Assembly: GCA_023515725.1 (NCBI GenBank)
Contig: JALDTO010000207.1
Coordinates: 83,572 to 147,571 of the forward strand
Direction: 5' to 3'
Length of the DNA: 64,000 nucleotides
Source: Amoeboaphelidium protococcarum X5
Lineage: Eukaryota > Fungi > Aphelidiomycota
In this document: one piece after another, positions 1 through 64,000 of the stretch
Numbering within the stretch: position 1 is the first letter of the stretch
How the letters are laid out: each line of letters opens with the position of its first letter
Position numbers and translations under genes: made by a program
Notes under the pieces: model-generated
What the model was told of the DNA's origin: nothing
Databases searched by the model: none
The model's input: the letters and a program-made list of their open reading frames with translations, nothing else

Positions 1-105
1 TCCTGGACTTTTAGAGGAAATTTCCTTGTTTCAACTTTGTTACAATCATCGTTATTGTATTCTAGATTCACGAGTTTAGCAGTTCAGATCTCTAAAGTAT
101 AAGGG

Positions 106-1431
106 ATGAATCTGAATAAAATGTTAGAGCGACTGGTGGGAGATGAGATTGTGAACAAGAGGGCCAAGAGTTACTTGGGCTATGAGCAGAAGATGGAGAG
201 TAGAGATTGTGATAACTATGGTGTATATGCTGCCAAGTTAATAGACTTTGTCAGTGACTGGTTAAATGATAAAAGTAATTAATAACCACAGCCATTTGAC
301 AATGAGCTTTAACAAGATTAATTTTGGAAAGATCTTATACGGCGATATCTTGTACTTAACTCTAGATAGTTATCAACATCATCAGCATTATCTGATTAGG
401 ACGCGGATACTATCAAAACTGATCCTGTCGATTAATAATCTTTTGATGACTTGTTCTTCTTTGTGCTTGATGATTATTCCAAGTCTACCGGTACTGATAA
501 TAGCAATGGTGAATCTGGAGGATATTAATCCACTAATGTAATAGTGCGCAGAAATGATGCGGATACTTCGCTTGAAGTTCATGTTGCGCATATACTACCT
601 AGTGCAGAGATTAGGTGGAAAGATACGCTGCTCCTCAATTTAATTTGTCATTTACAGTATTAAATTGTAGTCTCAAAGTGCACAAAGAATCTGAATATTT
701 AGCGCAGTGAGCGATAATAGAAATTAAAGATTTCAAGTACCACTTTGATACCTATAGAGTAATCGGTGAAGAATCTTTACGCGTCACCATATAAAATGAC
801 TGTAATGGATGCTGGCAGGTAGCACAATAAGTCGTCTTCATTAAGTAGCCATAAGTTGACCTATCCTATTTGCTACTTTACATTGAGCGATTATGATTCT
901 GCAAGTTATAGTGAGGATTCTGATGGCAGTGCAAGTGGACATATAATTCTGAAAGATAGTTTGCATGAACGAGACTTGGAGTATTTGACAGTAGAATTGA
1001 TCCTCAAGATTCCACGATTGAATTCCGGCGGTGGCGATAAATCAACGGATATGACTCTATTCCAAGGTGCCGTGTCTTACTATGCCCTTCGAGAAGCCTT
1101 TTAGACTAAGCGGAGATAATCTGTGTAATTCGACCCTCTTCAGAATTTAAAAAATGTTTTCAGTTCCATAAACAGATAATTTAAAGGCTAGTAGTAGTCA
1201 TCTGATATATAGAATCAAGACGATGTTCATCAAGATTAGTAATTCATATTGATGCGCGGACCCAATGGGAAAGGCTTTGCTTAAGTGGCTCTATCAGAGA
1301 TTGTCTATGAAGATTAACAGGTTGGATCTTCCTAAATTTAGAGTATCTAAAAGGGATTAAAATGCGACATGGTGTACATATCTCTGCCTCAAAGCAGTAT
1401 CATATCTGACATTTTGAATGCAGTAATTTGA
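106..1431 (+). CDS. KIAA0930/DUF2045-family protein (441 aa, table 6)
   Basis: Open ATG106-TGA1431 with UAR=Gln. Motifs DDLFFFV, LYASPYK, TYPICYFTLSDYD, LFQGAVSY, FILMRGPNGKGFAQVA and LKCDMVYISLP match my recollection of DUF2045. Confidence 0.75.
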
Positions 1432-1508
1432 TATTACATCATGATATTTTACACTTTAATATATGCCATTTCATATTACACAGACTGACTGACTTTACTT
1501 GATTCTAA

Positions 1509-2579
1509 TCATTCCTGGTCCAGTACTGTGATCAGGCTAGCCTTGTATTATTTTAATGATTAGATTAACCAAGGAAGTCGTGGTAAGCGAGACTTTTTTA
1601 TCACCGCAGGATGTTCAATTAATGAAGACTTGAGAACTAAAGCCTAGTCAGACTCCTTTAGTGTCGCATCATCCACCTTTTTATCATCTAACGCGTGTTC
1701 TGTTACATTGACTTCATTATTAGAGTGACTTTATTGGTCCAATTCCATAAGTGAAGCAGTCTTGAATTTAATGCTGCGAGTATGCTGCAAAGTGCCTTGA
1801 TTGATTTACTCACTACTCAAGTTCAGTCCATCTTACTTTTGCTCTCGCATGATGTGCTGTATTACACGTTTATATGTAGTCTCTAGTCGCGGTTCGCAAG
1901 TGTTATATGCATCAATGAGGTTCTAGTCCATAGTGTTAACTATCACCTTGAAATCATCCAAAGTGATAATAGATTAAATATGCTTCAACGCAGCCATAAA
2001 ATGGTGCTAATAAATCCCGTTACTTGTTTTATCTTTGTTCTATTAACCGTGACTGATTAGCGTTAACAAAGCAGATATTAACTCATTGTATGACTGTACG
2101 CGGGATTTAGAGGATATATACCTGATGATGAAGCTGCACGTTGCAACAACCACTGCCTGATTTTCTGATTAAAGTCCGAATACTACTAGGCACTGAACAA
2201 CTGATGAGTTGACGTTAATTTTATGGAGCAACTTGATCAAAATTGACTATGTAATCAACCTAATGCGAATTCTATTATGAATTAGAGTGGTCCGTATCAA
2301 GATCTTCATCACTATCCAGAAATGTTCATTATGTTACGGATTAAAGACATGCGGACACTTTATCCCCAGAGAGTAGATGAGCATACAGGAGGAGAACACC
2401 ATCGCAGTGTCCTAGGGAGAGTCTAGACATTTACAGAGTGGCAGCCACATAGAATCCATAATTATCTATGCATCTCGCAGCTTATTTACTTTTAATAATC
2501 GCCTAACATGATCAATCCCAAGATGGACATCTTCCTACTTTGATGACTCTAAATAGCCTTTAATTGTTTCAAGATCCAT
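1509..2579 (-). CDS. Hypothetical protein (356 aa); helical HEAT-like N-terminus, C-terminal SRLP motif
   Basis: Uninterrupted ATG-TGA frame under table 6 (MDLETIKGYLESSKQEDVHLGIDHVRRLL...). No family recognised. Confidence 0.6.
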
Positions 2580-2852
2580 GGTTCATTACAAAAGAGCGTA
2601 TCCAAGGTGAGTTGATACATCCTCTTTATCGTCACCACTGATTGCAACGGAGTCGTTTGCTCAACAGCTTTAATATACGCAAAGTTTAGTTTATCGATAA
2701 CGTGTGAAGGCCTCAATTGCTTTAAAGTATTGAAGCCATGGACTTGATACGATCACATTAGAAATACAATGTCAATGACACGAAATACGAACAAAAGAGA
2801 CACTTTGTGGCAATAAATATTCATCTCTTATAATCAATAGTATTATACGACA

Positions 2853-4712
2853 TCATTCGTCATCATCATTTACAGCACTGTTAGCATCAGAAAGAGGTTC
2901 TGTGCCATCAAATTGTCTCAAAATCAGAGCCTCCTTTTTAAAGTTGTTCTCTGTCGACAATCTGCGAGACTAGCGCCGTTTCACACGATCAGCCAACGAG
3001 AAGTCCGCACCATCGACTGGCACCTGAGCAACTACTGGTCTTTAAATCTAAGCTATCAGTGCATCCACATCTACGTAATTCTGGTCATCATTAACAAAGT
3101 CCTTGTGCTTGATTGACGCGCAGTGTTCCACCAGGTCGGCGAATTTCTCCTGACACACCTCACAAAATCCAGGTTTCTATTCAGCAGCATCAGCGTCAGA
3201 CTTTTTTTTGCGCACAGACATGTTGGCGTCCCTCATCTACACCATTTTTTGATATTTCTACTTTGAAGCTTACTCCAACTCCTCCAGTCGAATAATACGC
3301 CCTTCTTCCGTGAGTTAATGGAGCACCTTCGGTGGTTTCCAACTGAATAAACCGTATGGATCTTTCATATTACCTGGCTTTTAATTCAGTCTCTTCAGCT
3401 TCATGGCCTCTTTCGATAACACTGGCCCCTTTTCTTCCTCGTCATCATTCTCTGGCATGAGCAGATCGGAACTCTCAGGTGGATAAAATGGGCAATCACC
3501 AGGCACACTGTCAAAGTTGAGATAAGGCAATGTGTACTCATTGGGAAGTAATTCTTGTCCCATTTTCAACTTCTTCTTACATTCGTGGGATGGTACAAAT
3601 TCTTTAAACACTGGCCGGTAACAATTGCCTCTATCTAAGACTAACATGTATGGGAACTTGAATTCATGAAACTGCGACTATTTAGGATCTTTATACCAGT
3701 ATTCCTATAAAAGACGTTTATTTTCCAATTGCTAGTAGTCAGGCGCTCCAAAATACTTCTTCAATGCAGTAAGGACCTGATCAACATGTATGACTCGTAT
3801 GCCAGATTCTCGAGCTTCACGTATCACAGATTCGCGGTCAACCTCAATCGATGCCGACGAGTTTACAGTTATGACAGACTGAGTGCCTGGGTGCTGAGAG
3901 TATATGGAAGCGGCAAGTTTCGGTGCAGCTGACAGCACTGATGCATTATCGACAAAATTACTATTATTGTGATGACGTCTCACCGGAGGATTCGGGCCGC
4001 TTTGAGAAAAGTGCTTCTACTACTGAGCCTTACTTTCATTAGCGGACGGATGACAGGATACCAATATAGAGACTGAAGAGTCAAAGGTGGTTGAGTACTT
4101 GCATACTTCATTATCTTGCATAAAGGACTGAATGAAAGCCAGCTTGTGCCTATCCTTGACATCCAGCATGAACACATTCTCACGGAAGTACCTGATATAG
4201 TTTTTCTATTTCATGCAAAACTACTCTTCCTGAAGCTACTTTGCAGACTTCTGCTCCTGATCCCGCTTAAGCAATTTAAAGCTTTGCTGTTACTTGGCCG
4301 CAATGTCCACTTCGAAGGTACGTTTACGCACAGCACGGGCTGGCTCTTTATCAGCACTTCTACTTTTAACCTGCTTAGTTGACACAGCAGCTGCAGATAT
4401 ATTCTCTTATTCAACAGACTCCTGAGCCACGTCAATCTTGGTGCTTACTCGCTAAAAGGATTTGGTAAAACTATATTAGGCGCCTTGTTGTACTTTTGCT
4501 GCGACAAAGGTACGCTTTCTCTCCTTCTACTATAAGGCGACTTTTTCTTACAGAGTCGATACCTTATTGCTCTCTGTTCTTCCAGGACCAGTGATAGCTT
4601 AAGTAGAATGAACATAATTACCAGTGACATTAACTTCATTGCGTTTAAGAAGACTGGCAGCATATGATGACCGCAATTTGGGTAGATTAGAGGCAGCAGG
4701 TTAGTTCTCCAT
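2853..4712 (-). CDS. DBF4: Dbf4/Dfp1 regulatory subunit of Cdc7 kinase (619 aa)
   Basis: BRCT-like motif N; motif M (YMLVLDRGNCYRPVFKEF...LPYLNF...CPF); zf-DBF KPGFCEVCQEKFADLVEHCASIKH. Joins ORF fragments 3381-3647 and 3732-3983 in one frame. Confidence 0.85.
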
Positions 4713-5029
4713 CAGCAGATACGATAATCAGATTCTAAAAGAAGTTAAAGAGTAGATCAAGACCAGATAAAAAGCACACAGAATTGAAACTGACGATAGA
4801 GGGAAATACCGTAAAACAATTAAGATAAATGTACTGGGGACTGCACAAGAGTTAAAGATACTGTAGATAACACGGTGCAGAGAGACCGAGAAATGACCAA
4901 AGTTGAAACAAAAAGAGGGCGCGCATAGCACCGCGAACTGAGAAGATCAAATGGCGACGAAACTTTATTTCGCTCATGTTTCACTTCCTTCTGTCTCGCT
5001 CGGTCTTGATCAACCAGTCTCTATCTGAT

Positions 5030-5875
5030 TCAAGGCTTCTCAAACAACTTGGCAACCTGCGACTCTAGATTGGCATCCTATTTTATTATATCGCTCACTT
5101 GCTTTACAAAGTCAGGAAATGTTGGATCCTTCAGAATTGCGTCGATTTTGGCATCAATTCTCTCTTCATTACCACACAGTTGGTCCTAAGTGCTAATCTA
5201 CGATGCAGTAGAGTTGATTTTATCATTGATTTTTTGTTACGTTGCAGCCATCGCTTCCAGAACTGATTAATCTTCAAGTGACTGTTTTGATTATATTGTT
5301 GCAACTGGTATCGAATGCTAAGTAGTATTTCCTTGGGCAATGACTAACGCATCTCCGACCGACTATGTTGATAGAGTAGTTGCAGGTGGCATCTAATGCT
5401 AAGTGTATCCATTATCAGTGGCTTGTCCAACATTCTACGATGCCAATCTTGGGACGCTCAGCATTGGAGGACTAAACGTTTGAGATGGCGCAATGTTTCT
5501 GACAGGCGCGTTCCAGAATTGAGAAGCCTAACTTTGAGTGAAACTGTCACCATTCGACGCGTCTTTGATGTTCAGAGAGCCAGGCAAGCAATTTCTCAAT
5601 AGATTACAATCTTCTGGAGTTTTGAACTTTAATTACACTTTGATGGAAGCATTTCCTTCAATATACTTTATGCCAAACGTATCGTGTTTCGTTACCAGCT
5701 TAACATTATATTTGCAAAGATTTGCCGCGTTCAACCCAAGTTCAAACACAACGCTCTGACTGTCCCTGACTACGAGCTTCGAGTCATAGTAATCAACTTC
5801 ACAATTATAACTTCTGGTGTCCCAAGCACTTGTCTTTGCATTGTAAAAGCTAATCTTTCTCAATTCAATATACAT
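5030..5875 (-). CDS. REC114: REC114/Rec7-like meiotic double-strand-break protein (281 aa)
   Basis: N-terminal beta-rich PH-like region ending VQLKFKTPEDC, a Q/S/T-rich linker, and C-terminal ILKDPTFPDFVKQVSDII resembling the REC114 L-x-D-x-x-FP-x-FV-x-x-V signature. Confidence 0.6.
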
Positions 5876-6050
5876 GACTATCTCAAGATGTATTTATTTT
5901 AGAAGTAAGTTGATCAAGTCCACAAGAAACAAAAGTGAAACGAAACGAATAAATCTTTAATCAAATGCTACTATACTTGGTCATTATCTACAGTTACGGG
6001 TCAGTTCCTAATAGCAATAGCAAATCAAGTCAATGTGACTGCATGAACTT

Positions 6051-7037
6051 TCATGGAATTAGAATAAATGAATTTGCACTCATGAGACCGACTTCAGCCT
6101 TGGCAATTGCCAAATCGGTAGGCAGCATATCAATTCGCGCCAGTTCACTGAAGTGATAATTAGTTGTTGATAGCTCGCCTACGCAATCATTCGATATATT
6201 CACATCAGAAGAGGTAGATGATGCGGGTAAGGACGCGTCACCACCAGCACTTTAGCCATTACTAAGAAGGAAATAATCGATGCAAAAGCCAGTGGCAAAA
6301 GCGAGAAGAACAGAGACGGTGAACGCGTTACCATAAGGTAGAGCTGGTTTCAGTCGTTACTCGACGCCATTCCATGCGGCAGATATGATACTCCACAAAT
6401 CCTCAGTCTCTACTTCACCATGATTGTCATTACCATCAGTGATAGCATTCAACTGACGATTAGGAAAGAAGATGCCAGATAGCCCAAATCTTGAGCCTCC
6501 AGAAGGTAGAGGAGAGTCACTGAATCTTACATCTTGATCCCCGATATGATGCGATCGCAGTTGGATACCAGATGTAGAACTTGGCTTTCTCTTTCTCCTG
6601 ACACGAGTAGACTCTTCGTTTGAACCAACCACCACGACACTTTTACCACCAATGCGACGCGACACCAATGATCCACCAGAATATCCAGCAGGGATGGTGA
6701 CTTGCGATAGAGGAATCGCTTAAAATTCAAGACTGTCATGCGATGACTCAGCATCATCAGTGCTGTACATGAAGTCACATTCACTAGATGCCGCACTACT
6801 ATTCGCAGCACTGACGCTAGACTCCTTCTTACCATATCGTTGTAGTGCATTACTTATGGACTGAGGGTCAGAATGCTCACGCGCAATAGCAGATGAAGAC
6901 GATCTGCTCTTGATTGAACGCGGGCTCCTCGGCGTGAGCGTCCGACTCCCAGTCGTTACAGACCTGACTCCCAAATCAACATCATCACTCTCCAAGTCAG
7001 TGCTCAGCATTGAATACGAGCTCATGCTACTCTTCAT
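6051..7037 (-). CDS. Ser-rich hypothetical protein with one C-proximal TM segment (328 aa)
   Basis: ORFs 6720-7037 and 6357-6668 join in frame through TAA and run to TGA6051. Hydrophobic stretch AFTVSVLLAFATGFCIDYFLL. Confidence 0.6.
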
Positions 7038-7795
7038 ATCCTTTTACTATTAAATTAGTAGTTATTCCTCACTCATTCCAACTTGATTCATATCTTCCAT
7101 TTTTACAATTGACATTCAGTGTTAGACTACACACACATACAAGATACAAAATACAATTAGTACAATTACTGTTTCAAACACGAATGAAACGCCCCTGCTG
7201 ACGGAACAATTGATGAATCAACTGTCGGTTGTTCAAGCCAGCAAGGGCCCCACAAAGAAATCTTACCTTTTCAAAGAATAGATTTAATTTAATATTGGAT
7301 AAAGTATTCTGTTGATTTATGAGTAGAATTATAACAAATTACAAAGTGTAAAAGAGATAAGAAGGTCCAAGACTTTTGCGGGTCAACTGACTGGCCAATT
7401 TTCCGATCAGTGTTACACGAGAATCCCAGTCATCTGATCAAATTCTGACAGGGATTAAAGCTGCCTGATTGGCACTTGATTAATACAGATCTGTTTATGT
7501 ATCATGCTATTGAACTTCTTATGAATGTCCGTGATGATATTTTTCGGATGGCCTTAAAAATGACCTGTTCATGATGCTATGATCTACATGGCCTGACTTA
7601 ATCAGAGACTGCCGTGTTATTCATCCCTGTTCTCAGAATTTCTCTCCCACGTTCCTTTCTTCAAAAACCGCGTCATATCCTAAAACTATCATCTACGCTT
7701 GTTTAATGTCGTATTATTAAAATTAATCTGGTGTGGTTGATGATAAAAATTAAGGAAGACAGAGATATGATGATTCTTTTTCTTCACATCACACC

Positions 7796-9280
7796 ATGAC
7801 TAGCCACATTACGTAGTAGAGTCCTTTGATGGGAGGAGGAGGAGGAGGTGTGTAGTAGAGAAGGCAAGAGTCGATTGGCTCACTGGTGACTGCTCTATTC
7901 TCTCATAAATGTGCATATAATGGTCAAGGATAAGGTGGTGCACATACGCGATCACCATTTATTTAGAATCCACGTTAGCATCTGGGGTAGCAACGCTGTC
8001 ATAATGGATATTAACTTGCCAATACTCAAGATTCTGATAGCGATGCAGATTTTGATGATTCTTCGCCGTATTACACTTCAGCTAATATTAATATCCCCAT
8101 AAAGCCACAGTAATTGTCATCATCTTGCTTCACTCGTGCCTCTTAATTTAATGCTGATAGAATTAGAAAATTATAACGGAAAAGACGCAATAGGCTCATA
8201 GCGATTGTGTGTCTACTTGTTCTACTGCTTTTGGGTACGGCGATGGCTGCTGTCGTGGTACCTAAGCCTTCGCAACATTCCAAAGATTTATATAGAGGAG
8301 AAAGAGTGCTGTATGAAGCAGATGGTAAATGGATACATTAGCTCTCTGTGGAGGGTAGAAAAGTTCAGCGTGTTCTACTATTTCGTGAACAGCCACCCAT
8401 GACTAGACGGGAGAAGTTTTCGCATGAGATGGCTGTAGATTTGAGCCTGTCACAATTGTCTTATTATAGAATTGCTGCCTATGATGGCTCTACACTCTCT
8501 TTAAAGTGGGGATTGAATATGATGTCGAATTCTATTGTCAATCTGCAGATTATTGAGGGCCAGGATGGATTTAATCGATTGCAAAAGGGCCAGTTACTAC
8601 TTGGTGATAGAGAAATGAAGATGAAATTGTTTGGAATAGAGCCATATGGCACAGTCAACTATACTTTTAGAAGTCATACTGGTAATACTAGGAAGAGAGC
8701 TGTATATTTTATTGTATTTCAGGTGAAGACTATTTCTCTCATTGTTCCATCCTCATCATAGACCTCAATTAGAGTTGGAGGGAGTGCCAAGTTGGATGTT
8801 GATCTTTTAACTTTTGACACTTCTAAACTTGAACCTGCTCAAAGTTGCGATGAAGCACCCTGTCAGTTTGTAATCGCACCCACTTAGCGGTTTCTGCTCA
8901 TCGACGGTCCTTATAAAGATTATACTGGCGCACCTGGCTATTTCTATTATGAAGAACATGCTCGTTTGTGGCCTTACTTTGCGCTCTTTGGTATTCTTTG
9001 TCTTGCCTCGCTCCTGGTGGCTTTACTTGCTTGTGCCGTTTATATTCGTAAATCCTACTCAATGTCTCCGCAGTCCGCTTAAAGTAGTATCATAAATGGT
9101 AATAACAGCGCTAATGGTCTAAAATTTTGGTCATAATATTCTCTTCGTGGTAATTAAGGCAGTTAATTTAATCGCGATGTCGATCATTTGCGTTAATCAG
9201 TGTGTAATGTCAGAAATCCATCCAATGCTCAACTCGACTCTTAATAGCCACCTGCATACAATGAATAATAACAATAATGA
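7796..9280 (+). CDS. Two-TM membrane protein with a luminal beta-rich domain (possibly APD1-4-like) and C-terminal PPAY motif (494 aa)
   Basis: Open frame ATG7796-TGA9280. TM1 LIAIVCLLVLLLLGTAMAAVVV, TM2 YFALFGILCLASLLVALLACAVYI, PPxY near the end. Confidence 0.65.
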
Positions 9281-9338
9281 AAAATGTGAATATTATCTGT
9301 GTATCATATTATTCTTTAAAAGACTTATCATTATATAT

Positions 9339-11048
9339 TCAAGCCTTGACAGTCTGCTGAGGACCGCCAGCTGACTACTTTTAATGAGAGCCATGCTTGG
9401 ACTTCCTACGACGCTTCTTACTACTTTTAGTCTGAACATCGGCCAGAGATTGAGGGGCAAAGACTTCTTGTGGAGCGAGGACACTATAATTCGATACATT
9501 GACCGGCAGAGCTTCTTCCATGTCAATAGCCGGAGTACTACTCGACAACACTCTCAACTCTATCTCGGCGGGACGCGGTACAAAGTGATGCTGAGTCAGC
9601 GAATCTAAATTGTAACACAGTTTCTGGAATAGAGACTTGATCTCCATATGTTCAGGTTTAGGATTAGATTAGCTCAACATATCTTCTTTAGCCAATCTAA
9701 TTACATCGGACTGACCATTGAGCTCTGCCGCGGCTCTAGCCTCCTGATACTCGTTCTCATACATCTGCGACAGAGACTGGGCGTTCTGATTATCATCGAT
9801 TTCCAGTCGCTCCCGCTTACGTCCATGTCTATCAGCGGCATCATACTGCGCTGATGGTGGCAATTCATACTTTCTCTCCACATCATCGAATACAGCATCT
9901 TTGATCCTCTGTTTGATCATACTCTCAATGGTTGAAGTGAAATCATCAGTGATAATGGGCACCGGCTTGGAACCATGATCAAATTCTAGCTGATGCTCAA
10001 GAAGACTATTCTCAGGTCTGCTCTTGCTAGTAGCTTCTCCCAGCATAGTCCATTCCTTCTTCTGAACATTCTGCTACTCCAATTTCTCTATCGTCCTCTT
10101 CATCTTGAGCTGCTACTTCTAGAAACGTGTCAGCTCTTACTGATCTTCATCGCCATCTTACGTGCCTCCTTCTAACAATAAATTTAGCTTTTCATCCTCA
10201 GACAAGTCTTCTTATTCTTCATCAAATAGGAATTATTGTCCATTTTCATTGCCTTATTCAACGTGTTCAAGATCTAAACCATCGTCGATATCCAAGCTAT
10301 CCTAAATCTGATTACTCTAACTACCATCTTACTTACGCGAAGGAGGTGCAAAGAAGTCTGCATACATCAAATTTGACGCGTCCAAATCCTCTTCATCCTC
10401 CTCCTCTTCTTCATCTTCATCAAATTATAATCCCTCTACTTCTTCTTAATCAGTAAAGTCCTCTTCATTGGAGGCCATATCATCCTCGACTACTTCTTAA
10501 TCAATATCACCATCAGGCGCGTCGGATAAACTCAACTGATCCTGATTATCACTATAATCATCTAAACTATGATCAATCAATTCTGTATCACTCTATTATG
10601 CATTTTAATCTTCAAGCATCTCATCAGAGGCATCGGAATCAAATGGGACAACGACATCACCTTGTGCTGCTGAATAACGAGAATATGAACCCGCAGCATC
10701 AGAGTCGCCATCATCCCCATCTGGCATATAAGCGAGAATTTTCTCCACATACGCATTTCGCCCCATATCAATCTGCTGCCATAGCTAATTCAAATCCATA
10801 TCTTCCACCACAAGCGATTAAAACGTGTCAAAGAGATCCAGATTATCGTTTTCATCATCAAGGCAATGGAGATCGGTGAACATTTTCTGCATAAACTGAA
10901 GCAAGTCACTCTTTGAATTCTCCGAAGACTATAGCTAGCTGTCTTTGTCATTACATTTTTGCAATAAGTGTCTGTAATACGCAGTATCAAAGTATTACGG
11001 TGACTATTGCATGCAAGCGACTACTTTATCCATCAGCGTTTTCACCAT
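9339..11048 (-). CDS. MPP10: U3 snoRNP protein Mpp10 (569 aa)
   Basis: MLGEATSKSRPENSLLE, PVPIITDDFTSTIESMIKQRIKDAVFDDV, LDSLTQHHFVPRP, AIDMEEALPV and LAPQEVF motifs. Confidence 0.92.
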
Positions 11049-11212
11049 TTTTCACTCGTCAATTTTTATTCAAAACGTCTTCGCCCTTAAAGAGAAAAGC
11101 CTGACAGATCGAGACTTCCTTTTGCATTTCTCTCTATAGTGAAGCAAGTATTTATCCGACTTCAGCATTGTGGACTCGTTAATATAATTTTTATTAAAAA
11201 TCTTATAACATA

Positions 11213-12124
11213 ATGCAATCAGTGGTGGCTAAGCGATTTATAAAGTATTCCAAGGTGGGTGAAGTGGTGTCGAAGCCTGATAGTATCAAGTGGTAAAAGA
11301 TGTACCATCCGATTCTGGGCGAGTACGATTCCGAAATCATCTAGCAGAAGAGCAGTGGATTTATTATGTCTGACTCTAATAGTAATAATAAGATAAATGA
11401 CGCGTATATGGATGCGCTATAAAGTCACCCGCGTCTCGCTGGTTAGTAGTCGCTCGGTCAAGAGTAGTAGCAAATGTAGCTGATGCAGATGCTTAGAAAT
11501 AATCCTCCTGGTGTTAGCGACCATTTGAAAGAATCAATTAGTAAGCTTCGCTTGGGCCAGGTGATATATCTTAGAAGAAGAACTTAGTTGGATGGTCCTG
11601 TTGAAGATCGCCAATTATTGTCTGTATTTGGTCTGATCATTCAATTGAATTTGCCAATCGATCTATTGAAGAGGGAACGCCCATCGCTGGACACTTCTTC
11701 CATCTATAGACGCGATAAACTGGAAGCTAACCCATTTGTACGCGTTCGCGGTGTGATATCGAACGTTGGCGTAGAGTACAAGATCCCGCTGTACAGTCCT
11801 CTACTACACGATATCCACATTTTGAAAGAGTCTCCATTAATCAATGATGATACTTCTTCCAATGACAATAAACTTTTACTCAGCGTGACTGGCGGTCTTA
11901 ATCTATTTGGTGTTCGTGGTGATGGTGTCACATACAAGCGATCTCTGGTTGACGCTGAGCTGAGTGGAGAGAATGACCAGCAGACTCCGGACTGCGTGGA
12001 GAGGTTGTCAAAGTACATCAATATAAACGTTCTCAGTGACAAGGGAAGAATGGCTATGATCAGGCAGTTGAATGCGGCTATTAGAAATGGGGATTAATTG
12101 GATGCAATCAAGGCATAGATTTGA
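11213..12124 (+). CDS. Probable mitochondrial ribosomal protein bL19m (Img1-like, 303 aa)
   Basis: Basic presequence-like N-terminus (MQSVVAKRFIKYSK). VRGVISNVGVEYKIPLYSPLLHDIHIL resembles the L19 GVE-x-x-x-x-LYSP motif. Confidence 0.55.
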
Positions 12125-12190
12125 ATTTAATAAGAATTAAAGATTACATTATACACTTTGAAGTCTCACTCTCATATTAACATTTCATCA

Positions 12191-15100
12191 TCATTGTTGT
12201 TTGTTGGAGGTGATGGATTTGAAGAGGCTCCTAATCTTCTGGCGCTGCAGCAATGTGGATAAGCGAGTGTTTTCTCCAGTAGGTTCACTACTAGAATTGT
12301 GGACCTCATTTACATTAACACCAACATTGCCGATCCAACCAATCTATCCCAGCATACCATCAGACTTCTTCTTTGCATTGAGTACTAATTACTGAGGTAT
12401 TCCAGCCATCAGTGCAACGTCCAGCCCATGACTAGATGCACTTGCACCATCAATCAATTTGTACAGAAACACGATATCTCTTCTCTTCAAATCACCGCCA
12501 CTTTCATCATTGCCACCATGAGTCTAGTCAGGCACTAGAGTCTACATGTGCATGCAGCGTACATTCTTGTGACCAACATAATCTTTAGTCAGCAGAGCAT
12601 AGTGAGTGCTGAATAAGCCAAGACAACGTGAAGATTCCACCAAGTAAGCAAGCACCGCAAAAGCAATAGAGTAACCATCCATAGTTCCGGTGCCTCTACC
12701 AAGCTCATCCAGAATGACAAGCGAATTTGAGGTTGCATGTTTCAGTATCCTACTTGTCTCTGCCAACTCGACCATAAATGTAGACTGTCCAGCTATGATG
12801 TTATCATTGGCGCCGATACGAGTGAACACACGGTCAAATAGAGTCATTTCACACTTGGTGGCGGGGACATAACAACCAAGCTGGGCCATAATAACAAGAA
12901 GACAAGTTTGACGAAGCATTGTACTCTTACCGCCCATGTTCGCACCCGTTAGAAGAATCATATTCTGTTTATCTCCACCCAGCTACAAGTTATTAGTGAT
13001 AAACGGCTTGTCACTAGTTGCAGCTACACATGGATGGCTCATATCTTGAACACGGATAAAAGCATCGCACTCAGTGTGGAACTCGGGACGACAGCAATTT
13101 CCCAAAATACCACCATCTATTTTGCTGACAAGAGCAAGCGAAAGATGTGCATCGAGAACTGCAACAGCTCTCACTACCGATTTGTACAAATCGTATTGTT
13201 CATCAAACAGGGCAAGAGTATCTTTATACAATTCCGCCAGTAGGAGACTCTTTCGCTCCACTAATTCATTGTAATGGTCTACCAACTTGATCAATTCCGG
13301 AGTATAAAAGCGGGAACATTGCTTGGTACCACTACGCTTGGACCACATCTCAGGAACTTTCCGCACTAGAGAACTAGGAACTTCAATTTAAAACAGTTCC
13401 TTACCGATATCTTTGAATCGCAACTCGGAAGATCCAAGCAGCTTTTGCTACTATTTCAAATACTAATTCAAAAGAGTCAACTGATCATCCACTCTTTACA
13501 CTATAGAATCAAACTGCTCATTGATGCCACCAATTAAAGAAAACTCATCCTTTTAACGCGCAGCATTGATATCAAAGCTTAAAGCCACCTATTCTAAAGA
13601 GGTTTTCAAACTACTGAGTGGCACCTGTTATACCAGAGTCTTTAAGCCAGATTACCAGCTATCAGCAGCTTCTAACAAATGACTGTTAAATAAATTATGG
13701 ATAGCACAGAATCCATCAATAACTTTCACAAAGTCCTTCAACTTTATGCTCTTTGAGTGAATTCTGGTAATCAAACGTTCGAGATCCGGGAGTTTACCCA
13801 GAACCTTCTATACAGTACCGACACAATCTAATTAAGAAAGATCGTCAATTGCATCAAGTCTGTCGTTGATCTTTCCAATATCAAACAACGGATGACACAG
13901 CCATTATTAAAACAACCGCTTACCAAAAGGAGTCGAACATTTATTCAGTAGAGAGAACAAAGAGCCGGCAGCTTACCCGTCAGTAGTAGAGAAAATCTCC
14001 AAATTCAACAAAGACTAACCATCAATGATCAGAGATTACTAGAATTGGAGAGGATCATACTAAATCACTGAGCACTGAGTTAACACTTACTAATCCAAGT
14101 TCAATGATTGCAGATAGTAAATGATCGCACCAAGGGATGATAGAACAAGTTCATTCTGAGAACAATTAACCAAAGATTAAGAGTATTCATGCCTTGCTAT
14201 TTCATCCAAGGCTTTAGGCGCATCGTAAAACTATTCGTACATGATCAATGGAGTCATTTGAACATTGTTAGGAAGAGAGGACTTGATGAGCTTCACGACT
14301 TTTGGACTAAGATTATTCTTACCGAATAGGATTTCCTTTGGTTTACACTAGGCCAACAGAGTCTCCAGTACACTCAAGTCATCCAAGTGACAGAAATGTA
14401 AGTCATTCGTACTAGCGTCCAACAGTACCAAACCATACTATCCATTCTATTCTTTAATGGCCAGGCAAAAGTTGCTAAGATCATCTTTAATCATTGAGGA
14501 GTCAACAAGTGTGCCCTGAGTAAGAACACACGTCAACTCTCTTCTAACAATGTCCTCCTTTTCTTGTACACCATCACGGTCTTTAATCTACTTCCCCAGA
14601 GACGTTTCCATCTAATCGACACGGCTCACTTTATATCCACTCTCAATAAACTTGCTGGCCCAATAATCGAAAGAATTCTGGGGCACACCAACCATTCTCA
14701 TCACACCACGTTGCGTCAACTTGAGATTAAATAATTGCGCGCCAATATCAGCATCATTTTCAAATAATTCATAGAATTTGCCCTTCTGAAAGAACAGAAT
14801 GGTATCAAAGTGCTCACTCTTTATCTTCCAGTACTAACGCTCAAATGGAGTACAATTTCTGTAAAACTTTTCCGGCACATGGATAGTAGACGCATCATAC
14901 AGTTCATCAACTGGGCGTCTCCCTTACGAATCCTTCTTATCATCCAACCACTTGTACTTCTCATCTTCCTACCGGATCTTTTTGGCGGCGGACGCGGAGA
15001 CTGCAGGGGATGAGGCAATGCAAGGAGTTGATTGAGGCTCATCATATTTACGTTTCAATGCAGGCTGTCTAGGAGTACTGAATGAAGATTACTTGCCAAT

Positions 15101-15307
15101 TGAAGATAAATTATCCATACGATATGTATTTTCTTCCTCTGAATTGAGCATGACCGTTCTAGGAGTTGCAACAGACTTGACACTGGATGACATCATTGTT
15201 ACATTAGGTGTCTTGAATGAGGATCCAGCATTGTTACTCTGAGCAGAAGTCTTGGTCTTTGGAGTAAAGAAGGAATTCAACGTAGCCTACCTGGAATTCT
15301 TACTCAT
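12191..15307 (-). CDS. MSH6: DNA mismatch repair protein MSH6 (1038 aa, intronless)
   Basis: N-terminal PIP box Q(TAG)[22 protein letters not shown], Walker [32 protein letters not shown]. Confidence 0.95.
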
Positions 15308-15347
15308 ACTTTTCTTGTACAGTACTGGTTGCAATATAGTCGAAACT

Positions 15348-15374
15348 AGAGAGAGAGAGAGAGAGAGAGAGAGA
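15348..15374. repeat. (AG)n microsatellite upstream of MSH6
   Basis: About 13 AG units. Confidence 0.9.
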
Positions 15375-15723
15375 CACTGGATGAAAAGATAAAGAACTTT
15401 GTTTCGCGCGTCAGTCAAGAGAGGAAAGTGAAAGAAAGAGGAAGAGAATGGCGCGCGTGAAACACCTCGACTGGAGATCAAAACAAAATTTGGTTTCAAG
15501 ATCTGTTTCAGACTGGTAACATTGAAACCACAGTCCGTCAACACAATGCTCGTAGGCGACGCGTTACGAATACGGCAGGTCGGAACCGTTTCAAGCAATG
15601 TTCATGGCGCGACTATAAATTCCCTTTTAGACAATGCCCATTGTTCTCCTCAAACTTATCTATCAACTTGCACAGTTATCCATCAGTCTCTTTTACTCGA
15701 TACAATACCAATTATATATAGTC

Positions 15724-16655
15724 ATGTCTGTTATCCGCTTCATTCTCGCTGCTTCTGCACTAAGTTCTCTGGCTGTATCAAGGGCGGTGGTGCCTACTCA
15801 GTTCTGCAATCTAATTCCATCTGGTAGCTACTGCAATCCAAGCAACTAGAGGGTGGTCATCAACTGTCCTGCATCTATCCAAACTTGGTGCCCTCAAGAC
15901 AGTGTCTGTGTGGAACGTCCATTGCGAAACGGAAGTGTTGCTACTTGGTAAGCTTGTCTTTATTTAGACATATAGTTAATGAAAATTGTTTACGAGATTG
16001 ATTTGAAATGTAGCTAAAAGAATTACAAGTCGCTCGCCATTGACTCCTGCGTTGGTGTAACAGTAAAGTCATCCAAGTGCCTTGATGAAACTACCATTGT
16101 CGAATGCCCAAGAGCTAACGTGTTCAAGTGTTCTGCCGGTCTCAAATGTGTTAAGCGAGGATTTCGCGCCTACTGCCAAACACCAGGTAAGCTCTCTGTG
16201 TATTCGTCAAATTCTGTATCAATTGAGACAAATTGTTCAATGTCTGTGTAGATCTTCCAGCTGGAGCTCAAGTTGATGTTTGCGCTGGATATGACAGTAA
16301 GGATAAGCCAGAGAAGCAGGTGTGTGATGTGATTAATCTAAGGAAAATTGTCACTTGCCCAACTGGAAAATCATCTCTATGCCGAACTGGATTCGTCTGC
16401 AGTCTGGTGAATGGAACTGCTGGATGCGTACCATGGGCTCAATCAATGAACTAGTTCTGCTCAAACAAGCCTCTATTCAGCTCTTTCTGTGTCCCAAGAG
16501 ATAACGAGATTCCTCAAGAGTTTGTCGAGTGTGGATAAATCCCAAGAGTAGTTTCCTGTCCTGAGCGCTCTCGTAATTGTGTACAGAAGAATGGCATCAC
16601 TTCTGAGTGCTTTTGATTATCCAGTCCAATCCGTGATGGTGCATATAAGTAATGA
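15724..16655 (+). CDS. Secreted cysteine-rich repeat protein (3 exons; introns 15948-16013 and 16187-16251)
   Basis: Signal peptide MSVIRFILAASALSSLAVSRA. About four ~50-aa Cys modules (FCNLIPSGSYC...INCP...C...C). GTAAGC..TAG introns restore the frame. Confidence 0.75.
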
Positions 16656-16712
16656 AATGATGCATAGTGATGCTTTTATTGTTATTGAATGAATATTTAT
16701 CATGTTTTAAAT

Positions 16713-17816
16713 TCAACTACTTTCAATTGTCCATCCAAGATTCTACTTTGCCATAAATGGAACAACTTTGATGCTTTCATCTTCCGTCTTTACGAATGAA
16801 GAGACTTAGCAGTCTCCTTTGATTAAAATTAATTTTGATGGTTCCGGCATAGATTGTAAACCAAACTGTAATTAATAATTCTTCTCCACCTGCTCTCTGT
16901 AAATACTCAGTCCTCTGCTGTGGGTAAACTGAGTCATAACGCGTTAGAGATCAGAGGATGGCACGTTCATAACATCGCTGAAAGTATAAGCCAGGTATTG
17001 AGCCAAGTATTTGCTGGTGAATATTCCCGCACATCCACCTTCCAACTTCTTATCCACGGGGTGTGGTGCAGAATCGCTACCTAAAAAGAATGCAGGATCA
17101 TTCAGTGCAGCATCGCGAAGTGCCATCACATCAAGCGGATACTTGGCCACCGGTTTACAGTACTTGTGCACATAAACAATATCATCAACGGTGAGGAGTA
17201 GATGATGCGCAGTGATAGTTGCTCCTACATTCAAGTTACCACCAGATCGAACTTCCTTGACAGCATCCACAGCTGCTTTGGTGGTGACATGTTCCAGAAC
17301 AATCTTGAGCCGCGGATACTTATTGGCCAGAGATTTGAACGTGGGCAAGAACTTCTCCTCGGCATTCATGATACAAGTATTAGAGGCAAAACAGGACCCC
17401 ACCTCACCATGCAGCATTAATATAAGACCGTGATCTTGCATCGCTGAGAAGACTTCATCGAACGTATCCAAGATCTGATCAGATACTACACCAGCAGATG
17501 AGTTGGTAGTCACGCCCTGTGGATACATTTTCACTCCCACCACACCATGGTGTGATGCCTTCTCAATCTCTGCGCGCGTCAGTTCATCATTCAGATATAA
17601 AGTCATTAAGAAGAGGGTCTTATCGTCCAATCGCTTCAGCTTATCGCGATACTCAACAGCCATCTCAGTGGTGGTAATCGGGGGTACCAGATTTGGCATT
17701 ACAGTGCACGTCTACACTCCACCTTCTCTAACGCAAGGCACCACCATCTCCATCATCTCCCCGTCTCTCAAATGGATATGAAAATCATTCATCATTGAAA
17801 TCTCCAATCGCTCCAT
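16713..17816 (-). CDS. URA4: Dihydroorotase, stand-alone fungal/E. coli type (367 aa)
   Basis: DFHIHLRDG, VMPNLVPP, KMYPQGVTTNS, LHGE, LEHVTT, CKPVAK, FLGSDSAPH. Confidence 0.95.
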
Positions 17817-17829
17817 TTTATTATAGTCT

Positions 17830-17866
<37 letters not shown>
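17830..17866. repeat. (TAC)n trinucleotide microsatellite
   Basis: About 12 TAC units directly upstream of URA4. Confidence 0.9.
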
Positions 17867-17867
<1 letters not shown>

Positions 17868-18030
17868 GGACATTTCACTTTAACTTGATAAAAAGAACGG
17901 GACAATACTCTCTTAGATGGAAGTTTCTCTTTCAAAAATCAAAAATTTAAATTCTTCTCCACTGTGAAATTAAAGAATTCACTGCATAAAGCAATAGAAC
18001 TGAATTTATAATATTAGTATAAGTATTAAA

Positions 18031-19683
18031 ATGAAGAGAAAAGGAGATGATGAACAGTCACCTAGATAGGATAAGTAGTTTAAATCACTCAAGAAGGATG
18101 AGGATTTTACTCAGTTGGTACGGCGCATCAAGTAGAGATCGTAGAAGAGAGTTGATAACAAGCGTCTTACCCAGTCCAATAAGTCTGATGGTCAGAAGTT
18201 GTCTTTTATGTATTATGGACCAAATATAAAGTCTAGTTTGATGGCTGTAAATTAGGTTGATCCCCATGACTTGCCGCCTTTTATGAAGATTAAAGCTCAG
18301 TTGGCTCATTAGAAGACAATGGCATTGCCTTCGAACGTGTAATAATAACCTTCTGCATCTGTTAGTGCTGATTAGAATAGAGTTCCTGATTAGTAGCTAT
18401 CAGGTACTGCATAGACTTTGTTAAAAATAATTAAAAAGACTTCCCCTCAGAGATTTTAATAAGAGAAGAATACTCCTAAAAGTGCATAAGATTTGAGATC
18501 TGATAGTCGTGGTTCAATAGCTGCAAACTCTAGCTTTGTTGTATCTTCATCTCCACTCTAATAGAAGCCTCCACTTTAGAAATCTTATCTTAAATCTAAG
18601 CCTTCTGCTATAGAAGAATAGTAATTACAGTAGGAGAGTCGCGGGTGTAATAAGCCTTATTAGCCACCGGTAGACGCTATTCAAGTTGAGGACTTGGAGC
18701 CTGAAGTTATTGATTTGACTTCAAGTCCAGAGGCGGAAAAGAAGTATTAGCCACCACCGCCCGCGACTGATGGTGGAATTAAGATATTGGGCTCCCTCGG
18801 TCATTTGGTGAGGAAGGATGTGTGGAATTGTGATGTATGTTGTGCAGAGAACAAGTTGTCTGATGCAATGTGTCTGTGCTGCGAGACACCAAAGCCTGGT
18901 AGTTAGTAATAGCAATAGTAGTAGTAGCCTTCAGTACTAGCTGCCGTCAAACCGCCAGTATCAGAACCTGCTGTGAAAATTATTGGATCTCTTAGCCATC
19001 TGGTGTAGAAAGATGTTTGGAATTGCGACGTTTGTTGTGCTGAAAATAAAAACTCCACTCTAATATGTCTATGTTGTGAGGCTCCTAAGCCTGGATCGGA
19101 GTAAAAGTCGTCTGATTTATAGCAGGCGGGAAGTTAATAGTTGTCTGACATTGCACCACCGCAAGCATAAATCACGTCTGGTGGATTCAGATTTGGAGAT
19201 GGTGGTGCTGTAACCTCCTAGCAGAGTATTGCTTCACCGGCATTTACATTTGGATCAAAGCCTCAATCTGACTAAAATGTTAACAATCAGACGTTAACAT
19301 CCGCTCCAGTTACCTTTCAGTTTAAAGGGTTTGGAACTCCCTCTACTACAACTACTACTACTATCACTGCTTAAGATACATAGACCAAGCCGGTTGATTC
19401 TAAAGATGATTAGAAAACCGCTAAGGAGGCACCAGATTAGTTACACACTTCCTCGAATAACAAATTGCTCTAAGTGTCAGCGAACAGCGATGCAAATGCG
19501 GATGAGATGAATGACGAACAGGATGAGTAGACTACTGATAATGCTTAGAAGTCTTATGAGTAGAAAACCTTGATTGATTCTCTTCCTCAGTTTGAATTCA
19601 AAGTTGACGCGTTATAGGTTGACTTTGAACCAATGCCTTCGTCTGTGCTGAATGAGGCGTCGCTATTTTCGTTCGCTGTCTGA
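18031..19683 (+). CDS. FG nucleoporin-like protein with two RanBP2-type zinc fingers (Nup153/Nup1-like, 550 aa)
   Basis: Two WNCDVCCAENK-x5-CLCCE-x-PKP fingers; GFRFG, FTFG and FQFKGFG repeats; low-complexity Q/S/T sequence. Confidence 0.7.
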
Positions 19684-19750
19684 TCAAGTCGCTGCTGCGG
19701 TTGTTGTTGTTGCAACTAATATTAAACATTGAACATTAATAAAGTAAAAT

Positions 19751-20377
19751 ATGACTATCCCATCCGATTGCGCTTTCTCTTAAACTTAAATAGATTCTAT
19801 TAGGCAGCAGGCTTAAGGAATTTAGTAGTAATTATAAAGTTTGAAGGTCGAGGAAAACAGTGAAGAGATTGATTAAAGCGTACAGTTTTGGTGTGCATTG
19901 TCGCGGTTAATTAATGCTCCTCAAGATTATTTTAATACTGCAATATACGCTCTAGTACCACCGCTGGATGAATTCATTAAACACGAGGCGGATGGAAAGT
20001 ATTGCTCGCGGATTGGCATGCCTATACTGAACAAGAAGGCGTTCATTCGCATCCAATTGTAGCAGAAAATGTAGTGTATTGATTATTCTGAAATTTAACG
20101 CGTACTAAAGCGGGCTAATTAAATAAAACTTTAGTTTTAAATAGGCGGTGGTCGCTCAAGGGAATACACTTATGAACTTGATAAAACTGCCGTCGCTGAC
20201 TTGGAAGTATCTTTAGAGGAACTACCACTCAAACTACAGGTGTAACTAAAGTTTAAATTCATTAAATCGCCTCAAATACATTTAGATGCAGACGGTATAC
20301 TTTATCTATTTGATAACTGTATCATGTGTTATGGTTAATCTTATGCAATTTGTAGAATGGTTTACAGCTGTGATTGA
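19751..20377 (+). CDS. Hypothetical protein (208 aa)
   Basis: Open ATG-TGA frame under table 6 filling the intergenic gap. No motif recognised. Confidence 0.5.
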
Positions 20378-20435
20378 AACGCGAAGATTTGACGTTTTAG
20401 ACTTTGCTGTACCTGTACTATAACGGCAGTCTCCC

Positions 20436-20980
20436 ATGGATAAAAATGTTCAATATATCGCGTCTTATGTTGATTAAGACGACAGTAGAGATAAATAAAA
20501 TGACTTGATATAGATAGAGAGGCAAATCCATTTTGCCGTTGTAAATGTAAACAATGTCCAAGATTTGAACTCTCTATTGTCCGTTTTTCTCTCTGGACCA
20601 TCTATGTAAGTTATACTACCGTATGAGGTGAATCTTCGATCGTAACAATGAGTGTATGTAGACATTATCTGGAAAGAATAATTGAAAGCCCTCAAAATGC
20701 AAATTTCGTTATTCCACCTTATGGTCACCGAATGAATATCCATTCGAAGATCCATGAAACGCGTTAAAGTGGACTATTTAGAGTTTCAGTGTCAGTGTCT
20801 TCTGTGGGGACACAAACTACTGTTGATCTGGTACATGATGCTTTATGTCAACGGCTGAGATACTTGCAACAGAATAACATCGAAATTGCTAAAGGAGTTA
20901 TGATAGATGATATAGTTAACGATGATGATGATGGACTCATGAGAGATGATCGAGTCGATATTGTGGATCTGATTGATTGA
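20436..20980 (+). CDS. Hypothetical protein (162 aa; intron 20606-20661)
   Basis: A GTAAGT...GTAG intron joins two open frames. Acidic C-terminus. Confidence 0.5.
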
Positions 20981-21338
20981 TTGATGAACGATATTGCCGA
21001 TGTTTACGCGACGGAGGTTTTCGAGATTTCAGCTACGCTTGTCTGTTCCTCATTTCGGGAGGCGTTTACATAGTGTATTGTCATCTTATTCCATAATCTC
21101 AAGTTCGAAATGATATTATCGCTGTTGTTGAAACATCAAACCGCTCAAAGATGATGACGTAATGGCTTCCGCATGAAGATCTCGCCATCGCAGCAGCTTG
21201 AGCCCCTCTTCCTAACAACCACCTGTGTCTCTTTTTGCAATAAAGTTAAAGTTTACTCTTCTCTTGAACTTCTATTATTTTTTAGTCGTAAACTATTGCC
21301 AAGATATAATAAGCAGTTGTGATTTTTTAAATCTTGAA

Positions 21339-23303
21339 ATGTCTGAATTTAATCAAAATAGCATTGTGATTGACGTTAATGCGGACATTGTTTCGACTCC
21401 TGACAATCAGTCCATGGCTATGGATACGGTAGGCCAGTCTAAATCTCGATCGACTGGTGCCACTGATCCCTCTGCAGTAGATCAGCATGAACCTATCACT
21501 CTGTCTTGGTCAAATGTTTCGTACTCGGTTGATGTTGGTGGGCAGAAGAAGCGTACACTGTTGCAGGATGTCAGCGGTATTGTAAAGCCCGGCGAAGTGG
21601 TAGCCATTATGGGTGCATCCGGAGCTGGAAAGTCGACACTTCTTAATGTTTTGGCTGGTAGGATTGGTGCCGGGGATCTGAATGGTGAAATATTGGTAAA
21701 CGGGCGTCCAAGAGATCCTCGTAATTGGAGAAATGTTATGGCCTTTGTTGAGTAGGATGATCTGCTATTTGATAATCTCACCGTGAAAGAGACCATTTTA
21801 TACTCTGCCAGATTACGTCTCCCTGGTAATGCAGCAGGTAATAAGAAGAAGGATTTTGAGGATAAGAAGCGCCTCGTTGATGACATTATACAGGAGTTAT
21901 CACTAACCAAGTGTCAGGATACAAAGATTGGTGGTACGGAGAAGAGAGGAATATCGGGAGGTGAGAGGAAGAGAGTTAGTATTGCCGTGGAGTTGATCAC
22001 CCAGCCAAAGCTTCTATTTCTGGATGAACCTACATCAGGCCTGGATGCTTTCACTGCCTCTAATATAGTAAGTACAGTGAAGAAATTGGCAGTTGATAGT
22101 AATCGCGCTGTGATTATGACTATCCACTAGCCACGTGAGTACATTTTGACTCTGTTCGATAAGCTGATTCTGCTGAGTGAAGGCAAAACTGTGTTCTTTG
22201 GACCGGTGTAAGGAGCTATTCAGCAATTTCAGAATTGTGGGTTCTCTATTCCGCCCAATACTAATCCGGCAGACTTCTTCTTGGATTTGATGACTATTGA
22301 TATGCGGTCCGAGAAACTAAAGCAGGAGTCTATCGAGCGTAATCGTGTGCTGCAGGAAGCCTGGTAAGCTGAGCCGCCGCAAGTTGTTAAATAATCTAGT
22401 GGTACGGACATAAATGGTACTAAAGATAAAATGCTGGGTAATTCTTGGGCTAATCCATTTGTTCATGAGTATTTTATTCTGCTGGAACGTAACGTTAAGG
22501 ATGTCATGAGGGACAAGATCACATTATTTGCCACCATCGCTCAAGGTGTTATCAATGCAATCATTATCGGATTCATATTCTTTCGGATGGACACTTCTTT
22601 TGCTGGTATTCAGAACAGAATTGGATCTCTGTTCTTGATCATTATTAATTAGACATTTGGTAATGTTATGCCCGTGATTGCAGTGTTCACTCTACAAAAA
22701 GCTATCGTGAAGAAGGAGCGCGCCGCTGGTACATTCAGGGCAATCAGTGCCTATTTGGCAAAGATCTCTTCCTAAATACCGCTAGCTCTGTTCGGTACTC
22801 TGGTATTCTGTGTACCTATTTATTGGATGCTTGGTCTATAGGCTACTGCAGTTCGCTTCTTTACATTTGTGGCCATTCTGTGTTTACATACTGTTGTGGC
22901 GACACTTCTCGGTATTGCCATCTCTTCTGGTGCGCCATCAGTCAGAGTTGGTCAGATTATTGCGCCACTCTCGATCATTGTGTTTATGATATTCGCCGGT
23001 CAACTAGTTAATGTTGACTCTGTGACAGTTGTCCTTCGCTGGATAAAGTACACTAGTTTTGTCAGGTACTCCTACTCTGCCATAGCTGTGAATGAATTCA
23101 GCGGTCTCAACTTTGAATGCCCAACGCCTCTGCCTGGATGTGTTTAGACAGGTTAGAGTATTCTTGATCAGTTCTCTCTGGTGGCATTCCCGAGTTCATT
23201 ATGGTATTGTCTGCTGGTAAATGCTGGCATTGCATTGATCTTCATGGTTGGCGGTTATCTATTGTTTGAGCTAAAGTCTCGCCCATTAATGCGCTTGAAG
23301 TGA
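21339..23303 (+). CDS. ABCG (White-family) half transporter (654 aa)
   Basis: GASGAGKST, ISGGERKRVSIA, LDEPTSGLD, TIHQP (Q=TAG), NPADF, C-terminal TM domain. Confidence 0.95.
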
Positions 23304-23481
23304 TTAGTATAAACTGGTACTTTTTCACTATGCGATAACATTTTGGTGTGACAGGACGAATTAATAAAACTCTATCATCAGACTATTAGTATAACTATTA
23401 AATTCAGGGCCTAATGCAATATTTAGCAAATTTAAAAGTTTATTATAGCCTCATCAACAGCTGAATCAATCAATCAATTAA

Positions 23482-24808
23482 TCATCTTGGTGGCACCATC
23501 GGTCTGTTCAACGCTTCATTGCTCTTCTTCACCGGTGGTAGAGGAGCGGGCCTTCGACCAGCCGGTGGACTAACTTTCATTTTACTTGTGCCACTTGTGA
23601 GGCTAAATTAATTCGCAATTGAGGATCCTGTCGATGCGCCACTATGATAAATTTTGACCGACTATACAAATGGTCTCGGTTGAGGCAGATCCCCCACCTC
23701 ATGAAACTTCCATCTACCCTCGCTTTCAAACGATCCACCATGTGCATTTTACTATTACCGCGCCTGCGATGATGAACTAGTTGAAGATACCACCGAAATT
23801 TATGGAATAGCTGGTGCTTATTAAATTCTGCTAGGAGTAGGCGGAGCAGGTGCTTTCCTTTCCATTGGAGGAGTCTTGATAGGCGTACGATTAGGAACAG
23901 GTGGAGGCACTTTCGGAGGTGCAACCGAGGCAAATGGCAAAGATGGAGGGCCGGACAGAGCAGGTGCAGCCGGCTGAGCAGGCCTCGAAGGTGGCACAGG
24001 TGGCGGGGCTCGCTTACCAGGTACACTGCTCCTACGAGACATATCCTCCTGGGATCTATTGACAGATTCTGCTGAAGGCGATTTAAGCATCGTCAGCGGT
24101 GGACCTGCGGGTTCATTCAACTTTTCTACAGTAATCGCATAATCATTAACACAATACAATTCAACAATTAATATATATCTAAGTATAGAAACATACCTTT
24201 AGATACTGCCGGCTTAGGCAAAGTAGGAGGAGGTACAGCAGGTGGTTTCCTACCGCTTACAGGGGGAGGACCTGTAGAAACAGCTGAGGTGGTAGCAGGA
24301 GCAGGCTTAACCACTCCAGGTACAGGACCAGGTCGAGCAGGGAGTGCAAACGCTGGCCTACTTGGAGAACTAGCGCTAGCTCCACTATTACCATTTGATA
24401 AAATACTACTTGTATTTGAATCCAATTTCTCGTTTGATTTTTTAGTCGACTTCAACTTGGGCATGCCACCAGCAAACAATCCGCCCAATTACGGAGCACC
24501 GCCACTGGCAGGCTATGCAGAAGATCCTCCTCCACCTATACTTTGAGTCGCAGAACTATTCTTAGGAGCTACATTAAGTCATGATCACATGTACAAAACA
24601 TACTTGATATTAAAGTCAATAGTATCATTATCCAACCTTCAATAACAGGAGCAGACTTGTCAACAGTTTCCACATTTTTCAACCTGGCTCCTTTCTAAAT
24701 CTACTTTAACAACTAGTTTCTATCTTTACCAGCAGGTGGTGGAGCACTTGAAGCCTCAAATTTAGGTACTGGAGGGGCGGCAGGTGGTGGTGGAGGTCCT
24801 GGTGACAT
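23482..24808 (-). CDS. VRP1: Verprolin/WIP-family actin regulator (2 introns)
   Basis: Polyproline N-terminus, WH2 RNQLLKQIQKGARLKNVETVDKSAP, GGLFAGGMPKLK, and C-terminal RWKFHEVGDLPQPRPF WASP-binding motif. Confidence 0.85.
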
Positions 24809-25117
24809 TTTTCTATTATTAAATTAATAATTTAAGGCTTTAACGTTGAACAAAAAGAGAACAATCACTGAGAGAATGAAAGATCAGCGCTCAAAGTTTC
24901 TCAATCAGGGAAAGAAAGAAAATGCGCTCATGAATCTAAATCCGAATGATGACGAATTGTCAAAGTTAACTTACCAAGATGTTCATTATTTAATGTTGCC
25001 TATTCAAGATAGAAATTGATTGCCTATCATTATAATAAGGCGCAATGTTATATCTTCATCTTGCGAAATGAGAAGTTTGCATATTCAAAATCAATCTATT
25101 TATTCTATACTATTCAA

Positions 25118-26260
25118 TCAAATATCGTCAAGTTCAACGAGAGGCTTCTTAGGCTTTGAACGCTTCATAGTGCCACCTTTCTTCTCAGCAGGCTTTGCTT
25201 TGGTGCTTTGGGTCATGGTGGATGCGCGTTTGCTGCGATCATCAGCTCTAGTGTCTTTTCTCATCGAAGATTGAGTTCTAGAAGCTTTCTTGAACTCTGA
25301 GACTGACATTCTCTTCACAATACGGTCTGCATCGGAATCGGTAGTAGTGTCTGAACCAGTTACGGATTCATCATCCGAGTCAACATTACGCTTAGCCATC
25401 AAATCGCGCTTAGTCAAGCTGGAGCGTCTCTCATTCTTGGCCTAGGTGGCATTAGTTGGAGCCTTCTTGGCATCCTTCTCACCATTCTTTGTAGTAGTAG
25501 TAGTATCAGGCTTCTGAGTCATTTTACTCTTTGCAGCCATAGTAGCAGTAGTTGAAGCAGCAGCAGTCTTACCAGCCTTACTAAATGGTGCGTATCTCTT
25601 GTTGTCACTTGGCACAGTGGCACCATCACCGCCAGCATCTGGTCTCTTCTCACCGAACCAACCGGCGCGGTTACTACTTCTTGCCATAGCCTCCTCCTGA
25701 GCCTCGATATCTTGAGCATTAGATGGCACCTTCTTGATACGCATAAAGAAAAAGTAACCCATGCCGACGACAACCAGAATGATACCAACCATCACAGGCC
25801 AGAATGTTGCTGGTGGATACGCACCAAGTGGACCCAGATTGACATAACCATCAGGTGCACCATCGGAAGTAGGCGTGACAGTACCAGCAGTATCGAATCC
25901 CTTACACCAGGTGGCACTCTCACAAGTCTCACCATTGGCTTTCACAGTTACCTGCGGCATACCATTAGAATTACCAGGAGTGAACAAGGTGAATGTACCA
26001 TTGAAGATGGATGACGCGCCATACGTACAAGTAAAATCAAATGCACTTGTTCCAGATTTACAAGATCTTGGAGACCCCTTGACCAGGTAAGATGCTGGAA
26101 ATACAACTGATATATTTGAGTTTGTCTTTAGAGTAGAGACAATAGCTAGATTCAAGTCGAAATTGCTAACCGACAGAAATTTAGGCGTTGGAGTGTAACA
26201 ACACGCGCCATACACCGAGGAGATCAATGCAGCAGCAGACACCACAAAGTGTTTCAACAT
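25118..26260 (-). CDS. Type I single-pass membrane protein (380 aa)
   Basis: Signal peptide, Cys-containing ectodomain, TM WPVMVGIILVVVGMGYFFFM and K/S/T-rich tail. ORFs 25442-26260 and 25118-25417 join through TAG. Confidence 0.75.
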
Positions 26261-26887
26261 TTTTATTATTTAGAGTGATATATGTTTTGTTGAAGATATT
26301 TATATAACAAAAGAAGAAAGGGATAGAGATGATGAACAGCTTAAGAGCATTAGAGCAGGTATTGTATTTTTAGTAACATCTCATTCTAAATGCGGAGCAA
26401 CTGATGCTAAAACGAGAGCATCTACTTACGTGTGATCTATTAATAGACAAGATATTGATCAATGTTGAGTATAGAGAAGTATAGAGAAATAAGATGGAAA
26501 GTCGTGATGGAATAATATAGTCTTGTCTTGCAAATATAGAGTCAAATGGCAAGAATACGCTGAATGTCTTGAAATAAAGAGTCACTAAGTCCAATATGCC
26601 TAAAAAGTCAAGAGTCCTCCTAAGACAAAAGCCGATATTTAATAATAGTGTTGATAAAAGCACGTAATGCTTGACCAAATTAAGTCACTTGGAGAGCTGA
26701 AACAAAGACCTTGGTAGAACATTATCGACATTGACGCGCATTTCAATTTATGGCTTGTCCGCAAAGGGGCGATCGCTGATCAGAAAGATCACCATGTAGA
26801 AACGGATAGAAACTTGGCGAAAGTGTTTATGAATAAAGTCCTTCCTCTTTGAAATAATCTCATTCACACCAAGAATAAACGTATGAA

Positions 26888-28498
26888 ATGGAAATAGTGG
26901 CAAATTAAGTTTACAAAAAGATAATCACATTGGCTAAATCTGATAAAGCGCCTCAGCCAGGTGATGAAGTACGCGTGCTGTACGTTGGTAAATTAGAGGG
27001 CAGTGAAGAGGTGTTTGATTCCAGCTAGAACCGTGATTCTCCATTCAAATTCACTCTGGGCACAAAGCAAGTCATTCAAGGATGGGAGGAGGCAGTGGCC
27101 ACAATGAAGGTGGGAGAGAAGAGCCAATTTACTATCAAGCCCGATTATGGATATGGCGCGAATGGTGCTCCGCCTACCATTCCGGGTAATGCGACTTTAG
27201 TGTTTGATATCGAGTTACTCGGCTTCAGAGGTGCTAATGATCTTACTGATGATGGGCAAGTAAAGCTAGTGATTACAGAAAAGTGTAACGATGAATGGCG
27301 ACATGCACGCGATGGGTGGGAGAGCAAATTATTGTTAGATGGAGGCGCGGAGAAGGTTGTCAAAGTCAATGATGAGTTGTAGCCTCTAGGTGAATAGAAA
27401 GAAGCTTACTTGTGGTCTCTGGTGGCGAAAAAGTTGAAACGCGGTGAGTAAGCACAGTTGATTATTGAGGCTGGATACATTAATGAGGGATAGGAAGCAC
27501 TTAACATATAGGTTGAATGCTTGCAGATTGTGGAAATTGATGATGTATTAGAGTCTGAGTTTGATGGTCAGTATAAAAATCTAGTTTATCGAAAGATTTT
27601 GCAGGAAGGTGACAAGTATGACCGTCCAAAGGAAGGGCACAGTGCTACTCTCTAATTGACTGCCTTTGCTGTTAAGTCTGATGGCGTTGAAGAGGTTGAG
27701 TTGTATCGCGATGATGCTCCTCGTTCAGTGCAATTGGGTAGTGGCCAGTTACCAGAAGCTGTAGAGTTTGCGTTGTTGAAGATGAAGCGTGGTGAATTGG
27801 CTGAAGTAACTTCTCCACTCTCTTTTGGGTGGGGCACATCGCAGTTGAAAGATTCCATTTAAATTCCAAGTGACGCGTTGACTTTAAAGTTTATGGTGTA
27901 ACTTGTTGATTTTGAAGAGGAGAAGAATCTGTGGAAGATGGAAGCTGCTGATAAAATTGAGCATGCTACTTTATTAAAGAATTATGGTAATCATCAGTTT
28001 AAAGATGGAAAGTTTCGACTTGCTGTGAAGTATTACTCCAAAGTGCTTGACGTGTTGAAGGCGGATAAGAAAAAGCTGGAGGAGGACTCTGCAGTGAAAG
28101 ATATAGTTGTGGCTCTGCAATAATCTGTCCATCTGAACCTGGCTGCTTGCTATCTGAAGTTTGAAGATTATTTGCAGGTGATTGAGAAATGTGAAAATGC
28201 TTTGAAGTTGAATTTAGATCCTGCACAGCGTTGTAAAGCTCTGTACAGACGCGCTCAGGCGTATTTTATGCGATAAGAGTATGATGAGGCTCGTCGTGAC
28301 TGTATGACGATCTTGAAAGTGGATGCAGAGAACATTGACGGCAAGCGCTTGCTAAGCAATGTGAACTTGAAGATGAAAGCCCTGATAAGTAAGCAGAGAG
28401 CCGTGTTTGGCAACTTATTTAAGAAGGTGAGTTTGACTGACGATACTGAAGTTGTTAAATCGGACAAGGAGAATTATTTCGGAGTTGTTGGATAATGA
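26888..28498 (+). CDS. Multi-domain FKBP peptidyl-prolyl isomerase with TPRs (FKBP4/ROF1-like, 536 aa)
   Basis: [40 protein letters not shown], further degenerate FKBP domains, and TPRs ([28 protein letters not shown]). Confidence 0.88.
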
Positions 28499-28616
28499 AT
28501 CAGTTTTGGATTTGTATCCTCTTTATTGTCTACACGTTTAAATCAAGTTTTAACTCTTAAACTGCTTTATTTTTGAGTATCTTTTTCACTTCTACGATCT
28601 CTCCTAGAGTCCCTAT

Positions 28617-29270
28617 ATGATGACTTTAACTGCTACAGCATTGAAAAACCTGACGGTTAAGCCCAGCGTGGCGCGTGCTGCTTTCGTTGCAAAATCAGCC
28701 AACATCATTGGCAATGTCAGTCTTGCTAAAGATTCAAGTGTCTACTACAATGCTGTAATTCGCGGTGACATTAATCATATTTCAATTGGTGAGCGATCTA
28801 ACGTTCAAGACAATGTTTGTATTCACGTAAATAGAATATCTGTGTTATACAACTTATCATATTCAATATAACCATAGTGTAGGTGACTAGAAAGTATCCA
28901 GCTGTCGTGGGTGAGGGGGTCTCAATTGGCCACTCAGCAGTGCTTCATGGATGCAGAATCGGAGATGACTGCCTTATTGGTATGGGCGCAGTGGTGTTGG
29001 ATGGCGTTTAAATAGGAAGTTAAAGGTAATAAATGTTTTACAGTAACAATCATGGCTTATCGGAGCATATATACTTGTAGTTTAGTAGCAGCAAATTCAA
29101 CGGTGGCTATGAACAAGACGTTCCCAGAGAGGTCTTTGATCATGGGAAGTCCTGCAAAATTGATTCGACAACTCAATGAGGAAGAGCTGGCTGAAATTAA
29201 AGACAATGCTGCCCGATACGTGGAGTACTCTGCACATCACGCTTTATTGTAGCAGAATGAACAGTCTTGA
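28617..29270 (+). CDS. Gamma-class carbonic anhydrase / YrdA-CaiE hexapeptide-repeat protein (introns ~28827-28882 and ~29026-29080)
   Basis: [54 protein letters not shown]. All three Zn-ligand His residues are present. Confidence 0.85.
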
Positions 29271-29416
29271 TTTAAATTTTGAAATCGGTTGGTGGAATCA
29301 TCATATTTGATGCAGTCTGATTCCCACCTTTTCCTTTTGTTTCAACTTTTGCTCATAAACAGAATACTAAAGGTAAAGTGCAGTAAAGTTCCAATACCCG
29401 TAAGCACCTGAATATT

Positions 29417-29813
29417 ATGCCAACGGTGAATAATTCTACATCTAAGTCTGGCGGTAGTAATACTGCATAAAATAAAGCAAAGCAAACTAAGGTTGATGAT
29501 GATTGGGGAGATGAAGGCGATGCAAGTTAGAGCCAAGGCAATCTGCCGAGTTACATAGGAGTGTTCATTGTGACGAGCGATTATATTCCAACATCAAACA
29601 AGCATCTAACATTATTCAGGGATGAGCTGGTATACGTTTATAAAAAGTCTTCCGACATTGAGCCTGGATTTTGGGAGGTAAGATCATATTTGATAGCTCT
29701 TTAGCAAGTATGTTGTATGCTCTTTCCTCTATTCTGGTCGTTTTTTGTAGGGAGAGTGCAATAATCAGTATGGTCCGTTCCCTCCTGATCATGTCACTGA
29801 GCATAAAATTTGA
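29417..29813 (+). CDS. Small SH3-domain protein (107 aa; intron 29678-29750)
   Basis: Spliced sequence VTSDYIPTSNKHLTLFRDELVYVYKK...GFWEGECNNQYGPFPPDHV matches the SH3 pattern. Start codon is uncertain. Confidence 0.65.
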
Positions 29814-30137
29814 TAGTGGTGGTGACTTAATTTTGAAAGAGACATGAATACTGAGAAATTACGCAGAGAAATTTAGATGATGATTATATTTTAGTGATTA
29901 CAGTAAAGAGCGACTTTCTGTTTCCATGTGTTGGCTTCCCTTTCCTTTGCGGGCACCAATCTCCTGGGTGAAACTGTTTCAGAATATAAAAGGCTGAAAC
30001 GATGACGCGTTCACAGTTCATCAAAACAAATTTCCATAACAAAAGGTGTAACGTCACCCGCTCTGTTTAGTTTAACTCTTTGTTCAAGTAAGTTGCAAGA
30101 ATTTATATATCCATTTAACTTTGTAATAATAATAGCC

Positions 30138-31061
30138 ATGCAAAAGTTACTGATTGCAAGTGCCATGGTATTTGGTCTGATATCCGCTCAGAATCCTGGG
30201 AACCAATCTGATGCTGAGCTGGTGGACAGATTCTGTGATGACAAGCCTGTTGGCCTCTACTGTTCCCCTGTGTCTATCTTCTAGAAGATTGAGTGTCCTA
30301 GAAAGACCATCTTCACTTGTCCTAAAGCTCCGTTTGAGTTCTGCCAAGAGCGTGGTATTAAGCGCACGTCCGGGTACCGTGCTGGTATTGCTCGCTGTGT
30401 TCCTAATGTTGGTAATGCCTCTATCGTTGCCTACTGTGCTAATAAGGCGCCTGGCTCGTACTGTTTCGGTGATAGATTGAACAATGTTCGTATCGAGTGT
30501 CCTCTGGGCCTGCTGTACAAGTGCGAGAATGATCCTGTACCGAACAGAGGTAAGAAGTGTGAACAATTGACGCCTACTGTCGCCGTTTGCTCATTCAACA
30601 ACAGTACTGGCGGTGGGTCTGGTAGCGGAACTACTCTATGTCCACCTGTCTATATCACTGTGATTCGCTCCTCCACAACCTTCTCGAGCGGTACTACTTC
30701 AATTAACACTGGAACGCTGTTCCCTATCACCTCACCTATTACATCACCAACAACAACTTCGTCTTTAGCTACTGAAACTAGTTCGTCAACCTCTACTGGC
30801 GACTATAGTCTATCTACTATTGTCAGAACGACAGTGGCTACTGAGACTTAGACTGGTGTAACGACTCTGTATCCAAGTGACTCCCTGTCCCTTATCACTT
30901 CAACTCTGGCCACTACTCTAACAGATACCACCGTGTTCTTCTCAACCATCACTACCGGAGTGGAAGAGACTGTCGTTGCAGGTGCAAATGATGATGGAGT
31001 GGTTTCCGTCACGTACGTTGTCCCGACTGATACTCCAAGCAGCAGCAGAGCCATAGTATGA
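30138..31061 (+). CDS. Secreted protein with two Cys-rich modules and a Ser/Thr-rich stalk (307 aa)
   Basis: Signal peptide MQKLLIASAMVFGLISA; modules FCDDKPVGLYC...IECP and YCANKAPGSYC...IECP; mucin-like T/S tail. Confidence 0.8.
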
Positions 31062-31297
31062 GGCCCTGAATACTGGTGAAGATGGTGCTGTTGTCACCAA
31101 TACTATTTGATTTTGCATTGTTATCATGTCTAGGTGCTGGTAGTAAAATTTTGTCTTCATATGTGATATGTTTTTAAATGAATGAAGTGGATGAAGAATT
31201 GATATTTATTTTTCAACTGCTACAATAATTTCGTATCTACCTTATTAAATCAAATGATAAAGATATAGATAATGAATCTTTAATATCAATAACTCAA

Positions 31298-32689
31298 TCA
31301 ATCAATGACTATCATTGAATCGCGTGAAGGACCTACGCCAATCCACTTTACAGGCACACCAAGAAGTGTCTCAATTCTGCGGACATAATCTTGAGCATTT
31401 TTTGGTAACTCTGAAAACTTGCGACACTTTGAAATATCCTACTTCCAGCCTGGTAAAGTCTCATACACCACTTCAATGTTATCGAGTACATGCAAATCGG
31501 ACGGAAAAGATTATAATAGTTGACCATTATGCTTATATGCAACGCCAATTTTCACCTCATTTAACTGATCTAGAACGTCCAGTTTAGTGAGATTAATACA
31601 AGTGTAATGATTAATCATGTGCGAATACTTGAGCACCACCATATCCAACCAACCGCATCTTCTCTTACGCCCGGTGGTCACACCATACTCGGCGCCAACA
31701 TTCTACAAGTGCTCACCCACGGCGTTCAACTGCTCTGTAGCAAATGGACCACCGCCAACACGCGTAGTGTATGCCTTTACTACACCAATGACATCGCCAA
31801 CCCAGTGTGGTGATATGCCTAGACCGGTGCAAACACCACCGACACAAGCATTAGAGGAAGTTACAAACGGATAAGTACCAAAGTCAAGATCTAACATCAG
31901 TGCGTTGGCTCCTTCTATCAATAAGGTCTTACCAGTCTGACTAATCTACTGATTCATAAAGTACACGGTATCACACACAAATGGAAGCATCCGCTCGGCA
32001 TAGTCTTTATATCTCTGCAATTCCTGATCAATATCATACTCAAAGTGACCATATCTTTTCCATCGATTCTTGACAATAGTGCTGAACTTGACACAGAATT
32101 CAGTCTATTTCCACGTTTCAATGCTTGTATCACCACCCATTCTCCACTATTCATACGAGCGTACTAGATGATGAAGCCTCAAGCCGCTTCTACTAGCCTT
32201 GGAACTATAAGCCGGACCAATCCCCTTCTTGGTAGTGCCAATATTCTTGCCACCCAACTCAACCTCCTTCAACCCATCCACAATCTGGTGAAAGTCAAAC
32301 ACCAGATGTGCACGCTCACTAACGTATAAACGACCCTGTACACTGATTCCACCATCGATGAGCTTCTACAATTCATCAAAGAAGGATGGAATATGAACGA
32401 CGACTCCATTTCCGATAACATTAATTGCACTCGGGGACACTAGACCGGAAGGTATTAAGTGAAAGTCGTACTTTTTCCCGCTCTCAGTAACAATAGTATG
32501 TCCGGCATTGTTACCACCTTATGCTCTAGCAACCACATCCGCCTTCTATGCCAAGATATCAACCAGCTTTCCCTACAATAAATAACAATCGCTTTAATTT
32601 AAAATTCAAATTTCATTTAAATACAACTCCGATATTACCTTTCCCTCATCGCCCCACTAGGAACCCAGAACTACAGTGACTTTAGACAT
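31298..32689 (-). CDS. ADE12: Adenylosuccinate synthetase (one intron ~32574-32639)
   Basis: GSQ(TAG)[61 protein letters not shown]. Confidence 0.95.
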
Positions 32690-32984
32690 CTCCGCTGATA
32701 TACAAAAACCTCTTTGCCTCTATCTGGTTGTATAAGCGATTGATATTGGTAAGAAAGTACCACAGAAGAACAGCGCGTGCGTCCCTATTAAAGTCTCAGC
32801 CAGCGGAATTCAAAGAGCGGACACTGAAGAGGACGCGTCTCCGAGAATGAATTTGGTAAAGTAGGAGCTCTCCAGCAAAACGGATCGCGCTCCACTGAAA
32901 ACGCGTCAAATCTAAGCAACTATTCTATCTGTTGACCAATTTCTAGTGCATCTGATAAAATAGGAATACTGATAAGATAACATA

Positions 32985-33434
32985 ATGGGAAAAGACGATA
33001 TTGAGGTGGAAATTAATATGGCCAATATGGTGCCAATTGCACATCCTTTCGCTGACTAAAAACTCACGAAAAAGCTTTTCAAAGTGGTAAAAAAGGCCAC
33101 AAAGGCTAAGCATGTCAAGAGAGGCGTGAAAGAAGTTGTCAAGGCAATCAGAAAGGGCGAGAAGGGTGTCGTCTGTATCGCTGGTGATGTCAGTCCTGTT
33201 GACGTGATCAGTCACTTGCCACTGCTCTGCGAAGATGCTGATATTCCATATTGCTATGTATACTCAAAATCCGCGCTCGGTGCAGCTGGACTGAGCAAGA
33301 AATCTACATCAGTCATTATGGTGGCGGAGAAGTCAAAAGCTGGCACTGATTACGAGGAGTATTATGATAGTTGCGTTAAAGCTATCAAAGCTATGCCTAT
33401 TTTGCCTTCTCACCTAGCTGCTGCATAGATTTGA
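32985..33434 (+). CDS. NHP2: H/ACA snoRNP protein Nhp2 (L7Ae family, 149 aa)
   Basis: PIAHPFA, KRGVKEVVKAIRKGEKG, AGDVSPVDVISHLPLLCED. Confidence 0.9.
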
Positions 33435-33723
33435 TTTCACAAGCGTATTTGTGATCATGGTATGATACGGTAGAAATTTGCTAATATATATTCTTTGATT
33501 ATTATCTAGAGTACTAAAGAGTGTATATTTACTCGCATATTTTTTCGGCCTTATTGGCAACTATTACTTACCATCTTACTCCTCCTTCGTTTAGAATCAG
33601 CATAGCAACGGAGTCGACTTGATCTACAATTAGCTTCACTGCCACAATCACACCCAACTTTTATTTCAACTCTATCACAAAGATAGACTAAACAGGTGAT
33701 CATAATAATCTTTTAGTTTCATA

Positions 33724-35109
33724 ATGTCATCTCTGAATAAGTCAATCAACAGAGGTATTAAACATGCCTTCAGTCTCACTGACATTATGAGCGAGTCTAT
33801 GCAGTCCATCATGATTCAGCAGCAGCAGCAGTAGTAGTAGTAGCAATAGTAAAACAACGGCACTCAGTCGGTAACAAAAGGGGGAGATGCAATGGACACT
33901 GCTGATGATGGGCTATAGGCGAATGGACACTTGGATGCTAGTTTGTCTCCAGGCAGAAGAGGAAGTACCACCTAAACATCTCCATAAAGTAGCAGTGGTA
34001 ATAATAATGGTTCAAAGGCTTCTAATAACCATCATTAGAGTTAAAAGTGTGCTGTGTTTTGGGACTATGAGAACTGTCCACCCCCTTAGGGAATGCCTGG
34101 GTACGTTGTTGTCGATAACTTGAGACAGGTTATCCATCACTTTGGACACATTGTTCAGTTCAAGGCTTACCTGGAGATTAATGACGTTAAATAATCCTCT
34201 GCTTAACAGTACTCTGATAATTACAAGCGATTGCTTAGATCTGAACTCTAGTCGTCCGGCGTTAGTCTGACTGATGTCCCTCACAATGGTCAGAAGGATG
34301 CCGTGGATAAAATGGTGATGATTGACATGATGGCCTTTGCTTTAGATCATCCACAGTCTACGATTGTGCTGATTTCAGGTGATAAAGACTTTGTGTATGC
34401 TCTATCAGTGCTAAGAAATAGGAAGTTCACTATTGTACTGATCGTTCCTAACCAAGGTGCGCACATCATCCTGAAGAGTCAGGCAAATGCAGTCCTAGAG
34501 TGGAAGTATGACGTGTTGAATATGGATGTGTGGAATATTTAGCAACAACAAATCATCAACGAGAGTAATACATCGTACTAGAAAGTAGCATCTTTGAATT
34601 CAGAGAGTTCAAACTATGCCTCCATGCCGGCAAGCAATGTTGTGTCTCCGTAGAATAAGCAGTAAGTGAACGCGATTAACAAGTAATCTGAGGCTGTTAA
34701 ACCAACCTTGGCTAAATAGCCTGCAAGTTCTCCATCTCTGAGAGTCCGTACAGAATCGTCTCCTGTTGCGCCGGATGTTAACACTAAGGCTAAATCTAAA
34801 GTGCAAGCCCAGATTGAACAAGAATACGCCGGACCAGTATTTTCACCAATGGCACCTGGTTTCTTTGACTTGCTGATTGAGATTCTAGAAAAGGCTAGAC
34901 TTGCGGGAGAGCCAAAGCCGCGTAGATCTCGTGTTGGCAGTGAGTTGACGCGTAGAAATCCTCTGTTGTATCACCGAGTTGGCTGTTCTAATTTCAAAGA
35001 GTATATTGAACTTGCTGTCACTGAAGGTATTGTGACTGTGGGTGGTGAAAAAGGTTTAGCTTGGATTTAGCTTAATGACGATCATAAAGACAAGCTTTAC
35101 GCGTAATGA
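33724..35109 (+). CDS. NYN (PIN-like) nuclease with C-terminal OST-HTH/LOTUS-like domain (limkain-b1/MARF1-like, 461 aa)
   Basis: VFWDYENCPPP, KDAVDKMVMIDM, VLISGDKDF; C-terminal VGSELTRRNPLLYHRVGCSNFKEYIELAVTEGIV. Confidence 0.85.
33817..33852 (+). repeat. Coding poly-Gln tract built from mixed CAG/TAG/CAA/TAA codons
   Basis: CAGx5 TAGx4 CAA TAG TAA in frame in the NYN gene. Confidence 0.9.
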
Positions 35110-35172
35110 TAATAATGATGAAGAATGTTAATCTATTTTGATTACAATATAAAACTGTTTAATGATACATGC

Positions 35173-35890
35173 TCAGGGGAATTTTACACCAGTTTCCGTG
35201 ACATCTCCATTACCAGATTTTAGAATTTGCACTTTACCTTTCCGATCTAATACTTATAGAACCATGATCATCAAATTGGGATCCATACCATAAAATTCTA
35301 CATGGTAATTGTTAAAGCAAAATTATTGATATTCAAAGTGTTTATTCAATATCTACCTTCCATGGTTGTCTCATCACCCTGCGTGAGCTCGTAAATAGTA
35401 AGAATTTATCCTTGCATGTGTCCATCAGACGCCTACAGACATTATGAAACTAGTTATACCATTTAACGTATTGTAATTGCGAATAGATAGTGACAAAATT
35501 TACCCATTTGAGTATATATTCTGCCCACTCATCGACAGACTTCCAGAGCACGAAGACAGAGCTAATCTTGTCGGAGCAATCAATCTGAAACTTGCCAGCG
35601 TCCATTAGATGTTTATACAGTGCATTGATCAGATCTGTAGATGCCTTTCGCTGTATATTGGGATTGGTAAATATTTCAAGTCCATTGTACTGATTAAGAG
35701 TCAACTTGAATCGCTTCTAATCTTTGAGATGGTTCATCAGCAGATTGGTCCATGCATCTCTCTACTTGATCCACGTCTATGGCGTAGGCTGTTTACTACA
35801 CAAATTAAATTTATCGATGTTATAACAGCTGAAATCCAAGAAGTATTACGTAAAGAATGGTGGGAAACTGTATATTGCAGGAAGTTCCAT
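35173..35890 (-). CDS. VPS25: ESCRT-II subunit Vps25 (about 3 short introns)
   Basis: IYSFPPFFT, IFTNPNIQRK, VLWKSVDEWAEYILKW, LTIYELTQG, GVKF at the C-terminus. Confidence 0.85.
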
Positions 35891-36627
35891 GTCGAGATGA
35901 TGCGTATATCGAAAAGTTAACAGAAATTCTATCAATACGAATTCAAAACTTCAGAACGCGTTAGTTTTGATCTGCCAGTTAGGCGTCTCTTCTGAAAACA
36001 GTAGACTTTGGAATGCTAACAATTTTCATTGTATAGATTCTATTGGACCTATGTACCAGACCCGTATACCACCCAAGTACACCCGTAAAAGTCGATAAAT
36101 ACTCTGGGACTGATAAAACAAGAGTTATACCTATGCAAAAAGAAATTAGAAAGACACGATAAAAAGTAATAAGTGAATATGTTTGATAATCACCAAAAAC
36201 GGAGATCCTGAATGCTAGCCATTGCCCATTAAGAGACAGAATTTGTTGAAACTGATTCAATCTCAATGGGAATCAACCGAGTTCAGGGTCATGGAAGAGG
36301 CGCGCGCGAGTCGTTCATTTGGCGATTCAAGTGACGAAACATCCAGTCCAGTAGCAGAACAGAACAGAAAGAGCTAACCGAAATCGCGTGAAAAATTTCA
36401 ATCGGCATCGGGAAACGGGAACGAGCGATGAACTGAACTGAACTGAAGAGAGCCGAAGAGGTACAACGACGTCGAGAGAGATATTTGCGCTGACGACGGC
36501 TGCCGTTGATTTTCTTCGTTTGTCTTTGTACTTGTTGGATCGATCGATAAACTTTACTCTTATTATCTTCTGTATTTGACGGACAGAGAGTCGACGTTAT
36601 ACTTTAACTAAATAAACTAAAAGCACT

Positions 36628-37655
36628 ATGGGTGAAGGAAAGAAAGTTGCTGATAAGTCCAAGAAGGGCGATGACAAGGGACCATACGGTTTCTTGGCTG
36701 ATTTTTTACTGGGTGGTGTGTCTGCTGGTATCTCAAAGACTGCCGCTAGTCCAATCGGTATGATTTACTTGATTATAGGTTGATCTAATGTCTATTATTC
36801 ATTCATTTTTGTTGTTGTGTAGAGCGTGTTAAGCTTCTGATCCAGAACTAGGATGAGATGATCAAGCAGGGTCGTCTTGCTGAGCCTTACAAGGGCATTG
36901 GTGACTGCTTCCGTCGTACCATCAAGGATGAAGGTTTTATCTCCATGTGGCGTGGTAACTCTGCCAATGTCATCCGTTACTTCCCTACCCAGGCTTTGAA
37001 CTTTGCATTCAAGGACTACTTCAAGAAGATGTTCAATGCTAAGAAGGAGAAGGGATACTGGACCTGGTTCGCTGCCAACTTGGCTAGTGGTGGTGCTGCT
37101 GGTGCAAGTTCCCTGGCTTTCGTCTACTCTCTGGATTATGCACGTACCCGTCTGGCTAATGATGCCAAGTCTGCAAAAAAGGGTGGTGAGCGTCAGTTTA
37201 ACGGTCTGATTGATGTCTACCGTAAGACTATGGCCTCTGATGGTATTGCCGGCCTGTACCGTGGTTTCGTCATCTCCAGTGTTGGTATTATTGTGTACCG
37301 TGGTCTGTACTTTGGTATGTACGACTCATTGAAGCCTGCTCTGCCTGCTCAGTACCGTGACAACTTCTTGGCCAACTTTGCTCTTGGTTGGGGTGTTACC
37401 ACTGGTGCCGGTCTGGCCAGTTACCCAATTGACACTGTCCGTCGTCGTATGATGATGACCAGTGGTGCTGCTGTCAAGTACAGAAACTCTATGCACGCTT
37501 TCAGTGAGATTGTCGCCAAAGAGGGTGTCAAGTCTCTCTTCAAGGGTGCAGGTGCTAACATCTTGCGTGCTATTGCCGGTGCTGGTGTCCTGTCTGGTTA
37601 TGACCAGTTGCAGCTCATCTTCTTCGGTAAGACTTACGGTGGTGGCAGTGCTTGA
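36628..37655 (+). CDS. AAC: Mitochondrial ADP/ATP carrier (intron 36758-36822)
   Basis: [29 protein letters not shown](TAG)[21 protein letters not shown] signature. Confidence 0.97.
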
Positions 37656-37819
37656 GCGTAGTATTCAATCACATGATATCTTAAGGGAAATAAAGTTGAA
37701 AATTATACTTTCGATTGGTTTTAAATCTTTTTTAACCTTCTGCAACTACTTTACTATTAGTCATCTTCTGACTTATAATCCTAGACACCAAAGCACTTAA
37801 CCAGGCATACTGAATATAC

Positions 37820-39070
37820 TCAGTCAGATTCGTCATCTTCATCTGCATTCTCCAGCCACTCGACAAATGGTTTGGCAATCTTGCGGAATTCCTTATTCAG
37901 GTCCTTGTCCACGTAACGCTTCGAAGACTTTTAGCTCCAACTGATGATAACTTCTTCGTCCAGAAGATCAGCTTCATACGCTTCTTTAAGCACTATAACA
38001 AACTTACTCTTCAATTGAGGATAGTTCACGCCCAACACACGTTCCACACCTCCGATGAAAGCTTTCTAACACTTTTCATTGTCAGCCAGTAATTTCAGGA
38101 AATACTAAGCCTTCTTTGGGACTTGCTGCACAATACCATCATCGAATAGAATTTGAACCATCACAGCGACTGCCTTGTCTGGGCGTATACCAAGAGAAGA
38201 TATCTTGCCATGTAATTCTGCAAGTGTAAAACTTTTAGTATTCTACATATAGTCAGCCAATTACTCGAGAGGATCATCTCCACCATCTTCACCGTCATCA
38301 TCTCCATCGTCATTCAAGTTCAACTTCTTACTCACAACCTCAGAGATTTACTCAAACTCAGCCTGGCGAGCAGCAACCGCCTCCTCACTCACATCTGCAC
38401 TCCAGTCATCCAATGAACTCTTGATCTGATCCACAGGCAGATCTGCAGTCTGTTGGTTGATTTGACGCGTAATTTCATCGTGATTCTCTTCATCATCGTC
38501 AAGATCATCGTCATCAAGCAGCTCGTCATCTTCGCCATTCTCTTGATCACCAGCTAGATCATCAGCGGAACCTTTACTCTTCTTGCCCTTCTTCTTGCTA
38601 TCACCATTGGCATCATAAATGCTAGAGCTGGTAGGCGGGTTCTTCTGGATATAAGTCACCAGCTTGTGTCTCATATCAACTCTAGTTCTCTTACCGCAAG
38701 CTTTACAATCGCGTAATATCTCGTCTTTTCCCACCAGTAACACAGTTTCTGGATTAAGACACTCACCACAGAGCACAAATCTCTGAATAAAGCCATCAAG
38801 AGCCACCTGTAGCTTTTCGGCGTCATGCGCACCATTGACAATGTATCTATCAGCAGCCTCGTTGCATTTTACTTGTGCTCCCAGCTCGCAGCCGAAATAC
38901 TTTGTGGTGTAAGTAGGTGGGCGCGCTAAAGCCTTGGCCACTTCACTCATATTGGGAATAGCAGTCTTGATTCCATTTCCTTTGCCTTCAATCTTGCTCT
39001 AAATACGCGGCATTTTATAACGGTAAAAGGAGTCCTTAACATCTCTACGAATATTAACTAAGCCGGACAT
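37820..39070 (-). CDS. TIF5: Translation initiation factor eIF5 (416 aa)
   Basis: [41 protein letters not shown]2 domain ending [14 protein letters not shown]. Confidence 0.95.
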
Positions 39071-39289
39071 GATCTTGATTGCGTTAAGTGGCGATTTACA
39101 TAAACTATCTTTGAATTTTATCTAAATTGGAGCTCGCAAGATTCAGTATTGGAAAAGAGAGAGAAGAGAAAAAGTCACACGAGATGACAGAACAATTAAG
39201 AGAAAGCTCAGAATTTGGTGCCCCTAGTCTTTAATTTGACACTTAGAATTACACTAGTTTATATAACAATAAAGTATTTGTAGCATATA

Positions 39290-39829
39290 TCACATGGTCC
39301 TTAGTCTCTTTTTCTCCTTCGCATAGTGCTCTATTGCTTTCTCTCTCGACTCAATCAAGTACCGCTCCCTTATCCCAGTAAAAATTGTTCCCAAAAGGCG
39401 ATTTGTTAATGCATCTTGCACACCAAAATGTCTTCGCGCGAAAGCGATTACAGCAACTTCTAAAGCATCTCTTCAATATTAAGAAGCAATGTCATCAGCC
39501 ACACACCAATGATACTTTGGTTCACCCAGATTCGTGATATAGGATTGCAAGGGGTATTTACGTTGATACGCATTTACAGTCTGGCCAATATAAACTTTAA
39601 CATCATCATAATTTACAAAATCACATAAATTTCTTCCTTGATGAGTAGTCCAAATCTTGATGTAGGCGCAGTTCGTGGTCGCCGAGAAGCGATTATTGAT
39701 TGGTTTCAAAGGGCCGCTAACAGGACGTAGGCTATCAAAATCGATTATTTCTCGTAATTTTGTGAGCCCATCCATGAAGAACACGCGGTCAATCATATAG
39801 TGGGCACAGTAGATGTCAAACTAGTTCAT
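39290..39829 (-). pseudogene. GIY-YIG-like nuclease ORF with an in-frame TGA at 39473-39475
   Basis: CAYI...VYIGQTVNAYQR, then after the TGA RDALEVAVI...LTNR. This resembles the GIY-YIG Y/YIG/R/E/N layout, and the frame continues to TGA39290. Confidence 0.45.
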
Positions 39830-40521
39830 TTGGAGCTGTAATCAAAAGAGTTTTAGTTTGATGTATTGTAAGGTAATATAACTCTCAACTGTGAATGGCC
39901 TTAAAATGTAACATGTTGAAAACGCATAGTCATCAATTAGTGTGTTGCGATGCGTTTATTAATAGCACTGGAGTTCGCCAACAGCGGAGCTTGTAGCTTG
40001 TAGCTTTTGCTCAGCTCGGCTAGCTGTTTCTAATAAACGGTATCAATTGCACGTGTATATAGTGGGAAAAAAACAAAGTAAAATAACAACACCAAGCATA
40101 TAAAGAAAGAAATCATAATTTCAGCTAATTTTATGAGTGAAGCCTTTGCAAGCAGTTAAAAATACTGACCAAATAAATATACAGGGACAACAAATAATCA
40201 AATACTTTTCAAAATCAAAACGTAAAAAACATTGCAATTTGCTTGATGCACAGGCATAACATATTGGATAGGTACCTTATTTTTGTTTAGAGAGCTGCTC
40301 TGCCAATTTATCGCCCGGCGAGACTTTTGTCGTTTCTCGAGAAGAGGCGCGACGAAAGCTTGGCAGCAGGACCTTGGAAGGAGTTGAACCCATCCGCTCT
40401 TGTAATCATATTAGAGAACCATGTCTTCCAACAACAACAAAAAAAAACTTCTTGTTGACCTAACTTAACTTTAGATGATTATATAGAACCAAGTATGTAG
40501 TCAAAAAAGCAAAAAGAATTG

Positions 40522-40594
40522 GAGCGCCTAGTGGATTCGAACCAATGACCTTCGGATTATGAGACCGACGCCCTAGCCGCTGGGCGAAGGCGCT
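40522..40594 (-). tRNA. tRNA-Met (CAT), elongator-type anticodon and T arms
   Basis: Cloverleaf AGCGCCT-TC-GCCC..GGGC-G-TCGGT CTCATAA TCCGA-AGGTC-ATTGG TTCGAAT CCACT-AGGCGCT, with a B-box and a downstream T5/T6 Pol III terminator (plus-strand A runs 40503-40515). Confidence 0.9.
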
Positions 40595-40608
40595 GAGTAA
40601 ATACTGAA

Positions 40609-40845
40609 TGTTACAGTCGTGCAGACTGATCAATGATCTTTGCCTATTGTGGCTGAGCAACGTTCCCACGCCTCCTCAAGATTATACAATCAAGTTCTCA
40701 CGATAGATGAGATCCATCTCTTTTGATCATCGTGTTAATATAGTATTCAACTTATTTACACGTTTTTACCTTGCTTGTCTGGTTAGATCCTGTATAGTCA
40801 GTCTAAGTTCCCCTGTCTAGTATATCAAGTAGTCCCGATCTAACA
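40609..40845 (+). repeat. 5' LTR
   Basis: Identical by eye to 45535-45771. Confidence 0.97.
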
Positions 40846-40846
40846 C

Positions 40847-40856
40847 TTAACACGAT
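40847..40856 (+). other. Self-priming primer-binding site
   Basis: TTAACACGAT is the reverse complement of ATCGTGTTAA in the LTR (40729-40738). No TGG-type tRNA PBS is present. Confidence 0.7.
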
Positions 40857-40867
40857 CCATAAGTATC

Positions 40868-41839
40868 ATGTCTGACTTCCGTGCCACAACACCTGAAGGT
40901 GTAAATGCCGAAATGTTGCATGCGTTGCATAATGCTCAGGTTCACAACGAGTAGTTATAACAATAGATTGCTGCATATGAAAATTAGCGTTTGTCCACTC
41001 CAGCCCAAGTTCCAGTGTCAGTAGAGTAAAATTCAGTCATCTTGCCTTCCAAGTACAATGGTGAGCGTGAACTGTTCCGTGGGTTCAGAAATTAGTTAAC
41101 CATCCTGTTTAAAATCCATCCTTAAAGGTACAAGAGCGACGAGATTAAAATTATGACCGTCATATCTTTGCTGTCCGGTAATGCCTTGTAATGGGTCAAT
41201 CCAATACTAGAACATCCGAGTAAATATCCAGATACTTTGGCCAATTATGACAGGTTTATGAGCGCGTTAGCTGCTGCATTCTAGCCTATTGAGCAAATGG
41301 CAATTGCTGGGAATCGAATTAAGCTATTGAAGCAACTGAAGAAGACTGCATCTGTATACTCTACTGAATTTTTAAGTCTTGCTTCCGACTTAGATTGGAA
41401 TGATTCTGCACTAATGTTCTAGTACAAGGATGGGTTATCTTATCAGGTTAAGAAGATGTTATTAGGATACCCAGAACCAAGCAAATTGCAAGAGTTGATA
41501 GACTTATCCATCAGATGTGACTAACGTCTGTCTTTGTTTCATGCTGCAAATGGCAGAGTTGTCAATAATCAATTATTCCAGAATATCGCTAATAATCGCA
41601 TTCCGTAATTTGGTCCTGCTAATAATCATCAAGTTGTTCCAGCTGCAGTTCCAGTCAACAATCCAGATGCTATGGAGATAGATCAAATTCAACGTGGTAG
41701 ATTGTCGCCAGAAGAGAGAGCCCGTAGAATCGCCAATAATTTGTGCATCGTCTGTGGTTAGACTGGTCATTGGAGACGTGACTGCCCATTAGCTGTTCGT
41801 AACCGTCCAGCGCGCCGTGCATAAGTCAATGAGCAATGA
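40868..41839 (+). CDS. gag: Retrotransposon Gag (323 aa) with CCHC knuckle
   Basis: LPSKYNGER, LSGNALQW, LDWNDSALMFQYKDGL, AMEID, CIVCGQTGHWRRDC; ends at TGA41837. Confidence 0.93.
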
Positions 41840-44800
41840 CAGTTAGTTAATGAAGATGATAATGGTATTGAAGTAATATTGAATCTGAACTCAATTTCAT
41901 CTTGCAAAATTCAACTTAACAGTACAATCCTTATTGGCACATAATCAATCAAGGCTATACTTCTACTGGATTGTGGTGCTGATGTCTGTTTCGTCAGCCA
42001 GAAGTTGGTGGATACTTACAAGATTCCAGTGGTTCAATTGAAGTAGTCCATTACTGTCAAGTTTGCCGATGGCAACGAGGATCATTGCACCAAGATTATC
42101 CATCAAACTACACCCTTATAGTTGCATATTGGTGAACATATTGAAACGATTACCTTCCTGGTGACTTAATTGTCATAAGATATCATTCTTGGCATGTCTT
42201 GGCTGAAGCAACATAATCCGCTGATTGATTGGATCTAAGAGAAGGTAACATTTAACTCTGATTTCTGCGTTATCAACTGCGTTGTTCATGAAACTTCTGT
42301 CTATAGTAATGCTTAGTCCTCTTCTAGTGTCAGATTGGAATAAGAGTCTTTAAAATAACCTGCTCCAAAGGTCTCTTTCAATCTGAATTCTATGGTCTAA
42401 TCCAATAATATAGAGATGGCAGACAGTCATCTTGCCATCTTATCTAATGTTGATTCATCTACACAAACAGAATAATAGCTAAAAGAAATTAATTCACCTA
42501 GTTCTGCTTCTTCAGCTACTGCAGTTAAAGTTTCTACTGAGATTCAAGTGGATGTTTCAGAAATTCAGTCGTTGGTCGAAGAAGAGAAGCGTTCCATTGT
42601 TCTGGAGATTGATGATCTTTACACTCAGATGCGTGATATCTCTGAAGTTCCGAATAATACTGATCATGTTAATTAAGAGTTGCCAAAGTAAATAGCTGAT
42701 TATTAAACTGTGTTTGACAAGAAGATGGCTGATTAATTGCCGCCTCATCGCGCGTCTGATTGTACTATTGATTTAAAGCCTGGCCCTGAACCATTCTTTG
42801 GTAAAGTCTATAGTCTGACTAAAGAGGAAGATTTTGCCTTGAAGGAATGGTTGTAAAGTAATATTGATAAAGGTTTCATTCGTCCAAGTAAAAGTCCATT
42901 TGGTGCACCTTGTTTTTACGTGAAGAAGCCTGACTGGACTGGAGATAAGAAGTTACGTCTGTGTATGGACTATCGTGCATTAAATAAGAATACAATTAAG
43001 AATAAGAATCCAATGCCTTTAGTATCTGATATATTTAGAACGCTGCAAAAAGCTAAGATGTTTACTACTTTGGATTTGGTTGGTGCATACAATTTATTGA
43101 GAATAAAGGAAGGCCATGAATTTAAGAGTGCATTTCGAACTAAGTATGGTTCATATGAGTTTTTGGTTATGCCTTTTGGACTTGCAAATGCTCCTGCTCA
43201 GTTTCAGACTTTTATGAATGAACTGTTGAAAGACTAGATTGGAAATTTTGTCATTGTGTTCATTGATGACATTATTATCTATTCAGACAATGAAGATGAG
43301 CACTGGTAACACGTCCGTGAAGTTTTGGAGATCTTAAGATAGAATAATCTTTACTGTAATATTGCCAAGTGTCACTTTGCATAGCGAGAATGTAAGTATT
43401 TGGGTTATGTTCTTTCAAAGGATGGGTTGTCAATGGACTTGCGTAAAGTTGAAGCTGTTTTGAAGTGGCCAAATCCAAAGAACGTGAATGAAGTGTAAAT
43501 GCTGCTTGGTTTTCTTAACTTTTACAGAAGACTTATTAAGAACTTTGCTAAATTGACCATGCCATTCACTCTGCTGCTGAAAAAAGATGTTCAATTCTGT
43601 TGGGGAGAAGAGTAGAAGGCTGCATTAGAGTAGATGAAGAAAGTTTTTGCTGATCCTCAATTTCTCATGCATCCGAATGAAGAGAAGCCATTTATTGTTG
43701 AAACTGACTCGTCTGATTTTGCCATCGCTGGTGTTTTGTCTTAATATGATGAAAATGGTGAATTGCGTCCTGTTGCGTTCTATTCTCGTCAAATGATTCC
43801 TGCTGAGCGTAATTATGAGATTTACGATAAAGAATTGCTAGCTATTCATGAATGCTTTAAAGAATGGAGACACTTTTTGTAAGGTGCTGATCATCAAGTC
43901 ACTGTTTTGTCTGATCACAAGAATCTGCAATACTTTATGGAAACAAAGTAGTTAACGCGTCGTCAAGCTCGTTGGGCTACATTCTTTGCAGAGTTCGACT
44001 TCGTTCTTACATATCGTCCTGGAAATAGAAATGGCAAAGCTGATATACTATCTAGAAGGCCCGACTATTACGTTGAAAATGATAAGGCTAATTTCTTGCG
44101 CATTATTGATCCTAATCAAGTAGTTAACGCGTTATCATTGGCTGTTTTTGGTTCAGTTGATCAAACGGTGACTATTTAAGAAATTGAGACTGTGAATTAA
44201 CTAGATTGGCCTCTTTATGTAAAGAAATGGCTAGTTTCTGGCGAATGGAAAGCAGATTTGCCTGTTGAAGTTTTGTAGTTATGCAAAGATCAAACTAAAC
44301 ATTTCTCTCTTGATGATTCTGGTAATCTCTGCAGAATTGCTGATGATGGAATAACTAAAAGTTGGTATTTACATCCTTCTTCTCGTCTGGAACAATTGGA
44401 AAGACTGCATGATAAGCTTGGTCATTTGAAGAACGACTCAATTGCTGAATTGATTAAGAGAAGATACTGGTGGCCAAAGATGGATCAAGAGATTAAAGAT
44501 TACATTTCTCGTTGTGCATATTGTTAACTTGATAAGTCCTAATCTACTTCTGTGTCATCCACTCCTATTAAACCAGTTCCACCTGTTGCTTTGCCCTTTG
44601 AAAGATGGGGAATTGATTTGGTATAAGATCTGAGTGAGACTAAGTCTGGTAATAAGCACATTATTACTGCAATTGATTATGCTACACGTTGGGTCATTGC
44701 TAAAGCTGTTCCAAATAGAGATGCTAAGACTGTGGCTAATTTTATTTATCATGAGATTGTAATGAATTTTGGCGCTCCTTTTGAAATTATCAGTGATCGT

Positions 44801-45562
44801 GGTAGTTCTTTCTTGGATGAAGGTGTTAAATACTATGAGAAGAAGTGGAACATTAAGCATCTAGCTACTTCTCCTTATCATCCTTAGACCAATGGAATGA
44901 TTGAACGTATGCATGCTATGTTGCGTCATGCTATTGCTACTCTAGCTGCTGGTAATCCTTCTCGTTGGGATGAATATTTGGCAGAAGCTGTATTTGGTAT
45001 TCGCGTCAGAACTCATGCAGTTACTAAGTCATCTCCATTTTATCTCATGTTTGGAGTAAATCCAAGAATTCCTGGTGATACTCACCCACCATTGTCATCT
45101 ATGAAGCCACTGGATGAATTGGAAGAGATTGAAGTAGAAGGTGCAATTATGGCTAGAACCTTCGAAGAAATGGGTAATGCTAGACGCGCTGCTTATGAAC
45201 GCTCGTTGACTCAAGCTGAATTGATGCGTAAAAGATATAATTTGGATCATAATGCTCCTGAGTATTTCTTCAAGGTTGGTGATTGGGTGAAGTTGAAGCA
45301 TTATGGCAAGAGTAAATTTGAGTTCAATTGGAAAGGCCCTTACAGTGTGGTAGATGTTGGGTTTCCTGGTACGTATTGGCTAATGACTCCGGCTGGCTTG
45401 CGTCTTGACTCTGTTGTTAATGAATCTGATTTGGCTCCTTGGCTTTAACCAACTGTTAATAATGAATCCTTCTTCTATGATGGTACTACAAGAAGAACTA
45501 ATGCTTTACGTCAAGGTTTTGGAGAGGGAGATAGTGTTACAGTCGTGCAGACTGATCAATGA
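41840..45562 (+). CDS. pol: Retrotransposon Pol (protease-RT-RNaseH-integrase), same frame as gag; stop codon lies in the 3' LTR
   Basis: [74 protein letters not shown]. No chromodomain. Confidence 0.95.
45521..45534 (+). other. Polypurine tract
   Basis: GGAGAGGGAGATAG immediately before the 3' LTR. Confidence 0.85.
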
Positions 45563-45771
45563 TCTTTGCCTATTGTGGCTGAGCAACGTTCCCACGCCTC
45601 CTCAAGATTATACAATCAAGTTCTCACGATAGATGAGATCCATCTCTTTTGATCATCGTGTTAATATAGTATTCAACTTATTTACACGTTTTTACCTTGC
45701 TTGTCTGGTTAGATCCTGTATAGTCAGTCTAAGTTCCCCTGTCTAGTATATCAAGTAGTCCCGATCTAACA
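45535..45771 (+). repeat. 3' LTR
   Basis: Identical by eye to the 5' LTR. Confidence 0.97.
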
Positions 45772-46720
45772 TGAAAACTGCTCACTATGCTAAATATATA
45801 GCAATTGAACAAAACGCTTGGTAATTTGACACTCTAAAAATGATATCTATTCTCTGCAATAGCATGTCGAGTAGGCTTGTATCATTTGAATTGAAAAAGT
45901 CTTACTTTAATTACGATCTGATCGATGAGAAACCATTTCAGTTCAGTAATATTTTTGTGTTACGAATTCCTTTTTGGTGGCGTGTAGTCAATCTTCCGCG
46001 ATTGTTGATCTATAGAAAGTTCACAATGGCTTTGACACAGTCCACGCAGTTCTCTTAGATGTCTAAATTAATTTTATAAGACTAGACACTTAATAAATGC
46101 CGGTGATCAACAATCGAAATAGCTTGCTAGCTGTATCAACGCAGAACTCTCCATGAGCCTTGAAGGCGGACCCATCGCGTCATGCGAACAGACTTGCAAC
46201 TACTGTGTTAGTCCAGTTTGATGGGCAGATGTGCTGGTGGTTAAATGGCTTATTGCAAAGAACACCATCTTTGTATAGGCAAAATGACTGTCCTTTTGTA
46301 AACTATTCTTCAGTTCAGATATAGTCTGTATCAGGCCCAGTTAACACCACTCTTCCTACTGCTCAGTTAGATTCTGTTGATCCGCCGTAGAAGAAGGCCA
46401 AGGTGGAAGAGGAGTTGGATCGCTTGTCTCAACCAGTTGTAAGTTGAAGAGGTACTCGTTACTGAAAGTTTCGCGAGAGAGTAGAAGCATTGATGGGCGA
46501 AGATAGAACTGTTAAGCAATTGATGTGGATTGGACAAGGGTGATCATCAACACACTCATTAACGGGGATAGTCAATGGTTGCTCCTGTTGGGTATGGCGA
46601 AAGTCAAATATATATCTAAAGATGGAGACAATAATCACGGCTTGTTGCTTGAAAATTCTATTTAAAAGCTGCAGTTAAGTACGTAATATTATTTGCCACA
46701 ATTACTAGAATATAATCAAT

Positions 46721-48178
46721 TCAAACAGATGTAGTATCCGTGCGACTATTATCACGACTCAAAATAACTTCTTCAATGTCAGCACGACAAGATGGGCATG
46801 TTCTGTTGGTCTGCAGCCATTAATCCACACATTCAGCATGATAGTGGTGTCTGCAACCTGGCAAGCGTTTAATCAAATCACCATCTTCATATTCAGCCAA
46901 ACAAATTAAACAATGAGCATCATCCACCTCAATATCATCAATATCAACAATGTCTTTATTCTTGGCGCTATTGGAGCGAGTAAAAAAATTGAATCCTTTA
47001 CCACTTTTCCTCTAAGGATTGTTATTATTATTACCATCCTGACTGTCACTAGCAATTGCATCATTCAACTGTGATAAACTACCAGTCCGTAGAGATTGAT
47101 ACGCATGATACTTCAAAGTGGGAATCTTTTTCAAAACATCAACTGTGGTGCCTTATACTCTGGACGGATTATAATCTCCATTAAAGCCGGCAACTAAATT
47201 TACACCAGTCCATACATAAGTAAGTCTCAAAACAACAAGTACTACAGGCAGACAGAATATTATAGCCAGTATTAGTAGCACCGGGAATAAAATGACAATG
47301 TATCCCACTATAACAAATGATAAACTAGTATAAAACTAATAAGGCGCTGTAACTGAACACGTTTTAACAGACGTGAACACCCACCAGTTACCGAGTAGGA
47401 ACCAAAGCATTCCAATAGTCTCAACAAAGCTCCTTATTCTCTACTACGGAGAATTGGTCACTCTCAGACTATTATTACTATCGCGTACTTCATTCGCTAC
47501 TTGCTCACCGTTATTATTGTATCTATGCCTATCACTACTAGCACTTGTGGGAGATTACAGGGCAGAATCGGGTGAAATGGGAGTGGCGGATAATGATGAT
47601 GTCATCGGTCGCAGATTTGATTGACGTTACGTGGCAGAGCTAGAAGAACCTTATAACTCAGCATGATTATTACTATTATTATTATGACTTATAGAATTAG
47701 TGCGGCTATTATCGCGGGTACTAACGTTGGATCGAGGCATGTCCCTTTGTGATGGCATTATCCTGAGGTAAATCATCAGCGGCAATCGAATGAATATAAG
47801 CACAATAAATCCACCCAAATAAACATCCAAAGGATTCTCGCACTATTCACCATTCTAAATCCCCAGTACCAGCATCGATATTCCCACCGCTACCTCAGCC
47901 AGCAAGAAGAAAGAATGTATCAGTAATAGAATCTTATTCGCCCGGGATATTTACATAAACTGATTAAAGAAGTTTCTCCGCACCTAACCTCGCTCTCGAA
48001 GCCTGGTATTCTATCGCTAAGTCTGCGACTGTGGACTGCCTTACTATTGCTGTGATTACTCCTAGTCCTATTGACTATTTACAGCATTGAGTCGCATTTA
48101 ATCTCCATTAATATTATTACCGTCCATCACTTGGCTTTAAGTCAAAATATTGTTGTCACTATTGTTATTATTATTCAT
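46721..48178 (-). CDS. Multi-TM RING-H2 E3 ubiquitin ligase (485 aa)
   Basis: TM segments (GMLWFLLGNWWVF...IIFCLP) and [42 protein letters not shown]. Confidence 0.88.
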
Positions 48179-48347
48179 TCGACCGACAGTGTTGATTCAC
48201 TGAACGAAACAAAATAGAAACGAAAATCGGCACAAGTCAGAAGGAAAGTCTGCTGAGCGCGTGACACAATTTAACGCAATCACACAAGAGCCATCGATAT
48301 AAGGGAAAAGTATTATTACGAGAGAATAGGGTCAATTTATTAAATCT

Positions 48348-49085
48348 TCAAAATTCAAAAGCAGGAGGAGAAAGGGAGCGCTGTATATCCAATTCTACTT
48401 CATTGAGCATTTTCCACGATTGATAATCGGCGCGCATTATCCGCCTGTCAAAATCCCAATTCTCCCAATCATCCTCAGACATTTCAGAGAGGCCGACCGC
48501 AGACCGATCATACTCCTTCTTATCATACGTGTAATAGACTTGTGCAAATCTTGATATTTTGACCTTGGCTCTCTTATTACTTGAGGCATTTTCAGAAGCT
48601 ACCCGCATAGAGAGGTGTCCATTAGTAGACATTTAAGAGTCTTCACCATCACTGGAATCGCACGAATAATCGGAAGACGCGTATGAATCTGTCATTTTCA
48701 CAACTTGGACTTGAAACTTGGTAGATGATGACATATCCTCATCATTATCATCGATATTAACTCCAGCTTGAACACCATCTTCTGAAAAACTATCTTCTTC
48801 TTCTTCTGATATCAGCTCTGTATCCATGGTGGATCGGCGATGAGTTACCACATCCTAATTGTCCAAATCATCGGCAATGCTCGATAACTAAGACATTGGC
48901 GAATTAGAGATAGCACCAGAGGTTGACACACTGCACTCCAATGTGGACGCAGAGCTTGATATAGAATCATCGCGGACTCTTCCATCCGATCGAGGTAGAT
49001 ATGAAGGATGATCAGTCTTGGTCGCGCTCTAAGCAGAATCAAAATATTACACAAGTTAGTCTTCTTCTTAAATATTGTACTCCAT
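48348..49085 (-). CDS. Acidic Ser-rich protein with Bni4/neurabin-like putative PP1-docking C-terminus (245 aa)
   Basis: ORFs join through TAA. KVKISRFAQVYYTYDKKEYDR resembles the spinophilin/Bni4 V-x-x-TY-x-x-x-x-YDR motif. Confidence 0.6.
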
Positions 49086-49332
49086 ACTGTATTTTTTAAA
49101 TGTATCAATATTTATAAAGCAGTATTTTAGGATAGTAGATTACAAGATAAGAAGGCGGTCGATCAGTTGACCTCAATACTTCAACCTTGATAGCAATGTA
49201 ACACCAATCGAGGAATCTTAGTGGTCAGTCACATTTTACACGCAACGTCGATCACGTTTCTTCATGTCCATTCAAATTTCGGTCTTAATACCAGACTAAG
49301 AGTAGAGGGAATTCAAAGGACATGCAAGACAA

Positions 49333-50142
49333 TCACTTTTTAATAATTTGCTATTTGGTGGAAGATCCCTAAAGTTGTTACATTATTTTCCGCCTCTTTA
49401 GTTCTTTATCAACAAACGCCTGGCGCGACGTGATCCTTTATTATTGATCAGCAGCAGTAATACCAAGAGTCAATTGAGCTCTCTTTCTCGCTTATTACTT
49501 TAACGCATCATCTTTGAAATGAATGCTATCATCAACCCCGACCGTGTTATCTTCTTGAATCTTCTGTCTTAGATGAAGTTTCAAACTCTAATTTACCTCA
49601 AAATGGTCTTGCGATCGCTGGCTCTAAGTCTACAATTTCTCCATAACGTTACTCTACGCAGCACCGCGAATTCTATCAAAATGCAGCAACTCAAGTTTAA
49701 TCATTACGTCGTCCAAATCAATCTACTCATCTTCATAAACGTTAATTAATCTGTGATCACTAGTATCCAGAGCACCAATATTGGATGCCTCATACACTTT
49801 TGTCTTGGCCCTGACACCTTCAACACAGATATACGTGGCATTTTAAGGATCAGTTTAGATGACAATCTACTGCTAACACTCTAGACATTTCATACTAAAC
49901 TGGAATACATCGATACTCAAATACTTTCCACAAGTTCTTTTAATAGAGTTGAATCTAGTGCCTGCAGCAATCATTCTATCACACCCAAAGCAGAACACGT
50001 CGATTGGCATCTCGAATCTCACTTTATCGCTACTACTCTGCTACTTCCCCCGCGCCTACTTTTAGTATGAATTTACATTTTTGTGTTTCCGCGGATCAAA
50101 GTCCGGTGGAAGGTATTTTTACTAAGCTTTTCTCTCAGCCAT
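49333..50142 (-). CDS. CCDC130/YJU2 (Cwf16/Saf4)-family splicing factor (269 aa)
   Basis: MAERKAQQKYLPPDFDP, VRFEMP, CFGC, GTRFN, KCLEC, TDPQN. Confidence 0.88.
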
Positions 50143-50512
50143 ACTATTTACCCGTAGTGTAATAACTACTGCCGCTAACTTGAAACTTGGAAACACGTCG
50201 ATAACTATCTTTCTAACTAACGCGCGGTTTATCAAAAAGTCGCGACCAAGACAGAAGTAGTCAAAGAGACGGAGAGTTAAAGAGATAGAGAGAGAGAGAC
50301 TTTCAAAATCAGTTTCGCCGTTGCAACAGTTCGCGTAGAACTTCTTACGACGCGCTTTTATTCTTCAGTGAGAATAAGGCACGTGTATTGTCTTGTATCT
50401 GACTCTTTTAAAACAAATAAAACGCTTGTTTTCTTTTGCACCGGTAGTGTTTTGCACCTTGCACCCGGAGAAACGCACCGAACTCGCTTTGTTACAATCT
50501 CGACCGTCTCGC

Positions 50513-52945
50513 ATGTCTGGCAGGAAGCGTTCTAGAGCAGTGTAGAGTGACTCGTAGCCATCTGGAGGTGGTATCACCACCTCCAACAGTAGTACTGGCA
50601 TCCCAGCCGTTGATGAGTGTGCTGGTGTTGGCAGTAGTGTCGGCGTATCCGCCTCCTCAAGTTCTGGTCTGGCTGGGTGCGAGGCTGAAACAAGTGTTGT
50701 TAGCATGAATCAAACTGCTGATATCACTTCACAAAGTTCTGCTCAAGTCAGTGCTGCTTTCAATAGGTAGCTGGAGAATGAAGATGAAGATGACGACGAC
50801 GATTACGACTCTGATGATGGTCTGGATGATGAGCAGTTGGCGAAGAAGGTGAAGAGACGCAAGAAGTCGGAGAACAGCCATGTGTATCGCATTGAAGCGG
50901 CGTACAAGTATAAGCTGGATGAAGGCATTGGAGAGACGTTGAAGCTGCTGAGGTTGACTCGATCCGACGTATCTGTGCCACTCACTGGCGGTAGGCCTTT
51001 GGCTGTGAATAGTATGTAAGCCTACTAGAAGCATTACAGAGGATTGCGGTACTTTTTTGCGCTAATTGGTGACTACAGCTCGAGTTTAATGCTGCTTCCT
51101 AACCCCCCGCAGTACACACCGTCAATGAACGCCAAGAGCATCATTTTGTTTATCAAGTTCAAGCGTAATGAGAAGGGTTCTTTGCTAAAAGACGAGAATG
51201 GCAACGCTGTGAAATGTGTCTATGGGCACGATATCAAGTGCTAGGGTGGTTGGAATATGCCACAGAATGTTGACCAGTTGTTATCGGCTGTCTCTGTGCT
51301 GCATGATAGTCGTAATTAGAGGGGGGAGTACAGAGATATCTGCGAAGAGTGCATCCAACGTTCTGAGCGTGGTGATAGATCTGGCTGTCGGTTCCATCCG
51401 ATGGCTCCTCGTATTTGGCTGGGTGGAGATCCAAAGAATTCTTCCCTCATGACTAACATGTAGAGATTGAACTCCCGCGATGGATGCAGCTACGTGTCCG
51501 AAGGCAGCTAGCCGCTCACACCTTGGGAATTACTACGTCTCCGCGAGTATTTCATCTCGAAAAATGATGCGAAGTCATTCATGATGTGGACGATGATTAT
51601 CGTTAGTATCAAGCTATTTCTGCGCAATGATGAAGTCACCGATTTGAAAATTCATGATCCTAGGCTGGAAAATTGTCTCAACAAGGATCTTGCGACCTTT
51701 CAAAGTGATGGCAGTATATCTTCCCTTGCTTTCTACATTAAAGGCAAGTCTGATCGTGTTAGAGTGTGCTTGACTCTTTGGACGGATTATGATGTGCCCG
51801 AATTGTGCCCGGTTCGTGCGCTTTTGACGTGGATTTTTATTTCTGGGATTAGAACTGGATTCTTGTTCCCTCAAGAGAGTACACTGGATGCTGTGAAGCA
51901 AGTTGGGCATGCGGCGTACAACATCTCTTACGTATCTTATCATAGGCAGTATCAGAAAGCTTGTAAGATTGCTACCGGCAATCCCGATGGTAAATTTGGT
52001 ACGCACACTAGTAGGAAGACTGGCTATTTGCTTGCTGTTTGGGGAATGGGATCAGAGATTGACATCACTAAGAGTGCGCGACACGCTTCGTCCGCTAATG
52101 CCGCATTGTATAAGAAGGATGCTAGCTATTTGCTAGAATTAGCGAAGACTAGACGTTTGGACGTGTCTTCCGTGGTAAGCAAATTCAGATCAGCCTACTG
52201 TGAGTAGCTATAGATGGCTCGCAGTCTGAATGCTGCCCATTCTAGAGGCAATTTTTGTCTGCAGCAGGTGAGTCAAGAGATTGTTCGTAGCTTATGTGGA
52301 TTATCTGATGTTGATGCAGTTGGTGGACCTAGAGTGATTTACGATGCACTTCTCCAGTTGCAGAAGAAAGAGACTGTGCTGCAGCTTATTGAGGCAAAGT
52401 TGAAAGAAATTGCACCTAATGCCACTCCGGAGGAGATTAATGAGCTGCGTAGGATGCTTGAGCTTTATGCGAATGGATTGATTGCTGCCACTCAATCAGC
52501 TAAGTTGAAGTAGCCAAAATCTACTCTGACTTCTCAATAATCTTCTTCCAGATAGTTACGTGAACAAGCTGCGGTTCACTCTGATGATGAACTCTATGAA
52601 TCCGATGAAGAAGACACTGACGTAGCTGATGTTGTACCTGCCATCACAGCTGTTCAGTAGGATGAAGTTGTGAATGATATGCCTGGGAGAGAGAAAGTGA
52701 GAAAAGCGAAGACTGCCATGGCGAAGTTGGAGGCCATTCTTGCAGTGGATGATCCTGGCTCAACCGTCGGGTTATCAGCTGGCGCCAAATCATTCTACGT
52801 GAAGCAATACTGCCCGATCATGAAATGTCTGAGAAAGCACTTTGGCGGTGATTTGGATAAGTTCATCGCACATTGGGGGAACTTCAAACCAACTAGCTTC
52901 AAGACAAACAATTGCTCTGGTACCATGGATGAGTGTAGTATTTGA
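50513..52945 (+). CDS. Tyrosine recombinase (810 aa), Crypton-like
   Basis: Intronless frame joining five standard-code ORFs. Catalytic set LFLRNDE (R), IKGKSD (K), CPVRAL, THTSRK (HxxR), ARH (H), ALYKK (Y). Confidence 0.85.
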
Positions 52946-53197
52946 ACAAGACAGATAATATGGAGACTGAGATTGAAAGTGGATTTAATACAAAAAGTTT
53001 AATGCAAAATCATTGAGGATTTGTTTGAAACAACTGACTTGTCTGTTTTCTGCGAGATCACCGTCGCGCGCTCGATCGCTCGCGCATTCTTCCAACGTCA
53101 ACCTTAACGGTTTCCGTTTTTGCACTTTGCACTTTTAACAATAAGAGCATTTTACTTGCAGAGCATAACATCTTAACTTAATGACACGGTGAATAGT

Positions 53198-54211
53198 ATG
53201 AGATAGCTTCTGTCATAAAGATCAGGTACTAGTGATATCAGTGTTGCTGATAATTGTGTCCACCTGAGTGGATAGTACTCGAAGTATATTAGTACTTTAC
53301 GCGGCGATGGTGTTGGTGTGTAAATACTGGGAGATTTACCTTATGCTGAAATGGTACGCATTGATGGAGTGTCTCATTAATTGTACCAGCTGCTGGTTAA
53401 TTCCATCTCGCCGTTGAGTGCAATGATGGTTTAGATATTGGAAAAGTTTTTACAGGATACCACAGCTCTGAGATTGCCGCTGATGCCTTGGTCACTTCAG
53501 GATTTAATTAACAAGGAGTTTAGGGGTCAGTTGAGAAGATCTGGTTGGAATGTGAATTAGCCTACTGTTGGTATGCTTCTGCAACTGATCGCCGCTGAAG
53601 ACTTCACGTCTGTAATTGATCAGAAGGTGAAAGTGTACTCAAATGGGACTGAGGTTGATCGTAGTAGGAGGAATAGATAATGGAGACATCCTCTAGTCAT
53701 GTTGGTTAGTAATTCCACCACAACGGCTGAAAAGTCTTATACTTACTGCTTTGGTGCATAGTAGGAGTGTTTACCTTATTCTGATGCATCGGCTAGAGTC
53801 CGCTCATAGTTATCGGATGCTTAACGCCGTCTTGTATCCACTATGGATCTGTTTAACATCAGTCCTTAGGAGTTACCATATGATGTATCCGATATGGTGG
53901 ATAGTTTTGAGTATAGATCGAGTTATAATCAATTGATCACTTTCACCTTTGTCAAGATGATGCATCTCACCTCCACGATGTCTATTGAAGATTTGATTAT
54001 TCATCCGCATTGGCTCCTGAGTATAATAGAGTTGCACCTGGTTGGTGGCGTCAATCAGTTCTCCACCAGATTGTCTTCTAAAGAGTTGGCCAGTGTGAAG
54101 TGGTTACTCTCTATGCAGCTAATCAAGACTGAAGAGAGTCACTATTGGCGCGCAGTAGGATCACAGCTTATGGCTGAAGCTGCAGTTTAGTTACTAGAAT
54201 TTAAAAATTGA
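53198..54211 (+). CDS. Orphan hypothetical protein (337 aa), possible partner/cargo of the YR element
   Basis: Open ATG-TGA frame under table 6, intronless and co-oriented with the YR gene. Confidence 0.65.
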
Positions 54212-54477
54212 ATTTAATTATATATTTATCATCTACATAGTGTCTTTGACTATATGTTATCAACTTTTGTCTCATGATAAACTTACTACTACTATAAGTA
54301 GTGAAGCGTATTCCACGCGTCATTAGTATATGTCGTGTGATTAAGTCAAGTCAAATAAAATGGTATGAAGTAAAGGTGAGAATCAACTAATATGATAAAT
54401 GAAATTAGATTAAAGCAAGACCATAATCATAATTACACCACGATACACTACTCGCCTCATAGAGAAAGTCAGATTGA

Positions 54478-55092
54478 TCAACGGTATCTTCTAAGAGACA
54501 AAGTGTTACGACGCAGCCAGTTCTGACGACGACCACTGCCAATAACCTTGTTAAAGCGATGACCCTTGCCCAGACCACGACTCTTCTTACCAGCTGCAGT
54601 AAGACCACGCTCTTCACGTCTCTTGTGCACAGCCTTGCAGATCCAGTTGATGCGAGGATCATTTCTAATGGCGGTGTGAGATGGGTCCACCAAGATGACT
54701 TCATAGTACTTATAAGTAGAGTCCTAGTTAATCCAGTAGCTGTTCAACACGCGCAGGTTCATAGCCTTACGAGCGACACGCTGCTCAGCCTTGACACGCA
54801 GGGAGCGCTGAGGCTTCAACTGAACAATACCCTGAGTCTTTGGCTTACCGTAGTTGATACCCTTAGCGACCTGACGCTTTCTGCCACCACGGCGAACACG
54901 CACGCGATAGATAACGTAACCTTGCTTAGCCTTGTAACCGAGTCTTCTAGCCTTATCTGGACGGGATGGTCTGGATGCACGGTGGATGACGTTCAACTGT
55001 CTGTACTCCCAACAACGGACTCTCAGCAAGAATCTCAACACATCGCTCTACTTCTTCTTGTACAATTCTTCAATATACTTATAAGCACCCAT
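54478..55092 (-). CDS. RPL15: 60S ribosomal protein L15 (204 aa)
   Basis: MGAYKY...KQ(TAG)[17 protein letters not shown]...NSYWINQ(TAG)DSTYKYYEV...LSLRRYR. Confidence 0.97.
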
Positions 55093-55349
55093 CTTGATTC
55101 TGATTTATATAAATTTGATATTTCAATGACCTAATCTAATTAAGATAAGATGATGCGATTGAAATGCAAAAATTGATTAGTCGACATTTTCGGTTAAGGT
55201 TGATCGAGCGCGCTGATCAATCTGGTGCTTCAAGAGATGATCGCGTCTCACTGATGGAATGAAAAGAGCAGCAGCTTGTATGTTTCAAAAGAGCTTAAAC
55301 ATGCAAGAGCGCATATCACTGTATCATTATATTAACTTAGTCACATCAC

Positions 55350-58300
55350 TCAATTGCCCTTGCTATCATGGAGACTTATATCATGAATCTGCGTCAACTT
55401 TGAGTTTGGCTATACAATCACTTGATCATTTTTGTTCTAATATTCCAGTTCCACAATATCGGCAGCATCGGTATCAGCAGGATTGCTACTGGAATCTACA
55501 GTTATCAGTATCTCCGGCAACAATATTTTACCAAATACTGTTGACATAAGCTAAAGAGTGCACAGTATATGATCAATACCATGAGATTTCATTGAAAACT
55601 ATCCCTTGGTTTTACCAACAATCACCCAGCGTTAAGGATTTTAGATAACCTCATACTGTAATTTGATATCTGGTTATTTCTGCGCATCTTTACCACCTTG
55701 AGATGTTTACAAGCACTTAATGGCAATCTTCACTGGCGCTAATTATTAAGAGGTAAACATTTAATCACCAAAATCCCATCGATATTAAACTCGGTACGGA
55801 GGCAATGATAGTGGAACTCTGAATGACATTTTAGACTAACTATCTTCAGTACCATCAAAGCATACCTTTAAACCTTTCTCAGAAGAAGCGGACTGATATA
55901 TAAACTTGAGACACGAGAGAAGTTGATCAATGAGAACAGAGGATGGAACGCCAGAATGGTAAGCCTGAGTCAAGTGCTTCTACATCACTTTATACTCAAA
56001 TGAAGGAGCTCTCAACTAGCGATACATTGCATTCTTCAGCAACTGGTAAGATGTCGGAGAATCATCATTCTACTTCAAAAAGTGAGCCAATCTAAAGGGA
56101 TGATACGGAGCTGGATGAGACAATGCAAGTCGACGGAATAGAGCTGCCTGATTACAAACCTTTCTATCAAACACTTCCCTCCCAGTAAGAATCCCCGAAA
56201 TAACGTACAAAGTGAGAAATCGACCGTACTGCAGTAATTATGGGGACATCTTATTGATAGCAGAAGTAACCATATCAAAAAGACTGCAAACTATGACATC
56301 CTCTATATGAACACATGTGAATGACACTTGAGTTTCACACTTTAAACCATTCTCAGTTGTAACGATAAATTAGTTGGAATGAATCTAATGACTAAAGAGG
56401 GTGATATCAGAGACAGAGTTTCGCCTATCTACAGATTTCCAATTATCAAAATCTACGGTAAGGTTTCTAAAGAACATTGGATGCTCGGTCAGCGATTTAA
56501 CCTGTACGTTCACTAAGACTTGATCTTTATACAGCATTTTACGTGTTACAGTAACTTCTACAGGTTTTCTGAAATCCATAATCTCCTGGTGCTTGATACT
56601 GATCCCTCCGGCCGATAACAGCATTGTCAGAATATCAAAGCCAAACTCTGGCACTGTAACAGGACATCGAATAACAACTTTCGTGTCTCGCTAGATCTAT
56701 TACTTAACTGACAATTTGCGCCCCTCTTAGAATAGCAATTCTGCTGTACCTTAGCCATCTGTACCGACATTAATATAAGCCTTGGTAAACTCTACAGCAG
56801 AATCGGATTGTAATTGCAAATCAAAACCATCAGGCAGTTCACAAAGATTAGAGTCAAGATGAATTACAACATCAAAACAGTCATCGCCGCGGTATTCAGG
56901 ATAGCCTAATAGGTGCAGATCCTTCATGGAATGTCGTATATTGACGAGCCGCTTCGGTTCATCAGGTAGTACCATCATTTTCACCAACTTTACACACTAT
57001 CCAATAGAAATAACAATCTGACTAATACAATAAGTACCACTGGGAACCAACTGATTGCACTTTAAATACACTCTATTCAATCCAGGAGATAACACTATAC
57101 CATCAGGTGAATTATCAGAGTGGTACATGATCTGAGAATTAACTTTGCTGTACGCAACGACAGAGATCTCATCCACCTTGAACTACGGAAGTTGAGATTC
57201 GATGCTGATGCAAAGAGTCTTTCCGCAATCCAAAATCTAATTCTCAGCCTGACCACTAACGTCGATATTAGGAACAAGAGCCGCAGAGAATAACAAATCC
57301 AAATTGCATTCAATCATATTATCAGCTGGCAATTTTAAAGCTAAATCTTTGAATTTCTAGCAATACAACTTTAAGTCAGAGTCTTTCAATATATCGCGAC
57401 GTGATAATAGCATAAGTAACACATTCATGGCATCTTATTTACGTTGCAACTATACTAAACAACTAAATAAACAATCGAGCGCATTGATATCTATCATAGT
57501 CAGAGATTGGATAAACTACTTATTATTCAGACTCTTGCTCAACACAGTTTATTGTTAGTTAGCCTCAGCCACCAATTGTAAACACTCCATTATACTATCG
57601 GCACTCTCTTTATAAAGTCCTTTGTGGTACTAAGCAAGACTAACGTGTATGCGCACAACTTTATTGGCTCCATGCATTCCACACTATTAAGTGTATTCTA
57701 CGCATTACTAACATACAGTCATAAAAGTATCATAAAATTAATCAAAACTACTCAAACACTATTTAATAATCTCATTAGATAGATTTTTGTAGTCTGCAGT
57801 GGATTGCCTTTCAGTAGACTTAAATGCTGAGCCTGATATCGAGCCAATCTTCCACACAGACCATCCGATTACGTCTAGAATGCTTTTTATATCCAGTAAA
57901 CACTCAACTTTAAGTTCTTTAAATCTCTTTACTTCTGCAGGACTCCCATCCACCTTAATCTCAACAGTAGAATTACCAACTCCACCAAAAGTATTATAGC
58001 CTTACTCTATGAGATTAGAAATCAGATTTAAAACATCATGATAAGCAGAGTACTTCCAAGATTCGACAAAGTAAGGCCGTAGATTATCTTAACGTCTACG
58101 CAGCCGCCGACTCAGATGGATAATAAACAACTTACTCCGCAGCAGAATCTCTATAAGTAAATTATACTGAATCTTCGACGGGTCTTTCTGTTCATTATGA
58201 CGCAAAATCAGGTAAATCTATCTAGCAAACAAATAACTCCAGAAATCGAATATGCTTATGCTATTACTTCTAATCAAGTCGTGATAAGATTTCTTGTCAA

Positions 58301-59206
58301 AGGCGAATATACTTGACGAATCATCCGTATGGTCACCGCCACCCACATTAGCACTCCAAGTAATCAACTATTAAGACTGACTGCTATCCGTTATCTGCAC
58401 CAATGTACTATCCATAGTTTGAATGAACAGATGATCCAACTCTTGATAGAGGAGCAGAGATTCATTGTACAGCGACAGAGATTCGTAAACAAACGCCAAT
58501 TACTCTTTGACTAAAAAGAAGTTGAGGTAATTAAATCCAGGCATAGATCGAGATTGGTCCAACCTCTTGACATCCTCACTCAATTAATTAAGTTTCAGGG
58601 AAGCCGCTTAGAGAGCAGCATCAGTCAATCTCGTAATCACCTCATCAACACCATCTTAATCTAGAGATACCACATTCCGACTCTTGAATTCACTCTTCAA
58701 TTTGTCAACAACACTGCTGGAAGAGTTAAATGTCAGCAGGAGGAAGCGGCGATTAGAATCTTGCAATTACCTGCACTTGATTTTCAACTACTTTAACTCT
58801 GCCTCATCATTAAACTTTATGACTAAAAGATACACGAGGGGAGGTGATTATACACTTATACTATTAGCGGATATATTTCCACCAGCACTACTTATAGGAG
58901 TCGATGGTACGATGGAAGGAAGAGGACTAGAAACACTTTACATAGATGAAGAACTTCCTTACTAAACCAAGCCAGATGTTGCACCTGAGCACTGAATAAA
59001 GTTGAAGTTGACACAGTTCAGAGTAACCTTGTCCAAGCCTTTAATTTAGGACTTCCACTCGATATTTCTGACTGGCAGAGCATTGCGTATAATTGGCTAA
59101 ATGTCATCCCAGATTTTATAATCATCAAAATCTACAAATAAAGAGTATTAACTTAACACCTATAAATATTACAGGCAGCTTTTAAAAACTTACATTAAAT
59201 GTTCAT
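55350..59206 (-). CDS. TRS130: TRAPP II subunit TRAPPC10/Trs130 (~1264 aa; intron 59132-59193)
   Basis: N-terminal LPVRNIEWKS, FFLVKEQLAFVYESLSLYNESLLLYQEL, C-terminal WVIVGKTKG...GKILLP. Fragments share one frame. Confidence 0.75.
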
Positions 59207-59568
59207 GGCAATGCCTTTATTATTAAAGTGAATGATAATCTAGTGTACGTGCAATAGAATGAATGATACGATAAACCTTTTGACGTGAACAAGAGAGAGG
59301 AACTGAAACGAATTAAATTCTCAACGCGCTCTGAAACTGGAACGATTTTGGCACGAGAAAATGTGTTAGGTACTCGAAATGTACTGCAAGATTTCTATAC
59401 AATAATGTTAATAGTAAGCCATTAACAAGCACACAATAACTTTTCAAAGACAGGCTATTAGGAAGATTCTTATTAAATTTTTCCAAGCAGTCAACATGCA
59501 GAGATGAAAATATAACGCGTTCTCTATTTCCCATATTTTTCAATTGATTTCACACTTCTTGAGCAATT

Positions 59569-62493
59569 TCATAGTTGATGGAGACAACGGTCTAGCAGAG
59601 TTTTAATATTTGCAGCATGGACACCGCAGTCAAGAGAGAGGACACGAGTCACGTGATCCTGCTTCAGTACAATCTTCAAGTACCTGTTCTCATATAAACA
59701 GTGACACGCAATGGTACTGTGATTGATCCGGTAAAGAACTTCATCTACACCATTCTCCCTGGTAAGACACACCATCTCCGAGGAGTTAATCAACAGTAAT
59801 ATCTTCTTATTGTTAATCTTTACAGAGAATTACTTGTACATTGCGTACTTCCAAGTCAGAACCTGATTCAAATAATCATCGACGCACTACTAAGCTGTAT
59901 GATCAGCCAATTTCATCCACTGCTGACTAAAGTCGGCTAAAGGAGAATACTACACGTCATTAGTGGATTAAGCATCCGGTATAATAAATCTGCCTTATTA
60001 AAGTTGATTATCATTCACCTAGGGGCCTTTTCCATTTTCATTAACCTTCCTAGGAGTTGTCAGAAAGTGTTTAATCAACATGGTTCCGGACCGTTTACTG
60101 ATACCAGACATCGTACGACTTCTGCTATGTCTTTTCAACAGCCAATCCGGTAACAGCTGGCAAATGGCAGTGTTCACTTTTGACACGTCATACTTTCCAT
60201 AGAGAGAAAAGGTCAATATAGCACTCAAATGCACCGCCTACGAGACACTCTGACGATCGAGACAATAATCTCCCATAACAAATTACTGATGGAATTGTGA
60301 AGCTAATAGTAACTTTTCAGATTAAGTCAGAGTACCAATAGCCTAATCATCGCCAGAACAAGACGGTATCCAATTTATACTCAACGCCAATATGAATTGG
60401 GAACAGTCAGTAACATTCTGATCCATATTTTTGAGTATTTTCTGCTCATGATTGTACAATAAATCTGCAACGTATTCATGCGGTTCCAACAGCCTATTGC
60501 TCTACTACGGGAAGACCAGACCAAAAGACACCTGCCCGGGTGAGGATTCATTTTCCAACTGCAAGTCTTCACAAATCATATCAAGTAAAGTCTCACATGA
60601 GCACAAACTATCGACCGCGTATACTTTGACAATGTCCATTCTACATTTAACAGTGACTGCAATCTTCTTTGCCACGTTCGCAGTTATGAAACTAAGTACC
60701 TCAACTCTGCTAGGTGGGCATTTTCTCTACTGGACTTGATGGAACTGTTATGCAGATTCCAGTACCTGCATGGATTTAGAAGCATATTGATGTGCTATTA
60801 GGCCGGAACTACTACAATTTAGATGCCATTGCAAAACGGAGCGTATAAATTGAACTGTCAGACTTTCAATATGAGTCAACTAGCATAAATGATCCTTGAA
60901 GAATGTGAAGCAGAGTAATAGCAACTACCAGCATTACAGCGTGTAAGAGCTCTCCGGATAAGGATGGTCAATTGTCTATTTCAGCAACTGCAGCAGCAAT
61001 TCCGTCTATAACGATTAATGAGCCAGGCAAGACTGAATTAATGCCTGAACCAAAGCACAGTGATATCCAACGGCATCATCAGTAATCACTATAGAGGAGA
61101 AGAGCATTATTGCCTTATTAATACACAGTGCCTCATTGCGGAGATAATCAGAGCATAGGGACGTTAGAGAGCTGCTGAGTCGGCAGTTTTAATAAAAGAA
61201 ATCATTCAACTTTAACCAGTCAGGCAGGGACTCGATCAACATATCATTGTCGTGATAATGGAATAAATGATAAATTGATTACTGCAGTGTAGATTAACTG
61301 CCAAGTGTCGGAAAGCACAAACAGCCCAAGTGATCAATCCAACGTTCAAATTCTTTAGTGCGCTTACATGTGAACCAAATTTGATCTTGCCAACTCTGGG
61401 CATTGCTGCTACTCACAAGACAGAAGCTATAAATCTGCCGAAAGTTATGCGACGCTGCAGAATGATAAATGCTCTCCAACGACTGTGCTTAGTGGGCACC
61501 ATCACCACAATGATGAGCTTCGCAAACCAGATTCTACTTGCCAGATTCTACATGCAACTAGTATTACTTATGATCCACAACGATAGATAACAGTGGGGTC
61601 ATAGACTTGTGGTTGTAATAAATTAACAATTCCTCCCCATTAAGGACGACATAACGCGTCTTAGCTACACCTTTCATAAAGACGTTGAGGTAGCCAGAGA
61701 TCTTCACGCCACTCAGACTGGCACCACGCAGCTGAATCACACGTAACAATTGACTATTTATCATTGTAACGAACAGATCAACATCAAGGGCGCAATCAAA
61801 CTAGAATATATACGCTGATTACTTTTTCTTTACAACCACGCGCAATTACAAGTTCTCCACCTGCAACATTTCTTATATGTGCTTCAAAGCAATACAAAAC
61901 TTTGGTGTTGCATTTCTACTCTCCGATTGATACTGATCTTTGAAAAAGAAGAGCACACCATCCTGAAGAACACAGAACCGCTACTTGAAAAGGCCTAAAG
62001 GAGAAGACGTTGACTTGACGCGCACCTCGATTCCAAAGTCTTGATGATCTTCGGTATTGCCCGACTATTTCTACTTCTTCAATAAAGCCAACTTGCTACC
62101 AACAGATTACACGTTCACTACATTTTGTTTAACGCTGTGCATTGATGATCGCGGGGTGGCGTTCAGAGACAATGAGCGCGGAGTGACAGCAGCAACATAA
62201 CCACTATTGTACATCGCAGGTGACGACATTACCAAGTTATCAGAAGTAGCAATTGGGTTAGGTTCTTATGAGCTAAACTAGGCGCGTTTCTCTATCAACA
62301 TGCGCGTAGCTTCCTTCAGACTATAGTTATTAAGTAGACTTGGTGACATGTCGATAGGATTAAGGATCTAGGTGGAGACTACATTTACCTGCTACTCCTC
62401 AGCCATGCCATCCAACGCGTCATGCAATCCTTGCAAGCTTTCCTCTAATTCACTCTATTAGGCCAAATGTTCAATAATTAGAGACTCGCGCAT
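59569..62493 (-). CDS. PH-PH-MyTH4-FERM protein (PLEKHH/MAX-1-like, ~974 aa)
   Basis: Two PH domains (KQRFCVLQDGVLFFFKD; GYLNVFMKG...RYVVLNGEELLIY), MyTH4 LQTELLLQLLKQT...QCWQLL, then a FERM-like region. Confidence 0.7.
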
Positions 62494-62850
62494 ATCAGTC
62501 AAGTTTTTAGCAGTTTTTTTTTTCAATACAAAGTTAAACTTGAAGTATTAAGGACGGTAAAGATTTCGACAAAGCCGGCGTTTTGATCAAAGGAGAGATA
62601 AAAAATTAAAGAATTCATTAGGTAGTAATGCAGCAAAGTAGTTAGTTAAACCAGGACAAAGGCTAAATAATATGAAAATTATGTCATATTTAAACTACAT
62701 ACAGAAGAAGAATTAAGTAAAGCGGTACTGCAAATTCAGATATTTATTTAAGCGATGAACATAATTTCAAAAGTTCTCATAAATAGAGATAATTTGAAGG
62801 TGTTTAAAAACACCATTTTGCGTGTATATAAAACCAACACAGATGAGCAC

Positions 62851-63231
62851 TCACTTGCTGGAAGTGTACTTGGTGACAGCCTTGGTACCTTCAGAGACAG
62901 CATGCTTAGCCAACTCACCAGGCAGCAGCAGACGGACTGCAGTCTGAATCTCGCGAGAGCTGATGGTGCTCTTCTTGGAGTAGGTAGCCAAACGACCAGC
63001 CTCACCAGCGACACGGCCAAAGATGTCATTGACAAAAGAGTTGAGGATAGACATAGCCTTGTTGGAGATACCAACATCAGGATGCACCTGCTTCAACACC
63101 TTGTAGATGTAAGTGGAGTAACTTTCCTTACGGCTCTTCTTGCGACCACCAGCCTTAGCGTCAACCTTAGGCTTCTTTCCAGCAGGTTGCTTAGATGCAG
63201 GCTTCTTTGCAGCTTCAAACTTTGGAGGCAT
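62851..63231 (-). CDS. HTB: Histone H2B
   Basis: [18 protein letters not shown]...[30 protein letters not shown]. Confidence 0.98.
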
Positions 63232-63686
63232 ATTGTTGAATATATAAATTGATGTGTTATTAGAATTAACAAACTATTTCACTGTAACAAAACAAAGAAA
63301 AGAAGTGAATAGGTCGAGGCGGCGTTCTTGTTCGGCGCGAATTGGAAAAAGTTTCCGTTTCAGTTTCTCGCTCTCGTCTTAGGACAAGCGGCACCAACAC
63401 AGAAAGAGAGAGAGAAAGCGCTCGCTCCATAAGCCACTGGATTTTCAGCGACGGTTTTACTCGCCTCATCGCTGAAACGGGCAAACACACAAACATCAAC
63501 ACACAGAGAGAGTCAATGAGACAAAGAACGAAAACAGAAAAGTGAAACGAGAAAACTCTCAGCGCGGCCGAACAAATTCTCGCGACGCCTCAACTTCTCT
63601 CTCTTCCTCTCTTTGTGTGTGTTTGGAATTTACAACTATTACAATTCTATACAACTCTCTTATCAACAACTTACTTATTCACTAAA

Positions 63687-64000
63687 ATGGCTGGAGGAAA
63701 GAATACTGCTGCTAAACCATCAAAGTCCCGTTCTACCAAGGCCGGCCTGCAGTTCCCTGTTGGTCGTGTGCACCGTAAGCTTCGTCAGGGTAACTATGCT
63801 CAGCGTATTGGTGCTGGTGCTCCAGTTTATCTGGCTGCTGTCCTGGAGTACTTGACTGCTGAAATTCTGGAGTTGGCTGGTAACGCTGCTCGTGATAACA
63901 AGAAGACTCGTATCATTCCTCGTCACTTGCAGTTGGCCATCAGAAATGATGAAGAATTGAACAAGCTGCTGGGTGATGTCACAATTGCTCAAGGTGGTGT
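63687..64000 (+). CDS. HTA: Histone H2A (3' end outside the window), divergent from H2B
   Basis: [17 protein letters not shown]...[30 protein letters not shown]. Confidence 0.97.

Follow-up and report, generated by a model that had tools for sequence, protein, structure and literature searches.

An LTR retrotransposon of Amoeboaphelidium protococcarum, here called family A, very probably encodes an integrase that steers insertion to the initiation regions of Pol III genes, both tRNA and 5S rRNA genes. This habit would be shared by the whole clade to which the element belongs, and would be older than the genome in which we found it. For a mobile element, insertion at the start sites of Pol III genes is the textbook choice of a safe landing place, and it also serves as a model for directing integration to chosen sites by engineering. 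The habit has been studied well in ascomycete yeasts and Dictyostelium, and now extends to two groups near the base of the fungal lineage, the aphelids and the chytrids. The principle itself is not new; what is new is the wider host range and a candidate motif that can be tested.

Anatomy of the element in the window

The analysis was centred on one copy of family A in a contiguous stretch of 64,000 nucleotides (the window). The coordinates of its features are listed in Table 1, together with the insertion sites of families A and B/B'. ARAGORN made a single tRNA call in the window, a tRNA-Met(CAT), and two terminator runs lie 3' of this gene, T5 at 40511-40515 and T6 at 40503-40508 (plus strand coordinates). 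Apart from the two LTRs, which have TG..CA ends, no long direct repeat was found in the interval of 38-50 kb. The first-pass annotation had placed the 5' LTR 14 bp upstream of tRNA-Met, in divergent orientation and with a 4-bp target site duplication (TSD), and this arrangement was borne out by ARAGORN, Rfam and the repeat search. It had also proposed a TATA-like box about 30-39 bp upstream of the tRNA in the empty site. We reconstructed the empty site by removing the element and one TGAA, and the box was indeed found at -39..-30; the insertion has displaced it 5.2 kb from tRNA-Met. The right flank of the element occurs once in the assembly, in which we found no second copy that would give the empty allele.

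As to the target gene itself, the end pair of tRNA-Met is A1:U72, as in eukaryotic initiators, and the T-loop (GGTTCGAATCC) and the anticodon stem resemble those of elongators.

Read with the standard code, the element looks broken, as there are at least 60 stops in each frame of its interior. With code 6, in which TAA and TAG encode Gln, the interior has one frame with five TGA codons only. The pol gene of the window contains 35 in-frame TAA/TAG codons, and TGA is its only stop. Matches to the integrase across the genome also have internal TAA/TAG codons and no TGA, and the genome reads TAA/TAG as sense codons (code 6). Stop-free pieces of the element were matched by the Pfam domains RVT_1, RT_RNaseH_2, Integrase_H2C2 and rve. 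The TG..CA LTRs, the TSD and the order gag-PR-RT-RNaseH-IN are those of the Ty3/gypsy class (Metaviridae). The identical LTRs, the perfect TSD and the intact gag and pol under code 6 indicate that the element is young. It is a recently inserted and apparently autonomous LTR retrotransposon of this class, and is 98% identical to a protein of A. protococcarum.

Table 1. Features of the family A element in the window, and insertion sites of families A and B/B' in the assembly. Positions without a C number are those of the window; distances are upstream of the target gene.
Feature	Position	Strand	Remarks
tRNA-Met(CAT)	40521/40522-40594	-	ARAGORN; Rfam RF00005, 56.8 bits; Pol III target, mature 5' end 40594
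Spacer, tRNA +1 to LTR	40595-40608	.	14 bp; sequence read
TSD, left copy TGAA	40605-40608	.	-14..-11 of tRNA-Met
5' LTR	40609-40845	+	237 nt, TGTTACAG...CTAACA; repeat search
Self-primer ATCGTGTTAA (putative)	40729-40738	+	Within 5' LTR
PBS TTAACACGAT	40847-40856	+	Complement of LTR 40729-40738
gag	40868-41839	+	323 codons (code 6), ATG 40868; CCHC knuckle CIVCGQTGHWRRDC
gag stop TGA	41837-41839	+	Context CAA TGA CAG
pol	41840-45562	+	1240 codons to 45559 (code 6), in the frame of gag
PR DCGAD	41966-41983	+	pol landmark, code-6 translation
RT FIDD	43259-43270	+	pol landmark; RNase H downstream in landmark order
IN zinc H2C2	44408-44524	+	pol landmark
IN DDE	44606 / 44789 / 44891	+	pol landmark
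IN GPY	45332-45349	+	pol landmark
IN tail motif NESFFYDGT	45461-45487	+	Candidate targeting motif; alignments
Polypurine tract GGAGAGGGAGATAG	45521-45534	+	Sequence read
3' LTR	45535-45771	+	237 nt, 100% identical to 5' LTR
pol stop TGA	45560-45562	+	Falls inside 3' LTR
TSD, right copy TGAA	45772-45775	.	Repeats 40605-40608
TATA-like TATATATTTA	45791-45800	-	-39..-30 of mature tRNA 5' end in reconstructed empty site
Family A site 1, window copy			tRNA-Met, 14 bp; TSD TGAA; divergent
Family A site 2, full copy	C146:455715-460879		tRNA-Gly(TCC), 35 bp; TSD ATTC; same orientation
Family A site 3, solo LTR	C192		tRNA-Glu(CTC), 19 bp; TSD ATAA
Family A site 4, solo LTR	C146:915169-915406		5S rRNA gene; TSD TTCA at -3..+1
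B/B' sites			tRNA-Gly(GCC), 14 bp; Pro, 13; Arg, 11; Glu, 18
B/B' sites			Two paralogous tRNA-Lys(CTT) genes, 28 bp each
B/B' site			5S rRNA start site

Insertion sites in the aphelid genome

The first-pass annotation had suggested that the element targets the starts of Pol III genes, and had named the placement of other copies as the way to check it. This check was positive. In the 23.6-Mb assembly, all four independent family A insertions with readable flanks were at Pol III genes, as were seven of the eight sites of families B and B'. Since the targets and the TSDs differ between the family A sites, these insertions are separate events. Even if all 1171 tRNA candidates were genuine, their upstream 36-bp zones would add up to less than 0.2% of the genome (23.6 Mb), and the chance of four hits out of four is about 1e-11; 63 of the 1171 candidates were scored, and the genome-wide list is incomplete. 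The resulting picture of placement is a sample rather than a census, and the placements are those of fixed copies.

Two of the family A sites also contain other elements. The solo LTR on C192 has tRNA-Glu on one side and, on the other, an older element of a different family, whose 3' LTR it adjoins. At the 5S gene on C146, the solo LTR is directly followed by a full family B element, of which the 3' LTR adjoins the 5S gene, and the offset given for this site in Table 1 was read after removal of this later element and its TSD (TCAT, at -2..+2 of 5S). In the interval C146:915169-921024, the A and B insertions are thus no more than one base apart at the 5S start, and their nested TSDs give the order of insertion as TTCA, then TCAT.

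Two further readings of the LTR-tRNA association were ruled out. The tRNA is neither the primer of the element nor a part of it, because the flanking tRNAs differ and both orientations occur. Segmental duplication of an LTR-tRNA unit was rejected because the targets and TSDs differ between copies.

Family B has an LTR of 298 nt and a pol 61% identical to that of family A; B' is a near variant. One B' copy lies 583 bp from its tRNA. Across families A and B, six insertions are divergent from their target and five are co-oriented with it. Both sites of the nearest family, A' (pol 72% identical), were free of tRNA and 5S genes to a distance of 1.4 kb. Taken over A, B/B' and A', 11 of the 14 sites are at most 35 bp from the 5' end of a Pol III gene, and a 3' end was never hit. 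The A' sites (L009/L008 at C207:2316-7387, and L010 on C13) have the same PBS as the window element, and one of them adjoins the end of another LTR family. In the pol of a family B copy (L042 3300-3425, C155), a 36-bp tandem repeat was found between PR and RT, with three overlapping 54-nt copies that are 85% identical; this repeat may explain the differences in length between B copies.

Measured from the mature tRNA end, the distances of the A and B/B' insertions at their targets ranged from 11 to 35 bp, which is looser than for Ty3. In a 5S gene, the mature 5' end is taken as the start site of transcription, and the two 5S insertions on C146 fell on it. Both tRNA-Lys genes were hit at the same offset. 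At the family B site near tRNA-Gly(GCC), a TATA-like TAAATATAAA lies 16 nt upstream of the TSD, and across two unrelated sites a TATA-like box was found 15-16 nt upstream of the TSD. At the 35-bp site, the element went in upstream of a TATA-like box, not downstream. The hits at 5S +1, the equal 28-bp offsets at the Lys genes and the TATA-like spacing imply that the point from which position is measured is the Pol III initiation region and not the mature tRNA end.

Relatives in other genomes and the integrase tail

An exhaustive protein search with the C-terminal piece of the integrase returned 3508 relatives, the nearest of which are on 5-kb metagenome contigs. Four of the first five metagenome relatives were collapsed or tandem assemblies, with flanks that could not be used. 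Three relatives in other genomes were found next to tRNA genes. The element P0002 (L045, GCA_013565735.1) is 69% identical to the window integrase piece, has an ORF that is open under the standard code, and its 3' LTR ends 11 bp upstream of tRNA-Gln(TTG). A word search found Batrachochytrium proteins with 50-56% identity to P0002, none with a chromodomain. In B. dendrobatidis (L049, GCA_036289345.1), the 5' LTR of an element with 99% identical LTRs lies 5 bp upstream of tRNA-Phe in divergent orientation. In B. salamandrivorans (L050, GCA_021556705.1), the 3' LTR of an element with identical LTRs and the TSD AAAA lies 8 bp upstream of tRNA-Glu, co-oriented with it. The pol identity between the window element and these tRNA-adjacent chytrid and standard-code relatives is about 50-60%. 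No tRNA was seen at two older B. salamandrivorans loci or in two half-visible metagenome contigs, each with one flank. Since the chytrid and standard-code relatives already sit upstream of tRNA genes, the targeting trait predates the aphelid families.

Both Batrachochytrium species are amphibian-killing chytrids, and we found no report of their young LTR elements near tRNA-Phe and tRNA-Glu in the literature searched, nor any report there of tRNA-directed LTR elements in aphelids or chytrids in general. Targeting of this kind would explain the LTR debris in front of tRNA and 5S genes that is met in annotating aphelid and Batrachochytrium genomes. Many environmental relatives (metagenome loci L044, L047, L048 and L054) are assembled as tandem or end-overlapping units of about 5 kb with a single LTR, and contigs of this type hold no information on the insertion site. 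Repeat collapse during assembly is the most likely source of these units, with LTR circles or true tandems as possible alternatives.

We calculated an RT-IN tree that left out Ty3, Tf1, Tj1, sushi, DGLT-A and Skipper. The aphelid families formed one clade inside a supported group with P0002 and the Batrachochytrium elements. This aphelid-chytrid group was placed apart from chromodomain-bearing elements of fish, including sushi-like elements, and of ascomycetes, with the deeper forks of the tree unresolved. In sequence comparisons, P0002 matched Ty3 Gag-Pol (7q5b; 1.8e-108, 367 bits, over RT-IN) and Ty3 RT (4ol8; 5e-84). P0002 is no nearer to Ty3 than a chromovirus is (367 versus 381 bits).

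The members of the group have a putative self-priming layout in common and differ in how pol is joined to gag. A 10-nt complement between PBS and LTR, reached by two of 2000 LTR shuffles for the window element, was found with compensatory changes in A, A', B, B. dendrobatidis and B. salamandrivorans, and at most three of 2000 shuffles reached this length. The pattern points to self-priming of the Tf1/Tj1 type in the window element. In the window element, gag and pol are in the same frame with one TGA between them, and the gag-pol junction of family B likewise has an in-frame TGA, in the context GGG TGA CTC (L042 2538-2540). We infer that pol is expressed by readthrough of this TGA. In A. protococcarum, TGA is the sole stop codon. 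The relatives have other arrangements: L045 and B. dendrobatidis use a -1 frame shift, and in B. salamandrivorans pol is in another frame.

In the predicted structure of the integrase C-terminus, the end of the catalytic core is followed by a helical linker or hairpin and an SH3-like domain; the best structural matches are the integrases of PFV and Ty3. A sequence search of the PDB with this C-terminal piece alone returned the PFV integrase only, and weakly. The first-pass annotation had noted that the integrase ends soon after GPY without a chromodomain, and was right in both respects: 38 residues are left after the SH3-like GPY domain, which leaves no room for a chromodomain, and the chromodomain model (Pfam PF00385) had no match in the window integrase piece or in the precomputed domains of clade members. 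Within these 38 residues, alignments revealed a consensus that is conserved in the clade, N-x-x-[FY]-F-Y-D-G-[TS], and absent from more distant relatives. As the codons of this motif vary synonymously, it is the protein that is under constraint. Model confidence drops to low in the tail of the B. dendrobatidis homologue. We regard the motif as a nine-residue candidate for a targeting module.

From these observations a mechanism can be proposed. The integrase would bring the cDNA to the place where Pol III initiates on tRNA and 5S genes, and insertion would occur either way round and yield a TSD of 4 bp. To this end, the intasome would most likely be tethered to the Pol III pre-initiation complex, probably to TFIIIB on the upstream TATA-like region. 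The contact would be other than that of Ty3, as the integrase lacks even a vestigial chromodomain. It may instead be made by the SH3 domain together with the poorly ordered tail motif, which would bind TFIIIB or Pol III.

Known systems, rival explanations and origin

Ty3 is primed by a tRNA and produces a 5-bp TSD. It uses a +1 frameshift (PMC5911963) and inserts within a window of 2-3 bp, with an integrase of which the C-terminal domain binds TBP and the vestigial chromodomain binds Brf1 (PMC8632968). The window element resembles Ty3 in gene order, in RT-IN homology (by way of P0002), in the use of the Pol III initiation region of both tRNA and 5S genes, and in inserting in both orientations. 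In contrast, it appears to be self-priming, has an in-frame TGA and a 4-bp TSD, keeps a looser distance to its target and lacks a chromodomain. Hence, the Pol III-targeting habit is possible without the chromodomain that Ty3 uses for Brf1.

Apart from Ty3, the Pol III-directed gypsy elements include Tj1, Tca8, Ylt1/Tyl3/Tyl6, DGLT-A and Skipper-2 (PMC5911963). Tj1 of Schizosaccharomyces japonicus is about 5 kb long, and each of its LTRs measures about 240 bp. It inserts just upstream of 5S genes and of tRNA genes, in the latter case at a distance of up to 12 bp, and has a self-priming PBS, an in-frame TGA between gag and pol, a 5-bp TSD and a fixed orientation (PMC4600332). A member of a monophyletic clade of fission-yeast elements, it carries a chromodomain and a gag without CCHC, and its TGA lies in the conserved context GAA TGA CT (PMC10085805). 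Tj1 and the window element are alike in size, LTR length, self-priming layout, in-frame TGA and placement at tRNA and 5S genes. They differ in that the window element has a CCHC gag, the context CAA TGA CAG, a 4-bp TSD, insertions in both orientations and no chromodomain; furthermore, its chytrid relatives have no in-frame stop. In Dictyostelium discoideum, the gypsy-type element DGLT-A lies 13-33 bp in front of mature tRNA ends, and both orientations occur (PMC5911963). This range is similar to the 11-35 bp seen here. DGLT-A differs in its amoebozoan host, in its single ORF and in having no active copies known.

Ty1, an element of the copia type, inserts within a window of about 1 kb. Its integrase has a targeting domain that binds AC40, a short C-terminal segment outside the folded domains that can suffice for Pol III-proximal integration (PMC7459421). 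The tail motif could act in a similar way.

The first-pass annotation had classified the element as Tf1/sushi-type. A PBS complementary to a segment inside the LTR is a hallmark of this group (PMC10085805), and this part of the assignment held. However, the integrases of group members end in a chromodomain, and the targets of Tf1 and Tf2 are Pol II promoters, whereas the aphelid-chytrid clade has neither a chromodomain nor a Pfam match to the Tf2-type SH3 domain. Membership of the element in the group is therefore doubtful.

The preference for Pol III genes might have arisen without any targeting, if insertion were random and only the copies in harmless, tRNA-adjacent places survived in a gene-dense genome. 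The genome is indeed compact (23.6 Mb), and all evidence comes from copies that were retained. Survival alone cannot place the TSDs of two families at -3..+1 and -2..+2 of one 5S gene, however, nor can it explain why insertions cluster within 35 bp of the 5' end and spare the 3' end; with identical LTRs, there was little time for such sorting, and the same placement is met in B. salamandrivorans. The genome of this chytrid is large and repeat-rich. We consider random insertion followed by survival hardly credible. It is improbable, but less far-fetched, that the integrase reads a feature of the DNA or chromatin at Pol III promoters, such as A/T-richness, a bend made by TBP or the lack of nucleosomes, without a specific tether, and that the conserved motif serves another purpose, e.g., nuclear import or cDNA binding. 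The variation in distance from 11 to 35 bp and the A/T-rich TSDs (TGAA, ATTC, ATAA, TTCA, AAAT, AAAA) would fit such a process. Yet, A/T-rich and nucleosome-free DNA is frequent at Pol II promoters, where none of the 14 sites was found, and 5S and tRNA genes have little in common beyond TFIIIB, TFIIIC and Pol III. Moreover, a protein tether is involved in every Pol III-targeting element studied so far (PMC5911963, PMC8632968, PMC7459421).

The remaining question is when the habit was acquired. According to the first-pass annotation, targeting had been adopted as a safe harbour in this compact genome, i.e., a Tf1/sushi-type element would have newly gained it within this aphelid, independently of all other cases. 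Such a gain would agree with the lack of a chromodomain in the integrase, with the differences from Ty3 in primer, frameshift strategy and TSD length, and with those from Tj1 in the CCHC gag, the 4-bp TSD and the two orientations (PMC4600332, PMC10085805). It is nevertheless very unlikely, and the safe-harbour claim had to be abandoned, since chytrid and standard-code elements with a pol 50-60% identical are already placed 5-11 bp in front of tRNA genes and have the tail motif and the self-priming PBS in common with the aphelid element. At the other extreme, Pol III targeting may have a single old origin shared with the Ty3 and/or Tj1 lineage, after which the aphelid-chytrid clade merely replaced the chromodomain contact. 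All of these are fungal-side Ty3/gypsy elements, the RT-IN match of P0002 to Ty3 is about as strong as that of a chromovirus to Ty3, and self-priming and the in-frame TGA are found in Tj1 as well (PMC4600332). The gag-pol strategy varies within the aphelid-chytrid clade, however, so that the TGA in common with Tj1 looks convergent. Pol II promoters are the targets of Tf1 and Tf2, the nearest relatives of Tj1, and the fission-yeast elements form a monophyletic clade with chromodomains (PMC10085805); tRNA targeting has, moreover, evolved repeatedly in retrotransposons (PMC5911963). We therefore find a single shared origin doubtful. Tentatively, we put forward the possibility that an old, self-priming gypsy clade without chromodomain, present in aphelids, chytrids and many uncultured eukaryotes, gained Pol III targeting independently of Ty3, Tj1 and DGLT-A, by way of a disordered tail motif that would dock on TFIIIB or Pol III.

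With respect to the host factors, TBP is encoded by a single gene (C141:26222-26737; L059), in which a stretch of 166 codons without TAA or TAG spans nearly the whole core domain.

Follow-up and report, generated by a model that had tools for sequence, protein, structure and literature searches.

A conserved in-frame UGA-C at the gag-pol junction of Ty3/gypsy retrotransposons in Amoeboaphelidium protococcarum and its probable use as a readthrough site

In a group of Ty3/gypsy retrotransposons from Amoeboaphelidium protococcarum, gag and pol share one reading frame and are separated by a single TGA that is always followed by C. Comparison of copies and families within the genome shows that, at sequence level, selection has conserved this in-frame UGA-C between gag and pol and that it is not a mutation. 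We consider it probable (about 70%) that Gag-Pol is made by ribosomal readthrough of the UGA, at a level set by the short 3' context. Most ribosomes would stop at the UGA and release Gag, and a minority would decode it with a near-cognate tRNA and continue through protease (PR), reverse transcriptase (RT), RNase H (RH), and integrase (IN), so that the Gag-Pol fusion would be made in low and constant proportion to Gag. The stimulatory signal would be short and local, consisting of UGA-C in every lineage plus a CARYYA-type hexamer in the lineage of the element described first. An initial annotation of this element had proposed that programmed readthrough sets its Gag:Gag-Pol ratio. Conservation and selection of the TGA at the junction are borne out by our comparison; readthrough as the means of bypass, and likewise its efficiency, are what we infer.

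Structure of the element

The window (the whole stretch of DNA analyzed, 64,000 nucleotides) belongs to a 23.6-Mb assembly and contains an intact, compact Ty3/gypsy element of 5163 bp at 40609-45771; all element features given here are on the + strand. Its flanks, read directly, carry a 4-bp target-site duplication, TGAA (left 40605..40608, right 45772-45775). The 5' long terminal repeat (LTR; 40609..40845) is 237 bp long with TG...CA ends and is 100% identical to the 3' LTR (45535..45771), as had been noted earlier. Just downstream of the 5' LTR lies a Tf1/sushi-type trait, a 10-nt candidate primer binding site (PBS; 40847..40856) complementary to the LTR interior at 40729-40738; chance alone would yield about 0.005 matches of this kind, and the pairing is a candidate for Tf1-type self-priming. 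A polypurine tract, read directly, is found at 45521..45534, directly upstream of the 3' LTR. LTR pairs are identical in copies A1, A2, B1, and E1. The window element is a young and probably active Ty3/gypsy LTR retrotransposon.

A host tRNA-Met(CAT) gene (40521..40594, - strand; ARAGORN) has its 5' end 14 nt from the 5' LTR. The second family A copy has a tRNA-Gly gene at a distance of 35 nt, and for a solo LTR the distance to a tRNA-Glu gene is 21 nt. The tRNA-Met(CAT) gene is a probable Pol III target of integration.

The gag open reading frame (ORF; 40868..41839) has 323 codons plus TGA, with a weak Pfam match to a Retrotrans_gag capsid-like domain. A CCHC knuckle (C-X2-C-X4-H-X4-C) was read directly at 41744-41785, and gag stops 17 codons later. 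The pol ORF (41840..45562) has 1240 codons plus a terminal TGA-T, its stop at 45560 falling inside the 3' LTR, and was identified by Pfam and by a genome scan with RVT_1. Pfam matches place the protease at 41945-42043, RT at 42857-43234, RNase H at 43745-43879, the integrase zinc finger at 44279-44524, and the integrase core at 44627-44884; an MLVIN_C-like match indicates a GPY/F or SH3-like C-terminal domain within 44888-45445. This order, gag(CCHC)-PR-RT-RNaseH-IN, is as for Ty3/gypsy (Metaviridae). Scanning of 44888-45445 in the integrase C-terminus gave no match to a chromodomain, and the final 37 codons (45449-45559) are too few for one. Pfam was run on pieces free of standard-code stops, and gag and pol were translated separately with table 6 and never joined across the TGA.

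The recoding site occupies 41837..41845. The TGA (41837-41839) is followed by the invariant C at +4 (41840), which is also the first base of a lineage-specific hexamer, CAGTTA (41840-41845). In context the site reads GAG CAA TGA CAG TTA, and pol continues in the frame of gag with zero overlap. Because 1240 codons free of TGA would occur by chance with a probability of about 3e-9, pol is a real ORF. A single frame from ATG 40868 to TGA 45560 spans gag and pol; it contains 61 (38 + 23) in-frame TAA/TAG codons, and its sole internal TGA is the one at the junction. Re-reading of this frame confirmed the initial annotation, in which gag begins at ATG40868 and ends at TGA41837 after the CCHC knuckle and pol follows in frame, with no further TGA in 1565 codons; that length is correct when both stops are counted.

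Conservation of the junction

Related elements in the same genome were grouped, with overlapping loci merged, into four families (A, B/C, D, and E) and three deep lineages (A, B/C, and D/E). A second full copy (C146) has 99.6% identity to the window element and keeps TGA CAG TTA. The related families are far more diverged, with pol nucleotide identity of only 68-72%. The junction reads CAA TGA CAG TTA in family A, GAA TGA CGT TTG in families B and C, GGA TGA CTA ACT in family D, and GGG TGA CTC TCG in family E. An in-frame TGA-C is present in every readable copy (A1, A2, B1, B2, C, D1, D2, E1, E2, and E3). A sense codon at this position in other copies was the observation that the initial annotation had set against its own reading; none was found among the approximately 10 copies that cover the junction, and the TGA is kept in all copies and in the related families.

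Selection on the region is evident from the divergence among lineages. Pol identity between the three deep lineages is 56-65%, synonymous sites (dS) have reached saturation, and pol has an omega of 0.13-0.17. Over the 45 codons right after the TGA, non-synonymous changes per site are far below synonymous changes. Several indels lie near the junction, and every one is a multiple of three. The codons flanking the stop vary by family (CAA, GAA, GGA, or GGG before it and CAG, CGT, CTA, or CTC after it). The post-stop codon thus specifies Q, R, or L and yet always begins with C, which indicates that the +4 C is constrained at the nucleotide level. The stop and its +4 C have thus persisted through long-running retrotransposition in which the surrounding sequence changed.

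Among the public sequencing runs that contain the element, none is catalogued as RNA, and contigs from reads of X1, X5, X6, and X7 represent DNA only. Runs from another sample under the same species label yielded only diverged RT pieces. A sediment-metagenome DNA contig covers 41700-41997 with two differences, none of them listed at the TGA, which is no proof that the TGA is unchanged there.

Genetic code and stop codon context of the host

UAR has been published as encoding Gln in A. protococcarum (PMC5304391). In a three-lineage Pol alignment, 202 comparisons could be made at sites with TAA/TAG in one lineage, and 82 of them showed TAA/TAG or CAA/CAG in the other lineage. A tRNA with a CUA anticodon is present at one of the loci examined. 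The host reads TAA/TAG as sense codons, most likely for Gln; the earlier assumption that UAA and UAG are sense codons here is supported by the exchange between TAA/TAG and CAA/CAG in Pol.

Long ORFs in the window with TGA as the only stop were used as a proxy for host genes; they are raw ORFs rather than gene models, and the sample is small. At the stops of such ORFs of at least 150 codons, the +4 nucleotide was A in 16, T in 18, G in 6, and C in none (0/40), and TGA-C was likewise absent from the stops of window ORFs of at least 250 codons (0/28). Across the window as a whole, 17% of TGA trinucleotides have C as the next base. The pol stops of the elements are TGA-T or TGA-G, never TGA-C. A Fisher test of TGA-C in the three lineages against the 28 host ORFs gave p = 2e-4. 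By these counts, host stops avoid UGA-C, and the gag stops have it fixed. The invariant TGA-C of the elements, set against 0/40 in the host ORFs, offers a way of approaching the fidelity of termination, and the effects of context on it, in a one-stop code.

Nature of the signal

TGA-C is the leakiest tetranucleotide in other eukaryotes (references gathered in PMC10085805). Judged by the alignment, UGA followed by C is the feature common to all lineages, and CARYYA is specific to lineage A, where it occurs in A1 and A2 (CAGTTA); it is absent from B, C, D, and E. The junction had earlier been described as a textbook stop-CARYYA context. That description fits lineage A, but the sister lineages carry CGT TTG, CTA ACT, and CTC TCG, and in the alignment proposed to check conservation of TGA-CARYYA it was TGA-C that proved invariant in all families, with CARYYA confined to lineage A.

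A TMV-type hexamer, rather than UGA-C alone, could nevertheless be the operative signal. Both lineage A copies have CAA TGA CAG TTA, in which the preceding codon is also that of TMV. We think this unlikely, since the sister lineages keep the same architecture with other hexamers, so CARYYA is not needed to maintain the strategy; moreover, given C at +4, a match to CARYYA arises by chance about once in 128 per lineage, and it was seen in one of three lineages. CARYYA may add to the readthrough effect in lineage A. The four conserved junction contexts, with their differing predicted strengths, constitute natural readthrough reporters for one-stop-code systems.

RNA structure downstream of the stop was also considered, and none was found: fold z-scores at three junctions were +1.09, -1.64, and +0.38. 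Compared with shuffled sequence, folding of the 124 nt past the stop was only marginally better in B and showed no gain in A and E, and a consensus fold of five junctions contained 0 pairs.

Alternatives to readthrough

The main rival to readthrough is that UGA ends Gag and that Pol is produced by another route, such as an internal promoter or internal initiation, termination-reinitiation, stop-hopping, or a spliced mRNA. Tca2 of Candida albicans provides a precedent. Its in-frame UGA junction, taken alone, gave no readthrough in Saccharomyces cerevisiae reporters and held a minor promoter (PMC2194720), so an in-frame stop is no proof of canonical readthrough. Tca2 resembles the aphelid elements in having an in-frame UGA between gag and pol and a host that is a relative of fungi; it differs in belonging to the Ty1/copia superfamily and in having a predicted pseudoknot. 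Two observations in the aphelid elements themselves count on the same side and against readthrough, namely that no stimulatory downstream structure was detected and that the pol frame of families D and E offers an ATG 16-17 codons past the TGA. In A and B/C, however, the first pol-frame ATG comes after the protease active site, and the absence of an ATG between the TGA and that site makes separate initiation unlikely. The frame relation of gag and pol has also survived several indels and saturated divergence, the codons right after the TGA are under purifying selection, and a route other than readthrough leaves the invariant +4 C without a role. We therefore regard a non-readthrough bypass or separate expression of pol as quite improbable.

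Readthrough at a low level is also to be distinguished from efficient decoding of the UGA, as selenocysteine or as Trp or Cys by a dedicated tRNA, in which case the principal product would be Gag-Pol, and proteolysis would have to supply Gag. Such a 1:1 strategy is viable in principle, as single-ORF gypsy elements occur in the same genome (C290) and among the relatives. It is very unlikely here, because tRNA-Sec was not found in the genome, every long host ORF in the window terminates at UGA, and the element has one UGA against 61 TAA/TAG in 1564 codons; an ordinary sense UGA would be neither so rare nor so fixed.

A chance nonsense mutation in dead copies, to which an apparent frame break inside gag of B1 might point and which had already been called less likely on account of the identical LTRs, is ruled out by the family comparison, with the same stop at the same junction in about 10 copies, four families, and three deep lineages despite saturated synonymous divergence and with omega near 0.15.

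Comparison with known systems

In-frame UGA readthrough at gag-pol junctions is established biology, and the mechanism itself is not new. Gypsy elements had been described in the initial annotation as usually using frameshifting or a single ORF; an in-frame stop does have precedent in this superfamily, in Tj1, Tosmo1-3, and Tcry1. These members of the Tf1/sushi group of Ty3/gypsy share a conserved GAA TGA CT (PMC10085805). Functionally the nearest parallel is Tj1 of Schizosaccharomyces japonicus, which is about 5 kb long with 244-bp LTRs, is self-primed, and needs its in-frame TGA for transposition (PMC4600332). The aphelid elements are similar to the Tj1 group in size (about 5 kb), in LTR length (about 240 bp), and in the lone TGA-C that divides gag from pol within a shared frame; their contexts GAA TGA CG, GGA TGA CT, and GGG TGA CT compare with GAA TGA CT in that group. 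Both insert just upstream of tRNA genes (at distances of 14, 35, and 21 nt for the aphelid LTR ends), and both have a PBS of the self-priming type, which in the aphelid elements is a candidate identified by complementarity. Unlike the Tj1 group, the aphelid elements have a CCHC knuckle, lack a chromodomain, and contain 61 TAA/TAG sense codons.

The gag-pol junction of the gammaretrovirus MLV uses a UAG stop with an essential pseudoknot 8 nt downstream. MLV and the aphelid elements alike have a single in-frame stop between gag and pol, which in MLV gives a low level of Gag-Pol fusion, but the aphelid stop is UGA and has no detectable structure downstream. Other readthrough signals are short contexts, including the TMV type I stop-CARYYA and the type II, Sindbis, and mammalian UGA-C, UGA-CGG, and UGA-CUA(G). 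Lineage A matches CARYYA, and B-E match the UGA-C(G/U) class by sequence. These systems differ from the aphelid in that its release factor must recognize UGA only, and in this host the signals are putative ones.

What is new here is the variant-code host, the switch from frameshifting, and the avoidance of UGA-C at host stops. Among the papers searched, none mentions both Amoeboaphelidium and retrotransposons, so these recoding sites may be undescribed.

Relatives and origin of the in-frame stop

Relatives were sought by a profile-free search in which a 186-residue piece of the integrase was compared with 1.84 billion proteins. The matches, with identities of up to 69%, were full-length Pol proteins of metagenomic origin or from one NCBI assembly, and none has an informative name. 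Nine relative contigs were examined for their gag-pol arrangement. In seven of them pol lies in the -1 frame (proteins P0002-P0006, P0022, and P0024; loci L059-L064, L067, and L068), and in six of these seven a canonical slippery heptamer (GGGAAAC, AAAAAAC, or TTTAAAT), in frame with gag, closely precedes the gag stop. The remaining two (P0007 and P0017; loci L065 and L066) have a single fused ORF. The seven environmental Ty3/gypsy elements with pol in the -1 frame resemble the aphelid elements in the integrase piece (46-69% identity, 60-69% for the closest), in domain order, and in size, and the gag tail and pol head are homologous. The relatives differ in using -1 frameshifting or a single ORF, and all are on standard stop codons.

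A Pol tree was built from the aphelid families and their environmental relatives. In it the four aphelid families group as a single clade (SH-aLRT 99). The sister of this clade is a -1 frameshifting element (SH-aLRT 96), and the clade is nested among other frameshifting and single-ORF elements. This nesting makes the in-frame TGA a derived character of the clade. The tree points to one switch from frameshifting to an in-frame stop at the base of the aphelid clade, after which the stop was retained, and so documents a clean change of recoding strategy, the new stop presumably being read through. As the nearest relatives frameshift, convergence with Tj1 is more likely than common descent, and the in-frame stop of the aphelid elements probably arose independently.

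A broader scenario can be offered tentatively, at somewhat under even odds. The aphelid clade would have left ancestral -1 frameshifting and would now set Gag:Gag-Pol by readthrough of a single stop, having converged with Tj1 on GAA/GGR-UGA-C(U/G), and the host would have purged UGA-C. If this is true, UGA-C would be intrinsically leaky in a system with one stop codon, and the elements would exploit a weakness tied to the code change.

The genome also contains a more distant gypsy lineage (contig C290) in which gag and pol are fused with no stop between them, which indicates that the host does not impose the in-frame-stop strategy on its elements.

Integration sites

Ends of A-type LTRs, belonging to the family of the window's own Ty3/gypsy element, lie a short distance upstream of tRNA genes at three sites: 14 nt from a tRNA-Met gene (window 40521-40608), 35 nt from a tRNA-Gly gene (L006 1395-1465), and 21 nt from a tRNA-Glu gene (L012 1408-1479). 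Both element orientations are represented among these sites. The A-type insertion pattern is probably a Ty3/Tj1-like targeting of Pol III genes. At another A-type solo LTR (C146:915169-915406), the flanking sequence examined contains no tRNA. A-type solo LTRs (~99% identical) at L011 1501-1738 (with merged contig region C146:913669-922109) and L012 1501-1736 neighbor an E-family element, whose 5' LTR is 5 nt away, as well as the C-family element. Because insertions of different families are stacked at the same spots, integration hot spots common to the families are suggested.

Priming and copy integrity

Ten nucleotides just 3' of the 5' LTR of the window element (40847-40856) are complementary to a segment inside the LTR (40729-40738). 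By sequence, this pairing would fit self-priming of the type used by Tf1 rather than use of a tRNA primer. Among copies of related families, B-family copy B1 (L009/L030, contig C207) has identical 266-bp LTRs but a gag that occupies two frames, with an apparent frame break at merged coordinates of about 1930-1987. The C-family copy contains Ns (an assembly gap) within pol.

Stop codon reassignment and other retroelements

A single substitution between the two A copies changes AAG (Lys) to TAG at window 44456; a copy that is otherwise intact and has identical LTRs tolerates this TAG as a sense codon. A tRNA with anticodon CUA, labeled "Pyl" by ARAGORN (L013 518-591, minus strand), is a candidate tRNA-Gln(CUA) for decoding reassigned UAG. 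The genome also contains a second gypsy lineage that is more distantly related (L049; C290:312-2818, frame 0). Its gag (CCHC) and pol (DSGA protease and RT) form a single continuous ORF, in which 25 codons are TAA/TAG and none is TGA. A degenerate relative is present at C162:105364-108777. Several non-LTR (LINE-like) retrotransposon families (L037, L044, L045, L047, L048, and L052) also have ORFs of >1200 codons that are rich in TAA/TAG sense codons. Several host ORFs, taken as raw long ORFs of the window, carry TGAs at their ends that are in tandem or lie close together (TGATGATGA, TGATTGATTGA; window 12191, 31298, and 33700) and that may serve as back-up stops in a genome with one stop codon.

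Natural occurrence

The window element is absent from runs of another sample carrying the same species label. About 59% of its words occur, at ≥99% identity, in the environmental sediment metagenome run X5, so the host, or at least the element, is present in nature outside the sequenced culture; contigs from this run map to window 41341-45739.
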